Below are positions 1 to 64,000 of a stretch of DNA of 64,000 bases, one piece after another. Location: the IMG/VR virus record IMGVR_UViG_3300043429_000130, positions 32,001-96,000 of that record; one strand, given 5' to 3'. This stretch comes from a virus. Under the pieces are notes generated by a model. The model searched no databases. It was not told the DNA's origin and saw only the letters and a list, made by a program, of their open reading frames with translations. The position numbers were made by a program, and so were the translations under genes. Each line of letters begins with the position of its first letter. Within the stretch, counting starts at the first letter, position 1.

Positions 1-3000
1 ATATAGGACCACCTTGTTTTTTAATATACATATTGCCTGCTCCATAACCATCTGGTAATTTATTATTAAGAGAAAGGTTTAAAAGATACTTAGTCTTTTG
101 TTCAGGACTTATAAAAGGTGTAGATCCTACAGCTGCACCTACCATGTTATTAAAAGCATCTTCTGCAGATTCTCTTAGTTTAACTCCCCAAGGTCTAGTA
201 TCACTACCTTTCATTAATGTAGAAAGTTCATGGCCTGCTCCTAATGCATTTGCACCTAAGAATCCTGCAACTTGTGATAATATAGGTATATTTCCAAGTT
301 TATCTTGTATTGCTTCTGACGTATATCTACCAGCCATTGGATGTCTAAAGTTATCTAAAGGATCATCCTTTGGACCAAAGTATTCTTTAGATGCACTTAT
401 ACCATCTTTAACTGCTTTAGCCATAGGTCTACCAAGCCAACGATCTAAAGACTTTTCATAATCACGTAATGTATTACTAATACTATTTACTGATGTGTTA
501 GGTTTCTTACCTGCTACTTTACCAGCCAGTTGCATTTTTGGTAGATTAAACACCCCACCATTAGCAAACTCTTCTTTAGGCATAGGAGCTCTATATGTAC
601 TATCCATATACCTCATGAACTCTGGGTTACGCTTAAGCACATTATCTCTAATGTCAATAACCTGTTTACCATAAAGAGGATTCTTTCTTAGATCAATACC
701 TCCTTTAGGAACCTCTACTCCATATATCTTCTTCATCTTGAAGCCATGATAATCTGCCTCTGTAGAAGGAAATACTTTACCTAAACCATTATATACCTGT
801 AGACGTGTAGCTTCATCTTTAATCTTTAGTCTATCCGCATCTTTCATTTTAGAGTTGTAAGCACTAATGAAACTTTGGTAAGCATCTTCTTCTGGATTAT
901 CACTATGTACACCTTTTGTATGCCCTATATTATAATCTGTTTTTCCCCACTTAGTTTCTTGAAAACCCATAGCTGCAAGATTCATCATATCATTATAAGA
1001 CATGTTTTTTCTTTTAGCTTCTGTCAATAACTTACCTAAATCTTCAGAATCATAATCACCACTAACTAAATCTGAGTTAGGTCTAAGCGGTTTACCAGTA
1101 GTCATCATGACTTTTCTAGGGTCACGTATGCTTAATCTTTTAGGAGCTGAGGCAGGTGTTCTAACAATCTTAGGTTCATTAAAACCAAAAAACTCTTTAG
1201 CTTTTGCAGCCATAGTTGCCATAGCAGCTATAGTAGTAGGGTTTACAAAAGTTCCCCACTGAGCTTGAGGTAGATCATACTCACCACCTTCTTCTTTATA
1301 TACATTAAACAAGAAGTTTCTCATGCCATTCCATCCACCCATCTTAGGAGCTAGCTCAGACTGCATTCGTTGTAAATCATAATATCTAGGATCTACACCA
1401 AGTTTTTCTTGAGCAAGTTTAGAACCCATAGGGGTACTTAATCTCTGCTTTAATTTACTAGCAATAATATACTTTTGTTCAGGACTATATCCAGACGTAT
1501 CATCTGCTACAAATACATTAGGGTTCTGTTGAAAAAACTGTTTAGACGCTGCCATAGCTGCTTTCTTATCAGCTTTATCTAAAGGACTCTGCATCCAGTC
1601 ATAGTCAAAAGTTAACTGACCTGCAGCTTGTGCGGCATATTGTTTAGCATTTTCTTTATCCATAGCAGCCACCTGCTTAGCCCATGCATTCATATCTGCA
1701 TTAGCAGCTTTATTAGCAGCCGCAGCTTCTCTACCTCTAACTACCTCAGCTTTACATTTACCTGTTACAGGATCTTTTTCTTGATCAGGACAATCATAGA
1801 ATCCACCTACGTCATACTTGTTAACACTACCTCCACACTCATAGCATGGTTCACCACCATATCTTTTTTCTTTTTGACCGGCTATATTCATACCAGCATT
1901 GTATGCAGCATTACTTAGAATAAAAGGTATACGTGGATTTTCACTATATCTATTACGTCCAAAAAAAGCTTTAGCTCTTTGCCCAGCATAGTCACCAATA
2001 ATTTGAGGAACTCTAGATAAAGGATTACCTTTTACCATATAAATACTAGGTTGTTCATAAAGCCCACTAATAAATCTTCCAACATTTTCATCTGCTATTC
2101 TAGTCATTGGAAAATTTAAACCTGTTTTTTTATTAACTTCCAGTATAGGATTATCTAATGTAGGTTTATAATTATCTAAAAACTGTCTTAAAGAACCTTT
2201 GATAGTATTATCATTTTGAGCAGCATATGGTAAATCAAGTATAAGTTGTTGAGTTATACCATCTTTTTCTAATTGAGCAGCTCTTTGTAAAGATTCAGGA
2301 TTTCCTGTTTGTTTTAAAAGGCTAATACGATTTTGTAATTCTTGAGTATACTTAGGTGCATTAGGTAAAATACTTTCTATGTTTTCTGGCAAAGCATTAC
2401 TAATTCTTTTTCCTTTATTACCTGCCCAGTTTAACGGTTGAGTTTTTCCTGGATTAACTGCAGTAAATCCTTTACTTCTAGCAGCTTGTGTCCAAAATAA
2501 TGGAGCTGAATTTTTACTCATACTTCCATCAAAAGTAAATGCTCCTTTAGGTAGTGCAGCCATTTCTTGAGACATCATTTTAGCCACATCATCAGCAGGT
2601 ATATTAAAATATGAGTGACCAGTTACATCACCTTTTAAATAACCTAAATCAATAGCTCCAGCATTAAGTGCATTTTTTACTCTACCTACCTTACTAGTCA
2701 TTCCTGCTGTACCCTTATAAGCTGTAGTAGCTCCTCTTAATCCTCTAGAAAGTAGGTTAGTTCCTTGAACAGCTTCTGCTGCAAAAGGCATTGCTCCTAA
2801 AGCATGCATTCCTGTATTTAAAAAATCCATTCCACTTAAACTAAGTGGATCAGTAACTCCTCTATATATTATATCACCAGCACCTTTACCAAACTCTTTT
2901 GCTTCATTCACATAGAAAAAAGGATTAACCATATTAGCAGCTATATCTAAAGAGTTCTTTTTTCCTAACTCAAAATTATCTGGTATATCTCTACCTTGAG

Positions 3001-3328
3001 CTTTATAAGCTAAAGCTGTCATTGGGTTAGTAGCAATAGCCCAAGCTTTAGAAGCCATAGATTTTGGAGCAGGAGCTTGTCTAATATATCCCTGTCTATC
3101 TCTAGCAGCTTGATCAGCAGCACGTTTAGCTAAAACTTGTTTAGCTGCAGCGTCCTTTACCATTTGTGATCTAACAACAGCAGGATTAGGTATGTTATCA
3201 TACACAGGTTTTTCACTAACTGGAGGTTTAAACATCACTACACCAGCTTTTTGCATCTTCTGCAGGCCAGGAAGAATTTTATGTTCTACATTAGGCTGGC
3301 TCATTAAATATTGAAGTAACTTATTCAT
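1..3328 (-). CDS. Large virion cargo/ejection-type polyprotein, partial (>1100 aa, runs off the left edge)
   Basis: Manual translation from ATG at 3328 (MNKLLQYLMSQPNVEHKILPG...) stays open to position 1 (...NMYIKKQGGPI). It is absent from the ORF track because no stop lies in the window. It follows the muzzle gene, where crAss-like phages place cargo proteins. Confidence 0.8.
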   Translation of the reverse strand, partial: MNKLLQYLMSQPNVEHKILPGLQKMQKAGVVMFKPPVSEKPVYDNIPNPAVVRSQMVKDAAAKQVLAKRAADQAARDRQGYIRQAPAPKSMASKAWAIATNPMTALAYKAQGRDIPDNFELGKKNSLDIAANMVNPFFYVNEAKEFGKGAGDIIYRGVTDPLSLSGMDFLNTGMHALGAMPFAAEAVQGTNLLSRGLRGATTAYKGTAGMTSKVGRVKNALNAGAIDLGYLKGDVTGHSYFNIPADDVAKMMSQEMAALPKGAFTFDGSMSKNSAPLFWTQAARSKGFTAVNPGKTQPLNWAGNKGKRISNALPENIESILPNAPKYTQELQNRISLLKQTGNPESLQRAAQLEKDGITQQLILDLPYAAQNDNTIKGSLRQFLDNYKPTLDNPILEVNKKTGLNFPMTRIADENVGRFISGLYEQPSIYMVKGNPLSRVPQIIGDYAGQRAKAFFGRNRYSENPRIPFILSNAAYNAGMNIAGQKEKRYGGEPCYECGGSVNKYDVGGFYDCPDQEKDPVTGKCKAEVVRGREAAAANKAANADMNAWAKQVAAMDKENAKQYAAQAAGQLTFDYDWMQSPLDKADKKAAMAASKQFFQQNPNVFVADDTSGYSPEQKYIIASKLKQRLSTPMGSKLAQEKLGVDPRYYDLQRMQSELAPKMGGWNGMRNFLFNVYKEEGGEYDLPQAQWGTFVNPTTIAAMATMAAKAKEFFGFNEPKIVRTPASAPKRLSIRDPRKVMMTTGKPLRPNSDLVSGDYDSEDLGKLLTEAKRKNMSYNDMMNLAAMGFQETKWGKTDYNIGHTKGVHSDNPEEDAYQSFISAYNSKMKDADRLKIKDEATRLQVYNGLGKVFPSTEADYHGFKMKKIYGVEVPKGGIDLRKNPLYGKQVIDIRDNVLKRNPEFMRYMDSTYRAPMPKEEFANGGVFNLPKMQLAGKVAGKKPNTSVNSISNTLRDYEKSLDRWLGRPMAKAVKDGISASKEYFGPKDDPLDNFRHPMAGRYTSEAIQDKLGNIPILSQVAGFLGANALGAGHELSTLMKGSDTRPWGVKLRESAEDAFNNMVGAAVGSTPFISPEQKTKYLLNLSLNNKLPDGYGAGNMYIKKQGGPI

Positions 3329-6300
3329 TATCTATGGGACTGTGTTAACTTTTGGTTAGATATTTTAAATAGCATCTTTAGATCTCCACTCTTTGTTTTT
3401 CTTAACCATACTTTGTTTACATTGTGTCTAAACCTCTTACGTTCTAAAGCTGCCTTGGTATAATCAATATACTGAGAATTAATATCATACTGATATCCGT
3501 TAGCCTTAGTATTAAACATAGGTACATTAACAGTACTAAATTCTCCACGATTTTTAGTAATATCCCAGAACTGATTAAATCTATACTTGTTCTCTTCTTT
3601 AGAGAATAAAATTTTTATAGAATTAGTTTGTATCTGAGGATAAGATAAAGCTGCTACAGGATTGTTCTTAGGCTTTAAGTTTAACTCTAGTAATCCAGAT
3701 ATCTGCTCTGAGTTAGAAATAACAGCTTGATCAAAGTTTTCATCTAATACATGAAACTTATCAGCACAATTATTGTGTGTCTTGTATACCTCTAGCAAGT
3801 ATTCAATATTTCTTACAGAGTTAACCTGTTGGCCAGTAGCAGAAATAAACTCCACCTCAAAAGGATAATCTTTACCATAGAAGTTTGCATAAGAGTCACA
3901 ACGTACATTATGCTTCCATATAGAATTTGTATCCACACTCATGAAGTGAGCTTTACCTGGAATGGTAAACGTAGGCTTCCAATCATGGAATGATAACCAT
4001 GTTTGACTCTTAGGATCATAGCTAATAGTCCATGATGCATCTTCAAATGCTAAGGTATTAGTAAGATCATAATATGTCTTAATACCTGAAACTGTTCTAT
4101 AAAATCTACCATCAGCGTCATAAGCCATATCATTAAACAAAGGCTTATAGTCTTTCTTAGTGATATAGATTATCTCATTAGTATTATCATAGGTCATTTG
4201 TACACCTACACCTTTTACAGGGTTATCGTACAAAGGATAGTTAGGATACTTAGCTAGTAGTTCAGAAGGTAGGTATTTAGCAAACCACCATTTCATACCT
4301 TCTCTAGAAATCTCTTTAAGCTGCCCAGCATACTGAAACACCTTACCTTGGTTCTGAGAAACCCAGAATACACCATGAGTACATCCTAGGTTAGCAAACT
4401 TATTCTGACAAGAACCATACTCAAATGATTCATCAGCATTTACTAAAGCTTGAAGTTGTTGAGGACCGCTAAATAATGCTCCATCACCAATAGTAATCTT
4501 AGCACCAGTACCATCTAACTTAAGTTCCTCAACACCCATGAACTGCATAGGACTTTGATAAGCCATCATAAATAACGCACCAGTCTTATTAATAGACTTG
4601 ATTGCTGTTACACGACTACCAAATGTCTTATAGTTGTTAGCTAAGTAAACTCTCCAGTTATCTTTCTTACTCTCATCTTGTTGTGGAAGAGAATAAACAA
4701 CTCTATTAGGATAGTAACTATAACAAGATTCTACTTTCTTAGGATCAAAATCTCTGTCAAGCATGTTGCCCCAAGTGATCTGAGAGTTAAATAACTTAGA
4801 TACACTTAGTGAGTAATCATATTTATAGTAGTTAGGTTCTTTAATAATGTCTGATCTAAACATATTACTTAGATCAGTTAGTCCGTTATAATCATAATGA
4901 CGTTTATCAATACGATCTTCCCAATCTCTGTATGCTACGTTAACCTCAGATTCTACAAAGAAGTCACGTACACCAGAGTTAAATAAATAAAAGTACCCTC
5001 TACTAATATGAAATGCACTAGATACTCTATGATCTAATGATCTAAATTGACTAGCTAGCTTAAATAAACCACCAGATAAATTAGTATTGTTTACCCAAAA
5101 TCTTGGATAAGGCATACTAAAATACATAGTGTAATCTAATTCAGCACCGTTAGGTTCACCATATAACCATGTGTTAAAGAACAACATGCTATTCTTTTCA
5201 GTGAATCTATTTATGTAAACATCACCATTAAAGTAAACATTAGATGTAAACTTACTAGCAGTAGATGTAGATATATCTTCTATACATAAAGAAATAGGTA
5301 GCTGCTTTAAACTATCCAATTGACCATATTGAGATGGTAAAGGAATTTTTAAAGCACCATAGTGTCCAGATATTGGAGTTTGATAAGTAGAGTATAGGTT
5401 AGCATTCTTTTCACTAATTAAATATCTACTTGTATCTTGGACAGTTGGATCACTTATATCAGCATGAGTTTTGATTACTACAAACTTACCACGATTAAAG
5501 TTATTAATCATGTAGTTCTGAGTATCTGCAAAGAATGACTGAACATCAGATCCAACATAACTAGATTCTATTAACTTTCTTCTTCTGTTTCCTTCTGGTG
5601 TAACTTTAGATTTATTATAATAACCATGAGAAACATACTGAGCAGCATATTGTCTATATGGAATAACAGCTAATACTAACTTCATTAGTTGTTCAGAAGT
5701 AACATCTGTCATGATAACAGACATAGCTCCTAATACAAGAATATTAGCTGCTGTAATAGCTGAGTTACCTACAGTTCTTTTTCCTGCTGCTCCAATAGGT
5801 CCTACTTCAGGAACACCTGTTGTGCTAAAATAACCATTGGTTACACCAACAAATGTACCCATAAGTGCTTCAGCTCTATGCGGAGCTAATAAACTTTGAG
5901 TAACGTTTACATCACCATCTGCTTGAAGATTTAATGTAGCATCAGCACCTGCAACTGCTCCAATTACTTTTGAAATCTGAGATACAGCTGCTAATACGTT
6001 TGTTATTAGATCTGTAAAGTTTGTAGGAAGTTTAAACTTAGGATGCTTATATGGAGTTTCAAACCTACCATTAGCTTCACCATAAAGCTCTTGGTATATT
6101 TTTAATTCATTACTATTTAAAAAAGGAGTACTAAATGTTACATCTGGTCCATGAAAAGATAATACATCTTTCTTATATTTTGATAGTTTAGATGATGTAG
6201 GATTAGGTCCACCATTATCACCACGTTGTTCATCAGGAGTTAAATAACTATCTTGTCTTAAGTCATTAAATGGATAGTTCTGGTATAGACCAGTTACGTT

Positions 6301-7947
6301 AGTCTGATTAGGAACAGAGTATTCTCTCATGTTATTAATCAAACCTTTACTTATAATAGTTTTATGTCCTTCTCTTGATGCACGTAATACTTCATATCCT
6401 ACAATAGATGTAATAACGTTTCCGTTAATATCTACAGGTTTTGTAATGTTCTGAAACTCAACACCTAGTATAATAATTTTATTACCATCATTTGTAAAGT
6501 GGTTAACAACATCACCACCAGGAATTGTAACATCAGGAAACTTATGGTGTCTAATAGGTTGACCACAAAGGCTTCCCCATATGTCTACTCTATTAGAAGG
6601 ATATAATTCTGTAGATTCCCAGTAACCCATTTTACCTTTACCTACAACACGTCCACCATCTGCTAAAACAGAAGGAACAACTGACTCTACAGTAGCCGTA
6701 TTACTTGTTTGCCATTTCTCTACTTGAATACCTTCTATAGTTTCAAATGCATCTGTACCATTAGCTAAAGCTGTGTCTGTAGATAAAGGTGCTCTACCTG
6801 GAATATGATATGATTCAGAACGTTCTCCTGTATTATATACCCATCTAATAAAAAATGCATATTGCTCATCTCTCATGTATCCAGTGTTATTACCACCTTT
6901 TACATAATAGTTACTAGGATATTCTACAGCAACCCATCTAGCTTCAATATTATTAGCTTGTAGTTGGTAGTTAAACTTAGTCTTACTGTATGTACCTACA
7001 CGTAACATGTAATTGTTTACTGTATAGATAGCATCAGATTTTTCAATAGGTTCAGTTCTTACAACAATCTGAGAAATAGGTACAGTCTCAAAATCATTAC
7101 TAAGAGCATCTAAGTAAATAGTTCCTTGGTTAGTAGAATAGTAGCCCACTCTACGTGCAATTGTTTGACCATTAATCTGAGCTAGTATAACTAATTCAAA
7201 TTCTTCAAAGTCCTCGTCAACTGCTGTAATTTTTACTTCTAAAGAAGAACTAACGTTTTGATGAGTAAATAATGACTGTACCTCAGATAGTCCAAGATAG
7301 TCTGTCACTTTAACTTTATTGATTGTATATGCAATAGCTACTTGATACGATCCATTAGGAAGAGTACCACTAGCTTTACCTTTTTCTAGAACAATGCAAG
7401 GATGCTTAATAAGAGATGTTAAACGGATCTCTTCACAGTCAAGGTCTGTTGTATAAACTCTAGTTACACAACCATTAGATATATTCTCAGTGTATTTAAA
7501 TGGAGGATTATCTAAATCCATAAATCTGTCTGGGTTCAATCCATCAGACCAATAAACTGGACGTTCACAGTCATAGCGTCTACGGCTAGTTCCTGTAATT
7601 ATATTAGAACGCTTAAAGTTTAAACACTTAGCGTTTACTTTCTTTGTATAAGAACATGCTGACTCATCAAAGACACCAATCTCAGAATCTACATCATTTG
7701 TTGTAAAGATAGCCCAAGTATCATCAGTAAGATGAATACAGCCAATCATGGTATAAGGAAGAGTTACACAATGTAAGTTAGATGGTTCATTACCTATAAC
7801 ACCAATCTGACCATCATGTGAGTTGTTTACAGCATTACGGGCATGTGTCCACAATCCCTCTCCAACGAAGGTCTCATTGTAATCCTTAACCATCCCCTTA
7901 TTAAAAAGGTTAGTGGTAGATGTAGGGTTCTGTGTATTTTCAGCCAT
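3328..7947 (-). CDS. Tail stabilisation / muzzle protein (crAss-like Tstab, P22 gp10-like)
   Basis: 1539 aa, beta-rich. N-terminus NLFNKGMVKD...WTHARNAVNN, segment YMRDEQYAFFIRW and late WTISYDPKSQTWLSFHDW resemble crAss-like Tstab. Position is after the tail ring genes. Confidence 0.75.
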   Translation of the reverse strand: MAENTQNPTSTTNLFNKGMVKDYNETFVGEGLWTHARNAVNNSHDGQIGVIGNEPSNLHCVTLPYTMIGCIHLTDDTWAIFTTNDVDSEIGVFDESACSYTKKVNAKCLNFKRSNIITGTSRRRYDCERPVYWSDGLNPDRFMDLDNPPFKYTENISNGCVTRVYTTDLDCEEIRLTSLIKHPCIVLEKGKASGTLPNGSYQVAIAYTINKVKVTDYLGLSEVQSLFTHQNVSSSLEVKITAVDEDFEEFELVILAQINGQTIARRVGYYSTNQGTIYLDALSNDFETVPISQIVVRTEPIEKSDAIYTVNNYMLRVGTYSKTKFNYQLQANNIEARWVAVEYPSNYYVKGGNNTGYMRDEQYAFFIRWVYNTGERSESYHIPGRAPLSTDTALANGTDAFETIEGIQVEKWQTSNTATVESVVPSVLADGGRVVGKGKMGYWESTELYPSNRVDIWGSLCGQPIRHHKFPDVTIPGGDVVNHFTNDGNKIIILGVEFQNITKPVDINGNVITSIVGYEVLRASREGHKTIISKGLINNMREYSVPNQTNVTGLYQNYPFNDLRQDSYLTPDEQRGDNGGPNPTSSKLSKYKKDVLSFHGPDVTFSTPFLNSNELKIYQELYGEANGRFETPYKHPKFKLPTNFTDLITNVLAAVSQISKVIGAVAGADATLNLQADGDVNVTQSLLAPHRAEALMGTFVGVTNGYFSTTGVPEVGPIGAAGKRTVGNSAITAANILVLGAMSVIMTDVTSEQLMKLVLAVIPYRQYAAQYVSHGYYNKSKVTPEGNRRRKLIESSYVGSDVQSFFADTQNYMINNFNRGKFVVIKTHADISDPTVQDTSRYLISEKNANLYSTYQTPISGHYGALKIPLPSQYGQLDSLKQLPISLCIEDISTSTASKFTSNVYFNGDVYINRFTEKNSMLFFNTWLYGEPNGAELDYTMYFSMPYPRFWVNNTNLSGGLFKLASQFRSLDHRVSSAFHISRGYFYLFNSGVRDFFVESEVNVAYRDWEDRIDKRHYDYNGLTDLSNMFRSDIIKEPNYYKYDYSLSVSKLFNSQITWGNMLDRDFDPKKVESCYSYYPNRVVYSLPQQDESKKDNWRVYLANNYKTFGSRVTAIKSINKTGALFMMAYQSPMQFMGVEELKLDGTGAKITIGDGALFSGPQQLQALVNADESFEYGSCQNKFANLGCTHGVFWVSQNQGKVFQYAGQLKEISREGMKWWFAKYLPSELLAKYPNYPLYDNPVKGVGVQMTYDNTNEIIYITKKDYKPLFNDMAYDADGRFYRTVSGIKTYYDLTNTLAFEDASWTISYDPKSQTWLSFHDWKPTFTIPGKAHFMSVDTNSIWKHNVRCDSYANFYGKDYPFEVEFISATGQQVNSVRNIEYLLEVYKTHNNCADKFHVLDENFDQAVISNSEQISGLLELNLKPKNNPVAALSYPQIQTNSIKILFSKEENKYRFNQFWDITKNRGEFSTVNVPMFNTKANGYQYDINSQYIDYTKAALERKRFRHNVNKVWLRKTKSGDLKMLFKISNQKLTQSHR

Positions 7948-8299
7948 GTTTTATTACTAACTTCTTCTTGTCCAAAAATTTATATATCTCTCCAGAAAGA
8001 TGACCAACTAACCAAGCTTGTGCCTCTTCATCTGTTATATCTCTATCTTCTGTTATTCTTACTACAGCATGATAAAGTTCATGGGCAATTGTATTATGAG
8101 TTAAGAACTGATCTCCTAGCAAAAGATAATAGCTATCTATATCTGGCATTACTAGTGCACCTTCAGCCTCTCCTCCAAACTCTTCTTTTATCTTATATCT
8201 TTTATAAAGTTTCTCTGCAGCTACAGATACACTTTCTACCACTACTACTATGAGTTTACAACTATACGTTGGTAATTTTATAGTAGTACTTATCTTCAT
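7940..8299 (-). CDS. Small zincin-like metalloprotease
   Basis: HExxH motif (IAHELYHAV) plus downstream DEEAQAW glutamate; 119 aa. Confidence 0.65.
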   Translation of the reverse strand: MKISTTIKLPTYSCKLIVVVVESVSVAAEKLYKRYKIKEEFGGEAEGALVMPDIDSYYLLLGDQFLTHNTIAHELYHAVVRITEDRDITDEEAQAWLVGHLSGEIYKFLDKKKLVIKHG

Positions 8300-8302
8300 A
8301 CA

Positions 8303-9196
8303 CTATACACCATCTGTGCTTTTAAACATGTCATAATAACGGTTATATTGAGCTTTACGGTTCATCTGCCATACTTTATACATTTCTGCAAAGTCTGGAG
8401 TGTTAACAATACTAAGTGCGTTATTACGAGCACCTCTTAAACGCTGCTCAATAAGCTGCATTTTTTGGCTAACATCTTCTCCGTTAATATATAAGTTTTC
8501 TAGAATACGCTGCTTCATAGCATACTCATAGTACTCATTAATCACAGGATGGTCAAGTACCAATAAGTTACCATCATGATCTTCAAGAGCACCTTGGTAA
8601 GAAATAAATACAGATCCTTCTTCTAGATTAGTATAGATAAATCCGTTTTTAATATAACCAGTTCTCTGAGTATCATTAAGAGCATCTATTCTTCCTGTAG
8701 AAGTAGCAATATCTAACTTGTGTAATGTTTCATAAGTTTTAACCTCATGCTTACGTTTCTCAACTACTTGTACATATACTTTCTCACCGGTCTTACATTC
8801 TACAGCATACGTTCTTTCACATAAACATGTAGTATCTGTACCTCCACATTTGTTACATGTATTTACACCGTTTACAACAGTGCATTTAGAAGGATCTAAT
8901 ATCACATTCTCAGTGTGACGACCAGACATAGAAGGATATGATACCGTATACTTACCACATAAGTAAGCATAGTTAAGTACATAGAAGTCACCAGGTAGTT
9001 TAGCTTTCTTCTTTTCAATATCTACTACCTTTTCTTTAGTACCATGGATTCTAAGACCTAGGTCATAGTTAACTCTTTGAGCCACTTTAATTAGCTGAGC
9101 AGGCTCAATCATACCCTCATTACTGTAGGTGACAAAGTCTGTCTGAACTTCATTAAGAAGCTCATCAAAGGTTCTATATTGTAATTCAGTTTTCAT
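8303..9196 (-). CDS. Tail tubular/ring protein with Cys-rich insertion
   Basis: 297 aa. Position between the IHF-like gene and Tstab matches the crAss-like Ttub/ring slot. Contains YIKNGFIYTNLEEGSVFISYQGA..D.DG.LLV. Confidence 0.6.
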   Translation of the reverse strand: MKTELQYRTFDELLNEVQTDFVTYSNEGMIEPAQLIKVAQRVNYDLGLRIHGTKEKVVDIEKKKAKLPGDFYVLNYAYLCGKYTVSYPSMSGRHTENVILDPSKCTVVNGVNTCNKCGGTDTTCLCERTYAVECKTGEKVYVQVVEKRKHEVKTYETLHKLDIATSTGRIDALNDTQRTGYIKNGFIYTNLEEGSVFISYQGALEDHDGNLLVLDHPVINEYYEYAMKQRILENLYINGEDVSQKMQLIEQRLRGARNNALSIVNTPDFAEMYKVWQMNRKAQYNRYYDMFKSTDGV

Positions 9197-9867
9197 CGTA
9201 ATACATTCTGTTTATCTTGAGAACTATCTGATGGAATCTGCATCATTCCCATAAGATCTTTAAATACGTTACTTTCTATCTCACCAAACAGATAATCTGG
9301 TACATTGAAAGGCTGATCTGTTTTTTGGATACAGCTATCAGCAGCACAAGTAAAAGCTGAAATATCTTCTTCAAAGATTCCTTCTATACGTACAGCATCC
9401 CAATCTAAATCAGGAAAGTATAGATAGTCATTTAGATACCAGAAGTATTTAGATTTGTTATACTTAAAGTTTTTAGATTTAGATAAAGCTAAATATGTAC
9501 CAGGATTAGTTGGTTGAAGTTCTTCTGAACCATCAATAGATGTTGTAGAACGAATAAGTGGGCCATAATAGCCTTGCATAAAAACAGGCATTTTATCTTT
9601 AGTACGTTTAATAGTACAATCAGATTTTAATCCTGTGCAACATGCTTCCACTTTATCTACCTCAACAAGCTCAACAAAGTCTAGGGTTTGTACTACACCA
9701 GAGAAAGAAAGAAGCTGATTTTTACCGTCTTCACGTTTCATCAACCACTTAGCATGCTTTAGGATGAATGCATAAATAGCTCTATCAGTCAAGAAAGCAT
9801 CTTGTCTGACAGCCTTTATCTGTGTACGCATTCTAGAGATTACATCTCCTATAGTAGTTTTAGCCAT
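9193..9867 (-). CDS. Tail ring / structural protein
   Basis: 224 aa. YFWYLNDYLYF..VRIEGIFEE segment and synteny with crAss-like tail ring genes. Confidence 0.55.
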   Translation of the reverse strand: MAKTTIGDVISRMRTQIKAVRQDAFLTDRAIYAFILKHAKWLMKREDGKNQLLSFSGVVQTLDFVELVEVDKVEACCTGLKSDCTIKRTKDKMPVFMQGYYGPLIRSTTSIDGSEELQPTNPGTYLALSKSKNFKYNKSKYFWYLNDYLYFPDLDWDAVRIEGIFEEDISAFTCAADSCIQKTDQPFNVPDYLFGEIESNVFKDLMGMMQIPSDSSQDKQNVLR

Positions 9868-9871
9868 AGCT

Positions 9872-10462
9872 TTAATCTAAATTAAACTCATCATATCCAC
9901 CGTCTTTAATGATCTGTTGAGTTTCTTGTTTCTTAAAATCTTTAAACTTTTCTTTTCTAAAAAGTCTACTAACCCTTACAAGATTATCAACCATCACATA
10001 CTTCTTCCATTCTTGTGGGTAAGTTTGCCCAACCATCCTTTTAAAATCTCTGATCCCAGTAAAGCTCCACATCTCATGATGTTTAAATCTATACTTGGTT
10101 TCAAAGTTTGTATAGAAAATCTTAGCAGCATACTGATCAGATTCCCAGTTTTGATGTTGTATTACTGTACCATACTTTTTACTTTTACTAAAGTCTACGT
10201 TACTCTTTTTACGAGGACATGTCCCTATAAATATGTAACCTAGTTGTTCTGGTAGTTCTACACCATCACGTTCATCTACAACCTTTTCCCATATCTGCCC
10301 ATTAAAAGCATTAATTATACTTTTAAAAGTAGCCATATCCATAGAAGCATACCTTGGATTACTTGCAATAAACTTCTTGTAGAAATCTATATTAGTAAGG
10401 TTTAACTTCTTAGGTCTATATCTTGGAGCATTTAAGTCCGGTTTTTTACATGCTTTTGCCAC
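9872..10462 (-). CDS. IHF/HU-like DNA-binding protein
   Basis: GTG start. FKSIINAFNGQIWEKVV...GVELPEQLGYIFI resembles the HU/IHF helix plus beta-arm. crAss-like phages carry IHF homologues in this slot. Confidence 0.6.
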   Translation of the reverse strand: MAKACKKPDLNAPRYRPKKLNLTNIDFYKKFIASNPRYASMDMATFKSIINAFNGQIWEKVVDERDGVELPEQLGYIFIGTCPRKKSNVDFSKSKKYGTVIQHQNWESDQYAAKIFYTNFETKYRFKHHEMWSFTGIRDFKRMVGQTYPQEWKKYVMVDNLVRVSRLFRKEKFKDFKKQETQQIIKDGGYDEFNLD

Positions 10463-10467
10463 AATGA

Positions 10468-10485
10468 TCTACATTAATAATTTAC
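10468..10485 (-). promoter_or_regulatory. Putative phage late promoter motif GTAAATTATTAATGTAGA
   Basis: One of five similar intergenic copies, all on the minus strand just upstream of gene starts. Confidence 0.55.
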
Positions 10486-10523
10486 GAAAAATCCATGAAG
10501 TTTCCTACTTAAACTTTTATAGT

Positions 10524-11840
10524 TTAAACGTTATGGGTAAACTCAGATACTTTACCCTTATTTAAGTCATGGATTTCCATAACTGCCTGACGCTTAGATC
10601 CTGTAAACTTGTTGTGATAATGCCAGTAGTCTGACTTAGATAGAGAAGGAAGATGCTTGATGCTAAAACCATGCACCTCATTGTCTGTTACAAACTCAGT
10701 AACTTTCTTAGTATGGAAGTGTCCAGTAAAGCATGTACGGAATGTAGTGTTACCCCACTGAAAAGGAAACTCTGTAGCATATACAAGAGCTGTCATTTTC
10801 TTAGTAACGTCCCCATGTTCAAATGCAAAGAAGTTCTGACCCCAGGTCACAACTTTTCTTTCCTCATAGGTAGCATTAAATACAATAGATGGTTCTTGTG
10901 TAAAGCACTTAGATAGTGCGTGTACCAGATGGTAGGAAGATAAACGGTCATGATTACCAGGTAGGTATACAACCTCTAGTTCTTTACAGAACTGCTTGAT
11001 AAAGTTAACTGACCAGAACATAGCATCAAATGCTTCATTATAAGCATCCTGAGCTCTAAGGTCAGAGTCTACTGGCGTACCCTTAGTAGTTAGTCCACTA
11101 AAAGTATCCATGTTTAAAAGATCACCTCCTACTACGTATATGATCTTTTCTAGATTATGAGAGTAATAAGATCTTAATACTAGACTCTTAATACTTTCTT
11201 TAAAGTCATCTACTACAGATAGGTTACCCTCTTTACCAAAGTGGAGATCCTGTATAGACAAGATCCCCACAGTTGGGTTTTCAAATTTGTCATTAACAAA
11301 TACCTCTGCAACGGGTTTATATGACGGGTTAAAATTCTGTAAAGTTTCTTGTAATAAGTCCTTGGGTTCCAAGACTTTCTGTGTAACCATGGCTGAAATA
11401 AGCCAGTAGTCTTTATGTTGTTTGTTCCAGTAGGAACTAAGTTTCCACTTTTCAGTGTCTATTTTTAATATCCTAATTATCTCTTCTGGACTCTTAGGTT
11501 CTGAGAAGGCTATACCTTTAATCTCTGCTACCCCTTCTTCAAGGTTTTCCTTCCATTCTACGACCTTTTCTTTAGTTTGGTTGATTGTATCCACCAACTG
11601 ATTTTCAAGGTCTGTAATGTACTGATTTTTGATTGTATCATCATCTATCAGTTCTAGCATCCTTTTACCTACAATACTAACAAGACTACTATCTAGTTCA
11701 TCTTGTAAAAGATCTTTTGTTTGTAAAATCTGTTTCTTAATTTCTTGGTACTTTTGTAGTGAAATACCTAACTTTGAAGCACAGACCTCGTCAGTTTTCT
11801 TCCACCTTAGAGAGCCATACACCTGGTTGATTAGTGTCAT
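10524..11840 (-). CDS. Calcineurin-like metallophosphoesterase with N-terminal HTH-like region
   Basis: All five motifs present: DLHFG, GGDLLN, PGNHD, FEHGD, TGHFH. Confidence 0.85.
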   Translation of the reverse strand: MTLINQVYGSLRWKKTDEVCASKLGISLQKYQEIKKQILQTKDLLQDELDSSLVSIVGKRMLELIDDDTIKNQYITDLENQLVDTINQTKEKVVEWKENLEEGVAEIKGIAFSEPKSPEEIIRILKIDTEKWKLSSYWNKQHKDYWLISAMVTQKVLEPKDLLQETLQNFNPSYKPVAEVFVNDKFENPTVGILSIQDLHFGKEGNLSVVDDFKESIKSLVLRSYYSHNLEKIIYVVGGDLLNMDTFSGLTTKGTPVDSDLRAQDAYNEAFDAMFWSVNFIKQFCKELEVVYLPGNHDRLSSYHLVHALSKCFTQEPSIVFNATYEERKVVTWGQNFFAFEHGDVTKKMTALVYATEFPFQWGNTTFRTCFTGHFHTKKVTEFVTDNEVHGFSIKHLPSLSKSDYWHYHNKFTGSKRQAVMEIHDLNKGKVSEFTHNV

Positions 11841-11936
11841 AGTTGTTTGGATTTGGTATATGGTGTATAAAGTTAGCTCATGTTAATGAATAATAGTACT
11901 TTTTATACACAAAATATCAACATTCTAAAATTTTTA

Positions 11937-11962
11937 GCCCCCGATGTAGAAACACCAGGGGC
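11937..11962. terminator. GC-rich intergenic hairpin (possible terminator or processing site)
   Basis: GCCCCCGATGT-AGAA-ACACCAGGGGC imperfect inverted repeat. No clear U-tract on the minus strand. Confidence 0.4.
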
Positions 11963-12009
11963 CTTGTTTGTCAGGTGGAAACCAACAAAACCACTGACTT
12001 TTTTATATT

Positions 12010-12528
12010 TTAAATAGAACCAACTGCAGAACATACTGTTCCACCACTAGGTATATACTGACCACCAGCAACACAAGGGTCAATAGTAGCTGTAGCAAAA
12101 CCAGCAAGAACTGTTCCGTAAATAGTTGTTCTAAGATTAGTACTAGGATTACATGATACACCTGTAGTTGTATACTCCACTTCAATTGTAAAGTCAGTAT
12201 TTACAGTTACAGGTCCTGATAAGTTAATTTGACCTCCTAAGAAGTCATCTATAGTTCCACCAATACATGGTTGGAAAGATGCACTAGCACTCACTACACT
12301 AACTGTAGCTGCTGTAAAAGTTCTTGGTGACCCAAAAGTTCCTCCACCACAGCTTGCTTCTACAGTACCTGAATAAGATGTAGCTGTTAGACCAACTGCA
12401 GTAAACGAGTTTGTAGCAGTAATCATTGTAGTTACATTTGAAGGATCAGCTGTAGGCCAATACTTTACCCTATACCCTGACGATGGGGCAGGTGATGCTG
12501 CAGGGAAAGTTAAACTTAAGGTTGCCAT
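12010..12528 (-). CDS. FN3/Ig-like virion surface protein, Cys-containing
   Basis: N-terminus LSLTFPAASPAPSSGYRVKYW has an FN3-like pattern; Thr/Ser/Gly-rich. Confidence 0.55.
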   Translation of the reverse strand: MATLSLTFPAASPAPSSGYRVKYWPTADPSNVTTMITATNSFTAVGLTATSYSGTVEASCGGGTFGSPRTFTAATVSVVSASASFQPCIGGTIDDFLGGQINLSGPVTVNTDFTIEVEYTTTGVSCNPSTNLRTTIYGTVLAGFATATIDPCVAGGQYIPSGGTVCSAVGSI

Positions 12529-12731
12529 TATGAATTAGTGTTTATCCAGTTATCAGCCTCAATAAGATTGTTAAAGAATGGGCTAAGTGCATTATGATCT
12601 TTCATAACTACATTTCTCATTCCATCATACTGCTTAAAAATAGTATAGTGTGAACCATTAAGTTCATAAGAGGCATGGATTATATAGTCTACACCTAGAT
12701 CGTTTTTTACTATAGCTGTTAGTTCTTTCAT
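12528..12731 (-). CDS. Hypothetical protein (67 aa)
   Basis: Overlapping stop/start junctions with both neighbours. Confidence 0.6.
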   Translation of the reverse strand: MKELTAIVKNDLGVDYIIHASYELNGSHYTIFKQYDGMRNVVMKDHNALSPFFNNLIEADNWINTNS

Positions 12732-13849
12732 TATACTACAGGTGTTGTTGTATCATTAATATCTATGTTACCTACATTAGTAGATCTATTATATGTAATA
12801 ACAGCTAAACGTTGACCTCTTGATAATCCAGCATTAATGTTTGGACTTTCAAGATCTGAAGAACCTGTAGCAATTGAGCTACCATTTTTATATGCTGTAA
12901 TTACTTTACTAGCAGATGCTCCTGTTAATGTAGCAGTAGCTGTAGGGTTTGTATAACTATATGCTGGTGATCCAGTACTACCCTGTTTAACCATACAACC
13001 TCCTTTATAGAAAGTAAAGCTTAAGTTAATAGGATTGGTACCAACAGTGGCATACCAGAAAGCACGACAGTCTATTACCACTTCATTTTGTCCAGCTCCA
13101 AGTTGTGTAAAATCAACAAGTACTGTTTCAAAACCAGTACCTACGTTATCACTACCCCACATAGCTAATGGTTTAATAACCATATCACAAACGTTACCAC
13201 TTTCTATGTAAGTAGCAGACTGTGGAGTTCTTTGATACTGATTCCAACCAATATATTTACCTTGACCATTTTGATCTGCATAAGTTGTACCATCAATAGA
13301 TACAATTCTTGTACGTGTATCCAAGTCTTGACCATCACTAAACTGATAAGTAATAACCATGTAATCTGCATCAAACGTAAAGTTTGTCTCACCAATTACT
13401 ATATTTTCTGTAGTTACACAACCTGTTACAGTGTCTGTTACTGTAGCCACATATGTTTGTCCACCAGTTAATCCTGTAGCGGTTATTGTTGTTTGTACAG
13501 GAGATGTATTCCAACTGTAAGTGTATGAACCAGAACCACCTACAATATTACTAATAGTAGCTGTTCCGTTTGTACCAGTTTGGTTAGTAGGAGATGTAGA
13601 AGAAATATTAAATGTTACATTACAAACAGAGTCTGTAAAGTTTACTCTAGTAGAGTTACCAAAACTACAAACTGATTCAATAGTACCTGTATAATTATAT
13701 CCAGGTAAGTTATTAATAACAGCAGGACTACTTGTAACAGTTGTTGTTAATACTGTTCCAGGAGTAGCTGTATCCCAATACCTAACAAGGTAACCACCAG
13801 ATGGAGCTGGGCTAGCTGCTGTAAAATTTATAGTTAATTGATTAGCCAT
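12731..13849 (-). CDS. FN3-like plus SprB-repeat-like virion surface protein
   Basis: N-terminal FN3-like domain paralogous to 12010..12528. Internal GTATISNIVGGSGSYTYSW...GLTGGQTYVATVTD..TGC matches the SprB repeat pattern. Confidence 0.6.
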   Translation of the reverse strand: MANQLTINFTAASPAPSGGYLVRYWDTATPGTVLTTTVTSSPAVINNLPGYNYTGTIESVCSFGNSTRVNFTDSVCNVTFNISSTSPTNQTGTNGTATISNIVGGSGSYTYSWNTSPVQTTITATGLTGGQTYVATVTDTVTGCVTTENIVIGETNFTFDADYMVITYQFSDGQDLDTRTRIVSIDGTTYADQNGQGKYIGWNQYQRTPQSATYIESGNVCDMVIKPLAMWGSDNVGTGFETVLVDFTQLGAGQNEVVIDCRAFWYATVGTNPINLSFTFYKGGCMVKQGSTGSPAYSYTNPTATATLTGASASKVITAYKNGSSIATGSSDLESPNINAGLSRGQRLAVITYNRSTNVGNIDINDTTTPVV

Positions 13850-13855
13850 TTATAC

Positions 13856-14302
13856 TTATCCTTGGGTTCCTAAACATTGATCTCTACGAATAAAAGTACC
13901 ACCGTTAACAGTACCATCTACTGCACAAATTGTTTGAGTAAGTTCTGAAGTTGAAGAGTTAAATACTGAAATACTACTAAATGATCCACATGGTGTATAT
14001 GTATACTGTGCAGTATCTAATAGTTCATATGTATAACAAGAAGATGATGATCCAGACCCTTCTACACCAAACGTTTCTACAATTTGTAATCCTGATCCAC
14101 AGTCTACCATTAGTCTAACCTCTAAAGGATAACATGATGGTACACCAGATATAGTAATAGGATTAGCTTTTTTATTAGGTTCAGTGTACCAAACCTCATC
14201 ACCTACTACTCTCCATTGGACAGTATAACCACTATCTGGCATTATGCTAGATGTAGTGTACTGAATAGTTAAAGTTTTTAACGAACTACAAGGTGTTGGC
14301 AT
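13856..14302 (-). CDS. FN3-like Cys-rich structural protein
   Basis: TLTIQY...PDSGYTVQWR..GD..W FN3-like pattern; several Cys. Confidence 0.5.
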   Translation of the reverse strand: MPTPCSSLKTLTIQYTTSSIMPDSGYTVQWRVVGDEVWYTEPNKKANPITISGVPSCYPLEVRLMVDCGSGLQIVETFGVEGSGSSSSCYTYELLDTAQYTYTPCGSFSSISVFNSSTSELTQTICAVDGTVNGGTFIRRDQCLGTQG

Positions 14303-14313
14303 ATGGTTATTTA

Positions 14314-14970
14314 TTATACAATTGTACCTGTACCACTCACTTTAATTTGTGAGCCAACAAATGCTCTAAATGTTTGAGGAGCATTTTGTACTACAGTAAT
14401 ATTAAAGATTTGATGATTGGTTCCTGTAGCTTTAATAACAGTTGCACCGCCTGACAATGCTGTACTAGGTGCTGCTGAAGCTACAAATAAAGTTGTATTA
14501 GTAACACTTGCTACAGTAGTTCCTGCAGGAAATGCCCCAACACCAGCCGTTACTTCTAAAGTCATACCTGCTACTAAACCAGTTGTACTACCTACAGTGA
14601 TAGCTGTACCATTACTTGTTGCACCTGCTGTAGAAGTATAAATAGGACCAAGTCCTAAATAACTTACTACCATTGGTGTAGTTGTAGTAGATGTAGCTGT
14701 ATAGTTAGCTAATGTAATAGCCGGGCTAATTACACCATTAAGTACTTTATGTAGTTTAGTCAATACAGTAAGTAAACGATCACCGTTAAGAATACCAAGA
14801 GCTGGAAGATTAGGTCCAGCAAACTTTACACAATCAGTAAACAAAATCTCATCACATGGTTCACCACTTACACAAGGAGGTAAACTCACTGAGTTTGTAG
14901 GAGAGCAATCTGCACAACCATCGTTGCAGTTACCTAAAGGTAGGGGAGTATCGTTACAACCGCATGACAT
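14314..14970 (-). CDS. Cys-rich structural/fibre protein
   Basis: N-terminus MSCGC...CVKFAGPNLPALGILNGD resembles the start of 15552..16784 (CVIWQGPDLGCIDLCNGD). Confidence 0.55.
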   Translation of the reverse strand: MSCGCNDTPLPLGNCNDGCADCSPTNSVSLPPCVSGEPCDEILFTDCVKFAGPNLPALGILNGDRLLTVLTKLHKVLNGVISPAITLANYTATSTTTTPMVVSYLGLGPIYTSTAGATSNGTAITVGSTTGLVAGMTLEVTAGVGAFPAGTTVASVTNTTLFVASAAPSTALSGGATVIKATGTNHQIFNITVVQNAPQTFRAFVGSQIKVSGTGTIV

Positions 14971-14995
14971 AATCTTATATTATTAAATGTTTATA

Positions 14996-15550
14996 TTAAG
15001 TTTCAGGTGTTAATTCAGCAGTTACCCCAGTAGGTGCATTACACACAGGAGGAGCAGATGTTACACCAGTAGCAAATGCACAATCAGTTTTAGTAATAGT
15101 TCCCGCTGTAGGAACAACTCTAATCTTATAAGTAGTACTTGCTGTAAGAGAACTGAAAGTACCAGTAAGAGTTGTTGTACCAGTAGGTGTTTGAGAAGCT
15201 AGCTCTGATGTACCACCAGAGTTAAATAACTTAACAACATAACTTGTAACAGATCCACCAATCTCTGGAAAACTATAAGATAGACTATCAGAAGCAGGTG
15301 TTACTGTAACAGTAGGACAGATCATATTGATCTTCTGTACTGTAGGACTTGATGTACTTGTTCCACCATTACAAGCCGTTAGTATTTTAAAATCATAAAT
15401 AAGATTATCACTTAATCCTGTAACAGTTTCTGTTGTAGCAGTACCTGACACAGTACTAAATGTAGTCCATGTAGAAGCTGATGCAAGTTTATATTGCACA
15501 GTTTGTGATGTAGATCCAGCACCAGGTGTCCAGTTAAGTGTTACGTTCAT
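14996..15550 (-). CDS. Tandem FN3-domain protein
   Basis: Two FN3-like repeats: VTLNW...VQYK...VTGLSDNLIYDFKI and LSYSF...YVVKL...FSSLTASTTYKIRV. Confidence 0.7.
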   Translation of the reverse strand: MNVTLNWTPGAGSTSQTVQYKLASASTWTTFSTVSGTATTETVTGLSDNLIYDFKILTACNGGTSTSSPTVQKINMICPTVTVTPASDSLSYSFPEIGGSVTSYVVKLFNSGGTSELASQTPTGTTTLTGTFSSLTASTTYKIRVVPTAGTITKTDCAFATGVTSAPPVCNAPTGVTAELTPET

Positions 15551-15551
15551 C

Positions 15552-16784
15552 TTATGTTAATGTTGCTGTTACTGATGAGATGATAGGACAAGGAACAGAT
15601 ACAGTAAAGTTAGCTGTCTTAGAACAAGTACTACCGTTCTTAGTAAGACATCCTTCTACAGTGATTGTATAAGCTTGAGAAGCATTAAGAGAAGCTCCAG
15701 AAACAGTAAATGTAATACCATCTGTATCTGTAACAGCTGCTACTAAGTCTACATTACTTGTATAAATATGTCCTGATGTATCTTTAATAGTAATTTTAGA
15801 TCCTTGAGCTGTACAGTTTGTAAAGCCTGCAGGAATCACAGTACCACCACCATTAAAGAATACAGTAACTTGAGTACGAGCTTCGTTTGTAGCAGCAGTA
15901 AATCCAAGTAAGAAAGCAGAACAATCTACTTGACCAGCTGCATTTTTTAGATCATAAATAGTTTGACGCATATCACAAAGTACAACCCAAAGGTTTTGTA
16001 CTGCAGATCCAACTGTAGTTGAGTTAGCATTCCAACCTGGAAGTGAACTAATTGTTCCAGTAGTACTTAAAGCAAGAGATGCTCCAAGACCTTGACACTG
16101 TTGTGCAATAGCTGACGTTAGAGCAGCATTGGTACCTAAAACAGTTCTTAAACCACAATACTCTTCTTCTAACTTATCTAATACAACATTCATAGCTGTA
16201 GGTACAGCTGGTAGAATACAGTTAGGAGTAACTTGAGGAAGTGTTACTGCAGGAGCATTTTCTAATGCAGTAATTCTAGTATTGTAAGTAGCTAATGTAG
16301 CTGTATGTCCATCTACTGTAGCCTTTAAACTACAATGCTGATTAGCAAGTCTTAATGTGTATACACTGTGTTGTAACTGTGTAACAGTTTGACCTGTACC
16401 TGGATCAGTGTATTGTAAACAAGTAGGTAGAGCTACGTTAGGTTCTGTATAAGAAGAACCTCCACCAGATGGTAAGTTTTGAATAGTTGTATTCAAACAA
16501 CATACCTTATCTATAATAAAATCCAATACTGCCAATAGGGTCTTATTAGTAGGGGCAGGATTTGCTGCCGAACAAAAAGAAACTAGACAAGATAAGTCTA
16601 AAGTAGATAAGTCCAAAGAAGTCTGAATAGTACAAAGCTTTGTAGCTACTTTGTACACTACATCAGAGATAGCATCACCGTTGCAGAGGTCAATGCATCC
16701 TAGATCCGGTCCTTGCCAGATTACACAATTGGAGGACACCGGAGAACAACCCTTATCGGCAGTATTGGATTTCGTAGGTAACAT
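15552..16784 (-). CDS. Cys-rich coiled-coil fibre-like structural protein
   Basis: 410 aa with many Cys, helical repeats and a C-terminal beta domain. Confidence 0.55.
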   Translation of the reverse strand: MLPTKSNTADKGCSPVSSNCVIWQGPDLGCIDLCNGDAISDVVYKVATKLCTIQTSLDLSTLDLSCLVSFCSAANPAPTNKTLLAVLDFIIDKVCCLNTTIQNLPSGGGSSYTEPNVALPTCLQYTDPGTGQTVTQLQHSVYTLRLANQHCSLKATVDGHTATLATYNTRITALENAPAVTLPQVTPNCILPAVPTAMNVVLDKLEEEYCGLRTVLGTNAALTSAIAQQCQGLGASLALSTTGTISSLPGWNANSTTVGSAVQNLWVVLCDMRQTIYDLKNAAGQVDCSAFLLGFTAATNEARTQVTVFFNGGGTVIPAGFTNCTAQGSKITIKDTSGHIYTSNVDLVAAVTDTDGITFTVSGASLNASQAYTITVEGCLTKNGSTCSKTANFTVSVPCPIISSVTATLT

Positions 16785-16808
16785 AGTATATTGGGTATCA
16801 ATAAGTTA

Positions 16809-17321
16809 TTAACAATCAACCACATTGTCTGCACCAAACAGACCTTCAAGTTTTGTCTTTAAATGACTGTAACCAAACGCAAATACATCAACACCTTCTG
16901 CAGAAGATAAGTCAGGAACAGTCTTAGTGATTGTTTCCTCTACATCTTGCTCTTGCATTTCTGTACGAGTTCTAGTAACAGTAGTAGTTGTAGGATTACC
17001 GTCAGCATCTGGAGCACCAGCTACTTCTTCTTCAAACTCTACTTGTACAGGAACCATACGTTTTACTGTAATAGTTTCTTCTACTTGTTTAGTCAAAGCT
17101 ACATACAAGCTTTCCCCAATTTGTTGGTTACGAGCTACACCTCCACCCATGTTAGGAGTAGGGTAAGATCCAGCAGGAGTAGCATCTTCTTGTGATTGAA
17201 AAAGTTCAATTCTGAAGTTAGCAGACCCATATTTAGAGATCTGATAGTCAGCAATGCGTACATATGCTTCACTTGTAATCCCTTTGTCCGTCCCGATAGG
17301 AACTGTAATTTTAATAGCCAT
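16809..17321 (-). CDS. Hypothetical protein, possibly tail-fibre associated
   Basis: 170 aa ORF in the tail module. Confidence 0.5.
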   Translation of the reverse strand: MAIKITVPIGTDKGITSEAYVRIADYQISKYGSANFRIELFQSQEDATPAGSYPTPNMGGGVARNQQIGESLYVALTKQVEETITVKRMVPVQVEFEEEVAGAPDADGNPTTTTVTRTRTEMQEQDVEETITKTVPDLSSAEGVDVFAFGYSHLKTKLEGLFGADNVVDC

Positions 17322-17333
17322 ATTATTTATAAT

Positions 17334-17930
17334 TTATATATATTTTAAATTAAACTTATTTTTTCTTTTTCCAGTAATTTGTCTACATATGTAGGTACGA
17401 GTTACTCCAAAAAATAAAGCTGCTTCATTAGCTGATTCAAATATGTTACCAGTACTTATGCATAAAACCTTTTTTCGTATGCTTTTAGAATACTTTAAAG
17501 ATTCATTTACAAACCTTTTTATTTCTTCAGCTGGCTTATGTTTTAGCTTTAAAGCTTGACTAATCTTAGCTTTAGTTTCTTCAGATGTTATCTTATTAAA
17601 ATGAACTCTACTTGATCTTTTTCTTCCTTCTTCATTAACTATTAAACCTACAGTACCATCACCTCCATCTGTTAAGTTTGCCAATGTACCAGTACCGTTG
17701 TCCAATCTACCATAAAGCTTAATAAATTCTATTTCTTTTATTTTAACCTGATCCCAAGTTAAATCATCAAAGAGTATTTCAACCTCATAGTCTGTTTTTG
17801 CTACTACTTTCTTCCAAATGTTATTTCTTCTTGACTTTTCTTTAGCTCTTCTATGAGATAAGTCAGAACCGATGCCTATGTAAAAAGGCTCATTTTTGTC
17901 TAATCTGATGTGTCGGTATAAATAAGCCAC
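17334..17930 (-). mobile_element. Free-standing GIY-YIG homing endonuclease with NUMOD3/NUMOD1-like DNA-binding modules
   Basis: AYLYRHIRLDKNEPFYIGIG, E.EFIKLYG, NLTDGGDG, SEETKAKIS and C-terminal F.S..EAA motifs. The true start is probably the GTG at 17930, because the track's N-terminal extension crosses a terminator and a promoter. Confidence 0.8.
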
Positions 17931-17946
17931 TGTGGTTAATAAGTAG

Positions 17947-17963
17947 TCTACAATATAATATAC
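17947..17963 (-). promoter_or_regulatory. Putative phage late promoter motif GTATATTATATTGTAGA
   Basis: Copy of the repeated motif, directly upstream of the endonuclease. Confidence 0.55.
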
Positions 17964-17983
17964 ATTATTTTTGTTGAAATAGC

Positions 17984-18017
17984 AAAAAAAAGACCACCCC
18001 ATAAGAGGTAGTCTTTT
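17984..18017 (-). terminator. Intrinsic terminator
   Basis: AAAAGACTACCTC-TTAT-GGGGTGGTCTTTTTTTT on the minus strand. Confidence 0.7.
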
Positions 18018-18040
18018 ATATATAGAAGAAAGCAGGGGGC

Positions 18041-18553
18041 TTAGTTCAATGGAACAACTTTAGTTTCTTCAACCTTAATAAGCTTAAAGAAGGTTCCGTA
18101 GTTCTCAGAAGTCTCAACCTTTTCAAAGTCTTCAAGTGTAAAAGCTTTATACTCAAGATCTTTCTCAGTCTGAAGTAAGTTGTTAAACTCAAGCTCAAAA
18201 GACTGGAACTCAGGGTTGATAACCTTTTTGGTAAACCAGTTACCATCTTTGTCTAGATCTTTTACTGGCTGACCGTCTGAATCTAGTTCATCAATGACCA
18301 TAGGGATAGAAATACCACCCTTGTCATCTTCCTTACCATACTTCTTGATAAGGTCATTCTTTAGTTCTTCTACAGCAGCTTTTTCAGCAGCCACTTTCTT
18401 ACCTAGTTCTGTTAGCCAGTACTTAGTAACTAAAGATAGTTTTTCCTGGATGAGACCAGAAGCAATTTTTTCACCAGTTTGCTGGTTGGTTAAACCGTTA
18501 AGTTCTGCATCTAGATTGTAGAACTCAAACAACTTAAGAGAAATTTTTTCCAT
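18041..18553 (-). CDS. Hypothetical helical protein (possible tail-fibre assembly factor)
   Basis: 170 aa. L...KYWL..L...LIKKYG pattern is often seen beside phage fibre genes. Confidence 0.5.
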   Translation of the reverse strand: MEKISLKLFEFYNLDAELNGLTNQQTGEKIASGLIQEKLSLVTKYWLTELGKKVAAEKAAVEELKNDLIKKYGKEDDKGGISIPMVIDELDSDGQPVKDLDKDGNWFTKKVINPEFQSFELEFNNLLQTEKDLEYKAFTLEDFEKVETSENYGTFFKLIKVEETKVVPLN

Positions 18554-18583
18554 GTGTTTTTAAAATTTTAGATTAATCTGTTA

Positions 18584-18617
18584 CGAATATACAAAGATAT
18601 ACAACTGGTGTGCCAAA
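18584..18617 (-). promoter_or_regulatory. Bacteroidota sigma70-type promoter candidate (TAnnTTTG with upstream TTTG)
   Basis: The minus strand reads TTTG...TATCTTTG-TATATTCG upstream of the 18553 start; spacing is imperfect. Confidence 0.45.
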
Positions 18618-18641
18618 AAAGTTATCCCCAAATGTGGATGA

Positions 18642-18872
18642 CTAGTTGGCAGATAAGAAAGCTAAAACCTCAGCTTTGACAGTATTGTACTCTTCTTGTG
18701 TAACTTCGGCCCAGTTATCTCTAAGTTTAGCCTCATTTAATATTTCTACAGACTCCGCAATCTGTCCATAAATAATAACTTTCTCATTAGGAAAATTATT
18801 TATTTGCTCAAAAAAACTGTTGTCAGAACTTAGTCTAAAATAAGACTGATTAAATTTGTAATAAGTTAACAT
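18642..18872 (-). CDS. Hypothetical protein (76 aa)
   Basis: ORF in operon context; ends in TAG. Confidence 0.55.
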   Translation of the reverse strand: MLTYYKFNQSYFRLSSDNSFFEQINNFPNEKVIIYGQIAESVEILNEAKLRDNWAEVTQEEYNTVKAEVLAFLSAN

Positions 18873-18892
18873 ATATATTTTTATTTAAAAGT

Positions 18893-19327
18893 TTATTCAA
18901 AACCAAAACATGCATTACCTGAGTTAATCATTCCACCATATGCTGATTGAGCACATACGGATTGGTTAGCTTCAAGATACGGATACTGAGTTGTACCATT
19001 ACAGTCTACATAAGTAAAATATCCTGAGTATCCAGCATACCATGTTGTACAAGCTGAATATCCACAAGCCGTAGAGTTGGATTGATATAGTGAACTATAG
19101 TATCCACATGATCCGTTGTGGTATGTGTAATATAGATCATACCCACTACAATACTGTGAGTAGTATGTACCGGAAGCTGGACAAGCTGAGTAACCATAGA
19201 ATTCACTAATAGCATCCGGTGTAGATTTACCAGCTGCTGCACTAAGTGTTCTAAGACTACCTGAGCTTGATCCTAACTCAGTTCTTATCTGACCTATACT
19301 TAAAGGACCTGATGATGGTAAAGCCAT
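18893..19327 (-). CDS. Tail-fibre tip adhesin-like protein, Tyr/Cys-rich
   Basis: MALPSSGPLSIGQIRTELG...ISEFYG is the kind of N-terminus found in small adhesins downstream of chaperone-cleaved fibres. Confidence 0.6.
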   Translation of the reverse strand: MALPSSGPLSIGQIRTELGSSSGSLRTLSAAAGKSTPDAISEFYGYSACPASGTYYSQYCSGYDLYYTYHNGSCGYYSSLYQSNSTACGYSACTTWYAGYSGYFTYVDCNGTTQYPYLEANQSVCAQSAYGGMINSGNACFGFE

Positions 19328-19329
19328 TG

Positions 19330-22300
19330 TTATTTATTTTTTAGTTCTTTAATCTCGTTCTTTAACTCTTCTATCTGAGCTTGTTGTTCCTTTATACCTT
19401 CTATTAATAAAGGTACAATCCTATCATACTTTACAGTAAGATAATTTTCACCAGTCTTAGATATAATTTCTCCTGTTTCAGGTACACCTTGCATATCAAA
19501 TGGAGCCAATGAAACAGCTTGTGGTAAAACTGCTTGAATTTGCTGAGCAGATACACCAGCTTGTTCTTTTTCATTAGTATAACCAAGACTACGTGCTAGT
19601 TCATTTTCTACATATACAAATCCTTCTAATGATTTAATCTTTTGTATAGCATCTGTAATAATGGTTATCTTAGTTTTTAATCTTTCATCAGAGTAATACG
19701 CTGTAACATCTCCAGTACCATAATAGTTACCACTACCATAGTTTCCACCACCTGCACTAATTCCTGATAAATAAGAACCATTTATTACTTGGTGATGCCA
19801 CGTAGCTCCATTAGATAAATTCCAAATTGGACCATATGATTCAGATAGTCTAGCTCCAGTACTATTTCCAGTACTTGCACCAGAACCCGTTAAAGCTAAT
19901 ACACCGCCAAAGTTAAGTCCACTAATAGTTGCATTATTTGATAATGTAGATGCTGAACCTGTTATGTTTATTCCCCAAGTACCAGAAGCATTACCACCAG
20001 TAAGTGTAGGAGAATAAGAGTTATAGTTACTTGAGTGTAATGATTGTACTGGAGTAATTGATACTTTTTTAGAAGAAGAAGGTTCAGTACTATCACTTAT
20101 AGATGTTACTCTATTTGAAGCAGAGCCTCCAGCTTCTCTTACTTTTACGCTAAAAGAGTTCCAGTAACTAGCTCTTGGCCACCAAAAAGCTAAATTACCG
20201 CCATAGTTAAATATTCTTATTGGTCCAGGAAAATAGCCACCATAGGATAATGCACCAACATTTATAAAAGTATCTGCATATATATACCCCTCTAATAATA
20301 AAGCAAAAGGTCCTGCACCACTACCATAGCTTTTACCTGTAACTTCCATTACAAAAGAATCACCGTATGTTACAGAGGCATTGATGTTTGTAACTACTAA
20401 TGTACCATTAGGAAAATCACTGCCTGAATGATATGGAACTACATTCTGTAAAGACCATCCACCTAATTGTGCAGCAGATCCAGAAATACTAATACCCCAA
20501 GTGCCATCAGCTACACCACGTATAGAGTTTTTAACATGAGCAAGATTAGATTTTCTAGACCATCCATCACCATTAGAAGTTATAAAACTACTAATAGTAG
20601 GATTTTCATTTTCAGAAGTATTAAAGTTAACATGGTTTGCATAGATGTACCCATTAGCATCTCTTTGTACAATATAACTAGCAATAATACTACTACTTAT
20701 ATTAGAAGCTGATATTGGACCATTAGCTGTTATAGCTCCTGTATTAGCAAGTGTAATTACAGGGGTTCCACCTCTATTAGCTGAAAATATTCTAACCCCG
20801 TATGAAAATCTCATTGAGCAATATGCGTCATTAAGATCTACAATATCACCATCGTCAGCTAGAATAATACCTCCTCCTGTTGTGTTACTTGATGAAACTG
20901 TTATATTACCTGCAATAGATAAAGCACCAGATATTGAACCACCAGCTGTTGGTAAATAAGGACCTCCTGTTACATAACCAGGCCCATTAGTAAGTTGATT
21001 GAGATTGGTTAAATTACCACTATGCCAAACATCTGCATAAGAAGAATAAGCAGTTCCTGAGCCAAATGACTGTTGCCATATTCTCATTCCAATACCACTT
21101 TTAAGAAACATCACCAAGTTATCAGAACCTCCAGAACTATCAGAATAAGAACGTAAGTGTAGATAATCAGCATAAGGAGCACCATCATTATTAGCCCAAG
21201 ATGTAAATCCAAATCTTAGTTCAGCTGCATTATCTTCAGAAGGAGATATTGTTCTATTATCTCTAGAAGATAGTCTAGCTGAAGCACCAGATATTGTTGC
21301 AGAAGAAGTAATGTACCCAGATGGATTAGTACTATTATATGGAGTATAACCAAGAGCATTTGTTACATTAGCTGATGTAATTCCAGTAATATATCCTGGT
21401 CCATTACTTAATTGATTAAGATTTGTAAGAGTTCCTGTTCCCCAAACTGTTCCTGTATTGTGATTTAAAGTTACAGTACCAGAATTCATTTCAAACTTAA
21501 GAACATTAATAGTATCGTGATAAATACCTATATGTGAGTAACCGCTTCTATGAAGTGCAATACCTGCAGTTCCAGAAGTTGCTCTTACTTCAAACTGTAG
21601 TCCACTATAATAATTAGAAGGAGTTGCAATGTTTCTATCAAGCATTAATGTAGAAGTAGTTCCTGAACCACCACTCATTACAATGGCTGTTCCAGTGCTT
21701 GCTCCTCTACTTGTTACAGAAGCCAAAGTATCAGTTTCTGTGTATCCAGTTATATAACCATTAGGATTGGTAGCATTGTAAGGAGTATATCCTAAAGCTG
21801 TTGTTACATTACTAGAAGTAATCCCTGTTATATACCCTGGTCCGTTTGTAAGCTGGTTTAAGTTTGTTAAACTAGCAGCCGTCCATACATTACTACCTTT
21901 ATACTGAAACTGATTTATATTTACATAAAGAAGTTCAGCTCCTGTAGTAGTGACTTTAAGACCTTCGTCTCCATTATCTGTTAGAGCAATAAGTAGATTA
22001 GACAATGCTCTACCGCCACTTGCTCCATCACCAGTAGATTCAAATGTTATAGAAGCTCCATCTGTGTTAGCTGCCCAAGTAAGACCTGCACCACTAGAAC
22101 CAAAAGACAGATTTCCTGTCATTGAATCACCTGCTGTATTAACCCATACATCAGCTACAGATGTTAAGTAACCTTGAGAAGTTACCCAAGACTGAGTTGC
22201 ATATCCAGATAAAGCTGAAGAAGTTATATAACCTGCACCATTGGTAAGTTGGCTATTGTTAGTAATACTATTTGTAATAGTAGTTGTTCCACTACTTGTA

Positions 22301-23892
22301 GAAACACTTATTCCAGAACCAGCTACTATTGATAATATACCTGTATTAGATATGGATAGTGAGCCTCCAGATGTACTTACACTTATTCCGCTACCTGCCG
22401 TGGCAGATAACAATCCTGTATTACTAATGCTTAATGTTCCACTTGATGTGCTTACGCTAATACCACTTCCGGCAACTCCTGATAATAAACCAGTGTTAGA
22501 AATACTTAAAGTACCACCAGAAGTGCTGACACTAATTCCTGAACCAGCAAGTGCAGATAGTATACCTGTATTACTAACAGTTACAGTTCCTCCACTTGTA
22601 GAAGTACTAATCCCAGATCCTCCTACTACAGATGATACACCTGCAGTAATACTCCAAGATCTATCTGCTGATAAATCATAACTAGTACCGTTGATAGTTA
22701 ATGTACGAGTAGTAGGTACACCACCTAATCCACTTAGTGTATACACAGGTAATGTTTGCCAGGTCTTATCACCACGCCAATACTGAGCAGTAGTTCCTGC
22801 TGTAATAGCTGGTTCTTTAGTACCAATTAACGTAGTAATTGTTGCACTAAAGTTAGCATCATCTCCTAACGCAGCTGCTAGCTCATTAAGAGTGTCAAGT
22901 GTACCTGGTGCACTATCTATTAAGTTAGAAATACTTGTATCTACATACGTTTTTAAAGCATAGTTAGCTCTTTCAGATGTCCATACTGGATCAGTCTCTG
23001 TATATGATTGCAAGTATCTAGCATCAGCTGCAGTTTTAGTATAATAGTTAACCTTCTCTGAAGTCCATACAGGATCTGTTTCTGTGTACGACTGCAGATA
23101 TCTAGCATCCGCTTGTAACTTTGTGTAGTAGTTTATTTTCTCTGAAGTCCAGATAGGATCAGTTTCTGTAAAAGAAGTGAGGTAGCCAGCTAATGCATGA
23201 TTACCCCAAGAGTAAGCACTGTTCCAGTTAGTAATGTTTGTAGTGGTAATAGCTTTAATATGGCTAGCCACTGTAGGATCTGTTTCAGTGAAAGATGTTA
23301 AGTATCCTTCTACAGAATGATCTCCCCAACCAAAAGCTGTATTCCAATTGGCTGAGTTATTAACTATACTAGTTCCCCATGATGTTCCATTAGATAATGG
23401 TATACCAACAGATGGGTAAACCATTGAGTCTATACTAAATATTCTATTAGCAGATAGATCAGCTGTCTGCCCGTTAATAGTAATAGTCCTTGTTACAGGT
23501 ACATAGTTTCCTACAATACCAGATCCATACTGTGGTATATTGATTATACCAGTAGTGCTATCATAAGTAGCCGGACCAGATGTATTAAATGTAGTAACAC
23601 TTAAAGCTTTTCTAGCTCTACTATCTGTAAAGTATAAAGCCTGGCCTTCTGTAACTAAGTCTGTGTTATAATCTCCCTGGCGGGCTACTACAGCACCGGT
23701 TCTACCAAATACAGAACTAACAAGATTACCACCACTCTGTGTGATAAGCTGTGCTATAGAAGCAGATGATATCCTACCTCCAGGTCCGGGTACAAGAACT
23801 TTATTCTGTGTACCGGTAGTAGCAGGTATAGAAGCTACAGATACACCTGCAGGAAAATAAGCATTACCATAACTATCTACTTGATAAGACAT
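19330..23892 (-). CDS. Long tail fibre 3 with C-terminal intramolecular chaperone (peptidase S74-like)
   Basis: 1520 aa, Gly/Ser/Thr-rich repeats. GDVTAYYSDERLK...GVSAQ...YDRIVPLLIEGIKEQQ. Confidence 0.85.
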   Translation of the reverse strand: MSYQVDSYGNAYFPAGVSVASIPATTGTQNKVLVPGPGGRISSASIAQLITQSGGNLVSSVFGRTGAVVARQGDYNTDLVTEGQALYFTDSRARKALSVTTFNTSGPATYDSTTGIINIPQYGSGIVGNYVPVTRTITINGQTADLSANRIFSIDSMVYPSVGIPLSNGTSWGTSIVNNSANWNTAFGWGDHSVEGYLTSFTETDPTVASHIKAITTTNITNWNSAYSWGNHALAGYLTSFTETDPIWTSEKINYYTKLQADARYLQSYTETDPVWTSEKVNYYTKTAADARYLQSYTETDPVWTSERANYALKTYVDTSISNLIDSAPGTLDTLNELAAALGDDANFSATITTLIGTKEPAITAGTTAQYWRGDKTWQTLPVYTLSGLGGVPTTRTLTINGTSYDLSADRSWSITAGVSSVVGGSGISTSTSGGTVTVSNTGILSALAGSGISVSTSGGTLSISNTGLLSGVAGSGISVSTSSGTLSISNTGLLSATAGSGISVSTSGGSLSISNTGILSIVAGSGISVSTSSGTTTITNSITNNSQLTNGAGYITSSALSGYATQSWVTSQGYLTSVADVWVNTAGDSMTGNLSFGSSGAGLTWAANTDGASITFESTGDGASGGRALSNLLIALTDNGDEGLKVTTTGAELLYVNINQFQYKGSNVWTAASLTNLNQLTNGPGYITGITSSNVTTALGYTPYNATNPNGYITGYTETDTLASVTSRGASTGTAIVMSGGSGTTSTLMLDRNIATPSNYYSGLQFEVRATSGTAGIALHRSGYSHIGIYHDTINVLKFEMNSGTVTLNHNTGTVWGTGTLTNLNQLSNGPGYITGITSANVTNALGYTPYNSTNPSGYITSSATISGASARLSSRDNRTISPSEDNAAELRFGFTSWANNDGAPYADYLHLRSYSDSSGGSDNLVMFLKSGIGMRIWQQSFGSGTAYSSYADVWHSGNLTNLNQLTNGPGYVTGGPYLPTAGGSISGALSIAGNITVSSSNTTGGGIILADDGDIVDLNDAYCSMRFSYGVRIFSANRGGTPVITLANTGAITANGPISASNISSSIIASYIVQRDANGYIYANHVNFNTSENENPTISSFITSNGDGWSRKSNLAHVKNSIRGVADGTWGISISGSAAQLGGWSLQNVVPYHSGSDFPNGTLVVTNINASVTYGDSFVMEVTGKSYGSGAGPFALLLEGYIYADTFINVGALSYGGYFPGPIRIFNYGGNLAFWWPRASYWNSFSVKVREAGGSASNRVTSISDSTEPSSSKKVSITPVQSLHSSNYNSYSPTLTGGNASGTWGINITGSASTLSNNATISGLNFGGVLALTGSGASTGNSTGARLSESYGPIWNLSNGATWHHQVINGSYLSGISAGGGNYGSGNYYGTGDVTAYYSDERLKTKITIITDAIQKIKSLEGFVYVENELARSLGYTNEKEQAGVSAQQIQAVLPQAVSLAPFDMQGVPETGEIISKTGENYLTVKYDRIVPLLIEGIKEQQAQIEELKNEIKELKNK
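22250..22640 (-). repeat. Tandem 75-bp (25-aa) repeats GILSALAGSGISVSTSGGTLSISNT, about 5 copies
   Basis: Visible in the translation of fibre 3. Confidence 0.85.
22960..23310 (-). repeat. Repeats of YLxSxTETDPxWTSE (about 28 aa), 3-4 copies
   Basis: Visible in the translation of fibre 3. Confidence 0.8.
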
Positions 23893-26800
23893 TATCTAAT
23901 TTGTTTTGTAGTTCTTCAATCTGTTTTTGTTGCTCTTTAATAGCTTCAATAAGCAAAGGTACTATCTTCTCGTACTTAACTGTTAAGAAGTTCTCTCCTG
24001 ATTTAGATACACCCATGTTATTATCAAATGGAGCTAATTTAACAGCTTCAGGTAATACCTCTTGTACTTCTTGTGCAAACACACCTGCTTCTCTTGTTTC
24101 TGTATCAGGTTCCCAACCATGTTTACTACCTACATTATTCCATTGATAAGTCATACCTGTTAGCTTCATCACCTTATCAATAGCATTATCTATAACTTGA
24201 ATATTATGCTTTAATCTTTTATCAGAAGCATAAGCTATAATATCATAATACCCACGGAAGTGATTATCACCGTCATTTACAGAAGCTGTAATTGTAGCCC
24301 AGTCTGAGTTATTATAAAATCTAGTTCCATTATAACCATAGTAAGCACCAATCTTAATACCTGTATGGAATGCAATATGTAAATCTGGGTAAGGATGAGA
24401 CCATGATCCAGTTTGTCTATATATAGCATAACTATAATCTGAGAAACTATTACTAAAATACAAACCAAATGGATGATCAGTAGCAACATCATGAATATTT
24501 CTAGTATAATGTGTAATTAAACTATGTAATCTTGAAGTACTATTTGGATCTAAATAATATGATGTATCATTTCTATCATAAAATATATTAGCATGTATCT
24601 CATTTACATCATAAACTGTATTACCATTTAAATACATAGTGCCATATAACCAGTTAGTACCTGTACTATATATACCTGATGGGTGATAAGATGCTGAACC
24701 AGTTCCTGCTACATTTGATGTTCCTTGAATAGAATAAGCAGATAAGCCTGAAAATTTAACATCTGGATTTATAGTAGTACCAATTGTACCAAAAGAAGTA
24801 ACTATTGATATATTCCAACCTGTACCTTGACTTCCTGCATCTGATGCTCTAAATCCAGAAGTAAAATCTAAAACACTAACTACTGGATATGACCATCCAG
24901 TGTTTGTTTCTCCAATCCATACACAGTCTACACCATCTTGATTACCAAATCTTACAGTATGAACAGGTGCATTACTTCCACCTATAAAGGTAGCAGAAGA
25001 ATTATATCCTCCTTGATCGTATGCATAGTTACCTAATAAATACTCAGATGTTTGATTAGTAGAATAATTATAAATTCTAACTTTCATAGTCCACATAGGA
25101 TTATTACCTCTAAAAGGTAATTTAATCCTTATAGCTCCAGTAGAACCGTCAGAAGAAAATGCTGCTCCTTTAGGTGCAAATACTCTACTAACAACGTTTG
25201 GAGATGAAGAAGAGTACCCATTACTACCAAAAGAACCATCAGAATGAATATTACCTGCAATACGTAAAGATGTACCTGATGTATTAGGATCTAAATAATA
25301 TCCTCTATCGTTGTTATCATAGAATATAGTACCATAAACTGCTCCACCAGATTCTAAATATGAAGAAGCATATAAATAATCAAAACTTCTTTGTGAAGTT
25401 GTTCCAGAACTAGATGCGTAGTTAACGGATTGAGATCCAATGTTACCAGCATGTATAACAGGACTTCCTGCAGATATACCGCCACTAGTACCATTTATAT
25501 ATAACATACCTCTGATTTTAGTATTACCAGAAGTATCAACTATTAATCTACCATGATGAGCATCGTTGCCTGACCAAGCATCACCAATACCATAATGACC
25601 ATTACCATCTTGAAGATCGCTGTATCCAATGCTAAATATACCAGGATTATAGTTAGCAATACCCATAGTCCATAATCTATATCCTCCAGCACTTAAAGTT
25701 CCACTCATTACTATATAAGCACCATGAGTAGTATTAGTACCGTTATAAGCATTCAAGTGTAATGCTGGATAGTAATCAGCATTTATTGCAATAGCTTTTC
25801 TATTATCATCAGCATATATACGTGATGAAGTATCTATACCTACACGTAGTGATGTATATGAGCTTGCATTAGGAATCTTTAATGCACTTAAGTTTGAAAC
25901 ACCATTAGGGTCTACATAATATCCTGTATCATTAGAGTCGTAGAATATTGGTGCTCTCATAGAACCTGCTGCTTCCATATAAACATGAGAGTACACTCTA
26001 GCATCTTCTATAAGAAGTCTACTATTACCACCAACCATCATATTTACACTATGGCCTGTATAACTTCCTATAAATACAGAACCTGGAGTATGCACATACA
26101 TACCTGCTTCAATACCAGGTGTTCTAGCATGTAATACAAATTTAACATGAGGACCATTACTAAATCTTACTTGAGTACCCCATCCACCTGGATCTGACCA
26201 ATCATCTCCACTATCTCCTACATAAAGGTTTCTTAAACGTGAACCTCCTGCTGGATTAAGATAATATGCTGTATCATTTGAATCGTAGAAAATAGGAGCA
26301 CGCATGTCATCTCTAGCCCTAATAGAACCAGAAACAGCAGCTAAAAATGTACCATTTTCCATTACAAGAAGACCATGTGTATTAAGGTTTCCTGCTACAC
26401 CACCTGCATTAGGATGAGACCAAGCTAAACCATAAAGTGAACCTGTAGTTGTACCATCAGCAGGTAACTTATATGCGTCTCCCATTGCAAATACACCTTG
26501 ATATCTAGTAGATGTATACACACCTACTACAGTGTTGCCATAGTTATCATCTATATAAAAATTACCATTAGCTCCATTTGCAGTAGTAGCATTACCACTA
26601 ATATTCATACTAACACCACTCATAGCAGAAGCTAAACCTTGTAATGTATAACTTCTAATATAATAATCACCACTATTAAAACCAGCTATATAACTAATAC
26701 CAGTACCTCTTTCAGAACCACCACCAGATGTATAGAAATAAGAGTTTTGAATGTAACCATTAGAATCACGTTGTACTATTGTATTAGCACCACCTGTTTG

Positions 26801-28684
26801 ATTAGGACCATAACCTCCCAACTGTGAAGAGTTTGTTGCTGTAGAAGCATTACCAGATAAACTTCCACTAAATGTAGGAGCACTAACCGTACCTGTCATA
26901 GTAAGATTACCTGATTGGTCCATTACAAATACTTGAGTGCCACTAGAATTTCTTATTTGGAAGTTAGTTTGAGAAACTATATTATAACTACCTGCACCTG
27001 TAGCTCCACTTGTATTAAATGATATTACAGCAGTTGAACCCGGAAGTCTGACGTTTTCATTATAGTTTCCTCCAGGACCTTGAGCTATTAATAATCCTAC
27101 TGTAACAGCGTTTGATGTAGTGCTTCCTCTACTTGTTACCGAGTTTAATGTATCTGTCTCGGTATATGATGTAATATAACCGGGCCCATTAGTAAGTTGA
27201 TTTAAATTAGTAAGATTACCACTATGATATATAGTGTTACCATCCCAATATAAAACTTGATTTGTTCTCATTTCTAAGAACGTACCTTTTACACCACTAA
27301 TATGAAATGCAATACCTGTTGCAGTATTATCATAAGATTCTGTCCATAAAGCTGCTGTAGTATAGTTACCAGCTGTTTGAGATTTTCTAGTTCTTAATCC
27401 ACCATAATAAGTTGTTTCGGTAGAAGTAGTAGCTCCACGAGCTGTAACATTAGCAAGAGTAGAAGTCTCAGTATAAGAACTTATGTACCCACTTGGATTA
27501 CTATTATTATAGGGTGTATACCCTAAAGCTGTTGTAACATTAGAAGAAGTTATTCCTGTAATATATCCAGATGGATTGGTAGAATTATAAGGTGTATACC
27601 CTAATGCATTGGTTACTTGAGTAGATGTAATACCTGTTAAATAGCCACCACTTGCGTGGTTACCCCACCCATATGCAGTATTCCAGTTTGCACTATTGTC
27701 AGTTATGGATGTGCCCCAGGCAGTACCTGTAGATAAAGCTATTCCTGCACTAGGATAAACCATTGAGTTAATAGTCCAACTACGGTTGGCTGTTAAATCA
27801 TAGCTAGTTCCATTGATAGTTATAGTTCTAGCTTGTGGAACTTTTGTTCCTATAGAAGTAGAAACAGTTGTGGCAAAATTAGGATCATCACCAAGAGCTG
27901 CCGCAAGTTCGTTGAGTGTATCAAGAGTTCCTGGAGCTGCGTCTACTAAATTAGAAATAGCTGTACCTACATACGTTTCTGTAGCATACCCAGTTAAAGC
28001 AGATGATGTGATATATCCAGCTCCGTTAGTAAGCTGGTTGTTGTTAGTAATAGTATTAACTACGTTTAGGTTACCTCCTACAATAGATAAACTGATCCCA
28101 GCACCTGCTGAAGCAGTTAGTACACCTGTATTAATAACGTTTAAGTTCTGATCAACTACTGAAAGACTAATACCAGATCCGGCAGACGCTGTTAGTATAC
28201 CAGTATTTATTACATTAAGATTCTGATTAACAACACTAAGGCTAATACCTAATCCAGCTGAGGCTGTTAATATACCTGTGTTTACAACATTTAAGTTTTG
28301 GTTTACAACACTTAAACTAATACCGGCTCCTGAACTAGCAGTAAGTATACCAGTATTAACAATGTTAAGGTTTTGATTAACTACACTTAATGATATACCT
28401 AAACCAGCACTAGCTGTCATCACACCTGTATCAATAGACCAAGCACGGTTAGAAGAAAGATCGTAAGAAGTTCCGTTGATAGTAATAGTTCTACTAGTAG
28501 GTGCATAAGCAGTTACAGCACCACCTACAATAGATCTTACCCATGCAGTGGTTGGAACCTTTCCGCTATTATCTTCACCAGTAGGAGCTATGCCTAAAGC
28601 AAGACTAGCCGGTAATACCACATGACCGTCTGCATCATACTGAAATACATTAAGTATATGGGAGGTCTTCCTTTGTTTGTTCAT
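23873..28684 (-). CDS. Long tail fibre 2 with C-terminal intramolecular chaperone (peptidase S74-like)
   Basis: 1603 aa. DIIAYASDKRLK...GVFAQEV...YEKIVPLLIEAIKEQQ; four IFYDxNDxxYYxxP repeats. Confidence 0.85.
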   Translation of the reverse strand: MNKQRKTSHILNVFQYDADGHVVLPASLALGIAPTGEDNSGKVPTTAWVRSIVGGAVTAYAPTSRTITINGTSYDLSSNRAWSIDTGVMTASAGLGISLSVVNQNLNIVNTGILTASSGAGISLSVVNQNLNVVNTGILTASAGLGISLSVVNQNLNVINTGILTASAGSGISLSVVDQNLNVINTGVLTASAGAGISLSIVGGNLNVVNTITNNNQLTNGAGYITSSALTGYATETYVGTAISNLVDAAPGTLDTLNELAAALGDDPNFATTVSTSIGTKVPQARTITINGTSYDLTANRSWTINSMVYPSAGIALSTGTAWGTSITDNSANWNTAYGWGNHASGGYLTGITSTQVTNALGYTPYNSTNPSGYITGITSSNVTTALGYTPYNNSNPSGYISSYTETSTLANVTARGATTSTETTYYGGLRTRKSQTAGNYTTAALWTESYDNTATGIAFHISGVKGTFLEMRTNQVLYWDGNTIYHSGNLTNLNQLTNGPGYITSYTETDTLNSVTSRGSTTSNAVTVGLLIAQGPGGNYNENVRLPGSTAVISFNTSGATGAGSYNIVSQTNFQIRNSSGTQVFVMDQSGNLTMTGTVSAPTFSGSLSGNASTATNSSQLGGYGPNQTGGANTIVQRDSNGYIQNSYFYTSGGGSERGTGISYIAGFNSGDYYIRSYTLQGLASAMSGVSMNISGNATTANGANGNFYIDDNYGNTVVGVYTSTRYQGVFAMGDAYKLPADGTTTGSLYGLAWSHPNAGGVAGNLNTHGLLVMENGTFLAAVSGSIRARDDMRAPIFYDSNDTAYYLNPAGGSRLRNLYVGDSGDDWSDPGGWGTQVRFSNGPHVKFVLHARTPGIEAGMYVHTPGSVFIGSYTGHSVNMMVGGNSRLLIEDARVYSHVYMEAAGSMRAPIFYDSNDTGYYVDPNGVSNLSALKIPNASSYTSLRVGIDTSSRIYADDNRKAIAINADYYPALHLNAYNGTNTTHGAYIVMSGTLSAGGYRLWTMGIANYNPGIFSIGYSDLQDGNGHYGIGDAWSGNDAHHGRLIVDTSGNTKIRGMLYINGTSGGISAGSPVIHAGNIGSQSVNYASSSGTTSQRSFDYLYASSYLESGGAVYGTIFYDNNDRGYYLDPNTSGTSLRIAGNIHSDGSFGSNGYSSSSPNVVSRVFAPKGAAFSSDGSTGAIRIKLPFRGNNPMWTMKVRIYNYSTNQTSEYLLGNYAYDQGGYNSSATFIGGSNAPVHTVRFGNQDGVDCVWIGETNTGWSYPVVSVLDFTSGFRASDAGSQGTGWNISIVTSFGTIGTTINPDVKFSGLSAYSIQGTSNVAGTGSASYHPSGIYSTGTNWLYGTMYLNGNTVYDVNEIHANIFYDRNDTSYYLDPNSTSRLHSLITHYTRNIHDVATDHPFGLYFSNSFSDYSYAIYRQTGSWSHPYPDLHIAFHTGIKIGAYYGYNGTRFYNNSDWATITASVNDGDNHFRGYYDIIAYASDKRLKHNIQVIDNAIDKVMKLTGMTYQWNNVGSKHGWEPDTETREAGVFAQEVQEVLPEAVKLAPFDNNMGVSKSGENFLTVKYEKIVPLLIEAIKEQQKQIEELQNKLDNVLSSR
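28050..28430 (-). repeat. Tandem 75-bp (25-aa) repeats GILTASAGxGISLSVVNQNLNVVNT, about 5 copies
   Basis: Visible in the translation of fibre 2. Confidence 0.85.
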
Positions 28685-28693
28685 AACCTACTA

Positions 28694-31600
28694 TTATCTA
28701 TTTATAAGTTGTTTTACTAAATCTTTAAGTTCTTCTATCTCACTCTTCTGAGATTCTATTTGTGTCTGCTGCTCTTTTATAGCTTCTGTAAGTAATGCTA
28801 CCATTTTGCTATAATCTATCGAATGCCTATCACTAATTCCAGCAAGTAGGTCAGGCTGTACGCTAACTACTTCAGGAACAATTTCCTTAACATCTTGCGC
28901 AATGAAACCAAGCTTAGTAGACTTATCTTCAATGTCTATTCTGTTATAATAAACACCTGTTAGCTGCAATACTTTTTCTAACGCATTCTTAACAGGGGTA
29001 ATATTACTTTTAATCCTTTTGTCAGAATAAGCAGTTACGTCACCAGACGCTGTAGCGTTACCTGAGTTGTCCACTCTAAATATCCAGTTTCTTCCAGTGT
29101 TTAAAAAACCGATTTCATTTGCGGCTGAGTTGTGAATATAATTCCTAGTTGTGCCGCCACCTATAAAGTGTATAGACGCATCAGAGTTACCACTATGTAC
29201 ATAAAAATCAGAACCATTTTCTGGATATAAATGCCATCCTGTATTAGACCAATAGATACCGTTGTTGTTGGTGTGATTTCTGAACCAACCACCGGATGTA
29301 TAAACATCATTACCAGTTACACTACTTGCTGCAGTAAGACTACCAGCCACAGTTACATACCCATTCCATATTCTAAATTGCTCTCCATTACCATACCTGA
29401 ACTCCATTCTATCTGAGTATCCAAGTATAGATGTAGTAGGCATACCTGATTCACCAGATGCACTAAAAGCAATTACAGATACTCCGTTTGGTGCATTGAA
29501 CAGTCTTATATTTTCATTGTATGCATTAAAATTACCTCCATTGTTTATCCATACAGAACCATTACTTATCGTACTTCCAAAACTAGCAGCACCTGTACTA
29601 GAAAGAGTCATAGATGATGTTCTTGTTCCTCCTGTAGTAGTATTGTAAAAAAACCAATCACCGCTAGGAGAAAATCTCATGTATGCCTGACCAAAGTTTC
29701 CATTAAATCTTCCGAAGCCACTTGGAGAACCTCCGTTATTAATCACGTTATATCCAAAACCAGCCCAGTCCCATGTCACTCCGGGTTCAGAGCACCATTG
29801 ATATAATACAACTCTTCCTGTTGCTGCTCCATTATTTGCAGCAGGTAATTCATTTTGAATATATGAAGTTCCGTGTCCTCCTGTATTTGTAAATCCATCT
29901 ATTGAATAATATGCTCTACTTGCTACACTTGCACTGCCTGCACTAGTAGCATAGTTAACAGATTGAGAACCGATGTTACCAGAATGTATTAATGTTCTTA
30001 TTGTACCATTATCAAAAAAAGTACCATTAGCATAAATATAATATGTACCACCAACCGGTGAGCCAATATACGTTCCATAGCTTCCGTTATACCCAAAAGC
30101 ATCGGTCATTGCACCATGTGAAAACATTGTACCACTACTTAAGCTAGAGTAAAATCTTGGGGCACGCATATCTCCCGCTGCAAATATTGTACTAGCCGAC
30201 CAGATATATCCAGTGAAATTTGACATCATCCACTGAGCATAAGCTGATGTTGCTCCAACAAAATTAGATGTCAACACTCCATTGCCATTTACATTAGCTG
30301 CTGACATACCAAATAATTCAGCGCCAACTGTTGTATATCCACCAAATGTGTGATTCCCAGAAGGATTATTTTTCCAATACAATCCCCAGTTAGCTGCGTT
30401 TTCTTGGAATATCCATGCATCAACTTCAGATACAGCATGCTTTAAAAGTATAGAACCACCAGGAGCAGTAAAAGTTATTCCACTAGCAGTACTAGAACCA
30501 CGTGACATTACTGTTGCTAGTGTATCTGTTTCTGTATATCCTGTTATATACCCGGGGCCGTTAGTTAACTGGTTAAGATTAGTTAAGTTACTAGAATTCC
30601 AAACAGTATATTCTGTTCCGTTACTAGCGGCCCATTTTATTGATCTACCTCTAAATACGTAATCTCCTGTATCAGTTGGTTCACCCCAATATACATTTTT
30701 ACCAGATTCAAAATTATATACACCACTTACTGAACTATGTGCACCTTTATACACAACTCTCCAGTATCCTGATGCTACATCTACTTTATATGCTGGATTA
30801 GTTATACCTGTATAATCACCACCAGCATTTGACCAAGCAGCAGCAAACACAGGAGTTCCACTCATTGTACCACCTGATAAAGGAAGAGCGTATGAATTAT
30901 AATTACCGGCATGAATTATAGTATTGCCAAGTATACTAGCACCAGTAGAAACAATTCTAAGTACTGAACTATTATTAGAACCTAAATGTAAAGGAGCATC
31001 TTGTACATTTATTATAGCAGCGTGGTTAGGTCCATGATATCCAGTAGGAGAACTTTCATTACAGTATCCAAGTAAGAGACCCCATGAACTATTATGACTA
31101 ATATTCATTTGGTTATCTGTTCCACCTGTAACATTAAATATGCCACCATTTGTAGAACCACCTGTACCTATATTAGTCTTACCAGTTACAGTACCACCAG
31201 AAAGAGGTAAATAGTTACTAGGAATAAAATTTCCAGCATGCCAAACTTGGTTACCTCCTTGTTGAAGAGATCCAGTTACTACATTAACTGTTGAACCAGT
31301 AATGCGTAAAGTAGATGCTGATCCTTCAATATTTACAGTACCATAAGTACTTGTTTGTCTGTTATAAGCTATTATATAAACTTGTCCTCCTGATGTACCT
31401 ATTTCAGCTGCTAAACCTGTTGCAGCATTACCTGTATACCAACCAGTAAAACGACCCATTCCACCTGTAGATATATCTCCACTAAAATCTCTCTGTGATA
31501 CTGTTACAGCATTTCCTGAAATATTAGTTTGATCTCCTGTATTAGTACCACTAAGATTTGCAGCTGTTAGTGAACCTGTAAAGTTAGCTGTACCATCTAC

Positions 31601-33628
31601 AGCCATACTAAATCTTGTATCTGAATCTAAAGCTGCCCAACTTCTAGCTATTTTAAACTTATCACTATCTGAGTTATCAATACCCATTGACCAACCTTGC
31701 ACACCTCCAATATCAAAAGAAAGTATTGGATCACCTCCAGTTGCAGAACTAGTTCTGATTGCTATAATAGCATTTGACGTAGCAGTTGTTCCTGTATTAT
31801 ATAAATATATAACAGGAACATTGGTACTTGCAGCAGTACTATACGTATCATTTGTATTAGTAATAGTAAAACCTGTATTAGTTGTACTATTTCTTAAAAT
31901 AACACTTTGTAAAGTATCTGTTTCTGTATACCCAGTAATAAATGCAGGAGCTCCAGTAATCTTAGACCAAGCCAAAGCTGTAATCCAAGAAGGATCTGAG
32001 TATGTACTAGTAGTATATACTAAACTATCTGTAATACCATATCCTGCAATAGTAGTAGGTTTTGCAGATACGTTTGCAAAAGAAATACCTGTTATATAAC
32101 CATTAGGGTTTGAAGCTAAGTAGTAAGTTGAGTTATCATAACTCACTGTAGTACCGCTTACCTTTACAAAGCCTGTACCATTAAGTTGAGCTTGTTTTGT
32201 ACCTATACTTGTTGCCACTGTAGTAGCAAAGTTAGGATCGTCTCCAAGAGCAGCCGCTAACTCATTCAATGTATCTAATGTACCAGGAGCAGCATCTACT
32301 AAATTAGAAACAGCTGTGTTTACATAAGATTGAGTAGCATAAGAATTATTTGTAAGGTAGGTTCCTACACGTGCGTCCGTGTAATATAAGTTAGTACCTT
32401 CTACAATGTTTGTAGTTGATGCAGCAACCTTAGTCCATAGACCTGTAGATGCTACATATTTAATCATGTCTCCATCTGATGCATTCTTTACAGAAAGATC
32501 ATGAAGTTCATCTAGCTCAAAACCGTTTTGTACTTTTACAAAAATCTCACCATTATTTTGTTGTACACGTGTAACAACACCAATAAATACTAGGTGAGCT
32601 GGAGCTGTAGGTTTATTTAATAAACCAAAAATAAGATTACCATCTGTTCCTAACCATACAGGATCACCTGCATTTGCACCATTTGTATTTAATCCAGCAA
32701 GTAAACCTTCTGTTACAACAAAACCTTGACCATTTGTTGCTAAATTTTGAGCAACTAGTCCTAGTGTTTTACTAGATGTTTGTTCAGAAGCATTAGATGC
32801 TTTAGAAACAATCATATTAGTACCATCAGCAGATGATACATAAACCGCTTGACCTTTTGTTAAATCAACTCCTGCTTTTACAGTGTGTTGTACAGTACTT
32901 GTAAAATTAGGAATCCATGTAGTATTATAATCAGTACCATCCACCTTAGCTAAGATGTCTCCAGCTATACCACCAGACGGAACTAGCCCTTGGTAGTTAG
33001 GTATATTAAATACTCCTGTAGAAGAATTATAAGTAGCTGCTCCTGATACTCCTGTAGTGGTTAAACTAACTGCGGCTCTTGCACGAGCATTTGTATAATA
33101 TAAGTTTACAACTCCTTCAGGAAGTTGATCTGTAGTGGTTGAAGTTCCTTGATAAACAGGGCTAGCTACAATTACATCTATAATATCCCCAGTTGCCGCA
33201 GCTTCATTTAATGTAAATGTGCTACCGTTAGTAGCTGTACTTTGATTAGGAGATAAGTATACACCATTTAAGAATATATCAATAAGTCCTGGTGCATAAC
33301 CATTTGTTACAGTGAATACGGTTTGTCCTTCTGTAACAACAAATGTTTGTGTAGACTTAAGAGAGCTAGCACTACCACCAGTTACAGATAATACACCACT
33401 TCCTGAATCTATTGACAGACCAGTACCAACTTTAATACCTCCAAGTGTACTTGCAGAGGCAATAGGTAAGCTGTAAGGTTGAACGAAAGTTCTAACCCAT
33501 GCAGTGGTTGCTAACTTAGTAGAATTGTCGTTAGCATCAGGGGTCTGACCAGTAGCAGTATTGTTAAGTGTAACTACACCATCTACTGTCAGACCAGCTT
33601 TAGCTAGTATGTCAGATAGAAATTTCAT
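28694..33628 (-). CDS. Long tail fibre 1 with C-terminal intramolecular chaperone (peptidase S74-like)
   Basis: 1644 aa. GDVTAYSDKRIK...GFIAQDV...DYSKMVALLTEAIKEQQ. Confidence 0.85.
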   Translation of the reverse strand: MKFLSDILAKAGLTVDGVVTLNNTATGQTPDANDNSTKLATTAWVRTFVQPYSLPIASASTLGGIKVGTGLSIDSGSGVLSVTGGSASSLKSTQTFVVTEGQTVFTVTNGYAPGLIDIFLNGVYLSPNQSTATNGSTFTLNEAAATGDIIDVIVASPVYQGTSTTTDQLPEGVVNLYYTNARARAAVSLTTTGVSGAATYNSSTGVFNIPNYQGLVPSGGIAGDILAKVDGTDYNTTWIPNFTSTVQHTVKAGVDLTKGQAVYVSSADGTNMIVSKASNASEQTSSKTLGLVAQNLATNGQGFVVTEGLLAGLNTNGANAGDPVWLGTDGNLIFGLLNKPTAPAHLVFIGVVTRVQQNNGEIFVKVQNGFELDELHDLSVKNASDGDMIKYVASTGLWTKVAASTTNIVEGTNLYYTDARVGTYLTNNSYATQSYVNTAVSNLVDAAPGTLDTLNELAAALGDDPNFATTVATSIGTKQAQLNGTGFVKVSGTTVSYDNSTYYLASNPNGYITGISFANVSAKPTTIAGYGITDSLVYTTSTYSDPSWITALAWSKITGAPAFITGYTETDTLQSVILRNSTTNTGFTITNTNDTYSTAASTNVPVIYLYNTGTTATSNAIIAIRTSSATGGDPILSFDIGGVQGWSMGIDNSDSDKFKIARSWAALDSDTRFSMAVDGTANFTGSLTAANLSGTNTGDQTNISGNAVTVSQRDFSGDISTGGMGRFTGWYTGNAATGLAAEIGTSGGQVYIIAYNRQTSTYGTVNIEGSASTLRITGSTVNVVTGSLQQGGNQVWHAGNFIPSNYLPLSGGTVTGKTNIGTGGSTNGGIFNVTGGTDNQMNISHNSSWGLLLGYCNESSPTGYHGPNHAAIINVQDAPLHLGSNNSSVLRIVSTGASILGNTIIHAGNYNSYALPLSGGTMSGTPVFAAAWSNAGGDYTGITNPAYKVDVASGYWRVVYKGAHSSVSGVYNFESGKNVYWGEPTDTGDYVFRGRSIKWAASNGTEYTVWNSSNLTNLNQLTNGPGYITGYTETDTLATVMSRGSSTASGITFTAPGGSILLKHAVSEVDAWIFQENAANWGLYWKNNPSGNHTFGGYTTVGAELFGMSAANVNGNGVLTSNFVGATSAYAQWMMSNFTGYIWSASTIFAAGDMRAPRFYSSLSSGTMFSHGAMTDAFGYNGSYGTYIGSPVGGTYYIYANGTFFDNGTIRTLIHSGNIGSQSVNYATSAGSASVASRAYYSIDGFTNTGGHGTSYIQNELPAANNGAATGRVVLYQWCSEPGVTWDWAGFGYNVINNGGSPSGFGRFNGNFGQAYMRFSPSGDWFFYNTTTGGTRTSSMTLSSTGAASFGSTISNGSVWINNGGNFNAYNENIRLFNAPNGVSVIAFSASGESGMPTTSILGYSDRMEFRYGNGEQFRIWNGYVTVAGSLTAASSVTGNDVYTSGGWFRNHTNNNGIYWSNTGWHLYPENGSDFYVHSGNSDASIHFIGGGTTRNYIHNSAANEIGFLNTGRNWIFRVDNSGNATASGDVTAYSDKRIKSNITPVKNALEKVLQLTGVYYNRIDIEDKSTKLGFIAQDVKEIVPEVVSVQPDLLAGISDRHSIDYSKMVALLTEAIKEQQTQIESQKSEIEELKDLVKQLINR

Positions 33629-33638
33629 TCAGAGTTTA

Positions 33639-34865
33639 TTATTTCTTGATGATTACACGATATGCATTAGCAGAAGGAGCTACAGCAAAACTTACAGTTA
33701 CTGTTGCAGCATCTGTAATTACTACATCTGTAATAACTTCTTCTAATGTAGTATTATCTTTAATCATGACAATTACATCAATAGTGTTTAAGCCGTGGGA
33801 AATAGCATAAGAAGTGCCAGCTCCACCAATGTTTACAGCATAACCACCAGTTCTGTTATCTAATAAAGTCTTTAATTTAAGTGGAGTAACAATTGTAGTG
33901 TCATCTGTTCCAGCATCAGTCTCTGCTTGTGTTGCAAGTTCTGCAATACCTGTACGATATTCAGTAGCTGTACGAGCAGATAAACCAGATGGTGTTACTG
34001 CCTTTACAGTATCTGTACCAGTTTGTACTTCAATATCAGTTGCAATGTATACAAGACCTAATACTGTTGTAGTAGCTTGATCTCTATTAGTTTCTAAAAC
34101 TATCCAATCTGCTTCTGTAATAGATTGAGCTCCATCATTTTTTGCTACAAAAACATCACCAATATTAACTTTAACTTGTGTAGCAGTATTTGTATTAATT
34201 AATCCGGCAGTAGTTGCATACCAGTAATCTCCTTTTTTAATAACAGCAGGAGAAGTTACTTGAGGAAATGATGACCATAATGCTACATCCCAACCACCTT
34301 CTAAATTACCTAATCCACCAACAACAGTATCAATATAACTTTTAATTGCTGTAGAAGTAGCTAATGTAGAAGAACTAGAGTTAGCCATATCTGTGATAAT
34401 AGTAACTTCTGCAGGATTAGCTGTAGCTCCGGATACGTTACCAATTACTGTTAGATTAGCAATCTGTTGTAACTTATCAAAAGTTACCGCATTAGCGTTA
34501 ATTTTTACAGTGGTAACTGCAGAGTTAGCAAGTTTACCTGTAATAATACCTAAGTCTTTTACTCTTAGACTATCATTATCAATTTCAATTGTAGCATTAT
34601 CTACGTTTACATCCAACGTGATAACGTCACCGTTAGCTGATGTTGTAGCTGTTAAACCGCTACCTCCAAGAACATCTTGGATGTCACCTGACATATCAAC
34701 CCATTGGGTTCCATCCCAGAAGAACATTCTTAATACTGAAGGAGTAGTGTCAAAATAGATTTGACCAACTACTGGACTTCCCGGTGCACCAGCATTGTTG
34801 TGTACCGCTACGTTGATAATCTGGTTTTTGGTGAGGTCCAGATTGGTTAAAAACTTTTTAGACAT
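33639..34865 (-). CDS. Short tail fibre / fibre adaptor
   Basis: ATT..GL..IAT..EV..GTD..KAVTP repeats of the T4 fibre type, and a C-terminal HGLNT.DV domain. Confidence 0.65.
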   Translation of the reverse strand: MSKKFLTNLDLTKNQIINVAVHNNAGAPGSPVVGQIYFDTTPSVLRMFFWDGTQWVDMSGDIQDVLGGSGLTATTSANGDVITLDVNVDNATIEIDNDSLRVKDLGIITGKLANSAVTTVKINANAVTFDKLQQIANLTVIGNVSGATANPAEVTIITDMANSSSSTLATSTAIKSYIDTVVGGLGNLEGGWDVALWSSFPQVTSPAVIKKGDYWYATTAGLINTNTATQVKVNIGDVFVAKNDGAQSITEADWIVLETNRDQATTTVLGLVYIATDIEVQTGTDTVKAVTPSGLSARTATEYRTGIAELATQAETDAGTDDTTIVTPLKLKTLLDNRTGGYAVNIGGAGTSYAISHGLNTIDVIVMIKDNTTLEEVITDVVITDAATVTVSFAVAPSANAYRVIIKK

Positions 34866-34883
34866 GGTATATATATTTTACAA

Positions 34884-35411
34884 TTAGTTCAAAAATGCTT
34901 TCCCACTAAATGGTGCAGAAAACTTTACTGTTAATGAATTAGCGTTTATATGCTCCACTTCTCCTATAACTTCTTCATTACTAGAATCTACTATAGAAAC
35001 AGATGGGTACTTATTTAAGTTGTGTGTAATGTTCCACGTGGAACTTGACACGGTCTGATTATGAATATGAGAAAACTTATAACTATCTTGTATAGAAAGA
35101 TTATCTCTATACGTAAGAGTTATAGTTCTATTTTGTGTATCAGAAGTAATATCAATTGCTACTACTGTTTTATTAAAAGCCTCCTCTATCTCAGTAATCT
35201 GTTCTTGAGATACACTCATCTGATCCCACTGATTACCATCCCAAGCATATAAAAGATGTAGTGTAGTATCATATACAACAACACCAGCATCACCAGAATT
35301 ATACCCAGAAGCTAAAGCAATTCTTTCTGCTGTTGTTACAGGTTGTAACTTAGCATTAAGAATCTGATTTTTGTTAAAATCATAATCTACGTATATCTTC
35401 TGTACTGCCAT
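34884..35411 (-). CDS. Tail-fibre adaptor-like protein
   Basis: C-terminal WNITHNLNKYPSVSIVD domain is shared with the neighbouring genes. Confidence 0.55.
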   Translation of the reverse strand: MAVQKIYVDYDFNKNQILNAKLQPVTTAERIALASGYNSGDAGVVVYDTTLHLLYAWDGNQWDQMSVSQEQITEIEEAFNKTVVAIDITSDTQNRTITLTYRDNLSIQDSYKFSHIHNQTVSSSTWNITHNLNKYPSVSIVDSSNEEVIGEVEHINANSLTVKFSAPFSGKAFLN

Positions 35412-36028
35412 TATGATAAGTATGCTCTACCAGCTACGGCTTGGTTAAATGTAATTGTAACAGTATTATTATCTACATACTGAATAACACCTTGAATATC
35501 TACACCTGATAAGTCTTCAGTAGTAATATTAGGTTTAAGTCCCATACCATGCACAATATTCCATACAGTGGCAGGTGTTTGTTGTGTAAACTCAAATGAG
35601 CTATTCTGATTAAAGTTAATAGCTGGGTTTAAGTTAATTCTTGTTACACAACCACCACTATTTACCTCAATAATATTTTTAGTACCATCACCGTAAGTGT
35701 AACCAAAACCTACTTGTTGTGGTGCATCAGCAGATGAAGACTTATAATAACCAGGACCCCACACATCACTACTTCTATCATATTGTACAGAAGTATCATT
35801 TCTATAACTAACTGGTAACCAAGTGGTATAGTTAATATTACTTTGACACAAAGCTCCTTCATCCTCAATAGCTTGCCAGTCTACAATCTGTTTTCTCATA
35901 TCAATAAGATCATCATTTAAGTCTGGTCTGCATGAGTTAATACCATAACGCATCTGTCTGTACACTCTATTAAGAGAGTCAGCAAACTCTTTATAGTACT
36001 TTTCTTTTTTAGGAAGGAGGGTTCTCAT
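35411..36028 (-). CDS. Tail hub-like structural protein
   Basis: Synteny after the auxiliary capsid gene; C-terminal WNIVHGMGLKP domain. Confidence 0.5.
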   Translation of the reverse strand: MRTLLPKKEKYYKEFADSLNRVYRQMRYGINSCRPDLNDDLIDMRKQIVDWQAIEDEGALCQSNINYTTWLPVSYRNDTSVQYDRSSDVWGPGYYKSSSADAPQQVGFGYTYGDGTKNIIEVNSGGCVTRINLNPAINFNQNSSFEFTQQTPATVWNIVHGMGLKPNITTEDLSGVDIQGVIQYVDNNTVTITFNQAVAGRAYLS

Positions 36029-36191
36029 TTTGAGTTTCTGTTTTAGTATTTAAAGCAGCCATTAAAGCTTGTGCATTAATCTGAATCTCATAAGATGAAA
36101 TACAGTTAGCACATACTCTTGTTCCGTTAGATGCTATTCTGTCTTGGCATCCACAAGTAATAGTAGTTCCGCAATTTGTACAAGTTCTCAT
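36009..36191 (-). CDS. Small Cys-rich (Zn-finger-like) protein
   Basis: CTNC...CGC...CANC in 60 aa. Confidence 0.55.
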   Translation of the reverse strand: MRTCTNCGTTITCGCQDRIASNGTRVCANCISSYEIQINAQALMAALNTKTETQNENPPS

Positions 36192-36219
36192 ATATGTTGG
36201 TTTTTATGAAATCTTTATT

Positions 36220-36765
36220 CTAAGCACACTCTGAAGCGTACTTGTTTAGCTTCTTCTGAGCATACATCAATAGTTCCATACCAGCAGATGGTTCATGACA
36301 ATACTCAACTTTAGCTTTAGCTGCGTCAATAAAACTTTTAATAAGACGTAGCTCTTCTAGTTTATCTTTAACATCAGCATCTGGTTCACAGGCTGACATT
36401 TCTAGATCACAAAGTAAGTTAAAATATTTATTAGTTGTTTGTGTTGTGCGTAAATGATTATATTCTACGAACACATTTGTATTAGGACTAACAGAATAGT
36501 TAATCACATAAATACCATCAGGTAAAGGCTGAGAGGCTTCTGTACAAGAAGTACGTTGTAAACCTAAACTACATGCGTTTAGAACGATGTTAAAGTTAGG
36601 TAACACCTCAATACCTACAGGTAGATTAAACCCGGGAGAAGTAATTCTTAATGCTCCACAGTCTACAGGCAGACCATCTGCGTAGATACTAGTGTCAAAA
36701 AGACGTAAAACCTTGATATTGTTGGTATCAGGCAGCTCTAAACTTAGCTGGTGTTTGCTTGCCAT
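36220..36765 (-). CDS. Tail hub-like structural protein
   Basis: LPDGIYVINYSV segment plus helical C-terminus; crAss-like synteny. Confidence 0.55.
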   Translation of the reverse strand: MASKHQLSLELPDTNNIKVLRLFDTSIYADGLPVDCGALRITSPGFNLPVGIEVLPNFNIVLNACSLGLQRTSCTEASQPLPDGIYVINYSVSPNTNVFVEYNHLRTTQTTNKYFNLLCDLEMSACEPDADVKDKLEELRLIKSFIDAAKAKVEYCHEPSAGMELLMYAQKKLNKYASECA

Positions 36766-36808
36766 AATAATAAACTTTAAATATTTATATAGATTGGAGA
36801 ATACAAGT

Positions 36809-36825
36809 TCTCAATAATAATATAC
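36809..36825 (-). promoter_or_regulatory. Putative phage late promoter motif GTATATTATTATTGAGA
   Basis: Copy of the repeated motif, just downstream of a terminator. Confidence 0.55.
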
Positions 36826-36845
36826 TAATTTTTTGGGACATGTCC

Positions 36846-36882
36846 AAAAAACAAAAAGGGAGGGACGTGTGTCCTCTCCCTT
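36846..36882 (-). terminator. Intrinsic terminator
   Basis: AAGGGAGAGGAC-ACAC-GTCCCTCCCTTTTTGTTTTTT on the minus strand. Confidence 0.75.
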
Positions 36883-36906
36883 AGTGTTTAGATATTCTTA
36901 ATATCC

Positions 36907-38253
36907 TTATACAGTCTCTAAAGATACTGCGTTACCAGCCGCACTTGCACTTGCTGCAATGAAGTTAGTAATTGAGTCAGTGTTAGTACCAGCAGGTACG
37001 TGAACCACGATCAAATACTGATCATTATCAAAAGTACTAGTAGGGTTGTTAAAACGTGGAACGTTGTGTAAGATCAATACTTGATCATACAAACCGCTAC
37101 GGTTAACAGTTGCCAAAGCTGGATCAGCTTCAATCTCACGCATACGTAAGCTATCTACACGAGAGCTATCAGGATATGCATGCTGTAAGTAACGACCATC
37201 TAAGATCAACTCACGTAATACAGTTTCACCAACACCAGATGCTTGCTTAGGAGCTTTTGTTTCTGATACAGTGATACATTCTACTTTACAAGGCTCACCA
37301 GACTCGTCTACTACAGAAGCGTAGATAAACAAAGGCTCAAGATCATACTTGTCAGTAGGAGTGAACGTACAGTTACCAAAAGTTGTGTCTACATAAGCAG
37401 CAACAATATCCAAGTGAGAGTTTACAGATCCCAAGCTAGAAGTAGCAGGAGTGTAACCAGCAGTAGTTTGTGCAGTAAATACTGCAGCATTACCGTTTGT
37501 AGAGCTAACTGCAGCAACAGAAAGAACTACGTTTGCATTACCAGAAGACGCTGAGTCAGCAGCACCAACACTTACAACAATGCTATTAGGAGCTAAAGAA
37601 GCATGAACTACTTTTTCACCAACTTGGAAAAGAGCAGCATCAGCGTTTGCTACAGCAATAGTTGCAGAACCTGAAGTAGGATCAATAGCTACAGAAGCTG
37701 TAGTTTCTAACCATACTTTAGCTTGAACGAAATCTTTCAACAAAGGAGCTTCGTTGATCTGATCAGCCCATTTCAAAAGAGCCACAGTGTGATCAATTGC
37801 AGCATTGTTTACATCACAGCATCCTGTGTAAGCATCCAATGTTTTGTACAACTGGTGGTTCAAGAAACGGAGAGCAGGAGAACCTTTAACATCAAGACGT
37901 AGACGGATAGTGCTGTCACAAGCAAGACCTGCACAAGCATTAGCTTCTACTTTGATAATTTGGTTCTGAGCTACATCAGAAGTCACCTTGATAAGGCGGC
38001 TGATGTACTTAGGGTTGATAGCTTTAGACTTCTTAGACTCTTTGTAACCACCGTGAACGGGGCCAATTTTGTCTGAAGCAAAACGACTACCTTCAGCTAA
38101 GATAAATGGAGCAGCTTGTGCAGAAACTACTTGGAAAGTCTTGGCATCAAAGAAACCAATCTGTCCAGCAGTCAAAGCAGCAGTTGATCCTGAGCTAGCA
38201 AGAGTTGTGCTAGCAGGCAAGAATGACTTGCGGAATGCATTAGGAAAATACAT
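36907..38253 (-). CDS. Auxiliary capsid / abundant structural protein
   Basis: 448 aa, Ala-rich. Sits in the crAss-like auxiliary capsid slot, shares a 5' leader with the MCP gene and is followed by a terminator. Confidence 0.6.
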   Translation of the reverse strand: MYFPNAFRKSFLPASTTLASSGSTAALTAGQIGFFDAKTFQVVSAQAAPFILAEGSRFASDKIGPVHGGYKESKKSKAINPKYISRLIKVTSDVAQNQIIKVEANACAGLACDSTIRLRLDVKGSPALRFLNHQLYKTLDAYTGCCDVNNAAIDHTVALLKWADQINEAPLLKDFVQAKVWLETTASVAIDPTSGSATIAVANADAALFQVGEKVVHASLAPNSIVVSVGAADSASSGNANVVLSVAAVSSTNGNAAVFTAQTTAGYTPATSSLGSVNSHLDIVAAYVDTTFGNCTFTPTDKYDLEPLFIYASVVDESGEPCKVECITVSETKAPKQASGVGETVLRELILDGRYLQHAYPDSSRVDSLRMREIEADPALATVNRSGLYDQVLILHNVPRFNNPTSTFDNDQYLIVVHVPAGTNTDSITNFIAASASAAGNAVSLETV

Positions 38254-38296
38254 AGGGCTTTAATTTAAAGGGTTATAAATAAATAAAAAACAAATT

Positions 38297-38710
38297 TTAA
38301 CTTAAAAACATTAACTTATACTTGGTTGCAGAGATTAAACTTTTCACCTCATCTAGTTGGTTTGTTACTTCTGAGAAAGGCATAATCTTTTGTAACTCAA
38401 CAACTTCTGTATATAGTTCTTTCATGTGAGAGATTGCTTCCTGTACAGATCCGCACTTATACGGTGTTACTGTTGGAAAGTCTAGAAGCTTCTCACGAGC
38501 TCCTTGATACTGTTCTGCAACAGCATCTACTAAATCTGGCATTCCATCATAAAACTCATTAAGAGCTTTATGTACTGAAAAAGAACCAGGTCCAGTAATC
38601 TTTAAATGCAACTGGTGCATACTTGTTGTAAGAGCTTGAGCATGAGCCAACATTGCTGCTGTTTCCATGCAAGGTCCCATAGGTCCAGGTCTTTGTAACT
38701 TCTGTATCAT
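38297..38710 (-). CDS. Ferritin/Dps-like four-helix-bundle protein
   Basis: HQLHLKITGPGSFSVHKALNEFYD...DAVAEQ matches the Dps-type HW..G..F...H...E..Y...D..AE pattern. Confidence 0.7.
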   Translation of the reverse strand: MIQKLQRPGPMGPCMETAAMLAHAQALTTSMHQLHLKITGPGSFSVHKALNEFYDGMPDLVDAVAEQYQGAREKLLDFPTVTPYKCGSVQEAISHMKELYTEVVELQKIMPFSEVTNQLDEVKSLISATKYKLMFLS

Positions 38711-39414
38711 TAACTATTTCTTTGTGCGTTTTGTACTTCTCTCTGATACTGGTTCATAGACTCTATATCACCTGCTAAAATAGCAGCAGCTTCGTCTACT
38801 AAAATCTCACAAATGTCATCCTTTAACTCACACTCTACATTAGTTGTATACGTTTGTCCTGTAGAAATGTTACTACAACCTAAGATTTGAATATCTTTTG
38901 GCTTTCTATAGTATACAAGCTTAGTATCATGTACAGTAAATAAACCGTTTGTATAGATTCTAATCTTATCTCCAAATATTGTACAGAAAGTTTCAGCCCA
39001 TTCAAAAGAAGGTGACTTAAAACTATCTGCTAATAAAATGTCAACGTTAGCTTCTTCAGCTTGGTATACAGTAGACAAAACTCTTTTTGGGCAGCAGTCA
39101 TTCTTTATATTAGCACTAACTCTTACAAAATGTAAATAGTTAGCTGGAATAGCAACTGTTTCAAAAAACTTTGGCTTCTCATCACCTCTTAAGTCAACCT
39201 CATTTAGTAATATCTGAAGATCATCAACAACTGTTACACTCTGTTCTGAAGACTCTTTAAGAGCATTTAACCCATGAAGACGTCTACGTACCCATTCAAG
39301 TTGAGCCTTATTAAAAGCCTCTTGGATCATCCAACACTCAATGTTGTCATAATCAAAAGAGCCAAGCTTATTAAGCCTCTGCTTTATCTTTATCTGTAAC
39401 AGGTTGTTGTTCAT
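38710..39414 (-). CDS. Head-tail ring/adaptor protein (crAss-like conserved gene)
   Basis: FNKAQLEW...DDLQILL...YYRKP motifs; synteny after the MCP gene. Confidence 0.6.
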   Translation of the reverse strand: MNNNLLQIKIKQRLNKLGSFDYDNIECWMIQEAFNKAQLEWVRRRLHGLNALKESSEQSVTVVDDLQILLNEVDLRGDEKPKFFETVAIPANYLHFVRVSANIKNDCCPKRVLSTVYQAEEANVDILLADSFKSPSFEWAETFCTIFGDKIRIYTNGLFTVHDTKLVYYRKPKDIQILGCSNISTGQTYTTNVECELKDDICEILVDEAAAILAGDIESMNQYQREVQNAQRNS

Positions 39415-39425
39415 ATTTTATAAAG

Positions 39426-39461
39426 ACCTGGGTGCTGTTCTTAAGGGAAGCAACCCAGGTA
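39426..39461. terminator. Intergenic hairpin
   Basis: ACCTGGGT-GCT...AGC-AACCCAGGT imperfect inverted repeat. Confidence 0.4.
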
Positions 39462-39467
39462 CTGTTT

Positions 39468-40484
39468 TTACTGGTTCCAGTACTTCTCTACCTTCTTTGT
39501 TAAATCTACCAAGATCTCTTCATTCAAAGGGTTCTTTAAGTATTCTACACAATCACTAGGAGTACGTCCTAACATTGTTGTAGTTTCCATGTGGTAGATA
39601 AACCCGTCAGCCTTAGTTGCAATAAACTTATAATATGTACAGTCTTTTACAATAGCTCTAATCTTTAATGTTTCCATATCAAGAGTAGCAACATCTAAGA
39701 ATCTCTGAGCGGTTTTACGCTTATCTTTCTCTACAAGATCACCGTTAATATACTTATCCATGTTGTCATAGACAATATCATTTGGTGTAGACTTCTTATA
39801 CTGAGCACTGTTAGGGTCTAACACTTTTGCTACGTATAGAAGCTTGTTCTGGTTCTTGTCAAATAACTTCTGAAGTTCAGCTAACGCCTTATTACGCATC
39901 TTCTTAACTTCTGTTTGTACTGATGCAGTTTCTTCTAGCTTATCTAAATAAAACTTAGGAGGAACTGGCATTCTGCGTGCTTCTTCTAAGCTCTTAGCTA
40001 CGATTGAGAAACCTCCTGCTTCAATAGCATACAATCTAATTAGATCATATGGATCTTTATCAGGTTCTAAATACGTTGGCTCGTTACCACATCTAATCTT
40101 GATCTTGTCCCAGAAAGCTGAATTATCAGGTTTCATCAACTTAATCTTATTCCAGAAGTTTTCATCTGTTGGATCTACTACGTTAGCTGCTAGTTCTTTT
40201 TCCAACTGTGCAACCACTGCTCTGATCTGCTTAACTTTAGCTTCTTGATCTTCTGCAGGTAGTCCTTTAACGTCTGGAGAAAACTCATTTAATCCAGTGA
40301 TGTATCTTACGATACCGTTAATCTCTAGACAAGCTAATTGTTCCTCGTGGAACGCTCCGTCAAAAAGACTTAATCCGTACTTCTGTAGTCCCATATTATC
40401 TACCATTGGATCAAAGAATGGTCTAATAGCAATAGTGGACTTCTTGTTCTGTGGATACTTCTCCACGATGGTTACTCCGCTCAT
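39468..40484 (-). CDS. Conserved crAss-like protein following the MCP gene
   Basis: 338 aa; position directly after MCP. Confidence 0.55.
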   Translation of the reverse strand: MSGVTIVEKYPQNKKSTIAIRPFFDPMVDNMGLQKYGLSLFDGAFHEEQLACLEINGIVRYITGLNEFSPDVKGLPAEDQEAKVKQIRAVVAQLEKELAANVVDPTDENFWNKIKLMKPDNSAFWDKIKIRCGNEPTYLEPDKDPYDLIRLYAIEAGGFSIVAKSLEEARRMPVPPKFYLDKLEETASVQTEVKKMRNKALAELQKLFDKNQNKLLYVAKVLDPNSAQYKKSTPNDIVYDNMDKYINGDLVEKDKRKTAQRFLDVATLDMETLKIRAIVKDCTYYKFIATKADGFIYHMETTTMLGRTPSDCVEYLKNPLNEEILVDLTKKVEKYWNQ

Positions 40485-40544
40485 GTTTGGTTTGTTTGGT
40501 TTTTACTATAACTGGTCACAATATATGACCTTTTATATTTAGAA

Positions 40545-40666
40545 CCTATTGAGAGTTGCAAGCTCCCCATGTGATCATCATGGTATGCGTACAATAGGTG
40601 GCCTGCAGAGACTATCTACAGGGTGGCACTGTTGTACCTTTTGGCAGGGGATTTTAACCCCCTGCC
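40545..40666 (-). ncRNA. Structured intergenic RNA containing a D-armless tRNA-like fold (40545-40598)
   Basis: Three hairpins followed by a three-way junction: CCTATTG/CAATAGG, CCATG-ATGATCA-CATGG and GGAG-CTTGCAA-CTCT. Confidence 0.5.
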
Positions 40667-40680
40667 TCAGATACTATTTT

Positions 40681-42300
40681 TTAGAATGATCCTCCAGTAA
40701 CTGGGTTTCTCATAACAATCTTCAACACCTTGGTTGGGTCTTTAACCCAGATAGCTGGCATTGTTTGTGTCATGAATACACGGTAACCGTTGAACTGTCC
40801 AGAAGACTGGAAGCCTTGAGTACGACCCATGTAGTCCATTGTACCGTTTTGGTAGAACCACTTCAATTGATTATCCCAAGATAACTTCAACAAGAAGATG
40901 TTGTCGTTAGTATTCTCAGTAATATCAAAGATAATGAAATTATAAGAAGATAGAGGGAAACCATCAATGATTGGGTTCTCAATATCATTAGTGTGGATGT
41001 TATCAAACGCTGGGTTCAATACAAACTTAACGTTAGCCAAGAACGGAATAACGTATTGAGTGTATGCAAAACCAAAGTTTAGATCCATACCTTTACCAGT
41101 GATAGCTCCTACTTCTGATGCATTGATTACCAAGCCAGAGTTAATAGCTTCACGCTTAATAGCCTCGTTAACAAGCTTCATACCACCAAGTCCAGTTTGT
41201 ACAACCAACTCACGCTTAGGATCTGGACCTTGGAACTCAACTTTACCATTAAAGAAGTTGAAGATCTCAGACTTAAACAAGTCTAGGTTGAATGAACCTT
41301 TGTTGTAAATACGCTTGTAAGAGTTATCAAGCTGCTTCCAAAGACCTACAGATAGACGGATATCATCTGGACCATCTTGCTTAACTTTACCACCTTGACC
41401 CCACATTAAGTAAGTTTCAATGTCGTTAGCAATCTTAGTCAAATGAGCTGCTTCCATAGAAGTTAAGAATGTACGAGTAAGCTGTCCTGATTCGTAAGCT
41501 TTCTTTACATAATCTTTACCCATTTTAGAAGCCATTGTCTCTAAAGAAGAAACAGAAGGATCAACATTCTTGTCAAAGTTTCTCCACATTTCAATAACTG
41601 GAACTGTACCGTCAGCTTTCATACCACCTTTCATCATTAAGTCAGCTCTAGAGCTTACAGAATAATGAACGTGAGCTTCAGCACCACCTACATAGTTGTA
41701 GAATTCACGGAATCCAGCGTTGATGTTACCAATGTCAGAGAATCTTTCACCGTACTCACCACGAGCAGAACCTTTACGGAACACCTTAGTACCAACTTTC
41801 AAGTACTTGTTATCCAAATACTTAGCATTGTCGTTGTTTACTAACTGTACAGTGTAGATGAAACCGTCACCAGCTGGGATAATATCGTCAGCAGTGATGT
41901 ACATTTCAACACCATTGTACTTGTCATAAGTGATGATATCACCATGACCAAAAGAACGCTTATTAATTTTAATCTTGAAGGTCTGACCATCAATACCTTT
42001 AGTGGCATTAGCTGATTCAATATCTTCTGTAATGTATGGAAGATCCTGCGTTACTGGAATCTGCCACTTGTACTCACCACGTGCGTTATCTACAGAGATA
42101 ACGTTCTTACCGCCAAAGCTAGACATCTGGTACAAAGGCATTTCTACTTTTTGTGCCATAGCCCATAAATCCACAGGACCTAAATCAGTAGGTTCTGCTG
42201 ACTTCAGCAAGTTTGAAAGGTGGTAGCTGTCTACGTGCGAGCTAGTCTGATAGCTGGTATCTCGTAGAAATATACCATTGTTCAAAACTGGAGTTGCCAT
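40681..42300 (-). CDS. Major capsid protein (crAss-like, HK97 fold inferred)
   Basis: 539 aa in the order terminase-portal-scaffold-MCP. EYKWQI, LMWGQGG...GLWKQL and VLNPAFD segments resemble crAss-like MCPs. Confidence 0.8.
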   Translation of the reverse strand: MATPVLNNGIFLRDTSYQTSSHVDSYHLSNLLKSAEPTDLGPVDLWAMAQKVEMPLYQMSSFGGKNVISVDNARGEYKWQIPVTQDLPYITEDIESANATKGIDGQTFKIKINKRSFGHGDIITYDKYNGVEMYITADDIIPAGDGFIYTVQLVNNDNAKYLDNKYLKVGTKVFRKGSARGEYGERFSDIGNINAGFREFYNYVGGAEAHVHYSVSSRADLMMKGGMKADGTVPVIEMWRNFDKNVDPSVSSLETMASKMGKDYVKKAYESGQLTRTFLTSMEAAHLTKIANDIETYLMWGQGGKVKQDGPDDIRLSVGLWKQLDNSYKRIYNKGSFNLDLFKSEIFNFFNGKVEFQGPDPKRELVVQTGLGGMKLVNEAIKREAINSGLVINASEVGAITGKGMDLNFGFAYTQYVIPFLANVKFVLNPAFDNIHTNDIENPIIDGFPLSSYNFIIFDITENTNDNIFLLKLSWDNQLKWFYQNGTMDYMGRTQGFQSSGQFNGYRVFMTQTMPAIWVKDPTKVLKIVMRNPVTGGSF

Positions 42301-42347
42301 AAGGCTTTTAAATTTAAAGGGTTAATAATAAAATAAGTTAATGTAAA

Positions 42348-43625
42348 TTAGCGTTTAAATATGTTTGTAGGTCTAGCAATTTTTCTAGATCTACTTTCAT
42401 CTTCTTCCTGATAAGTAGAAACATTCTTACGAGCTTGTTCAGTTTTTAACTGTCTCACTGTTTGTTCTACTGCTTGGTTCTTCCCTTGCTTTACAAGGTT
42501 CTGACGGTATTCTTCAGGATTAGATAGTAACCAGAGTGCTTCAGCAATCAGTGGATAATTTGGCTCTACAAACTGATACTTCTCTAAAAGATGACCTAAC
42601 TGGTTAGTTGGTCTTCCACTAATAGAAGGATAGTTTGGTTGAACTAGTCCACTATATAACTGAGCTTGAGTCTTTTTATCCAACTTAAGTCCGTTGATCT
42701 CTGCTGGTCTAAGGGCTTCAAATACATTTTTCATGTAAGCATCTGCCGCTTGTTCCTGTTGCATCTTTCTACTTTCTTGTTCAGCAAGTTGAGCTTGTAC
42801 ATACTCTTCTTGCATCTGATCCAACTTAGGCTTGAACTGCTTGGCTTTTTTCTCTAGTACTCCTAGATCTTTCCAAGTAGTAAGTTCTTCTTCAATCTCC
42901 TCTTCTGAACCAAAACCGGTAGCTTGTAAATAACTTTTTACAATACCTTCTTGGTCATACTCATTAGTAGGATCAAGTTGACGAACTTGTTCAACTTGAG
43001 CTAGAGCTTGGAAAAGACCTTTTAAGTCTTGTCCTCCATCTGCTACGTACTTAGCTGCATATTGCAACTCTTCTGGTAATGATTCAAAGAACTCTTGAGG
43101 AGTCTTAGCAGCAACTTCTTGTTTTAAGTTATCAATGTTGGCTTGCCATAGCTCCTCAACATCTTTCTCTCCAAGACTACCTAAGTAATCTTCTAAAGAC
43201 TGCTTGTTCTCATCATAGTCATCAAAGGCAAACATTTCCTTTGACTCAATACGTTTTTTAAGAAACTCAACTAAGCCAGACTTTTCTGTCTTAGGTCTTC
43301 CACCTTTAGATTTACCAGATTGATCATCATCATCATTATCTTGGTTATCATCCACAAGGTTATCAATAAAGTCTTTAGCTGCTGCTGGATCAATCTTCTT
43401 ATCATCAGCTGGATCTTTATCATCCGTATCATCACTATCATCTTCATCATCTAAAAAGCTTGTGTCAAACTTTCCTTGACTAAAGATGTTTGGTTTTTGA
43501 TCTTTCTTATCATCAGTTCCTGTAGGAGTTACAATGCTATCTGCACCTGGTGCTCCTAACCAACTATCAATATCAAGATCTACTTGTTGTACAGAAGTCT
43601 GCACACTGGTTTGATTATCAGTCAT
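42348..43625 (-). CDS. Scaffold-like acidic protein
   Basis: Very acidic N-terminus and coiled-coil region; lies between portal and MCP. Confidence 0.6.
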   Translation of the reverse strand: MTDNQTSVQTSVQQVDLDIDSWLGAPGADSIVTPTGTDDKKDQKPNIFSQGKFDTSFLDDEDDSDDTDDKDPADDKKIDPAAAKDFIDNLVDDNQDNDDDDQSGKSKGGRPKTEKSGLVEFLKKRIESKEMFAFDDYDENKQSLEDYLGSLGEKDVEELWQANIDNLKQEVAAKTPQEFFESLPEELQYAAKYVADGGQDLKGLFQALAQVEQVRQLDPTNEYDQEGIVKSYLQATGFGSEEEIEEELTTWKDLGVLEKKAKQFKPKLDQMQEEYVQAQLAEQESRKMQQEQAADAYMKNVFEALRPAEINGLKLDKKTQAQLYSGLVQPNYPSISGRPTNQLGHLLEKYQFVEPNYPLIAEALWLLSNPEEYRQNLVKQGKNQAVEQTVRQLKTEQARKNVSTYQEEDESRSRKIARPTNIFKR

Positions 43626-43649
43626 TTTTTGTTTGGTTTTATGTGTATC

Positions 43650-43667
43650 TCTACATAATTAATATAC
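43650..43667 (-). promoter_or_regulatory. Putative phage late promoter motif GTATATTAATTATGTAGA
   Basis: Copy of the repeated motif upstream of the scaffold/MCP operon. Confidence 0.55.
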
Positions 43668-43717
43668 AACTTAAATCTTAAAAATTTACTTTTACCGTAA
43701 AAATATCATCTAAGGTG

Positions 43718-43735
43718 CGGATAATAGAGCTATAA
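43718..43735 (-). repeat. 18-bp dispersed motif TTATAGCTCTATTATCCG (copy 1)
   Basis: Identical to 62908-62925 in the opposite absolute orientation; variant at 54913-54930. Confidence 0.8.
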
Positions 43736-46489
43736 TTATTTCTTCTTTTTTCCAGCAGATCCACCTACATCATACTTGTTCTTATTTTCCCTAGCAATCT
43801 GTAGTTGTTTATCCGCTATTTCTTTCTGAGTCTGTATTTTTTCACGTTCAATCTGAAGTTTCTGACCACCTTGTTCTTTTCTTGTTAGCTCAGACTCACG
43901 CTTCAAGTTTATTTGATCTTGATAACGTTGTTCACTTCTAATACCTTCTAATGCATCTTGGTAGTCAGACATCTGATTTTGGTTAATATCTACACCTGCA
44001 CCATATCCAGCTGCTCTAATTTCAGCTACAGTAAGCTGAGTTTGTCTATCTAGATCAGCTTGCTCAGCTCTAAACTGAAGATCCATTTGTTTCTGACGTT
44101 CTTGAGACTCAATCATCTGCTGCTGCATTTCTTGTTGCTGCTGCATTTCTGACTGCTTAGCTTCTTGAGTTTTCTTTTCAGCATCTTTAAGAACACCTGT
44201 TAACTCTGCAATAGACTCAGACTTAATAACATTACCAAGGTCATAAATAGATGCACCAGTAGTATTATTACTTAGAGCAAGTTGTTTAAGCTGCTCCATA
44301 ACAGAACGAGAGTTGGTCTTTGTAGTACAGAAAATATTTAGATCTCTCATTAACAACTCGGTACCGTTCATCTCAAAATTAACCTTTTCATCTTTACCTG
44401 TGATATACTGAAGACGTACACTTGGTTTTTTAGAATGATAGTATTGAGCCAAGTCTGTACGCATTTGGTGTACACGTGGCATCAAGTTATCAGAATGCTG
44501 AATAAAATACTGCTCTGTTTGGGCATAAGAAGCATTCATAGCTTGTTCTATACCAGTAGCAGTTTGTTGTTGAGCAATCTGCTGACCCATCCGTTGTGGA
44601 TTAAGACCAATAGTTTCAAAAGCTTGATTCTTAAAGTAACTAGCTAAGTTAACACGAGAAAGCAAACGGTTAGTTTGTTCTAAGTTTAACACTTGATAAT
44701 GCTGGAAGTTAAGAGCATTCTCTGTATTAGTAATAGAAGTATCCAATGGTAACATCTGGAAGTTCTTCATAGCCACATAGGCTTTGGCCAGATTATTTTT
44801 ACCCCAGTCTTCTCCCATAGAGTGACGTGGTAAAGAGTTCTGGTCCAGCATAATAACCGTACCTAGCTCATCCACAAGGATGTCAGCTATTTGGTTATTT
44901 ACAATGTTGTAACCTATCTGGTATGGCTTCATAAGATCTACCAATGAAATACTGCGGGTGTTTCTATCACCAAATACAGAACCTTCCACTGGAAGCTTAC
45001 ATCCATAAAGAGTTGCGTCTCCTTTAAACTGGAATGGAATACGTCCTGGTTTACCACCATTAAGACCTAAGTAAATAGGATTAATGCCTCCAGGGTTATT
45101 CATTCCCCAGAATGCAGGTCTATTAGGGCCAATCTTAATACCACCCCAGGTTTCGTTAATCCAGATCCAGTCAATATGTTCACCAAAGATTAAATTATCT
45201 TTAGACTTTTGTTTGTATATAGAAGTGTTGTATAAAGGCTTATCAGTGATCTTGTAGTTTTCACCAATAATATCTTGAATAACTTCTCCTTCTTCAGTAA
45301 TCTTAGTCAAGTGACCAATCTTACGTTGAGACTTCCAATAGATCTGAGATACACGTAGTAAGTGTGACTTACCAAAATCTACAGTATCTTCTGAGTCAGC
45401 TAAAATCCACTCTACAATATCTCCTGTACCAAACTTAGTATCGTATAGAGAAGCATATTGTCTGTACCCCAATGATGGCATTTCTGTATTCCAATCATGG
45501 GATTTAGTAGGATCATAGTAAGTACCATCATTTTGGTATCCTTGTACAGCATATCCGGCTGAACGTACAGGATAGATGGCTTCTAAAGACTCTAATTGAT
45601 CTTGAGTCATCATCCAACCATACTTGTCAATAACGTCTGATACAGACATCATATCCATCTTACCTACCCAGTTACCCTGAGAAATGTAACGTACGTCTGG
45701 AGATTTATGGTAGAATGTAAGCAATGGATTCCATAGCTCTACATCATAATCATCTTCATTCATTTTAAAATGCCAAAACTCACGGTCAGTAATAAGCATG
45801 TCTCTAAAACCACGCTCTTCTAACTCTTGCATTTTAAATCTTTCTTCATCTACTGACATCTGGTGGCTAGCCCACTCTTCAATCATAGATCTATAATCTT
45901 TACGGAAAAATCCTTCAATCTCTGGAAGTTGTTGTAGATTTTCTGGGGCTAGAGCTTTCTGCATTTCTTCAGATTCTAGCTCAATACCCATGTTCATCAT
46001 CTCAATCATCATCTTCCTCTCAGCATCCTCTAATAAGACTTTCTCTATCATAGAACGCTTTTCTTCCATCATTTCATTATATGAAATGTCATCAACGGCT
46101 TTAAACATAATGCGTGAGCTTCTTTTAGAAAACTCATTACACAATACGTTAATTACGTTAGGAATAATAGGATAGAACTTAAGCTCTAATGCAGACTCAT
46201 CTTCTTTTGTTAGAGTGTCAATAAGATCTGCCATCTCATTATCTTCTTCTACAATGTAGTCAGCCTTATCAATAATACCCTTAGCTAGCTTGTAGTTCTT
46301 CATGAGTCTACGAGCATTACGTCTAAGTTGTTTCATACCTTGGAACTCTAGCCAATCTAGATTCCATGCTCTCCATTCCTCGTCCTTTTCCTTTTCAGGT
46401 AAAAACTGGATAGGTTGCGTAAGCGTACCCATCTTATTATAGTCAGCCTTTTTACCAGATTTAAGATCTAGAGCATTGTATATCTGCAT
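43736..46489 (-). CDS. Portal protein
   Basis: 917 aa. YPIIPNVINVLCNEF, SLVDLMKPYQ..YN and a Gln-rich coiled-coil C-terminus; follows the terminase. Confidence 0.8.
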   Translation of the reverse strand: MQIYNALDLKSGKKADYNKMGTLTQPIQFLPEKEKDEEWRAWNLDWLEFQGMKQLRRNARRLMKNYKLAKGIIDKADYIVEEDNEMADLIDTLTKEDESALELKFYPIIPNVINVLCNEFSKRSSRIMFKAVDDISYNEMMEEKRSMIEKVLLEDAERKMMIEMMNMGIELESEEMQKALAPENLQQLPEIEGFFRKDYRSMIEEWASHQMSVDEERFKMQELEERGFRDMLITDREFWHFKMNEDDYDVELWNPLLTFYHKSPDVRYISQGNWVGKMDMMSVSDVIDKYGWMMTQDQLESLEAIYPVRSAGYAVQGYQNDGTYYDPTKSHDWNTEMPSLGYRQYASLYDTKFGTGDIVEWILADSEDTVDFGKSHLLRVSQIYWKSQRKIGHLTKITEEGEVIQDIIGENYKITDKPLYNTSIYKQKSKDNLIFGEHIDWIWINETWGGIKIGPNRPAFWGMNNPGGINPIYLGLNGGKPGRIPFQFKGDATLYGCKLPVEGSVFGDRNTRSISLVDLMKPYQIGYNIVNNQIADILVDELGTVIMLDQNSLPRHSMGEDWGKNNLAKAYVAMKNFQMLPLDTSITNTENALNFQHYQVLNLEQTNRLLSRVNLASYFKNQAFETIGLNPQRMGQQIAQQQTATGIEQAMNASYAQTEQYFIQHSDNLMPRVHQMRTDLAQYYHSKKPSVRLQYITGKDEKVNFEMNGTELLMRDLNIFCTTKTNSRSVMEQLKQLALSNNTTGASIYDLGNVIKSESIAELTGVLKDAEKKTQEAKQSEMQQQQEMQQQMIESQERQKQMDLQFRAEQADLDRQTQLTVAEIRAAGYGAGVDINQNQMSDYQDALEGIRSEQRYQDQINLKRESELTRKEQGGQKLQIEREKIQTQKEIADKQLQIARENKNKYDVGGSAGKKKK

Positions 46490-46494
46490 GATAT

Positions 46495-46788
46495 TTAATT
46501 ATTTAAGTCTGCTGAACTATCAGCAATTGTATTAGTAAACGTTACATTAGATCCTGTTAAAGGCATAGTGGTACCACTTAAATATGTTGGATAAGTAACT
46601 GTGTATGGAGTAGTTCTCCAAGTACTTGTACCAGTTTGAGGAACATACTTGGGTTCTTGTACAACATCCTCTTCTATAGCGTCTTCTTCTTTTAAAAGAA
46701 GTAAAGCTTCCTCAAGTGTGAGAGAGCTTTCCTTGATCAATCTAGAAAGAATAGTTACCTTTTGAGCATGAAGTTCTTGATTTTCCAT
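46495..46788 (-). CDS. Hypothetical protein (97 aa)
   Basis: Fills the gap between terminase and portal with tight spacing. Confidence 0.55.
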   Translation of the reverse strand: MENQELHAQKVTILSRLIKESSLTLEEALLLLKEEDAIEEDVVQEPKYVPQTGTSTWRTTPYTVTYPTYLSGTTMPLTGSNVTFTNTIADSSADLNN

Positions 46789-46790
46789 AT

Positions 46791-48983
46791 CTATTTCATA
46801 TTTTTAAAGGGGTTACGGTGTCCTTTAGAACCGAGTGTACTACCTTTAGAGCCACCGATATGTCTAAAGGGGCTCCAATTTAATTTACTAAATTTCTGGG
46901 AGTTATCCAAGTTTTCTTTTGTAACTTCTACACGTTTAGTCAGTCCTCTGTTACTTTGTTGGACCTTTGCAAAGGCTATAAGGGCACAAAATGCTACTAA
47001 CCTATCCACGTTTAGTCCATCTCTGTAAGCTTGCATTTCACGTAGAAGCATAATATCTGGTATACGTTCTGCTCCGTATATTGTTTTTACAATGTCTCCG
47101 TTCTCTTTAGTCTCATGATCAAGCTCTTCTTTTAAGAATTCAATCCCATAAGACAACACTGTACCCTTGAATAGTGTACCCACGTTCTTCCATCCATATT
47201 CTTGGAATACGTTACGGTTGGCACCAATGTCTTTTAAGAACAAGATCATATCTTTTGGTACAAGATATCTCTGCTTTTTCTTGCTTATCATATACTGAAT
47301 GAATAAAGCTACGTTATTTTCTACAACGGTCCAAGCATTATACCATTCTATAAGAAGCTCTAGACGTTCATGGGTTTTGTTAAGATCATCAAAACGTCCA
47401 CACCATGATGCTACAATCATGTCACGTTCTATCTCGTTTTTAACCCTACCGTTACCGTCATCTTTAATAACCTCCACTGGATTCTTATATACGTATATAG
47501 AACATAGTGATTCAGATGTAGTGGTCTTTCCTTCTCCAACAGGGTCCACAGAAGCATAGTACATCCCAAATGGTGGATCTTTATGAGGTCTTTCGTAGAT
47601 ACAGATCACTCCCTCTTTGTCTTCAGTCTTTTTAGATATAGGAAACTCCATGATAGGAATCTTTCTAGATGGTTTGTCTACTATCTTACCCTCAGCATTT
47701 CTAGAAAGCTCTAAGTATTCTACAGAATATTCTTTATCCTGAATACGTTGCATCTGTTTAGCAACCAAGTGTGGAGGGAACACACTCACTTTACGGGTAG
47801 CAAAAGCTTCTTCAATACAACGTGGTTGCTGAGATACAGTAAGTTGATAAGCTGCCGGGTCTAAATCCCTTTTCATCTTCTCAAATTCTTTCTCTAGAGC
47901 CTCTAAAGCTTCCTCCACCTTAGAGTTGCCCCACTGATCAATATAAGGGGGCATAGACCACTGTTCTGGAATAAATAGACCAGTTATACCAATTGTTCCG
48001 TCCTTGTCTACAAGGCTACTTTCTACCCCATAGAAGCCATTCTCTTCTGGGTGTAGGATATATTCCTTCATTGGCTCACACTGATCTAGATCACCGACTG
48101 ATCCAGCTGCAATAAACTGACCAGTGATCATGTGACCAGACTTAAGTGCTGGCTTCATAAATCCATACGTGTCATCCATCTTAGGTGCGATACCTGCTTC
48201 CTCATGAAAGAAGTATGTTACAGGTCCACCGACACCATGTGTAGGGTCTTTTTCAAAGGAGTATAGGTTGATCGTGGATTTCAAACCTTTATACGTGTCA
48301 CGACCACCTATCCTCACCTTAATCTGTTGCTGCCATGCCCCAACCTTGTCAGGCTCAGCTGGACGATACCAGGCTGTGTGTTCATTTAAGAAGTTCTTAT
48401 ATTCATTAAGAAACTTCCATGAGCCTTTCTCGTTTATATAATCTTTTAAAGAAGCCCCTATCTTTAATACAGCTCCTTCTTCAAACCAATATTGGTTGAT
48501 AAGCTTAGCCATATGGAAATAAGAAGAGGCTATCTGACGCTTCTTTAGAATAATAGCGTGTTTCCAGTGTAGTTCAGCTAAATGCTCATATAGAGCCATG
48601 TGATATTGTGCATCCCTCACCTTAGCAAAGTCAAACCTTTTCTCTTCTTTGTCATAAATAGGTAAGAAGTTCAACCACATATAGTAGTCTCTGCTTATAT
48701 ACCACTTTTCATCACCGTCTTTTACAATGATTCCATTACGGCATTTTGCTTTTTGGTCATTCCAGTAGGCAATAAAGTCTTTTGTCTTTACAGGAGCTGC
48801 ACAATAATATCCTTGTTTTTGAAACTTACGACCTTCTTCATTAAAGATCTTACTAGTTTCATTAAAGTTATACTTACCAGGCTCTTTAAAAATAAACAAC
48901 AAGAAGTCTCTAAACTCTTCTCTTGTATAGAAGGTGGTTACGTCCCATTGACCATTCTCGTATGTAGGTATTTCTCTAAACAT
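46791..48983 (-). CDS. terL: Terminase large subunit
   Basis: Walker A-like LKKRQIASS, Walker B FFHEEAG, nuclease YASVDP and C-terminal NVDRL. Confidence 0.9.
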   Translation of the reverse strand: MFREIPTYENGQWDVTTFYTREEFRDFLLFIFKEPGKYNFNETSKIFNEEGRKFQKQGYYCAAPVKTKDFIAYWNDQKAKCRNGIIVKDGDEKWYISRDYYMWLNFLPIYDKEEKRFDFAKVRDAQYHMALYEHLAELHWKHAIILKKRQIASSYFHMAKLINQYWFEEGAVLKIGASLKDYINEKGSWKFLNEYKNFLNEHTAWYRPAEPDKVGAWQQQIKVRIGGRDTYKGLKSTINLYSFEKDPTHGVGGPVTYFFHEEAGIAPKMDDTYGFMKPALKSGHMITGQFIAAGSVGDLDQCEPMKEYILHPEENGFYGVESSLVDKDGTIGITGLFIPEQWSMPPYIDQWGNSKVEEALEALEKEFEKMKRDLDPAAYQLTVSQQPRCIEEAFATRKVSVFPPHLVAKQMQRIQDKEYSVEYLELSRNAEGKIVDKPSRKIPIMEFPISKKTEDKEGVICIYERPHKDPPFGMYYASVDPVGEGKTTTSESLCSIYVYKNPVEVIKDDGNGRVKNEIERDMIVASWCGRFDDLNKTHERLELLIEWYNAWTVVENNVALFIQYMISKKKQRYLVPKDMILFLKDIGANRNVFQEYGWKNVGTLFKGTVLSYGIEFLKEELDHETKENGDIVKTIYGAERIPDIMLLREMQAYRDGLNVDRLVAFCALIAFAKVQQSNRGLTKRVEVTKENLDNSQKFSKLNWSPFRHIGGSKGSTLGSKGHRNPFKNMK

Positions 48984-49273
48984 TATTTGTTACCATCTAC
49001 ACTGGTTATCTTATTAATATGCTCAAGATTACCTTTACCTCTATGTAGTAAATACAACAGTGTATTTATGTCTTTACTACGCAGAATACCTTTCATTTCA
49101 TAGTTACTCCAGTAACCAGTGTACAAATGTCTAGGAATAGCATTCCATAAACTAGTGTAAGGGTTAAAATGAAAAACCCAGTCTTGCATAAACTCATACT
49201 TCACATCTGATTGTTCCTCCACTGGAGAAAACTCCTTGATGTTTTCATAATCTGTGTAAACTTCTTGTTTCAT
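48983..49273 (-). CDS. Hypothetical protein (96 aa)
   Basis: ATG at 49273 (MKQEVYTDY...) has an A-rich leader. The longer track ORF runs through the RNA elements. Confidence 0.6.
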   Translation of the reverse strand: MKQEVYTDYENIKEFSPVEEQSDVKYEFMQDWVFHFNPYTSLWNAIPRHLYTGYWSNYEMKGILRSKDINTLLYLLHRGKGNLEHINKITSVDGNK

Positions 49274-49297
49274 AATATTTTTATTTAATAATTTAGG

Positions 49298-49400
49298 AAA
49301 GCAGAAGATGGGTGCGTGGACATCTGCTTTTACAACTGGCATTTCTAACCGATCACGTACGGCCCTTTCTACAGTTAAAAGTACGTTATTCCAGTCAACC
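49298..49400 (-). ncRNA. Pseudoknotted structured RNA directly downstream of the tRNA-like gene
   Basis: Helices GACTGG/CCAGTT and ACGTAC/GTACGT, a crossing helix TTTTAACTG/CGGTTAGAA, then an AAAGCAGA/TCTGCTTT hairpin. Confidence 0.5.
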
Positions 49401-49405
49401 TTTTG

Positions 49406-49575
49406 CTGTAGAGGGTGGACTCGAACCACCAAGGTGAGATTCAATTGATAACACAACGCTTGCAAGCTGGTGGTCTACCCCATATTATCAATCTATTTCT
49501 GCATCACCGCCCACGAGACAGGTGGGTACGTTTGCCAAGGCCATAACTGAGACAGCCAAATTTCGTCACTCTACA
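49406..49575 (-). tRNA. Atypical 170-nt tRNA-like RNA, anticodon GUC (Asp), with D-loop insert and giant variable arm
   Basis: Acceptor TGTAGAG/CTCTACA plus G73, T-arm GGTGG-TTCGAGT-CCACC, anticodon arm CCCAC-CTGTCTC-GTGGG. No encoded CCA. Confidence 0.7.
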
Positions 49576-49581
49576 ATTTTA

Positions 49582-50232
49582 CTACTTGTTATACTCATAT
49601 TCTAGTATCTTACCAACAATATCACTACGATGGTTTTCTTTTAGTTTGATCCACTTAATCTCACTAATCTTTTTAGATAGTTCAATAGCATAAGTCAAAC
49701 CTGTAACACTATGTTTAGTGTCTTGTTGTTCATTATCACCGTTAATAATAATCTTACCTGTTTTACCAAGTCTAGTTAGAATAGCCAGCATCTCAGTTTT
49801 AGTGAGGTTTTGTGCTTCTTCTACAACTAAGATATCATCTATAGTTTTACCACGGATAAACTGTACAGGATAAGCAATGATCTTCTCATCTTTTACCATA
49901 GACTGAATCTTCACTTTGTCTGCACACTTTACTAGATTCTCCTGAAAAGCTTCTAGATAAGGATTAAACTTCTCATCTAGAGATCCTGGGAGGAATCCTA
50001 AAGAGCTACCTACCTCTATAGTGGCACGTGTTACAAATATTTGGTCACACTGCTTCTTATTTAGGAAATCTAGTGCACTTAATGCACATACTAAAGATTT
50101 ACCACTACCAGCTCTACCTGTAACTATTACAATCTGGTTTTCAATAATTAAACGTCTAGCTTCTCTCTGTTCATCATTAAGAGTTACATGATATTTAATT
50201 TCTTGTTTACGTTCTCTGTTTGGCTCTCTCAT
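49582..50232 (-). CDS. phoH: PhoH-like ATPase
   Basis: GRAGSGKS Walker A, LGFLPG, RGKT, VEEAQN, LTRLG, GD..QQD and HRS motifs. Start is probably the ATG at 50232. Confidence 0.9.
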   Translation of the reverse strand: MREPNRERKQEIKYHVTLNDEQREARRLIIENQIVIVTGRAGSGKSLVCALSALDFLNKKQCDQIFVTRATIEVGSSLGFLPGSLDEKFNPYLEAFQENLVKCADKVKIQSMVKDEKIIAYPVQFIRGKTIDDILVVEEAQNLTKTEMLAILTRLGKTGKIIINGDNEQQDTKHSVTGLTYAIELSKKISEIKWIKLKENHRSDIVGKILEYEYNK

Positions 50233-50239
50233 GTTTTTA

Positions 50240-50752
50240 CTATTGGTCATACGCTAAGTTTTGTCCTCCTCTAACTTGAGACTGTTGTTCTTCCATTAAG
50301 TCTCTGTACACTCCCTTAAAACTTTGTCTAACAGAGTCAAATCTTTCTGCAATTCTAAGGATGGCTGTAGCAGATCCGTCTCTGCCAGATGTCACTTTTT
50401 CTGTAGCCATAAAGCCGGCCATGTTATCTAGTGCAATCTTAATACCCTGGTATGCTCTATATGTAGGAGTTTCGTACATTTTCTTACACATACGTAATCC
50501 ATTTATTACAAGATCATCTTCTGTAGAAAAATCACCGTCCACTTCTGCTAGAATGATATCTTCTTTATCTGTTTCAGGAACATCAAAGAAAGGATTTAAA
50601 TCTGGGTTAGGACATGTCATGTAGAATAAGTAAGAATACACCTTAGTAGATTCATCACCATACTCATCCATAATATCTTTTAAAAACTTTAAGGTGTAAC
50701 AGTGTTCACTAGGAACCACCTTACCATTAGCTATATCAAATAATCTTACCAT
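50240..50752 (-). CDS. Conserved phage protein (terminase small subunit candidate)
   Basis: 170 aa helical protein upstream of terL; function inferred from position only. Confidence 0.45.
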   Translation of the reverse strand: MVRLFDIANGKVVPSEHCYTLKFLKDIMDEYGDESTKVYSYLFYMTCPNPDLNPFFDVPETDKEDIILAEVDGDFSTEDDLVINGLRMCKKMYETPTYRAYQGIKIALDNMAGFMATEKVTSGRDGSATAILRIAERFDSVRQSFKGVYRDLMEEQQSQVRGGQNLAYDQ

Positions 50753-51270
50753 TAATTCCAGTGTTTATTATATCTTTCAAAATAGAAAGTTAAATCTTGT
50801 TTACTATCATCGTAGTATTCTCCTACAACGTCACTCTTAAACTTACTACCTACATTTTCATACAAGGTAGTAGTAATTATATTACCAACCACTTTCTTTT
50901 TTAACAAATTAGTAAGCCATGTATATGTGCCTCCACGAATTACGCCTGCTTCTACTAAAACATAGTTAGTATAAAATGTATCAGTAAACTGAAAATGGAA
51001 ATGTAAATCCATAGTAGCTCTATCAACATATTTGTTTATAGTCTCATCAGGATAGGATACATGTATAGGTAGGATATCACACATTTCTCCATCTGCACTT
51101 AGATGATGAGCTACATGCATAGCCACTGTAGCAGAATAGTCTGGACTCACCATAATAACAAGTGTGTTCTTAGGTGTTAAGTCTGGATATTTTTCCACTA
51201 TCTTTTTACACAACTCAGGAATTAGTTTCCTTTCCTTTAAAGGACTAACTAACAAGGTTTTTCTTGGCAT
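50752..51270 (-). CDS. Phosphoribosyltransferase-fold protein
   Basis: VLVEAGVIRGGTY resembles the PRPP-binding loop (VLLVDDxxxTGxT). Confidence 0.5.
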   Translation of the reverse strand: MPRKTLLVSPLKERKLIPELCKKIVEKYPDLTPKNTLVIMVSPDYSATVAMHVAHHLSADGEMCDILPIHVSYPDETINKYVDRATMDLHFHFQFTDTFYTNYVLVEAGVIRGGTYTWLTNLLKKKVVGNIITTTLYENVGSKFKSDVVGEYYDDSKQDLTFYFERYNKHWN

Positions 51271-51427
51271 TCTTTGTCATTTTACGTCTGTTTCTTTTCT
51301 TCTTATTCTGCTCTTTAAGAAGCTCTAGTAAAAGCTGCATTCTTCTAGCTTGACTTTTATTAAACTCATCTATGATTGCATCAAACATGGGATCTGTAAT
51401 CCAATTACCGTTCCTTAATTTATACAT
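51245..51427 (-). CDS. Hypothetical protein (60 aa)
   Basis: Operon-coupled small ORF. Confidence 0.45.
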   Translation of the reverse strand: MYKLRNGNWITDPMFDAIIDEFNKSQARRMQLLLELLKEQNKKKRNRRKMTKNAKKNLVS

Positions 51428-52266
51428 TAGTGTTTAGCTTTTAGTTTATCTCTGTTATCTTCTAACCAATGTAGTAAGTTAATAACCTCAGCTTTTAAAT
51501 ATGGAAGATCATACTGTACAATATCCTTCACTATAGGATCACCATTTGTATCAAGAGCGGTGATTGGGTTACCAAACTTATCTGTACCCACTGTCTCAAA
51601 TACAATGTGGTGAATAGTAAGTACTCCGGGCTTAAGTCTTGGATTGTGCTTAAGAATAATATACATGTACAAGCTAAGCTGTAATGCATAGTGGTTTACG
51701 TTACAATCATCTAAATGATTAACAGGAAAGTTCATTTTGGTAGTTATACCTTCCCAGTTAGTAAAGCCTTCTGTCTTGATTTCTTTGTTAGTCTTATAGT
51801 CTGTAATATGTACTTCTCCATTAATCACTTCTACTAAATCTGACTGACCACATAAGCCAGCACTCTTTAGGTAAACCATGTGCTCAGGATATACACCATC
51901 TGTGAGCTTCTGGTTTGGAGAAAATTTAGTACCCTCAATCTCAATTGGTTTAAAAATAGGAACAGTACTACCATGTCGTTCCATTGTTTCTAGTGAACAT
52001 ATATCTGATTCTCTGCAGTTGTGATACCATGTACCTAATGTTGTTGCTCTAAGAGCCTCATTAGCCCATGCTTGTTTAATTTCTTCTGGCGTCATGCCGT
52101 ACCATTTAGACTTCTTAGACTTAGACGTCTTTTCAGCAATCTTATCTGCGTCAAATGGTTGTTTAAAGTTACCAATAAAACTTGTAACTGATATCCATTT
52201 AGTTATATCCTCTGGATTAATACTTGTGTAACTGTGATCGTGTGGGGTGAATCTCAAAATGCTCAT
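51427..52266 (-). CDS. PD-(D/E)XK nuclease (RecB/Cas4-like)
   Basis: SVT, GT.YH, GQSDLV...ITDYKT and YALQLSLY motifs. Confidence 0.85.
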   Translation of the reverse strand: MSILRFTPHDHSYTSINPEDITKWISVTSFIGNFKQPFDADKIAEKTSKSKKSKWYGMTPEEIKQAWANEALRATTLGTWYHNCRESDICSLETMERHGSTVPIFKPIEIEGTKFSPNQKLTDGVYPEHMVYLKSAGLCGQSDLVEVINGEVHITDYKTNKEIKTEGFTNWEGITTKMNFPVNHLDDCNVNHYALQLSLYMYIILKHNPRLKPGVLTIHHIVFETVGTDKFGNPITALDTNGDPIVKDIVQYDLPYLKAEVINLLHWLEDNRDKLKAKH

Positions 52267-52276
52267 ATGTTTATGT

Positions 52277-52606
52277 TTATATTCCTAATTTCTGATTAAT
52301 CATGTCCTCTTCTTCCTGACTCACTTCAGCTTTCCAGTGTCCCTTTGGACAATCTGAAGATAGGGATCTAGTTTTGAACCCTAGTGAACAACCGCAACCT
52401 CCTACTAAATGATTGCAACATGGGCCAGTGCCGGCCACCATGCATCCTGTGTCTTCTTCTGTATATGTATCACATGTTTTACAAATATGCATTCTCTGTT
52501 GTGCAATTTGCTCTACATCCTCTCTCTTAAAGATAGAATTAGTCACTCCCTCCAGTATCTGACCCTTGGCTTTCCATATCTTTATTATGTTCTCTTTTAG
52601 ATTCAT
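52277..52606 (-). CDS. Zn-binding Cys-rich protein
   Basis: RM.ICKTC...GCGC...KTRSLSSDCPKGHW. Confidence 0.65.
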   Translation of the reverse strand: MNLKENIIKIWKAKGQILEGVTNSIFKREDVEQIAQQRMHICKTCDTYTEEDTGCMVAGTGPCCNHLVGGCGCSLGFKTRSLSSDCPKGHWKAEVSQEEEDMINQKLGI

Positions 52607-52970
52607 TACTTTTGGTTTTATGAAGCTTAATAAAATCTTTTCTTTGTTTCTCTTCTTCCATCAGAGCTTTAATAGCTTTTAGATCAAAAAGAGATTCATC
52701 TGTTCTAAATCTAGTGACAATTTCTTGTAAGCCTTTCTGTCTAAAGTTTTCTTTAAACGTCTCAAGCTTTTCTATCTTGTCATCTAGCTTCCAATGTTTG
52801 ATTGTAAAATCTCCTAAATTGGTTACATGTATACGAGCGTGTTTTAAACTAGACAAACTCTTTCTTATTTCCTGCCAGTAAAACGATGTCACATCTGACA
52901 CCATTTGCTGAGAAACTCCTAGCTGTTCAGCTACTATAGGAATAAGATCTTTAGATTTTCTAGGCTTCAA
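52539..52970 (-). CDS. HU/IHF-like DNA-binding protein
   Basis: LIPIVAEQLGVSQQMV...IRKSL...IHVTNLGDF HU-fold signature. Confidence 0.65.
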   Translation of the reverse strand: MKPRKSKDLIPIVAEQLGVSQQMVSDVTSFYWQEIRKSLSSLKHARIHVTNLGDFTIKHWKLDDKIEKLETFKENFRQKGLQEIVTRFRTDESLFDLKAIKALMEEEKQRKDFIKLHKTKSNESKREHNKDMESQGSDTGGSD

Positions 52971-53322
52971 CGCTTAAAAATTTATAGTCTAACAGAATAT
53001 TCCCGTGTGCATGTAGCTTAAGAGTGGGCTCAATAAATATCTTTTTCTTATTCTTTCCTTCCTTCTTAATAAGCCCTTTCTTTTCAGCTTTAGTTAGACA
53101 GTTACGTACAGACTGTGTGCTAGAGAATATCTTCTTGTCGTGTGCTTTGTTACAAAAATGTGTAAGTTCTTGAGCTCCCTCTATAGCCAGAAGTGTGAGG
53201 CAGTTTAGATCTGCCTCACTCACTGGTATATCAAAGAGGTAGCAATGTGTGAGTATCTGATACTTGACAATCTGCCAAGTGGTCATCCTCACTCTTTTAT
53301 CCACCTGATTAACTAATGCCAT
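52960..53322 (-). CDS. Winged-helix DNA-binding protein
   Basis: SSTQSVRNCLTKAEKKGLIKK wHTH-like pattern. Confidence 0.5.
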   Translation of the reverse strand: MALVNQVDKRVRMTTWQIVKYQILTHCYLFDIPVSEADLNCLTLLAIEGAQELTHFCNKAHDKKIFSSTQSVRNCLTKAEKKGLIKKEGKNKKKIFIEPTLKLHAHGNILLDYKFLSVEA

Positions 53323-53328
53323 GTTGAT

Positions 53329-53679
53329 TTATTTTTCTTTCTTTAATGATCTCTGCTTTTCTACAGGAGGCATTTCAGGAATAATCACTTCATCCCCCAC
53401 TTTAATACCTTCTTCAGCAAGCTCTGGATTATTATCCATGTCTTCCTGTGTAATTGTGTGAGGTGTGCCCTGTGGCTTAGCCCCTCCCTGTTGTGTCATT
53501 TGAGCAATGAACGCTAAAGCCTTAAGTTCTTCTGCTCTAGACATAGCTAAACCTGTGTTTAACTCCTGTAGCTCTAGCTGAACTTTCTTTACATCAATCT
53601 GCTCGTTAATAAAAGCAATGATCTCTTCTTTTGTAGGAACCTTTTGTTCTTCTACTGTTTGGTTTTCTGTAGTACTCAT
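53329..53679 (-). CDS. Hypothetical protein
   Basis: 116 aa; coiled coil plus HTITQEDMDNNPEL...GIKVGD motif. Confidence 0.6.
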   Translation of the reverse strand: MSTTENQTVEEQKVPTKEEIIAFINEQIDVKKVQLELQELNTGLAMSRAEELKALAFIAQMTQQGGAKPQGTPHTITQEDMDNNPELAEEGIKVGDEVIIPEMPPVEKQRSLKKEK

Positions 53680-53699
53680 CTTTTGGTTTGTTTAAATTG

Positions 53700-54002
53700 T
53701 TAAAAGTCTAAATCACTATCATCACCCCCTTCCTCTTCTATAGAGGATGAGAAGTTAAATTCTGTAAATATTGGTAGGAATTCTAAATACGGGGTGTCAA
53801 TAATGTAATTATCCCCATGCTCTGTAAAAACCGTGGTGCAGTTGTAAACAAAAGAATCTTCTTCATTAGAGGTGAGCTTAATAGCCACCACTACACCTAG
53901 ATGGAAAGCAAACGGCATCCATTGCCCCTTGTCTTCTATACCCATCATCTCCACTTTATCTATATCTATACTGTGGCAGTGGATGTTGCAACTGTGTATC
54001 AT
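53700..54002 (-). CDS. Hypothetical protein, first gene of the minus-strand block
   Basis: 100 aa, preceded by the promoter-like motif and an AAACCAAAC leader. Confidence 0.6.
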   Translation of the reverse strand: MIHSCNIHCHSIDIDKVEMMGIEDKGQWMPFAFHLGVVVAIKLTSNEEDSFVYNCTTVFTEHGDNYIIDTPYLEFLPIFTEFNFSSSIEEEGGDDSDLDF

Positions 54003-54013
54003 TTGTTGTTTGG

Positions 54014-54030
54014 TTTATATTATAATATAC
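54014..54030 (-). promoter_or_regulatory. Putative phage late promoter motif (variant) GTATATTATAATATAA
   Basis: Heads the minus-strand block. Confidence 0.45.
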
Positions 54031-54249
54031 TTAATAAGTTTAAACTTAACAAATTTAATAATAGATTCCAAACTTACCATAATAATTTTTCAACATTTGT
54101 GTATAACCCCCACCTCTTAGTGTACATATATAGACCCCCCCCCTTGATAACATCCGTAGTAGAGGTTGTGAGTACCCGCCCAACCAAGCTACCCCACCAT
54201 AAATTTGACGGGGGAATACCCCCTCGTTTAACAAGTTAAACTTAAATTT
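54031..54249. other. Divergent strand-switch region with C-runs and a hairpin
   Basis: C9 run at 54135-54143, GGGGG-AATA-CCCCC hairpin at 54210-54223, palindrome TAAGTTTAAACTTA. Confidence 0.6.
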
Positions 54250-54540
54250 ATGGCAGCAACATCATTGCATCTGCTTGCAAAGCAAGCCTTGACCGAAGGT
54301 TCAGAGAACCTTACGTTCAACATTTCTACCGTGGAAACTAAGGCGTTCCCACGTACGAAAAACGTGGCCTTCAGAGCCACGACAGACCAAGGTACTGTCG
54401 TGACCTTCTGGGCCAGTAACATGGACTCTGTGGTAGAGTCCATTGATGACGACGGAAACTTCCGTGTCATCCCCGGCACCCGCAGAGCGGATGACGGCAG
54501 CCTTTGGGATGACTCCCAAAGAAAAGGAATCTGGGATTAA
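54250..54540 (+). CDS. Hypothetical protein, first plus-strand gene (GC-richer than surroundings)
   Basis: 96 aa, followed by an overlapping terminator. Confidence 0.7.
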   Translation: MAATSLHLLAKQALTEGSENLTFNISTVETKAFPRTKNVAFRATTDQGTVVTFWASNMDSVVESIDDDGNFRVIPGTRRADDGSLWDDSQRKGIWD

Positions 54541-54556
54541 CCCAGATTTCTTTTTT
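54526..54556 (+). terminator. Intrinsic terminator
   Basis: GGAATCTGGG-ATTAA-CCCAGATTTC-TTTTTT. Confidence 0.7.
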
Positions 54557-54660
54557 CTGTTCAGTCATACCACAACTCGGTACTACGTCTTATATAGTTT
54601 TTCTGTTAGGATGCAGTACTGAGTTTGTCCTATTTATCCACCATCCTTAACTTATGTCTT

Positions 54661-54813
54661 ATGATTAGATCTAAGAACCTTATGTTTGCTACCTGGGAAG
54701 TATTCCGTAACTGGTATGCATACATGAAACTACGCTTTGTTAACCTAAAGCTTAGACTAGCCAAGCTAGCACCTGGATATACATCCAAAGTTTTTGTTGT
54801 CATTACGTATTAA
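54661..54813 (+). CDS. Small hypothetical protein (about 50 aa)
   Basis: ATG at 54661 (MIRSKNLMFATW...) inside the track ORF. Confidence 0.4.
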   Translation: MIRSKNLMFATWEVFRNWYAYMKLRFVNLKLRLAKLAPGYTSKVFVVITY

Positions 54814-54912
54814 ACAACATTTATACACGTTAACGTATGACACTGTGAGTGGTAGTTAACCTCTACCACTTACTTTTATCCTTTAAATAGCATCTAAACC
54901 ACCCTTTTGGAG

Positions 54913-54930
54913 CGGATAAGATAGCTATAA
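54913..54930 (-). repeat. 18-bp dispersed motif, variant copy TTATAGCTATCTTATCCG
   Basis: Matches the 43718 and 62908 copies except in the centre. Confidence 0.65.
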
Positions 54931-54972
54931 ATACACTAATCCATTCACTCACCCTCTTAATAATTAGATATT

Positions 54973-55191
54973 ATGAAATCTATTATGTTATTAGTTATCT
55001 ACTTTGTCTCATACATATTCTTCTTCCTCTTACTCTCCACTGTAGGTATGTTCTTTACTTCCTATATAGAGACTATTACATCTGACGGCTGGTTCATAGC
55101 TTACAGCATGTTCCTTGGTTGGTGGTTAGCCATCTTCCCAGCCCGTGAGTACTACATCATGAATGAAGAGTATTTTGAAAGAGTATTTTAA
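54973..55191 (+). CDS. Small membrane protein (2 TM)
   Basis: Two hydrophobic segments in 72 aa. Confidence 0.65.
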   Translation: MKSIMLLVIYFVSYIFFFLLLSTVGMFFTSYIETITSDGWFIAYSMFLGWWLAIFPAREYYIMNEEYFERVF

Positions 55192-55195
55192 GACA

Positions 55196-55540
55196 GCTCA
55201 TATTTGACCCCATTAACATAGATATTATATAGTATACTCTATACTGTGTTAAGGAGAGCTCAAATATGAGCCCACTAAAAGTTTTATTCCTATGGAAAAC
55301 ATGAGATTTTTCCCCCTCAAAGTAGTTATGCCAGATGGTCAAGTGTACACACAATCTGTGTATGCTTGTACCAGATGGCATGCTATAGAGAGATTATACT
55401 CTAGAATGTCAGAGTATCAGCCCAATCGTGCTATGTACAAGCTGGCACGCAAGACTAAAAACGCATAGTTTAACGATAGGAGTTTATCTGGTCTACTTCA
55501 TTGATCAGAGGCTTTGTAGGTAGAGGCTCAAAACCTACAT
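55196..55540 (+). ncRNA. Non-coding tract of long imperfect hairpins
   Basis: GCTCATATTTGA/TCAAATATGAGC (55196-55271), TATGCCA..CAAGTGTACAC/GTGTATGCTTG..TGGCATG (55323-55385) and further hairpins. Confidence 0.45.
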
Positions 55541-55564
55541 ATTTTCTATTTCTTATATACGTCC

Positions 55565-55699
55565 ATGAAAAAGCTCCACAAACTCAGCCTAATAGAGACA
55601 GTGTTCTTTATTATAGGTTTATCATTACTTATCACTGGCCTAATAGTATGGTGGTCACGCTTCCTAGAAGTGCACAAATTCCTACTAATGACAGTTTAA
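55565..55699 (+). CDS. Small single-TM peptide (44 aa)
   Basis: MKKLHKLSLIETVFFIIGLSLLITGLIVWWSRFLEVHKFLLMTV; below the track cut-off. Confidence 0.5.
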   Translation: MKKLHKLSLIETVFFIIGLSLLITGLIVWWSRFLEVHKFLLMTV

Positions 55700-55788
55700 C
55701 TTAATATGGATGGTTAGTGAATCCCTGGAGATCATATCAAAGGGGAAACTAACTTCCTAAATCATTTACTAATTCTTAATCTAACTAT

Positions 55789-56160
55789 ATGGTAAAGAAA
55801 TTTTATCAAGAAGAAAACGGACGATGGTACATAGATCTACCAGAGTACATAGAATCAGGAGTTGGCACCAAAGCCAATCTTGAAATGGTGGCAGGTGCAG
55901 ATACATTCTTATCTACACTAGCAAAAGGTGAAAGAACAATCACTATTGAGTTTACAGATGAACACTTTGATGGTCATGATGTACAGCTTATTAGATCATC
56001 AAATTATGGTTATACATCTGAACTAATAGATGAAGCAGAACTTGACGCAGGTGCATGGTATACAGTGAAAGACAACAATCATGATTTATGGTTATGTCCT
56101 GTTGTACTATATCTGTTCAATAACACCTACCCAGAAAACATATTTATTAAAATTCATTAA
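55789..56160 (+). CDS. Hypothetical phage protein (DUF6717-like)
   Basis: WYID...MVAGADTFL...WLCPV pattern recalled from that family. Confidence 0.55.
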   Translation: MVKKFYQEENGRWYIDLPEYIESGVGTKANLEMVAGADTFLSTLAKGERTITIEFTDEHFDGHDVQLIRSSNYGYTSELIDEAELDAGAWYTVKDNNHDLWLCPVVLYLFNNTYPENIFIKIH

Positions 56161-56170
56161 ATCAAGTACA

Positions 56171-56302
56171 TTGAAAAAGTTATTAATCCTTAGCATTATC
56201 ACTATGCTAGGAACAAGTTGTGTAGTTTACAACCCTTACAAACCACATCCACCAAAACAATATAGATGTGTGGTAGGTAAGACAAACTACTGGATTAAGT
56301 AA
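56171..56302 (+). CDS. Small lipoprotein (43 aa)
   Basis: TTG start; MKKLLILSIITMLGTS-C signal peptide with a lipobox-like Cys. Confidence 0.5.
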   Translation: MKKLLILSIITMLGTSCVVYNPYKPHPPKQYRCVVGKTNYWIK

Positions 56303-56325
56303 TTAACCTCCTAAATTCATTACAA

Positions 56326-56814
56326 ATGAAAGTATTCAGTTTAACTGCCTTTGGGCATAAGAGAAGTATAACTGTTAAGGTAGATAGATACCTTAACAAC
56401 CGTATTGCATTACAATTAAATGATGCAATAGATGGACAACCGTATGCTGTGGCTACGGTCAATATGCCAGAAGTATTACTGGCTGATAACGAAGTGCTTA
56501 TTAAAGACTACTCAGAGAATGAGGGTATGATGGACTTCTTAACAAAGTATAACATTGTTACACCTACACAGAATGGTATACAATCTGGCTTTGTGTGGTT
56601 ACCTGTAGCTATTGTTAACGATGAATCTGTATGGGGTGAAGTACCTAATCCATATTCTCTTAACGAAGAGCCAGAATATAACCAGTTAGATCCGGCACCT
56701 GATGAGATTAACACCACTACAGGTAAATCTATGTGGATCATCAAAGACTATCGTATATGGGCAGATAGTTATAAACAAGCCCTTGAGTTATTACCTTTAA
56801 TAGAACAAGCATGA
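56326..56814 (+). CDS. Hypothetical protein (DUF4313-like N-terminal domain)
   Basis: Y.NNRIALQL...GQPYAVATVN...E..IKDYSENEGM.DFL pattern. Confidence 0.55.
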   Translation: MKVFSLTAFGHKRSITVKVDRYLNNRIALQLNDAIDGQPYAVATVNMPEVLLADNEVLIKDYSENEGMMDFLTKYNIVTPTQNGIQSGFVWLPVAIVNDESVWGEVPNPYSLNEEPEYNQLDPAPDEINTTTGKSMWIIKDYRIWADSYKQALELLPLIEQA

Positions 56815-57041
56815 CCAGAATAAATAAAATTACGGTGGCTATTGTTGGTATTATACTACTATGCATAGCCATAACTTATTACAATGCTCTTAAGCATTAC
56901 AAATTACAACAGGTAACTTATGATCTACCTGAAGAGTTTAATCCTCAGACCATATCACATGATAGATCTGATGCAACTCAGATGATGGTGGTGTATGATA
57001 CACTTACCAATACTTACATTTTTGAGTTCATGGATAAATAA
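56811..57041 (+). CDS. Small membrane-anchored protein
   Basis: N-terminal TM segment; 76 aa. Confidence 0.6.
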   Translation: MTRINKITVAIVGIILLCIAITYYNALKHYKLQQVTYDLPEEFNPQTISHDRSDATQMMVVYDTLTNTYIFEFMDK

Positions 57042-57046
57042 TTAAA

Positions 57047-57292
57047 GACGGTGAAGCTAGCATGAGCTAGTAGGGCACGCTCATGCTCAAATCTGGAAAA
57101 CAGGACTGATCAACCATGAGCTACTACAGATGATATGGCTGTCGTGAGGGGGGCTTATGAAAAGGACTGCTGCTTTGATTAACTTCATGTTAGTCAGTAT
57201 GTCTCAGTAGTAAATAAAACACTGACACTAACAGCATAGCTGCTTAGCATTAAGGAACACCAACCACAATCAGTACGTTAAGCTGATTATTT
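57047..57292 (+). ncRNA. Structured intergenic RNA (possible switch/pseudoknot plus three-way junction)
   Basis: AGCATGAGC/GCTCATGCT hairpin whose loop TAGTAG complements downstream CTACTA, followed by a TGCTG/CAGCA three-way junction. Confidence 0.45.
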
Positions 57293-57323
57293 TCTAAATT
57301 AATTCTTTACATACATACTAATC

Positions 57324-57731
57324 ATGTCACAGAAAAAACTAACACCCACAATTGCTAAAGCATTAGCAGAACAAGTTCGTGAAGAACTTAAAAAGAATGC
57401 CTCTGCTCATGCAGAGAAGATTAAACAAGATATTAAAGCTTCTAAGGATTACAAACAGCTTTGTAAGTATGACCAGCAGATGTCAGAAATTAGAACTAAA
57501 ATAGATGAACTAAGACATGCTATACAGGATAAACATTCTGGCATGCTGGCTGACGTATCTATCTATTCTTATAGAGCAGGAGAACAAAGTATTACTATCA
57601 GAGAAACTGCTATGGTTTCTGTAGAAGGTATTAAGAACATGATCTTGTTAGATGATTACTTCTCTAACAGTAGTGATACTCCAGAAGAACTAGTACAACG
57701 TATTGTACAGAAGATTATTAAAACTAAGTAA
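57324..57731 (+). CDS. Hypothetical coiled-coil protein
   Basis: 135 aa ORF with A-rich leader. Confidence 0.65.
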   Translation: MSQKKLTPTIAKALAEQVREELKKNASAHAEKIKQDIKASKDYKQLCKYDQQMSEIRTKIDELRHAIQDKHSGMLADVSIYSYRAGEQSITIRETAMVSVEGIKNMILLDDYFSNSSDTPEELVQRIVQKIIKTK

Positions 57732-57765
57732 AAAGATTATTTATTAATTCCTAAAAACAAATAAG

Positions 57766-58137
57766 ATGGTTAATCAACAAAAGCCACAGAAATTCTTCGT
57801 TAATGAAGAAATCAGTAAGTTAATGCCATATATTAATGGCAGTCTTAAGTTTGACTACAATGTAGCTAAAACATTGGCTACAGAGTTGTCTAGAACTACA
57901 AACTCTGTTTATCAGTATGTTCGTAAGCAGAAGAAAAATTACAAGAACATGGGTAGAGTTACTAGAAAGTACACTAAAAGAGTTAAAGCAGACTCAACTA
58001 AGTCAGTTGATAAATCTGTAGTTAACAACCAAGGTGTGCTTAAACATGGTGAGTTTATCATCCCAATCAACTCTTTTGAACTACGTAGTGACAAAGGAGT
58101 AACAAGCTTAGTTCTTAAGTTTGAAAAGTCTATTTAA
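57766..58137 (+). CDS. Hypothetical basic protein, possibly DNA-binding
   Basis: LATELSRTTNSVYQY HTH-like segment. Confidence 0.6.
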   Translation: MVNQQKPQKFFVNEEISKLMPYINGSLKFDYNVAKTLATELSRTTNSVYQYVRKQKKNYKNMGRVTRKYTKRVKADSTKSVDKSVVNNQGVLKHGEFIIPINSFELRSDKGVTSLVLKFEKSI

Positions 58138-58144
58138 TTCACAC

Positions 58145-58172
58145 AAGAGGGACTGTAACAGGTCCCTCTTTT
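58145..58172 (+). terminator. Intrinsic terminator
   Basis: AAGAGGGAC...GTCCCTCTTTT. Confidence 0.7.
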
Positions 58173-58184
58173 ATAATTAGTGTT

Positions 58185-58766
58185 ATGATACTAAAAAACA
58201 GAGAGTTTGATCACACTCAAGACCATTTTCATGAAGCTATGCAGATTCCTAGTTATATAAGAACTAGATGTCGTGAACGTATATTCTTTTCAGCTTTTTC
58301 TAATGCTTTACAAAGAATAGAACTATTTGAGGATGAAGATGACGCCCCTAAAGAAATGTCTACTGTAACAGGAGACTTGCAACGTACTCTTAGTATGATT
58401 ACTGATGATTTAGAGTACGAATACACATTACTTACTTTCTATGGTCATCAAAAGATGGCTATGGAAGCATTTGGTAGGTATAAGTATTTAAATTCTAAGG
58501 ATCAATCTAAAGAAGATAAGCTTAAACTAAGTATTATCAATCTTATTCAAGAGCTTAAGGATAGAGACGATGATGATGATGACAAGAAAGAAGAAGAGGA
58601 TGAGATTGATAACATCACTGTTAATACTATTATTAAAAGAATATCTATTGTTAAAGACTCACACTATAACTTTGATGTATACTTAAAACAGCTTACTCAA
58701 AAGCTAAGTAGCCGTCCAGATGGTGATTTTAACGTAGATGACTTTCTAAAAAATATCTTTGATTAG
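58185..58766 (+). CDS. Hypothetical acidic protein
   Basis: 193 aa; ends in TAG followed by a terminator. Confidence 0.65.
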   Translation: MILKNREFDHTQDHFHEAMQIPSYIRTRCRERIFFSAFSNALQRIELFEDEDDAPKEMSTVTGDLQRTLSMITDDLEYEYTLLTFYGHQKMAMEAFGRYKYLNSKDQSKEDKLKLSIINLIQELKDRDDDDDDKKEEEDEIDNITVNTIIKRISIVKDSHYNFDVYLKQLTQKLSSRPDGDFNVDDFLKNIFD

Positions 58767-58788
58767 GATTTAGGGTTAGTGAGTAAGG

Positions 58789-58824
58789 TGTAGATGGGAG
58801 TCTTTGACTCCCTCTACATTTTTT
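58789..58824 (+). terminator. Intrinsic terminator
   Basis: TGTAGA-T-GGGAGTC-TTT-GACTCCC-TCTACA-TTTTTT. Confidence 0.7.
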
Positions 58825-58850
58825 ACATATCTAATACAATCACATAGTAC

Positions 58851-59138
58851 ATGAAAAGCATAAATCCACGTTTAATAAAAGGCTTTGGTCAAGTCTCTAA
58901 CGAAGTTATGAGAGACCCAGAACTATCCTTAAAAGACAAAGGCTTGTATGCATATTTATGTACATTTGCTGGTAGTCAAACTAATGAGTTAACTGTTAGT
59001 GTCTACCGTATGGCAGATGAATGTGGTACAAGTCCGTCAACTATAAAGAGAAGTATAGAAACTCTTCAGTCTAAAGGAATAATAGATAGATTGTTTATGG
59101 GTAAAGGAAAGACCCGTAAGACTATCATCTTAAAATAA
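58851..59138 (+). CDS. Helix-turn-helix protein (replication-initiator N-terminal type)
   Basis: V.NEVMRDPELSLKDKGLYAYL...S...MADECGTSPSTIKRSIETLQSKG.I. Confidence 0.75.
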   Translation: MKSINPRLIKGFGQVSNEVMRDPELSLKDKGLYAYLCTFAGSQTNELTVSVYRMADECGTSPSTIKRSIETLQSKGIIDRLFMGKGKTRKTIILK

Positions 59139-59141
59139 CAT

Positions 59142-59832
59142 CCTCCCAGCACTAATATCACATAGGTGGTAGCCTGCGAAACTATGCACCTGTTGGATGC
59201 TAGTGGGAGGGCCCTCTTAAAGGCAAGTGGGACACGTGCACATATATTAGGTGTATATACACGCTAGTATATGATTAAGTCCTGTCCCCACGCCAGTCAT
59301 TGTGCAAGCCTGATCAACAGAGCTAGTAAAGAGCGTACATGGTAGCGAAAGGTTGAGCTGAGTATGGTAAGGAATTTTCTCCTGCACTGTAGAAATACAG
59401 ACTATACTAAGTGCTCCCCAAGTGACGTATTCTTGCTGAAATGCACTATCCTGTGATAGTCTTGCACAAACCCATTAAGAGTTATGTGATAATATCATAT
59501 GCAAGCAGCATCCTGCTAAGGTGTGTTTAGCTGTACGGTGTTATGCATAACTCTTGTAACGCATTAGCTGATTATAGCAGCCTCAAGTGAGTCTAAAGCC
59601 CTCGGCCAGCATTGAACTGTTATAGTAGCTATTTATTAAAAGGTCTGATCTCAGGAGCTAAGTAGCGTATTAAATATAATTACCTAGGACAAGTATCCGC
59701 AAACAGTTCGTGTATAGTTAGTAGTACGACATGATGATAGAGCTCCGTCAAACGAACAGTATATCAACTTAGTAGCCTGATCAGGACAATGGTAGATCCG
59801 TAAGAACTATGGAACCCTGAGATAGACCTTTT
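59142..59832 (+). ncRNA. About 690-nt structured non-coding region of six consecutive stem-closed domains
   Basis: No ORF in the track. Six long-range inverted repeats close successive domains, with G-U pairs and GAAA loops on the + strand. Confidence 0.6.
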
Positions 59833-59846
59833 TAAATTTTAATATT

Positions 59847-60278
59847 ATGACTATAGAAGAACTAATTAACAAGTATCCTAAAATATTTGAAGACTATGAG
59901 GGTAATCCAGGTAGAGTAAACTGGTATGGCTTACCTAAAGGTTGGATATCTATAATAGATAAACTTTGCGGATGTATGCAAAGCTATATAGATAATCATG
60001 TTACTTATTCAAAAGATGGTGAATATAGACCACAACAAGTGACTTGTTCTCAAATGAAAGAGAAGTTTGGTGGTCTACGCTTTTATACAAATGGTCATGA
60101 TAATGTCATAGAAGGTATGATTAGCATGGCAGAATACATTTGTGACAATACCTGTCAGCAATGTAGGTCAGAACAAGATCTTGGTGTTACATCAGGTTGG
60201 ATAACTGTATTATGCAGAACCTGTGTAATAGAACATGGTGATAGAGCAATGAATGCTTGGACACCTCTAACTAAATAA
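59847..60278 (+). CDS. Conserved phage protein with KEKFGGLRFY motif and Zn ribbon
   Basis: GW..II..L...Q.KEKFGGLRFY...TCQQC...GWITVLC..C. Confidence 0.7.
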   Translation: MTIEELINKYPKIFEDYEGNPGRVNWYGLPKGWISIIDKLCGCMQSYIDNHVTYSKDGEYRPQQVTCSQMKEKFGGLRFYTNGHDNVIEGMISMAEYICDNTCQQCRSEQDLGVTSGWITVLCRTCVIEHGDRAMNAWTPLTK

Positions 60279-60279
60279 A

Positions 60280-60558
60280 ATGGCAGACAAACAATTATTG
60301 TTATTATGCAGCTGTTATAGTTGTGAACATCAAATGATAATACATTTAGATGAAGGTGGAGATTTATACCCTCCAGAAGCATATGTACATGTACATTTAA
60401 TTAGACGGTCCTTTTGGTACCGTGTGAAGTATGGTATAAAATATATATTTGGATTTAAATCTAGATACGGTGCATGGGATGAATTTATATTAGATAAAAC
60501 TCATGCAGACTCACTTAGAGAAATAGCTAAACACTTAGATGATGAAACAGTATACTAA
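60280..60558 (+). CDS. Hypothetical protein
   Basis: CSC.SCEH motif; operon-coupled. Confidence 0.6.
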   Translation: MADKQLLLLCSCYSCEHQMIIHLDEGGDLYPPEAYVHVHLIRRSFWYRVKYGIKYIFGFKSRYGAWDEFILDKTHADSLREIAKHLDDETVY

Positions 60559-61111
60559 ACTAGTTATACCTAAAGAAACAGCTTGGGAGCATAAAACCTA
60601 TAAAAGTAGATTCTTAAGAATCATACACTGGCGTATAAAAAACTTCTTTCAAGGTATATGGAATGTTATAAGATGGGCACCCACTATTTATAAAGACAAA
60701 GATTGGGATGACTATTACATTACTAAAATGCTTCAGAAGAAGATTGAGCATCAACGTGCTTATTTAGTAAAAGCTAATAGACATGTACATGTAGACAGAG
60801 ATAATTTCTGGATGACTGTTGTTCTTAATCTAATAGAACGTAAGCATGCTGATTATTATGACATGGAACGCTATGACTATATAGTTCTTAATGATGAAGA
60901 TATACTTGGAGATCCATTATCTGAAACTCTTGATAAGTATATTGTAAAATATCCAGGAGCTAAACGAGCAGCTTTAAAAAAGTATAATGAAAATTCACGT
61001 TTAGATGATAAAGAAACTATATCTCTGTATATGGGGCATATACGTCAAGAAAAATGTGACAATCTAATTTATGAAATTCTTAAAAGACATTCTGCCGAGT
61101 GGTGGGACTAA
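60539..61111 (+). CDS. Hypothetical phage protein
   Basis: W.P.IYKDKDWD...WWD C-terminal pattern. Confidence 0.65.
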   Translation: MMKQYTKLVIPKETAWEHKTYKSRFLRIIHWRIKNFFQGIWNVIRWAPTIYKDKDWDDYYITKMLQKKIEHQRAYLVKANRHVHVDRDNFWMTVVLNLIERKHADYYDMERYDYIVLNDEDILGDPLSETLDKYIVKYPGAKRAALKKYNENSRLDDKETISLYMGHIRQEKCDNLIYEILKRHSAEWWD

Positions 61112-61123
61112 ATAACAACACAC

Positions 61124-62179
61124 ATGAATAACGTCTGGACACAATCAGCCAACAACTTTGCTTTAAAAGAGATTAGTCAACAGGTACCTTTATTACCTGT
61201 AGGTATATACAAATACCAGTTAGACCAGTTTGAGAATCCATATCTTACACAGATTACAGATAAGTTTCACTTTCCATATAAGATATATGGTATAGAACGT
61301 GCTTTTATAGACCGTGTAAAACGCTCATGGCAAGAAACTACTGGAAACTTTGGTGTATTACTTAATGGTGTTAAGGGTACAGGTAAGACTGTTACTGCAG
61401 AAATGATCTGTAATGAGATGAACCTACCAGTTATCATCATTCCTTTTCACCATAAATCTATAGTATCCTTCTTAAACGAGATACAACAAGACGTTATTGT
61501 CTTTATAGATGAGTTTGAGAAAATCTATGATGGATATAACAACTCATTACTTCCTATCATGGATGGTGCATTAAAGACTAAGCATAGACTTATGTTCTTG
61601 CTTACTACTAATGAACTACGTATTGAGCGTAACTTATTACAGCGTCCAAGCCGTATTAGATATGTAAAGACATTTGATGATATGACTCTTAATGTAATTA
61701 TGCAAGTAGTAGATGATACTCTTCTTCATCCAGAATTACGTGAGTGTACAATCAAAATGATTTCTGAGCTACCTATTATTACTATGGACTTAGTTAAGTC
61801 TATTGTACAAGAAGTAAACATCCATCATGAAGATCCACAAATCTTTAAACCAATCTTTAATGTACATGCAGATAGAGATGACCTCTACAATGTTTACAAA
61901 TTGACAGATAATGGTACAAAAGAAGAAGTGGATACTTTTACAACCATTGAGCCAAGATGGATTACAGCTCAAGGATCTGTTGGTAATGACTTCTATATAG
62001 GACATTCTTATAAAGGTAGGATTGTATCTGTTATATCTGAAAGTCAATTAGTTGTAAAAGAATATACCACTGAGAAATCAGCTGATGGCACTAGTTTAGA
62101 AGAATTTGAAGAGGATATAATTTATTTCTTAGAGAAGACTAACAAAACTCATAGATCATTTAACTCTTATGCATTCTAA
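61124..62179 (+). CDS. AAA+ ATPase
   Basis: Walker A GVKGTGKT, Walker B VFIDEFEK, sensor LTTN and arginine finger RPSR. Confidence 0.9.
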   Translation: MNNVWTQSANNFALKEISQQVPLLPVGIYKYQLDQFENPYLTQITDKFHFPYKIYGIERAFIDRVKRSWQETTGNFGVLLNGVKGTGKTVTAEMICNEMNLPVIIIPFHHKSIVSFLNEIQQDVIVFIDEFEKIYDGYNNSLLPIMDGALKTKHRLMFLLTTNELRIERNLLQRPSRIRYVKTFDDMTLNVIMQVVDDTLLHPELRECTIKMISELPIITMDLVKSIVQEVNIHHEDPQIFKPIFNVHADRDDLYNVYKLTDNGTKEEVDTFTTIEPRWITAQGSVGNDFYIGHSYKGRIVSVISESQLVVKEYTTEKSADGTSLEEFEEDIIYFLEKTNKTHRSFNSYAF

Positions 62180-62181
62180 TT

Positions 62182-62718
62182 ATGACAGATCAACAGTTTA
62201 TAGAAATTAAGAATGAGTATCTTCAGAACATGAAAGAAATGTTGTTAGAGACTGGTAATATACAACCAACTGTAACAATCATAGCTGATCATTTAGAAGA
62301 GAATAAGCCCGCTATTGTACATATACCTCTTCCTGAAAAGATAGCAAACTCAGACAGCGGCAAACAGATGTTTGTAGATAAAATGATACCTGAGATAGCT
62401 GTGAAAGTAAAGGAAAGATTTAGTATAAAAGCAGTGGCTTAGGCCTCAGAAGCTTGGATGCGTGAGTCTCCAGCAGATGACTTTGACCCAAAAGTAGATG
62501 ACTACAAGAAAATACCTATTAAAAAAGAAATTCTAATATTAACCATAGATACAGGAGCTAAAATAGAAAGCTATGTGTATGAAATAATTAGATTGTCTGT
62601 CTCTCCTACAGGAGACTTGGTAGAAGATATAGAACTTGTAGATATGCCTGAGTTAAGTAATCAGTTTGCTGAAAATGGAGGCAGATTTGGTAACTTATAT
62701 AAAAAGTTTACAGCTTAA
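62182..62718 (+). pseudogene. Single 178-codon gene interrupted by one in-frame TAG (62440-62442)
   Basis: Track ORFs 62182..62442 and 62458..62718 are in the same frame and join as ...KAVA*ASEAWMRES... Confidence 0.6.
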
Positions 62719-62732
62719 ATAAATTTATAATT

Positions 62733-62903
62733 ATGATTGAATGGCTTAAAAGCTTATTTACAAGCTATAAGAAAGTAAAAGAGCTTGAGAAAGAAGTAGA
62801 AGTACTTAATGAAAAGATATCTGAGAAACAAGATATTATCAATAAGACCAATGCTTATTGGAAGAAAAAGTTCTATAACCAGAACAAAAAGGTTAAAGAG
62901 TAA
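62733..62903 (+). CDS. Small coiled-coil protein (56 aa)
   Basis: MIEWLKSLFTSYKKVKELEKEVEVLNEKI...; below the track cut-off. Confidence 0.55.
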   Translation: MIEWLKSLFTSYKKVKELEKEVEVLNEKISEKQDIINKTNAYWKKKFYNQNKKVKE

Positions 62904-62907
62904 CACC

Positions 62908-62925
62908 TTATAGCTCTATTATCCG
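62908..62925 (+). repeat. 18-bp dispersed motif TTATAGCTCTATTATCCG (copy 3)
   Basis: Exact reverse complement of 43718-43735. Confidence 0.8.
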
Positions 62926-62996
62926 TAGTTTATCTATATAGTAGTTGTATGTATTATTATTATACTTAGTTTTATGATAGTTAAACTATCCATGAA

Positions 62997-63260
62997 ATGC
63001 TCTATCAACTACCTAACGGAAGGGTAATAGAAATAAGTACCGAGCAGTATTTTGAAATGACTGATGAAGAGCTTGAGTATCTCATAGCTTATAATTATGG
63101 TGACACATTAGAAGATCCATGGTTTGGCTCCGTTATACAAAAGAAATCTTCAGCTGTTTATGAAGAAGAAACTCCTGATGTACTACCTGACTTGACTAAT
63201 ATATCAAATGAAGATAAGATTAGTTATACAGATATAGACTATCAACCTGAAGAAGAATAA
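62997..63260 (+). CDS. Hypothetical acidic protein
   Basis: MLYQLPNGRVIEISTEQYFEMTDEELEYL N-terminus; followed by a terminator. Confidence 0.65.
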   Translation: MLYQLPNGRVIEISTEQYFEMTDEELEYLIAYNYGDTLEDPWFGSVIQKKSSAVYEEETPDVLPDLTNISNEDKISYTDIDYQPEEE

Positions 63261-63284
63261 TTAATTCCTATGTTAAACTTGTAT

Positions 63285-63312
63285 GCCTCTAGAGAAATCT
63301 AGGGGCTTTTTT
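63285..63312 (+). terminator. Intrinsic terminator
   Basis: GCCTCTAGA-GAAA-TCTAGGGGC-TTTTTT. Confidence 0.75.
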
Positions 63313-63335
63313 ATTTATTTTAAAACAATGTTCGT

Positions 63336-63839
63336 ATGAAACAAAGTAAAGTTAGAGTTACCGCAGATACAAATGGTAACGTAATTGGGGTATCCCAAAA
63401 CAACCCAGAGTACGGATACGTACGTGTTGAGCAATCAGTTACACAAATCAGTGAAGCTGGTTGGTTAAAGCCAGTAAAACGCTCAGCATTAATTAAGGGT
63501 AAAGTAGAAGACTTAGCACAAGCTGGGTTTGTAGAAGGCTATGAGCTTTCAGGTAAAATTATTGTAAAAGAATCTCTTACACCGTTCAATCCTGAGAATC
63601 CTGATAAGGATCTTAAGATTGCAGGTCAAACAGGTGTAGTATGTAGAATAGATGATCAACCTATCTATCGTCAAACATTCTTTACTTCTAATCAAGATGC
63701 ATATGATGAGCTTATTACTCATGATAACAGTATTGAGATTAAAGAAGTACAAGTTGCACAAAAACAAATTAGTTCTCTTAAAAACAGTGCTCTTGCGGAC
63801 TTAGGACGTAAGATCTTAGCTGAAGAGACTACTTTATAA
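63336..63839 (+). CDS. Hypothetical beta-rich protein (possible ssDNA-binding)
   Basis: 167 aa, bracketed by terminators; function is a guess. Confidence 0.55.
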   Translation: MKQSKVRVTADTNGNVIGVSQNNPEYGYVRVEQSVTQISEAGWLKPVKRSALIKGKVEDLAQAGFVEGYELSGKIIVKESLTPFNPENPDKDLKIAGQTGVVCRIDDQPIYRQTFFTSNQDAYDELITHDNSIEIKEVQVAQKQISSLKNSALADLGRKILAEETTL

Positions 63840-63846
63840 TTGTAAT

Positions 63847-63876
63847 AAGAGGGCTCAGAAATGAGCTCTCTTTTTT
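63847..63876 (+). terminator. Intrinsic terminator
   Basis: AAGAGGGCTCA-GAAA-TGAGCTCTC-TTTTTT. Confidence 0.75.
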
Positions 63877-63913
63877 ATACCAATCCATTAATGTCCTAAC
63901 AATCTACATCCAC

Positions 63914-64000
63914 ATGCACAACCCAAACAAAACAGTGTCAGCTAACTCTAAAGGCATAGTAGTGTCTTTTGGAGATGTGAACAAGCACAGATTCATAAAG
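63914..64000 (+). CDS. Partial ORF running off the right edge
   Basis: MHNPNKTVSANSKGIVVSFGDVNKHRFIK is open to the end of the window. Confidence 0.4.
   Translation, partial: MHNPNKTVSANSKGIVVSFGDVNKHRFIK

What the first reader, a model, noticed from the sequence alone, without database searches (positions are those of the whole stretch)
49298..49400. Pseudoknotted RNA immediately 3' of the tRNA-like gene
Seen: five nucleotides after the discriminator, the minus strand reads GGTTGACTGG-AATA-ACGTAC-TTTTAACTG-TAGAAAGGGCC-GTACGT-GAT-CGGTTAGAAA-TG-CCAGTT. This gives an H-type pseudoknot (ACGTAC/GTACGT crossed by the 9-bp TTTTAACTG/CGGTTAGAA) enclosed by GACTGG/CCAGTT, followed by a hairpin with a C-rich loop (TCCACGCACC). 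Known: gut phages use HDV-like theta ribozymes to trim tRNA 3' trailers. The helix order here does not fit HDV-like, twister, pistol or hammerhead topologies as far as I can see. Inference: a possible new tRNA-associated ribozyme or structured leader controlling the terminase operon.
Basis: partly seen in the sequence, partly recalled or inferred. Interest (0 to 1): 0.7.

Follow-up and report, generated by a model that had tools for sequence, protein, structure and literature searches.

The report
Small phage RNA gene beside tRNAs
The stretch is a real, folded small RNA gene of an uncatalogued family that unrelated freshwater phages carry among their tRNA genes; its fold is well supported, the proposed pseudoknot is not, and its job is unknown.

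Summary
The sequence is exactly as described (minus strand, 49401-49292). These are the enclosing helix P1 (7 bp), the variable inner hairpin P2 and the 3' hairpin P3 with the C-rich loop. The crossing 9-bp helix that would make a pseudoknot is not supported: it shows no compensatory change, and its two strands occur without each other in relatives.

The element is not tied to this tRNA-like gene or to the terminase operon. Pattern scans found it in 60 + 18 + 19 viral stretches and at least 118 metagenome stretches. The carriers include crAss-like phages (this window) and T4-like phages with Gp23 capsids.

In the T4-like phages it sits inside tRNA/tmRNA arrays. It is always on the tRNA strand, typically 3-4 nt after one tRNA and 4-7 nt before the next. 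Rfam 15 has no match.

Best reading: a stand-alone small RNA of about 105 nt, cut out by tRNA-processing enzymes. The genomic analogue is T4 rnaC/rnaD, without detectable homology. Function is unknown. A ribozyme role is untested and lacks positive evidence. A role as leader of the terminase operon is unlikely.

Earlier notes of this scan flagged look-alike stretches on other genomes.

The parts
49399..49401 (-). P0 5' strand (AGG), possible 3-bp closing helix with CCU 49295-49297
   Evidence: AGG/CCU in 153 of 165 distinct contexts. The 12 variants are 4 G.U, 2 G-C, 1 U-A and 5 mismatches. Support is weak.
49391..49397 (-). P1 5' strand (UGACUGG)
   Evidence: Covaries with 49333-49339. RNAalifold predicts 7 bp.
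49387..49390 (-). J1/2 (AAUA)
   Evidence: AAU is nearly invariant in the 40-sequence alignment. Other subtypes have GGAAU.
49355..49386 (-). P2 variable hairpin: stem ACGUAC 49381-49386 / GUACGU 49355-49360, loop 49361-49380
   Evidence: The stem sequence is replaced by other complementary stems in relatives. The hairpin is absent in L153 and replaced by an insert of about 85 nt in L144, L154, L155 and L158.
49340..49354 (-). J2/1 single strand GAUCGGUUAGAAAUG with the family-wide core AG(A/U)AAUG
   Evidence: AG followed by A or U in 133 of 134 unique sequences, at positions the search patterns did not fix.
49333..49339 (-). P1 3' strand (CCAGUUG)
49298..49330 (-). P3 hairpin: stem AAAGCAGA 49323-49330 / UCUGCUUU 49298-49305, 17-nt loop UGUCCACGCACCCAUCU 49306-49322
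   Evidence: Stem pairs 5, 6 and 8 covary. Loop consensus is UGUCCAC-NNNN-CCAUCY. It is not a terminator by the scan (0 found).
49292..49297 (-). 3' tail CCUAAA (CCU = P0 3' strand); the similarity to copies in other contexts ends here
   Evidence: An RNA-library contig matches 49292-49401 and then runs on unlike the window at both ends. Alignments.
49372..49380 (-).
   Evidence: No covariation, and the strands are separable in relatives. Kept only as an optional contact of this subtype.
49406..49575 (-). Upstream neighbour: giant tRNA-like gene (acceptor UGUAGAG/CUCUACA, anticodon arm with loop CUGUCUC, long variable arm, T-arm). Not part of the element.
   Evidence: Compact versions in relatives are called tRNA-Asp(GTC) by ARAGORN (6 contexts). 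Sequences. The window copy is missed by ARAGORN.
48983..49273 (-). Downstream neighbour: conserved 96-aa ORF ahead of the large terminase gene (46791-48983)
   Evidence: tblastn finds it in most terminase loci. No Pfam or PHROG family matches. TerL matches phrog_6681.

Best explanation
The stretch 49401-49292 (minus strand) is a gene for a discrete small RNA of about 105 nt. It belongs to an uncatalogued phage RNA family.

Fold:
- a 7-bp helix P1 that encloses an optional, fast-changing hairpin P2 and a conserved single strand (..AG[A/U]AAUG);
- two bases further on, an 8-bp hairpin P3 with a conserved 17-nt loop (UGUCCAC....CCAUCY);
- perhaps a 3-bp closing helix (AGG/CCU) that would make a three-way junction.

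Inferred biogenesis: the RNA is transcribed together with the tRNA or tRNA-like gene in front of it. It is set free by the enzymes that trim tRNAs: a cut at the 3' end of the upstream tRNA and, in tRNA arrays, RNase P at the next tRNA. In this window no tRNA follows, so the 3' end would be made in the A/U-rich 18-nt spacer before the small ORF.

Inferred action: the two conserved unpaired segments are the working surfaces and contact a partner common to different hosts. A component of the tRNA or translation machinery is my guess.

Shown: the unit, its fold, its strand, its spread and its position among tRNA genes. Inferred: the processing and any action in trans.
For: Discrete unit:
- The similarity to other copies starts at (A)GGUU and ends at CCUAAA whatever the flanks.
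- A contig from an RNA library matches 49292-49401 and then continues unlike the window on both sides.

Fold: P1, P2 and P3 covary. G.U pairs fix the strand.

Spread:
- 60, 18 and 19 stretches in IMG/VR.
- 1 stretch in 185,579 species genomes.
- No match in 50,697 GenBank phage records.

Carriers are unrelated phages. 0 of 5 other carrier records have a relative of this TerL, and 3 of those 5 have a T4-type Gp23 capsid gene.

Position (165 distinct contexts):
- 63 have a tRNA or tmRNA ending within 12 nt upstream (gaps mostly 3-4 nt). A further 31 have the giant tRNA-like gene and 12 another copy of the motif.
- 61 have a tRNA starting within 12 nt downstream (gaps 4-7 nt).
- 347 of 347 ARAGORN genes within 400 nt lie on the same strand.

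Independence from neighbours:
- 9 of 60 crAss-like copies are separated from the tRNA-like gene by other sequence, an inserted ORF where examined in L012.
- 4 of 60 are not followed by the small ORF.
- Relatives L011 and L013 lack the element.

RNA libraries: contigs of X15 and X20 (two studies) cover the element.
Against: - No read-level data. All runs were assembled contigs, so no RNA end, level or even transcription is shown.
- Here the element lies only 18 nt before a protein gene, with no promoter or terminator found between. In this phage the RNA may therefore stay part of the mRNA leader.
- 58 of 165 contexts have neither a tRNA nor a copy of the motif within 12 nt upstream, and 93 have none downstream.
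- No partner is known.
- All family members were gathered with exact patterns, so the invariance of the pattern positions is partly by construction.
Confidence: 0.6

Rival explanations
1. Passive punctuation element. It is a compact, closed fold placed between genes of a polycistronic tRNA transcript. It gives the tRNA-processing enzymes defined cut sites and protects the new ends, and it has no action of its own in trans.
For: It is packed tightly between tRNAs (gaps 3-4 nt and 4-7 nt). A possible closing helix AGG/CCU would bring both ends together.
Against: A spacer would not need some 45 conserved bases. These include two unpaired segments kept across subtypes whose stems and inner hairpin have changed. 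Only one or two copies occur per array, although every tRNA needs processing.
Confidence: 0.2
2. New self-cleaving ribozyme that trims the 3' trailer of the tRNA in front of it, as theta (HDV-like) ribozymes are proposed to do.
For: It starts 2-6 nt after a tRNA in 61 of 63 tRNA-preceded contexts. It has many conserved unpaired bases. Theta ribozymes lie within 5 nt of phage tRNA ends (PMC10879173, passages read).
Against: No ribozyme family matches, even at E up to 10. The supported helices are nested, not crossed. The hairpin that varies is the first one, and no C is available in J2/1 for an HDV-type active site (my reading). 58 of 165 copies have no tRNA in front. Neighbouring tRNAs in the same arrays manage without it.
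Confidence: 0.1
3. Cis-acting leader (attenuator, antiterminator or translational operator) of the small-ORF/terminase operon.
For: In 56 of 60 crAss-like copies it lies about 20-30 nt before the small ORF start.
Against: The same RNA sits in tRNA arrays of T4-like phages with a tRNA as its next gene. Relatives with the same operon lack it. No terminator-like site was found. The alternative pairing seen in single-sequence folds is lost in the second subtype.
Confidence: 0.07
4. DNA-level site (packaging signal or promoter) next to the terminase genes.
For: It is a unique copy in the genome, beside the packaging genes.
Against: Compensatory changes and G.U pairs point to a folded single strand of one polarity. 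It occurs away from terminase genes in other phages.
Confidence: 0.03

Closest known systems
Phage T4 small stable RNAs rnaD (species 2, 119 nt) and rnaC (species 1, 139 nt)
   Same: They are small RNAs of unknown function encoded on the tRNA strand directly after a tRNA gene and in tandem. In NC_000866, tRNA-Arg is followed 1 nt later by rnaD, then 6 nt later by rnaC. Tandem copies of the present family occur likewise. That they are processed with the tRNAs is recalled, not checked.
   Different: There is no detectable homology. The covariance model gives no match on rnaC or rnaD; the best match anywhere in the 7-kb stretch is 12.6 bits, elsewhere. rnaC ends in a T-arm-like GGTTCGAATCC, which the present RNA lacks.
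Theta ribozymes (minimal HDV-like ribozymes beside phage tRNAs; PMC10879173)
   Same: They are small structured RNAs placed within a few bases of the 3' end of phage tRNA genes (passages read).
   Different: No Rfam ribozyme hit. Helices are nested rather than a double pseudoknot. The carriers here are freshwater phages, not gut phages. Cleavage is untested.
GOLLD RNA (Rfam RF02032)
   Same: It is a phage-borne, lake-derived structured RNA found among tRNA genes. One carrier locus (L148) has a GOLLD match about 200 nt upstream, with a tRNA between.
   Different: GOLLD is several times larger. The element is not part of the GOLLD match and occurs without GOLLD in 14 of the 15 loci scanned.
sRNAs made from tRNA external spacers, for example the 3' ETS of glyW-cysT-leuZ in E. 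coli (recalled)
   Same: An RNA released as a by-product of tRNA 3' processing that then acts in trans.
   Different: That one is a short, unstructured sponge of a cellular operon. This is a conserved fold carried by phages. The resemblance is recalled and not tested.

Membership tests
   0 of 9 pairs have compensatory change, and 7 of 9 depart only by unpaired cells. 31 of 68 GGTTAG copies lack the loop strand, and 4 of 41 loop copies lack GGTTAG.
HDV-like / theta ribozyme | Match to Rfam HDV-type models | tested here: not met
   No such hit at E up to 10 on the element or on two copies in L147.
HDV-like / theta ribozyme | Nested double pseudoknot (P1 crossed by P2, a conserved P3/L3, a catalytic C at the start of J4/2) | tested here: not met
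   Threaded by eye only. The covarying helices are nested, the first hairpin is the variable and dispensable one, and the conserved strand GGUUAGAAAUG holds no C.
HDV-like / theta ribozyme | Self-cleavage at the 5' edge | not testable with these tools
   Only assembled contigs of RNA libraries were available.
Hammerhead ribozyme | Three-way junction with CUGANGA and GAAA core strands | tested here: not met
   Junction strands here are U, UA and none. No Rfam hammerhead hit.
Any Rfam 15 family | Score at or above the family's gathering threshold | tested here: not met
   0 matches in the window. In 15 other carrier loci only tRNA, tmRNA, GOLLD and a group I intron matched, none on the element.
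T4 rnaC / rnaD | Sequence and structure similarity | tested here: not met
   cmsearch with all filters off on the T4 tRNA region gave no match on either RNA.
T4 rnaC / rnaD | Small RNA gene directly after a tRNA gene, on the same strand, in a phage tRNA cluster | tested here: met
Intrinsic terminator | G+C-rich hairpin followed by a U run | tested here: not met
   0 terminator-like sites in 49150-49750. The tail is UUUCCUAAA, and tRNA genes follow 4-7 nt later in 61 of 165 contexts.
Canonical tRNA | Cloverleaf found by ARAGORN or the Rfam tRNA model | tested here: not met

The most novel reading that the evidence does not exclude
The family is a new class of functional RNA that phages of unrelated lineages exchange. 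It would be either a self-cleaving ribozyme of a new fold or a trans-acting RNA that binds and redirects a universal part of the host tRNA-processing or translation machinery. Either would explain why about 45 bases stay fixed in crAss-like and T4-like phages alike.
Probability: 0.12. Interest if true: 0.85.

Novelty: new variant of a known kind. Interest (0 to 1): 0.58.

Why it matters
Small stable RNAs in phage tRNA clusters have been known since T4 (rnaC, rnaD) and are still unexplained. This family is compact and has a well-supported fold. It is very strongly conserved and occurs in at least two unrelated phage lineages in lakes.

That makes it a tractable handle on what such RNAs do. The same 85-170 nt RNA can be made in vitro and tested for cleavage, for processing by RNase P and RNase Z, and for binding partners.

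It also corrects the local annotation. The gap before the terminase operon of this crAss-like phage holds two separate RNA genes, not one tRNA with a regulatory pseudoknot.

Tried and rejected
Coding: an ATG inside the element is in frame with the small ORF here. Relatives have spacer indels that change the frame, and third positions are as fixed as the others. Rejected.

Promoter or terminator: the scan found no minus-strand sigma-70-like site and no terminator. By eye I saw no Bacteroidota-type -7 motif inside the element.

Riboswitch-like switch: single-sequence folds often pair UGACUGG with UCGGUUA instead of P1. That partner is absent in the second subtype and in CCTAGA-type copies. Rejected.

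HDV-like, hammerhead, K-turn and T-loop readings were tried by eye only. None fitted.

Loop-to-loop or 5'-GGUU-to-loop contacts could not be tested because the bases do not vary.

Folding energy of the inner segment against shuffles was weak: mean z -0.64, with 5 of 59 below -2. The case for P2 therefore rests on compensatory stems, not on energy.

My script for the crossing helix of the second subtype mixed hairpin stems with the crossing helix, and only 10 of 50 sequences beat their shuffles. I rely instead: 7 pairs, 87.8% paired, 2 pairs changed on both sides, 12 sequences. That is modest support for a real pseudoknot in that subtype, not in the window's.

RNA libraries: summed contig depth was 22-263 over 49284-49568 and 0-5 on the flanking genes in X15 and X20. 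These are assembled contigs. Depth cannot rank regions, conserved words add up over many phage strains, and DNA may be present. I draw nothing from the uncovered flanks. X16 covered only the far end, and X18 only the tRNA-like gene.

Weak model hits in the window at 2742-2847 and 22184-22337 (about 20 bits) have mostly broken pairs. Rejected as copies.

The ORF inserted between the two RNAs in L012 and the 96-aa ORF have no Pfam or PHROG family.

The catalogue of 8,495 candidate IMG/VR RNAs (PMC10690425, passages read) may list this motif. Its tables are supplements that I could not open. Paper searches turned up no description of it.

My note says 11 tmRNA loci. The table shows 10.

Full report
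SETTING. The window is part of a 119.6-kb IMG/VR virus record. Its genes on the minus strand run PhoH-like (49582-50250), a 308-nt gap, a 96-aa ORF (49273-48983), large terminase (46791-48983), portal and major capsid. The terminase is about 25% identical to those of crAss-like and Flavobacterium phages. DNA runs that hold the stretch are labelled freshwater or lake water. ARAGORN finds no tRNA in the window or in the genome. Rfam finds nothing at gathering thresholds.

THE GAP HOLDS TWO SEPARATE MODULES. Module A (49575-49406) is a giant tRNA-like gene. Module B is the finding (49401-49292).
- With nhmmer, A is in 24 and B in 10 of 81 terminase loci, the window's own copy included.
- B is absent from relatives that keep A and the operon (L011, L013).
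- B is separated from A by other sequence in 9 of 60 crAss-like copies; where I examined it (L012) this is an inserted ORF.
- In L004 and L098 a true tRNA-Leu follows B.
- A covariance model built from 40 unique copies found no copy in 71 further crAss-like terminase loci.

STRUCTURE.
- P1: in the 40-sequence alignment P1 is fully paired, with two pairs changed on both sides.
- P3: the same holds for P3.
- RNAalifold recovers P1 and P3 unaided and extends P1 to 7 bp.
- In 134 unique family sequences P1 never mismatches: pair 1 is G-C 110, A-U 11, G-U 13; pair 3 is C-G 28, U-A 101, U-G 5. Pair 5 of P3 takes all four Watson-Crick forms.
- P2 keeps a stem while its sequence, length and even its presence change.
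- A 3-bp closing helix AGG/CCU is nearly invariant and gets only weak support.
- G.U pairs fix the polarity, as does the fact that all 347 neighbouring tRNA/tmRNA genes lie on the same strand.

It is longer than chance in this one sequence (58 of 5000 shuffles). It has no compensatory change, and its two strands are found without each other in relatives. A second subtype of the family does carry a crossing helix of similar topology with some covariation. A pseudoknot in the window's subtype therefore remains possible, but it is not shown.

THE FAMILY.
- Exact-pattern scans gave 60, 18 and 19 IMG/VR stretches.
- 185,579 species genomes gave one stretch, a 5.8-kb MAG contig.
- GenBank phages gave none.
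- Outside the crAss-like group the element lies in tRNA arrays, next to tmRNA genes in 10 of 15 loci scanned. One locus has a GOLLD match and one a group I intron.
- Five carrier records have no relative of this terminase. Three of the five have a T4-type capsid gene.
- Tandem pairs of diverged copies occur.
- The family-wide conserved parts are 5' (A)GGUU, P1, AG(A/U)AAUG, RUA, the base of P3, the loop UGUCCAC....CCAUCY, and CCU. Caveat: several of these positions were fixed by my search patterns.

POSITION. In 165 distinct contexts:
- 63 have a tRNA or tmRNA ending within 12 nt upstream, with gaps mostly 3-4 nt.
- 31 have the giant tRNA-like gene upstream, and 12 another copy of the motif.
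- 61 have a tRNA starting within 12 nt downstream, with gaps of 4-7 nt.
- 58 have nothing recognised upstream and 93 nothing downstream.

This is how a gene inside a tRNA operon looks. It is also how T4 places rnaD and rnaC after tRNA-Arg. The model does not match those RNAs.

RNA LIBRARIES. Contigs from two metatranscriptome studies cover the element. One of them carries it with different flanks. Contigs show neither ends nor levels.

READING. The most likely reading is a stand-alone small RNA released by tRNA processing, with two conserved unpaired surfaces for an unknown partner (0.6). The alternatives are a passive punctuation fold (0.2), a new self-cleaving ribozyme (0.1), a leader of the terminase operon (0.07) and a DNA site (0.03). 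No Rfam ribozyme matches at E up to 10. I could not fit an HDV-like or hammerhead core by eye.

EARLIER NOTES OF THIS SCAN. Several notes on other genomes share words with this stretch: e1-6136845, e1-6150872, e1-5732648, e1-6145819 and e1-5836766. They describe it in similar terms. I tested the arrangement they describe on my own loci, not on theirs.

Noticed in passing
window 49406-49575 (minus): Giant tRNA-like gene missed by ARAGORN. It has a Leu-type scaffold, an anticodon loop NNGUCUC invariant in relatives over a covarying stem, a 21-nt insert in the D-loop and a very long variable arm. Compact versions of about 100 nt in relatives are called tRNA-Asp(GTC). An isolate-type transcriptome contig (X18) matches 49420-49571 without a difference.
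   Followed up: partly
L145, L159 (just 3' of the element); L144, L154, L155, L158 (inside its P2 position): A second conserved module of about 85 nt (CAGCAGGGGAYTTGTAAACCCC...ACAAACACAGGTCARAACTGATG). It holds a hairpin whose loop resembles a tRNA-Thr(UGU) anticodon loop. It occurs either nested in the element's variable hairpin or directly after it, and also in an RNA-library contig.
   Followed up: no
L143, L147-L151, about 60-90 nt upstream of the element: Another conserved untranslated stretch (..ACCAGAGCATGACTTGGATGGCGAC..AAAAATTGTGGGTAGTT..) lies between a tRNA-Met or tmRNA gene and the element.
   Followed up: no
L012 1865-2572 and like loci (L083, L095, L096, L099, L100, L120, L125): An ORF of about 235 aa with no Pfam or PHROG family is inserted exactly between the giant tRNA-like gene and the element.
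   Followed up: partly
window 2400-3200: An 800-nt stretch without any ORF of 60 aa or more. It gives a weak hit to my model (20 bits) with mostly broken pairs.
   Followed up: partly
L152 5655-5878; L148 12127-12546: A group I intron (96 bits) and a GOLLD RNA (229 bits) lie in T4-like or unclassified phage contigs that also carry the element.
   Followed up: no
L147 3701-3847 and 11 other sequences (alignment A3): The second subtype of the family has a larger inner domain. A crossing helix joins the hairpin loop and the strand just 5' of ..AGUAAUG, and it covaries (for example UGUUGGU/ACCAACA, UGGUAG/CUACCA, GAUGAU/AUCAUC).
   Followed up: partly

What the first reader, a model, noticed from the sequence alone, without database searches (positions are those of the whole stretch)
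49406..49575. Giant chimeric tRNA-like RNA: Asp anticodon on a Leu-type scaffold with two insertions
Seen on the minus strand: a perfect 7-bp acceptor stem (TGTAGAG/CTCTACA) with G73, a canonical T-arm (GGTGG-TTCGAGT-CCACC) and an anticodon arm CCCAC-CTGTCTC-GTGGG (GUC at 49519-49517, with U instead of the usual purine at position 37). Removing a 22-nt insert (TTTGGCTGTCTCAGTTATGGCC) leaves the D-arm GACGAAATTGGCAAACGT, typical of class II Leu tRNAs. The insert itself carries a second copy of the CTGTCTC anticodon-loop sequence. The variable region is 79 nt and folds as GGTGA/TCACC plus a 12-bp stem ending in two small hairpins, one with a D-loop-like GGTAGA and one with CTTGCAA. Known: bacterial tRNA-Asp is class I (~77 nt), GUC and G73 are AspRS identity elements, and phage tRNAs can offset host anticodon nucleases. 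Inference: at 170 nt this is unlikely to decode normally. It may be a decoy or mimic, for example a two-anticodon sponge for an Asp-specific anticodon nuclease, or a precursor that is processed.
Basis: partly seen in the sequence, partly recalled or inferred. Interest (0 to 1): 0.85.

Follow-up and report, generated by a model that had tools for sequence, protein, structure and literature searches.

The report
Oversized aspartate-type tRNA-like RNA gene
A 170-base phage gene folds like a transfer RNA with two extra structured arms and belongs to an apparently undescribed RNA family shared by Bacteroidota bacteria and their phages, which looks built to be recognised like aspartate tRNA but not to read codons.

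Summary
Window 49406-49575 (-) is a 170-nt tRNA-shaped gene with a GUC loop, U37, G73, a Leu-like D-arm, a 21-nt hairpin in the D-loop and a 79-nt variable arm. It is not a decayed tRNA. I found 96 further viral copies (94-177 nt) and copies in 16 Bacteroidota genomes, 15 of them in a sample of 151. All stems covary, including both expansions: 18 of 47 pairs change on both sides, and 0 of 500 shuffles reach the observed score. Rfam 15 and ARAGORN miss it, and seven literature searches found no description. Across 70 distinct members the invariant bases are the aspartate identity set (G34 in 68, U35, C36, C38, G73) plus U1-A72 (69 of 70). Decoding features are not kept: position 37 is a pyrimidine in all 70, and U33 is replaced in 6. 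In 11 of 16 bacterial genomes the gene lies divergent from an AsnC-like regulator. Best reading: a non-decoding, AspRS-recognised tRNA-like RNA of bacterial origin that phages have captured. An asparagine/GatCAB role is a lead, but 14 of 16 carriers also have an AsnB-type synthetase.

The parts
49406..49575 (-). whole tRNA-like gene, 170 nt (T1 at 49575, G73 at 49406; the next base, 49405, is C)
   Evidence: only covariance-model hit in the window (199 bits); only such gene in the 119.6-kb genome
49569..49575 (-). acceptor stem 5' strand TGTAGAG (U1, G2, U3 conserved across the family)
   Evidence: pairs 5:68 and 6:67 covary; U1-A72 in 69 of 70 distinct members
49407..49413 (-). acceptor stem 3' strand CTCTACA
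49528..49566 (-). D arm: 3-bp stem (ACG/CGT, 10:25 covaries A-U/G-C) with a Leu-like loop (AAATT...GGCAAA) holding the insert
49538..49558 (-). D-loop insert hairpin (5-bp stem, loop GTCTCAGTTAT) carrying the second TGTCTC
   Evidence: 2 of 5 pairs change on both sides; confined to one phage subgroup
49510..49526 (-). anticodon-like arm CCCAC-CTGTCTC-GTGGG; G34 U35 C36 at 49519-49517, U37, C38
   Evidence: GUCUC fixed in 51 of 51 phage and nearly fixed in 19 bacterial members; position 33 varies
49431..49509 (-). 79-nt variable arm: P1 (49504-49508 / 49433-49437), internal loop (49494-49503 / 49438-49442), P2 (49482-49493 / 49443-49454)
   Evidence: P1 has 2 of 5 and P2 has 7 of 12 pairs with changes on both sides
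49469..49481 (-). invariant unpaired motif GGGGTAGACCACC (family core GACCAC; contains GAC, complementary to GUC)
   Evidence: core present in 61 of 70 distinct members, phage and bacterial
49458..49467 (-). P3 hairpin GCT-TGCA-AGC, a perfect 10-nt palindrome in all three sequence variants
   Evidence: 1 of 3 pairs changes on both sides
49414..49430 (-). T arm GGTGG-TTCGAGT-CCACC with a canonical T-loop
   Evidence: 2 of 5 pairs change on both sides

Best explanation
The element is an expanded member of an apparently undescribed family of tRNA-shaped RNAs, found in Bacteroidota chromosomes and in phages that probably infect them. Shown: it has a 7/5 cloverleaf with canonical D/T-loop nucleotides, a class II (Leu-like) scaffold, and structured, covarying expansions in the D-loop and variable arm. 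Family members sit within 4-9 nt of ordinary tRNAs in phage tRNA arrays, or occur as separate genes in bacteria, several with a terminator-like hairpin just downstream. Inferred: it is matured like a tRNA (RNase P cut at the 5' end; C74 is encoded and CCA is completed by the host). It is recognised, and probably aspartylated, by host AspRS, because the bases the family holds fixed are the aspartate identity set (G34, U35, C36, C38, G73). It works off the ribosome, because features needed for decoding are not kept (pyrimidine at 37 always, U33 dispensable, very large variable arm). The conserved U1-A72 pair and the AsnC-like neighbour point to the Asp/Asn branch of aminoacyl-tRNA metabolism (GatCAB) as its field of action. 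The conserved variable-arm module (internal loop, P2, GACCAC motif) is a functional add-on whose partner is unknown. The phage copy is a captured host RNA gene that depends on host enzymes. In this phage it is the only tRNA-like gene kept.
For: Family and structure:
- 97 viral members parsed and 19 bacterial copies.
- Phage alignment: 99.1% of cells paired, 18 of 47 pairs changed on both sides, 0 of 500 shuffles, slid controls 0-3.
- Bacterial alignment: 89.8% paired, 21 of 47 pairs, 0 of 500 shuffles, slid controls 4-9 (this alignment is fitted to the model).

tRNA-type processing context:
- tRNA-Cys lies 4-9 nt away in 17 loci, tRNA-Ser(GCU) 5 nt away in 4 loci, and Ser(UGA)/Ile(GAU) 5-6 nt away in 5 loci.
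- C follows G73 in 97 of 97 phage loci and 19 of 19 bacterial copies.

Identity pattern over 70 distinct members:
- U35, C36, C38 and G73 in 70 of 70; G34 in 68 of 70.
- These are the five strong Asp determinants listed in PMC9976931 (passages read).

Non-decoding signs:
- Position 37 is a pyrimidine in 70 of 70, and U33 is replaced in 6 of 70.
- 12 phage loci also carry an ordinary class I tRNA-Asp with G1-C72 and loop CTGTCAC.

Cellular origin:
- Members scoring 82 bits or more occur in 15 of 151 sampled Bacteroidota genomes, with a clean gap to ordinary tRNAs at 58 bits or less.
- The surrounding genes are housekeeping ones.

Asp/Asn link:
- U1-A72 in 69 of 70. GatCAB and related amidotransferases rely on U1-A72 (PMC9976931; PMC4206432).
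- An AsnC-like Lrp-family gene is divergent and adjacent in 11 of 16 bacterial genomes.
- GatB is present in 15 of 15 sampled carriers.

The phage encodes no AspRS-class enzyme, GatB or AsnC-like gene. Contigs of three RNA libraries lie on the element.
Against: - No aminoacylation, processing or end-mapping data exist. Contigs from RNA libraries cannot show transcription, strand or ends, and may include DNA.
- The review calls G1-C72 crucial for bacterial Asp identity, and the family has U1-A72, so AspRS charging may be poor.
- From memory: AspRS approaches tRNA from the variable-loop side, so a long arm could clash.
- Part of the Ser identity set is also present (G73, G2-C71, R4-Y69, large variable region; C11-G24 in phage copies), so SerRS charging is not excluded.
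- U33 is still present in 64 of 70 members, and ARAGORN calls the 94-95-nt members tRNA-Asp (9 loci), so decoding by the short forms is not excluded.
- The loop invariance in phages is partly built into my search patterns. The open-loop pattern and the covariance-model hits are the independent tests.
- GatB is common anyway (126 of 151).
- An AsnB-type synthetase is present in 14 of 16 carriers against 8 of 15 non-carriers, so carriers show no asparagine-synthesis gap.
- The regulator scores below NCBIfam's AsnC cut-off (152-170 against 227 bits).
Confidence: 0.5

Rival explanations
1. One reading: a phage decoy or sponge (with two anticodon-like loops) for a host anticodon nuclease that targets tRNA-Asp-type loops.
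For: Phage tRNAs are proposed or shown to counter tRNA-targeting defences (PMC10264068, abstract and passages; PMC11464382 and PMC11555353, search listing only). This phage keeps the element as its only tRNA-like gene. One phage subgroup carries a second TGTCTC loop in a covarying hairpin.
Against: Homologues with the same loop and arm motifs lie in 16 Bacteroidota chromosomes in housekeeping contexts, usually beside an AsnC-like regulator. The second loop is absent from most of the family, and L048 has a different loop there. The loop differs from ordinary tRNA-Asp at position 37 in every member, which is odd for a mimic. No nuclease partner is known.
Confidence: 0.1
2. A working decoder: an unusual class II tRNA-Asp that supplies GAY decoding, for instance a body- or loop-altered substitute resistant to host tRNA attack.
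For: It has a GUC anticodon, G73, canonical tertiary nucleotides and a 7/5 architecture. ARAGORN calls the 94-95-nt members tRNA-Asp(GTC) in 9 loci, and members lie in tRNA arrays. U33 is present in 64 of 70.
Against: Position 37 is a pyrimidine in 70 of 70; C33 or G33 occurs in 6 of 70; G34 becomes U in two bacterial copies. It coexists with an ordinary tRNA-Asp in 12 loci. It has U1-A72 where bacterial tRNA-Asp has G1-C72. The variable arms reach about 120 nt in bacteria, with conserved non-tRNA motifs.
Confidence: 0.13
3. A regulatory tRNA mimic that acts without being charged, for example by titrating AspRS, GatCAB or another tRNA-binding protein, or by reporting Asp/Asn status to the adjacent Lrp/AsnC-type regulator circuit.
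For: It has a conserved protein-recognition-like loop and arm motifs. It is divergent from an amino-acid-responsive regulator family in 11 of 16 genomes. Its distribution is patchy, about 10% of genomes, which is typical of accessory regulators.
Against: The acceptor end is strictly kept (U1-A72, G2-C71, G73, C74), which is most easily explained by use of the 3' end. No target has been identified.
Confidence: 0.15
4. A SerRS-charged missense tRNA (class II body plus G73) that would insert Ser at Asp codons, in the manner of allo-tRNAs.
For: It has a large variable arm, G73, G2-C71 and R4-Y69, plus C11-G24 in phage copies, all of which are Ser determinants.
Against: C72 and G30-C40 are not met, and C11-G24 is replaced by U11-A24 in 15 of 19 bacterial copies. 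The arm geometry (1 nt 5', 2 nt 3') matches the phages' tRNA-Leu rather than their tRNA-Ser (my reading of the sequences printed). A SerRS model does not explain the invariant anticodon loop, because serine identity is independent of the anticodon.
Confidence: 0.04
5. A decayed or interrupted tRNA gene (a pseudogene, or a tRNA with removable inserts).
For: The standard tRNA finders miss it.
Against: Compensatory changes occur in every helix, including both inserts. It is conserved across 97 viral loci and 16 bacterial genomes.
Confidence: 0.01

Closest known systems
Bacterial tRNA-Asp(GUC)
   Same: G34 U35 C36 C38 and G73 (the strong Asp determinants), G2-C71, and a 7/5 cloverleaf with a canonical T-loop.
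   Different: It has a class II long variable arm instead of a 4-5-nt loop, U1-A72 instead of G1-C72, a pyrimidine at 37, variable position 33, and a Leu-like D-arm. Ordinary tRNA-Asp genes coexist with it in the same phage arrays.
Class II tRNA-Leu (scaffold)
   Same: A 3-bp D-stem with a GAAAT..GG.A.AC loop closely matching the phages' own tRNA-Leu, and the same variable-arm geometry.
   Different: G73 instead of A73 (G73 is an antideterminant for LeuRS), an Asp-type loop, and a variable arm of 25 to about 120 nt carrying conserved motifs.
tRNA-Asn as substrate of the AspRS/GatCAB transamidation route (PMC4206432, passages read)
   Same: The U1-A72 pair that bacterial GatCAB recognises and G73. 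Carriers encode GatB, and mostly GlnRS and AsnRS as well.
   Different: The anticodon is GUC rather than GUU, the RNA is apparently non-decoding, and it has a huge variable arm. No evidence shows that it is aspartylated or amidated.
Non-proteinogenic tRNA-Gly of Staphylococcus aureus (PMC7826273, seen only as search listing and abstract start)
   Same: The working principle I propose: a tRNA-shaped aminoacyl carrier charged by the normal synthetase but kept out of translation.
   Different: Those are near-normal 75-nt tRNAs for cell-wall synthesis. This family has large structured expansions and an unknown acceptor process.
allo-tRNAs / selC-like tRNAs (PMC5389517, abstract in listing; PMC7609411, passages)
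   Same: Non-canonical, long-variable-arm tRNAs with G73, found in bacteria and phages, possibly non-standard in decoding.
   Different: Those have 8/4 or 9/3 acceptor/T architecture and varied anticodons. This family is 7/5 with a fixed GUCUC loop.
Phage counter-defence tRNAs (PMC10264068, abstract and passages; PMC11464382, listing)
   Same: A phage-borne tRNA-type gene with a changed anticodon-loop position, kept even when other tRNAs are lost.
   Different: It has chromosomal homologues in hosts, and no link to any defence system was found.

Membership tests
Canonical elongator tRNA-Asp | Recognised by tRNA detectors (ARAGORN, Rfam tRNA model) | tested here: not met
   No call in the window or genome. 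Only the 94-95-nt relatives are called tRNA-Asp. Bacterial copies are not called.
Canonical elongator tRNA-Asp | GUC anticodon, C38, G73 | tested here: met
Canonical elongator tRNA-Asp | G1-C72 (strictly conserved in bacterial tRNA-Asp, PMC9976931) and a short class I variable loop | tested here: not met
   U1-A72 in 69 of 70 members; the variable region is 79 nt here
Canonical elongator tRNA-Asp | U33 and a purine at 37 (near-universal in decoding tRNAs; recalled, not from a call) | tested here: not met
   Position 37 is U or C in 70 of 70; position 33 is C or G in 6 of 70. The window copy itself has U33 and U37.
Class II tRNA-Leu | Long variable arm and Leu-type D-arm | tested here: met
Class II tRNA-Leu | A73 discriminator | tested here: not met
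   G73 in 70 of 70
tRNA-Ser identity (bacterial) | G73, C72, G2-C71, R4-Y69, C11-G24, large variable region, G30-C40 (PMC9976931 table) | tested here: inconclusive
   Met: G73, G2-C71, A4-U69, C11-G24 (phage copies) and the large arm. Not met: A72 and A30-U40. Bacterial copies mostly have U11-A24.
allo-tRNA | 8/4 or 9/3 acceptor/T-stem architecture | tested here: not met
   7-bp acceptor and 5-bp T stem, both covarying
Any Rfam 15 family | Score at or above the gathering threshold | tested here: not met
   0 hits in the window, 0 relevant hits at E up to 10, and 0 hits in 16 bacterial loci
GatCAB substrate (Asp-tRNA-Asn type) | U1-A72 pair | tested here: met
   rule from PMC4206432
GatCAB substrate (Asp-tRNA-Asn type) | Aspartylated by AspRS and amidated by GatCAB | not testable with these tools
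   Needs in vitro charging and transamidation assays
Phage anti-defence tRNA or decoy | Protects the phage from a tRNA-targeting host system | not testable with these tools
   No isolate is available, and no defence gene was linked to it in any call

The most novel reading that the evidence does not exclude
The family is a dedicated, ribosome-excluded carrier for making asparagine. Its Asp-type loop lets an ordinary (discriminating) AspRS load aspartate, and its U1-A72 end lets GatCAB amidate that to asparagine. The pyrimidine at 37 and the huge variable arm keep Asn-RNA(GUC) away from EF-Tu and the ribosome; the arm's GAC triplet may pair with the GUC loop in cis. An AsnC-like regulator controls the gene in the way asnC controls asnA in E. 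coli. Low-GC, Asn-rich phages captured it to raise asparagine supply during infection.
Probability: 0.12. Interest if true: 0.95.

Novelty: new variant of a known kind. Interest (0 to 1): 0.78.

Why it matters
If this is right, it adds a new, widespread class to the short list of tRNA-shaped RNAs that work off the ribosome. The class has a clear sequence signature, about 10% occurrence in sampled Bacteroidota, repeated capture by phages, and a conserved regulator neighbour, so its function can be tested directly in culturable bacteria. It also shows that standard tRNA and RNA-family scans miss a structured RNA of 110-210 nt, and that a phage's only "tRNA" need not be there for codon supply. 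Finally, it gives an entry point to how Bacteroidota, which lack many textbook regulatory RNAs, connect aminoacyl-tRNA metabolism with amino-acid regulation.

Tried and rejected
- Relaxed ARAGORN with introns gave only noise: 245 calls on the genome and nonsense models on the element.
- BLASTN of 401 nt against 50,697 phage records found no match.
- 'Phage-only family': the fixed-pattern scan of genome contigs gave 105 stretches, none with tRNA architecture. This was a false negative of a too-strict pattern and was overturned by the covariance-model searches.
- TGT (UGU-loop) substrate idea: dropped because U33 is not conserved.
- Archaeal-type removable introns and hammerhead/K-turn readings of the arm: no Rfam support, and the inserts covary. 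Not pursued.
- GGT/ACC mini-hairpin within the motif: all positions are invariant in type A, and it does not pair in type B members.
- 'Metabolic gap' version of the asparagine idea: not supported.
  - AsnA: 0 of 15 carriers, but only 4 of 151 genomes overall.
  - AsnB-type: 14 of 16 carriers against 8 of 15 non-carriers (E-value limits of 1e-10 and 1e-40 respectively).
- First tRNA-Asn pattern with a wrong gap returned only chance hits; corrected.
- Neighbouring phage proteins: Pfam names only PhoH, a PD-(D/E)XK nuclease and a weak HU-like hit.
- Simple promoter/terminator scan: nothing above shuffles.
- No RNA contig covered the PhoH end of the laid stretch (49586-49700).
- Supplementary tables of PMC4206432 (per-genus AsnA/AsnB/GatCAB survey) could not be seen and may bear on the Bacteroidetes cases.

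Full report
**1. The observation**

- The acceptor stem is a perfect 7 bp (TGTAGAG/CTCTACA) followed by G73.
- U8 and G9 are present.
- The D-stem is 3 bp (ACG/CGT).
- The anticodon-like arm is CCCAC-CTGTCTC-GTGGG, with GTC at 49519-49517 and U at position 37.
- The variable region is 79 nt.
- The T arm is canonical (GGTGG-TTCGAGT-CCACC).

ARAGORN finds no tRNA in the window or anywhere in the 119,642-bp virus record that holds it. Rfam 15 finds nothing at gathering thresholds, and nothing relevant at E up to 10. The single-sequence fold recovers the cloverleaf but is no more stable than shuffles (z = -0.82), so any case for significance has to be comparative.

**2. A family in viral contigs**

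The exact 25-nt 3' end occurs in 27 viral contigs, and all of them have the 5' acceptor strand 160-170 nt upstream.
- A pattern on the D-stem/anticodon arm found 94 stretches.
- The same pattern with the loop left open found 99. Of the five extra, three are chance hits in coding sequence and two are true members with loops CCGTCTC and CGGTCTC.
- I parsed 97 members, with one further locus (L036) visibly a member but unparsed. They give 51 distinct sequences of 94-177 nt.

The shortest members (94-95 nt, 9 loci) are plain class II cloverleaves that ARAGORN calls tRNA-Asp(GTC). Larger members add modules in two places: the D-loop (no insert, or one of at least four unrelated hairpins) and the variable arm (25 to 93 nt).

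**3. Structure**

I tested an explicit structure on 42 distinct members that share the window's arm type (alignment A1).
- 99.1% of cells pair (shuffled mean 90.6%).
- 18 of 47 pairs show changes on both sides, against 0-3 when the partners are slid.
- 0 of 500 shuffles reach the observed covariation score.

Pairs with changes on both sides, per helix:

| Helix | Pairs changed on both sides |
|---|---|
| Acceptor | 2 of 7 |
| D stem | 1 of 3 |
| D-insert hairpin | 2 of 5 |
| Anticodon stem | 1 of 5 |
| P1 | 2 of 5 |
| P2 | 7 of 12 |
| P3 | 1 of 3 |
| T stem | 2 of 5 |

Both expansions are therefore selected structures, not decay. Between P2 and P3 lies an invariant, apparently unpaired motif, GGGGTAGACCACC. 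Its core, GACCAC, recurs in otherwise different arms.

**4. Context in phages**

About 60 of the 97 viral loci share one layout: a 170-aa protein (59 loci), PhoH (only 18 loci), the element, a ~111-aa protein (60 loci), then the large terminase (61 loci).

In other, tRNA-rich relatives the element sits inside tRNA arrays, within 4-9 nt of tRNA-Cys (17 loci), tRNA-Ser(GCU) (4 loci) or tRNA-Ser(UGA)/tRNA-Ile (5 loci). Twelve of those loci also carry an ordinary class I tRNA-Asp with G1-C72 and loop CTGTCAC. The element is therefore an extra Asp-type gene rather than the phage's tRNA-Asp. In the window's phage it is the only tRNA-like gene left.

The terminase is only about 25% identical to those of crAss-like, Flavobacterium, Cellulophaga and Bacteroides phages, suggesting a Bacteroidota host.

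**5. The turn: bacterial homologues**

A covariance model built from A1 (R1) hits only the element in the window (199 bits). It found full-length matches in two Bacteroidota genomes that I had reached by chance, and in 14 of 151 genomes sampled from the phylum of G001. G001 is Flavihumibacter solisilvae, phylum Bacteroidota.

A second model built from the 19 bacterial copies (R2) gives a clean separation. Members score 82 bits or more and are at least 109 nt long, in 15 of 151 genomes; ordinary class II tRNAs score 58 bits or less. My earlier pattern scan of genome contigs (0 of 105 stretches) was a false negative.

The bacterial copies are not called by ARAGORN or by Rfam. They share with the phage copies:
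- the core, and G73 followed by C;
- the arm plan (P1, internal loop, P2, GACCAC motif).

They are 109-212 nt long and are sometimes two in tandem; several have a terminator-like hairpin directly downstream. Their alignment, which is fitted to the model, shows 89.8% pairing and 21 of 47 pairs with changes on both sides.

**6. What is conserved and what is not**

Counts over the 70 distinct members, 51 phage and 19 bacterial:

| Position | Count |
|---|---|
| U35, C36, C38, G73 | 70 of 70 |
| G34 | 68 of 70 |
| U1-A72 | 69 of 70 |
| G2-C71 | 69 of 70 |
| Pyrimidine at 37 | 70 of 70 |
| U33 | 64 of 70 (C in 4, G in 2) |
| Position 32 in bacteria | U or C |

The fixed loop and discriminator bases are exactly the five strong aspartate determinants listed by Giegé and Eriani (PMC9976931, passages read). 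From memory, U33 and a purine at 37 are near-universal in decoding tRNAs, and here they are not maintained.

I read this as selection for recognition by AspRS without selection for decoding. [quoted passage not shown] Part of the Ser identity set is also present, so SerRS cannot be excluded.

**7. Bacterial neighbourhood**

In 15-kb regions around the bacterial copies, the only recurrent neighbour is a ~155-aa gene that lies immediately beside the RNA gene and is transcribed divergently. Adding two short contigs, it is present in 11 of 16 genomes; a twelfth copy lies at a contig end.

This protein is an Lrp/AsnC-family regulator. Its best NCBIfam match by far is AsnC (152-170 bits, below the 227-bit equivalog cut-off; the next-best families score 50-86 bits). 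From memory, E. coli asnC is divergent from asnA, the gene it regulates. The other neighbours are unrelated housekeeping genes (SufB, PanC/PanD, LysRS, TrmB), so these are chromosomal loci, not prophages.

**8. Testing the asparagine lead**

Presence of pathway genes in carrier genomes:

| Gene | Carriers | Comparison |
|---|---|---|
| GatB | 15 of 15 sampled | 126 of 151 overall |
| AsnA | 0 of 15 | 4 of 151 overall |
| AsnRS | 5 of 5 tested | – |
| GlnRS | 4 of 5 tested | – |
| AsnB-type | 14 of 16 | 8 of 15 non-carriers |

Alperstein et al. (PMC4206432, passages read) argue that GatCAB kept alongside GlnRS and AsnRS serves tRNA-dependent asparagine synthesis, and that GatCAB needs U1-A72.

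The ordinary tRNA-Asn has U1-A72 in four of the five carriers but G1-C72 in G073, which also lacks AsnA and AsnB hits. That is one suggestive genome.

Against the idea, carriers are not depleted in an AsnB-type synthetase, as the table shows. The asparagine-carrier model therefore remains a minority hypothesis.

**9. Expression**

Logan contigs of three of the four RNA libraries I laid lie on the element:
- X15: an exact 152-nt contig at 49420-49571.
- X16: contigs at 49429-49578.
- X18: a contig at 49416-49536.

Contigs cannot show strand, ends or level, and DNA may be present in such libraries, so this is weak support for transcription.

**10. Verdict**

The element is a member of an apparently undescribed family of tRNA-like RNAs: no Rfam hit and nothing in seven literature searches. 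The family is shared by Bacteroidota and their phages.

My best mechanistic reading (confidence 0.5) is an AspRS-recognised, probably aspartylated, non-decoding tRNA mimic that acts in Asp/Asn aminoacyl-tRNA metabolism and has been captured by phages. The decoy-for-a-nuclease reading (0.1), a true decoder (0.13) and an uncharged regulatory mimic (0.15) remain open.

The partner of the conserved variable-arm module, and the reason phages keep this RNA, are not explained.

Noticed in passing
window 49295-49401 (-): A second conserved module lies between the element and the next ORF and ends in a hairpin (AAAAGCAGATG...CATCTTCTGCTTT). It matches 63 viral loci at 83-100% identity and sits 0.4-5 kb away from the element in some phages. 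RNA-library contigs of three runs (X16, X17, X18) cover it at high word depth and diverge on both sides. It may be an sRNA or the leader of the terminase operon.
   Followed up: partly
window 49429-49578 (RNA run X16, contig 4): One 206-nt RNA-library contig joins the 3' end of a CACTACAG-variant element, plus CC, to the 5' start of the element ('goes back 150'). It could reflect tandem copies, a circular or permuted RNA, or an assembly artefact. None of the viral loci showed more than one copy (one pattern match per locus), but adjacent tandem copies exist in three bacterial genomes, G001, G041 and G137.
   Followed up: no
L017:10073-10178 (+): A 106-nt tRNA-like candidate with a 7-bp acceptor, T arm and Leu-like D-arm, but no clear anticodon arm. 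ARAGORN does not call it, and it is the only other oversized candidate in the 97 viral loci and the window's own genome.
   Followed up: no
whole genome G000 (window = 32001-96000): The phage has no ordinary tRNA, whereas related phages carrying the same element and the same downstream module show 10 to 24 tRNAs within the fetched loci. Some syntenic relatives keep only the element plus tRNA-Cys(GCA) (17 loci).
   Followed up: partly
window 49582-50250 (-): The PhoH-like gene next to the element is an insertion relative to most relatives. It is present in 18 loci, against about 60 that share the flanking genes, so its adjacency to the RNA is probably incidental.
   Followed up: partly
window 49458-49467 (-) and relatives: The P3 hairpin is a perfect 10-nt palindrome in all three sequence variants (GCTTGCAAGC, GCCGGCCGGC, TCCGGCCGGA). 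That would allow RNA dimerisation or reflect a DNA-level site.
   Followed up: no
G073 (L219, L235, L287): This carrier genome has GlnRS, AsnRS and GatB but no AsnA or AsnB hit, and its tRNA-Asn has G1-C72 rather than U1-A72. The tRNA-like RNA is the only U1-A72, Asp-type RNA I found there. Genome completeness is unknown.
   Followed up: partly
window 46791-48983 (-): The large terminase has no Pfam hit and is only about 25% identical to terminases of crAss-like, Flavobacterium, Cellulophaga and Bacteroides phages, so this is a distant freshwater lineage. DNA runs holding at least half of the sampled words are labelled freshwater, lake, sediment or crustacean metagenomes.
   Followed up: no

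Follow-up and report, generated by a model that had tools for sequence, protein, structure and literature searches.

Setting and boundaries of the gene-free tract

The window, by which we mean the whole stretch of 64,000 nucleotides that was analysed (positions 32,001 to 96,000 of IMG/VR record IMGVR_UViG_3300043429_000130), is part of a virus record of 119,642 bp. Its large terminase is matched only by crAss-like phages (Bacteroides, Flavobacterium and uncultured), at about 25% identity, and the DNA runs that hold the stretch are labelled as freshwater or lake metagenomes. Between a 95-aa gene (58851–59138) and a 143-aa gene (59847–60278), both on the + strand, lies a tract of 708 bases (59139–59846) that is free of genes, as the initial annotation of this DNA had maintained: the longest ORFs overlapping it measure 30–46 aa, and TAA, TAG and TGA are present in all three + frames (17, 24 and 18 stops). 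Since every + frame holds all three stop codons, stop-codon recoding opens no frame in the tract, and the possibility of a recoded or interrupted protein gene was rejected. The G+C content of the tract is 0.40–0.45, compared with about 0.30–0.36 in its flanks, and no other part of the region is as rich in G+C.

Upstream, a terminator-like hairpin followed by a T run (58796–58822, + strand; 7-bp stem with 5 G-C pairs) closes a 193-aa gene and marks the start of a unit that comprises the HTH gene and the RNA array. The first member of this unit is the 95-aa gene itself (58851–59138, + strand), which encodes a stand-alone HTH_36 protein (Pfam HTH_36, E 2.9e-10). Judged by its sequence, this protein is similar to the DNA-binding domain found at the N-terminus of phage replication initiators and of DnaD-like loaders; in the PHROG families of these proteins it matches only the N-terminal 100 or so positions. 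Because the match is restricted to the N-terminus of initiators, a replication gene split by an intron was considered and rejected: no intron model matches, and the short form of the protein is kept in all 24 relatives.

Downstream, the Cys-rich 143-aa protein (59847–60278, + strand) has no Pfam or PHROG match and is not a fixed neighbour of the last domain of the tract, D6; among relatives, the position 3′ of D6 is taken by genes of 92, 143, 163, 189 or 244 aa, or by more RNA genes. The host-type promoter word TAnnTTTG does not occur inside the tract, which says little, as the word is under-represented throughout the window (64 occurrences vs 77 expected). A simple scan for intrinsic terminators (a compact G+C-rich hairpin with a loop of 3–8, followed by a T run) gave none within 59139–59846. 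ARAGORN finds no tRNA or tmRNA gene in the window or in the whole phage genome, and Rfam finds none in the window.

Folding of the tract and conservation of its domains

Six domains, D1 to D6, follow one another along the tract, separated by spacers of 5–11 nt. Six stem-closed domains had been proposed from the letters alone, and all six closing stems quoted at the time reappear when the domains are folded one by one for minimum free energy. The comparison with shuffled controls that had been recommended as a check also favours structure: the whole tract reaches a z of −3.0 on the + strand (0 of 20 shuffles as good) and of −0.43 on the − strand (6 of 20). Taken singly, the domains have + strand z values of −2.56 (D1), −3.06 (D2), −2.38 (D3), −4.82 (D4), −2.20 (D5) and −2.75 (D6); on the − strand the values for D1, D2, D4 and D5 are −2.18, −3.13, −2.43 and +0.58, so that at the level of single domains the − strand is not uniformly worse than the + strand. 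The tract fold contains no long-range helix between domains, save for a single weak pairing at its two extremes.

The comparison across relatives proposed in the initial annotation yields compensatory changes in the closing stem of D6 and in D5, D1, D2 and D3. D1 (59142–59210, + strand) is a hairpin of 69 nt that contains a bulged G and a conserved internal loop of AC/UG (minimum free energy −26.6); blastn places this accessory module in 5 of 25 loci (the window, L007, L062, L097 and, via its own copy, L088), and 9 of its 25 predicted pairs show compensatory change (5 sequences). D2 (59222–59294, + strand), an accessory hairpin of 73 nt, is found by blastn in 8 of 25 loci, with compensatory change in 5 of 26 pairs (7 sequences). 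D3 (59300–59469, + strand) is multibranched, measures 170 nt and contains a variable insert; a D6-like core (CUGAUC...GAGCUA...GAUAG) lies in its closing stem, and the domain is present in 4 loci, with compensatory change in 12 of 57 pairs (4 sequences). D4 (59477–59555, + strand) is a long accessory hairpin of 79 nt whose folding energy is reached by 0 of 200 shuffles; on the blastn map it occurs only in the window and in L007, and L011 has a different hairpin in its place.

The two remaining domains are those that the relatives keep. D5 (59565–59631, + strand) is a core hairpin of 19 pairs, in which 91.6% of alignment cells are paired across 20 distinct sequences and 12 pairs have changed on both sides, values that 0 of 500 shuffles reach. 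D6 (59638–59832, + strand) is multibranched and is closed by a stem of 17 bp with a bulged G. Across 23 distinct sequences, 97.2% of the cells of this closing stem are paired, 4 pairs have changed on both sides, none of 500 shuffles equals its pairing or its covariation, and slid controls fall to 18–55%. The stem includes 23 G-U cells, and non-standard cells are confined to its two outermost pairs. The earlier inference that the structures act as RNA rather than as DNA is supported by these G-U cells, and further by the finding that only the + strand of the whole tract beats its shuffles.

Both core domains have in common a step close to the base of the closing stem, in which CU(G)A, with the G bulged, lies opposite UAG (CUGA at 59568–59571 and UAG at 59626–59628 in D5; CUGA at 59645–59648 and UAG at 59823–59825 in D6). 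In the alignment of D5, every letter of CUGA and of UAG stands in an invariant column, and the corresponding pairs of D6 never vary; D3 contains a looser version of the step. Genome-wide the step is not enriched (9 hits vs 3.5 ± 1.9 in block shuffles), and among the nine hits only those in D5 and D6 are convincing, while the other seven look like chance.

Among relatives, D6 ranges from 158 to 230 nt by virtue of a variable interior, and whole arms are swapped between subtypes; the words GUCUGAU, GAGC, two AGUA words and GAUAGAC are conserved. Beyond the closing stem, alignment and consensus folding (MAFFT and RNAalifold, applied to the 23 sequences together and to each of three subtypes) together with a helix-run scan yielded one weak 3′ hairpin (84.5% paired) and subtype-specific hairpins. 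By eye, what looks like a covarying hairpin stands out in the short D6 subtype, and the long one may contain a long-range helix. A T run lies at the 3′ edge of D6 (59829–59833, + strand) and pairs partly with a 5′ A run; it is a possible 3′-end signal, although the stem that ends in it encloses about 160 nt and the simple scan calls no terminator there.

The D6 model (R1) scores 185 bits in the window and 71–190 bits in 15 complete copies from relatives, and the 119,642-bp genome contains one copy of D6. The sequence GCCTGATCA, which had been noticed in both D3 and D6, does have exactly two occurrences in the window (59308 and 59775), where 0.28 are expected; 2 of 100 shuffles reach two. A segment at 57047–57292, which by eye has CUGAUCAAC...GAGCUA in common with D3, was rejected as a related RNA, as R1 with filters off scores nothing above 2 bits there.

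Related loci, RNA libraries and known families

Related loci were obtained by protein-guided searches of IMG/VR (24 loci) and by scans with a 16-mer from the D6 stem. The scan of IMG/VR gave 26 stretches, 13 of them with a matching 3′ arm, and that of metagenomes gave 74 stretches; of these 100 loci, 31 have the matching 3′ arm (20 distinct sequences) and 69 are chance matches. In bacterial and archaeal genomes, 0 of 120 stretches had the 3′ arm among the at least 120 listed, and R1 found no copy of D6 in 154 sampled Bacteroidota genomes (3 plus 151 of their class). Among the 50,697 deposited phage records of INPHARED, the DNA of the tract has no match and the HTH protein has one weak match.

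Both arms of the D6 stem occur in 25 related loci, and D6 is present in every one of them. It lies downstream of an HTH homologue in 24 of them, and the contig of the 25th ends 12 bases before D6. The HTH homologues upstream of D6 are 45–97% identical, and the D6 stem is nearly invariant over the same range. The initial annotation had suggested that the RNAs might act together with the adjacent HTH protein; support for such a partnership goes no further than the conserved gene order, and since all relatives are syntenic over the whole neighbourhood, this linkage carries little weight. D5 is often too diverged for blastn, so its presence was read from the upstream stretches: it stands just upstream of D6 in 20 of 21 distinct stretches, the exception being L088, which has a D1-type hairpin instead.

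By blastn of single domains, the subsets of D1–D4 differ among relatives. Following the HTH gene, the order is D1-D2-D3-D4-D5-D6 in the window and in L007, D2-D3-D5-D6-E7 in L009, and D2-D3-D5-D6-E7 with another hairpin between D3 and D5 in L011, E7 being a further conserved non-coding element of about 260 nt in the islands of some relatives. The order is D5-D6-E7 in L008 and L037, and the same with a preceding tRNA in L034, L046 and L052; L105, the contig of which is cut just before D6, is grouped with these. It is D2-D5-D6 in L044, L048 and L069, D1-D5-D6 in L062 and L097, and D5-D6 alone in L039, L040, L043 and L083; in L088 the D1-type hairpin is followed directly by D6. A tRNA right after the HTH stop codon was found in two relatives (L013 and L014, which are the same contigs as L034 and L046 and represent the tRNA of that group). 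A full tmRNA lies within or near the island in six relatives (L015, L018, L097, L062, L048 and L088). The phage of the window has neither tRNA nor tmRNA, so that the RNA-gene context is borrowed from its relatives. With this qualification, the differing subsets of domains and the tRNA and tmRNA genes in relatives' islands argue against a single RNA of 700 nt and for an array of RNA genes.

Parts of the tract are also present in RNA libraries. In six RNA-library runs a small fraction of the words of 58800–60300 is present, and contigs were examined in four runs from four studies, three of which date from 2025 and may belong to one campaign. One contig covers D2–D3 (59199–59467; 269 nt, 1 difference), and three lie on D5–D6 (59577–59821, 245 nt, 0 differences; 59576–59815, 240 nt, 0 differences; 59596–59817, 222 nt, 1 difference); the D2/D3 and D5/D6 junctions are thus bridged, and further pieces derive from the D6 of relatives. 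These contigs indicate presence only, not strand, ends or level, and DNA carry-over into the libraries is possible. The initial annotation had left two options, a new large ncRNA or a polycistronic cassette of small RNAs. The cassette fits these data and the single large RNA does not, as domains are gained and lost separately among close relatives and the RNA-library contigs form two pieces (D2–D3 and D5–D6).

The contigs of two studies start at 59576 and 59577, with no loose end. These starts are at most a weak hint at an RNA 5′ end inside D5, and may as well have arisen where the assembly broke between strains that occur together; nor can the 3′ ends of contigs at 59815–59821 be read as RNA ends. 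In the four runs no contig covers the HTH gene (58851–59138) or the 143-aa gene (59871–60300), and the uncovered part carries no evidential weight.

No model of Rfam 15 (4227 models, including GOLLD, ROOL, HEARO, group I and II introns, 6S, RNase P and Y RNA) reaches its gathering score in the window, and the search for known families that had been advised as a check thus returned none for the tract. At E ≤ 10, four chance-level hits fall within 58700–60000 (15.6–21.3 bits, vs cut-offs of 56–80); only one of them overlaps the tract, in D2 and on the − strand, and none is to GOLLD, ROOL, introns or Y RNA. In Rfam searches of 15 and of 8 related loci, only tmRNA and tRNA reach threshold, and nothing overlaps D1–D6 or E7. 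The tmRNA and tRNA genes of this phage clade lie in the same island in relatives, and D1–D6 match neither model; six relatives have D6 alongside a complete tmRNA, so that D6 is not a piece of one. GOLLD and ROOL are large, ornate RNAs, often phage-borne and sometimes located beside tRNA genes. The initial annotation had recognised neither of them in the tract, in agreement with the Rfam models of both, which do not match it at any threshold tried; the tract is moreover modular rather than one fold.

One of the closest published descriptions of a comparable situation is that of phi14:2, a crAss-like phage of Cellulophaga, for which two abundant early intergenic RNAs of unknown function are described, arising from long ORF-free gaps of the early, rightward-read region and exceeding most mRNAs in abundance (bioRxiv 10.1101/2020.03.07.982082). 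As far as this description goes, the likeness consists in a crAss-like phage, an aquatic Bacteroidota host and RNAs from long ORF-free early gaps. In the first 12 kb of phi14:2 (KC821624, 1–12000) neither R1 nor Rfam gives a match, so that no homology is shown, R1 being a model of D6 only.

For the species I and II RNAs of phage T4 we know of no function. They derive from the same precursor of about 1.75 kb as the T4 tRNAs, transcribed by the host polymerase from a middle promoter (PMC2330249). In the features described there, namely stable non-tRNA phage RNAs located among tRNA genes and cut from a polycistronic precursor, they resemble the picture proposed below for the present modules; the likeness is one of description, and the phage of the window has no tRNA at all. 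A location among tRNA and tmRNA genes of the T4 kind is seen in relatives, not in the phage of the window.

Readings of the locus

Based on this dataset, we lean towards reading the tract as a + strand array of stable RNA genes that consists of six independent modules, with a D5–D6 core that probably docks a protein on its bulged-G stems. What this reading builds on are the folds, their conservation by compensatory change, the + strand polarity, the modular content of the loci and the occurrence of D2–D3 and of D5–D6 in RNA-library contigs. The core, about 270 nt in length, would be formed by D5 and D6 just downstream of the HTH gene, and D1–D4 would be accessory modules that lineages gain, lose or swap. 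The modules would probably be cut from a longer early transcript, as the absence of a host-type promoter word from the tract and the AU-rich spacers may suggest, and would then accumulate as stable RNAs. The CU(G)A/UAG step in the stems of D5 and D6 could be where one protein, of either host or phage, docks or cuts, and D5–D6 would work in trans as a ribonucleoprotein, of which the variable interior of D6 would be the adaptable part.

CrAss-like phages rank with the most abundant of known viruses, and in one well-studied aquatic member (phi14:2) the role of abundant early non-coding RNAs is still open; the present locus supplies concrete objects for this question. It adds at least four uncatalogued families of structured RNA (the D1, D2, D5 and D6 types) whose folds are backed by compensatory changes, and one pair of them, D5–D6, has been kept across phages while the neighbouring protein diverged to 45% identity. 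The invariant bulged-G helix common to both can serve, as it stands, to fish for a protein partner. If this partner were a host protein of RNA quality control or defence, the locus would represent an RNA-based device of takeover or counter-defence; if it were otherwise, the locus would still add new families to the catalogue of phage RNAs.

Y RNAs comprise those of vertebrates and the YrlA and YrlB RNAs of bacteria and phages. The motif by which they bind Ro60 or Rsr, located near the 5′ end, is described as GGUCCGA in vertebrates and as GNCGAAN0-1G in bacteria (PMC4201824). The architecture of D6 recalls that of Y RNAs as described there: the 5′ and 3′ ends are joined in a long stem, a conserved bulged helix lies near the termini, a variable interior is enclosed, a U run stands at the end, and several different copies per genome are possible. 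GGUCUGA in D6 agrees with the vertebrate motif in 6 of 7 letters, with the bulge one base further on, and does not fit the bacterial one; D5 keeps only CU(G)A, without GGUC. Yet several of the features that were tested fail. D6 measures 158–230 nt and Y RNAs 80–130 nt; ARAGORN and Rfam find no tRNA-like T and D arms in D6; the bacterial motif does not fit; and no TROVE (Ro60/Rsr) gene is matched in the 119,642-bp phage record, in a search whose controls matched in 2 of 14 genomes. We therefore put forward only as a speculation, and a rather improbable one, that D5–D6 could be a phage-made, Y-RNA-like scaffold or decoy, the bulged-G helices of which would capture a host RNA-handling protein (a ring of the Ro60/Rsr type or a ribonuclease), while the fast-changing interior of D6 would retarget or block this protein during takeover, with D1, D2 and D4 as further decoys. 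The tRNA and tmRNA genes in the relatives' island would then suggest a toolkit that shields phage RNA and translation from host attack.

The hairpins might instead be cis-acting parts of an early mRNA (RNase III-type processing sites, 3′-end protectors or attenuators) that serve the HTH gene and the downstream genes, with the stable pieces as by-products. Several features would be expected on such grounds: the tract lies inside a + strand operon, after a terminator-like hairpin, and contains no host-type −7 promoter word, its stems are long and imperfect, D6 ends in a T run, and other intergenic gaps of the early region are hairpin-rich as well. We nevertheless regard a purely cis-acting role as unlikely, given that D6 and D3 are elaborate and multibranched with conserved junction sequences, that the genes 3′ of D6 differ among relatives, that the modules of relatives sit among true RNA genes (tRNA and tmRNA), and that the D6 stem has kept its sequence over a range in which the protein next to it falls to 45% identity.

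It is doubtful that D1–D3 and D4–D6 are two copies of a three-part unit that arose by tandem duplication. Both halves have the same order of kinds (two hairpins, then a multibranched domain), outside D6 the D6 model scores best on D3, and short words are shared between corresponding domains (TAATATCA in D1 and D4, CAAGTG in D2 and D5, AGCCTGATCA in D3 and D6). However, the hit of the D6 model on D3, obtained with filters off, is marginal (11.7 bits; E 0.022 over 5.1 kb, the E value being roughly calibrated), and D1 and D2 are present without D3 in other relatives. Local alignment scores are about those of shuffles (z of 1.97 for D1/D4, −0.31 for D2/D5, 1.33 for D3/D6 and 0.5 for the two units); as the similarity is no better than that of shuffles, a tandem duplication is not claimed.

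That the tract encodes one multi-domain ncRNA of about 700 nt, a single folded particle in the size class of GOLLD and ROOL, appears very improbable to us. The six domains do abut with spacers of 5–11 nt, the tract as a whole beats its shuffles, and RNA-library contigs bridge neighbouring domains. Against this, close relatives with HTH genes that are 90–97% identical are devoid of D1, of D1–D4 or of D3–D4, and others insert a tRNA; domains are not joined by long-range helices, save the weak pairing at the ends of the tract; and the RNA contigs are two separate pieces, with no match to the Rfam models of GOLLD or ROOL.

We give hardly any credence to the tract being or containing a replication origin served by the initiator-like HTH protein, with the structures as DNA hairpins or primer RNA: origins often adjoin their own initiator gene, and in phage replication initiators and DnaD-like loaders HTH_36 supplies the N-terminal module that binds DNA, but the tract contains neither iterons nor an AT-rich unwinding element and is the most G+C-rich of the region, its pairing is of the RNA type, kept via G-U pairs in place of which the other strand would have A-C mismatches, and it is specific to one strand, the − strand of the tract folding no better than chance. 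In distant relatives (L023) the HTH_36 domain heads a 343-aa Phg_2220_C protein, which is followed by DnaB.

An element downstream of D6 and neighbouring tmRNA and tRNA genes

In many relatives, the sixth stem-closed RNA domain (D6) is followed on its 3′ side by a conserved element of about 260 nt without an ORF, here termed E7 (L008:3564-3823; also after D6 in L009, L011, L012, L013 and L014), the 3′ end of which is a strong terminator hairpin. E7 matched no Rfam family and is lacking from the window's own genome. Six relatives carry a complete tmRNA gene (69-84 bits) near the D5-D6 RNA, located at L018:3704-4177, L015:4204-4717, L097:11184-11655, L062:719-1268 (minus strand), L048:3359-3784 (minus strand) and L088:8350-9020; the L048 copy alone is called by ARAGORN. 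By eye, E7 shares a string beginning CGUGUAGCAGAA with the stretch that encodes the tag in these relatives' tmRNAs, so E7 might have originated from a tmRNA.

In L013 and L014, a tRNA detected by Rfam (L013:3293-3365 and L014:3292-3364; 38-39 bits over the two) lies immediately 3′ of the stop codon of the HTH gene and upstream of D5. ARAGORN gave no call for either.

Internal near-repeat of D6 and the protein downstream

D6 contains a near-repeat, AGGACAAGUA and AGGACAAUGGUA, at window positions 59686-59695 and 59784-59795. Each copy comes after a word AGUAGC, an arrangement suggesting that the D6 RNA may be internally two-fold symmetric. The protein encoded downstream of D6 (59847-60278) is 143 aa long and contains several CxxC pairs; it belongs to neither a Pfam nor a PHROG family and is found in some relatives only.

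Other ORF-free stretches in phi14:2 and in the window

T-arm-like words (GGTTCGAATCC) are present in two intergenic gaps of phage phi14:2 (KC821624, 1760-1870 and 4090-4600), in the first 12 kb of which no Rfam family reached the gathering score. These gaps may be the abundant non-coding RNAs of bioRxiv 10.1101/2020.03.07.982082.

Within the window, a hairpin-bearing, ORF-free gap of 250 nt (57047-57292) was not matched by the covariance model of D6. It contains ACUGAUCAACCAUGAGCUA, similar to CCUGAUCAACAGAGCUA of D3. The divergent region between the minus-strand virion genes and the plus-strand early genes (54540-55790) comprises about 1.2 kb without an ORF of at least 80 aa, and several long hairpins can be read from its sequence.
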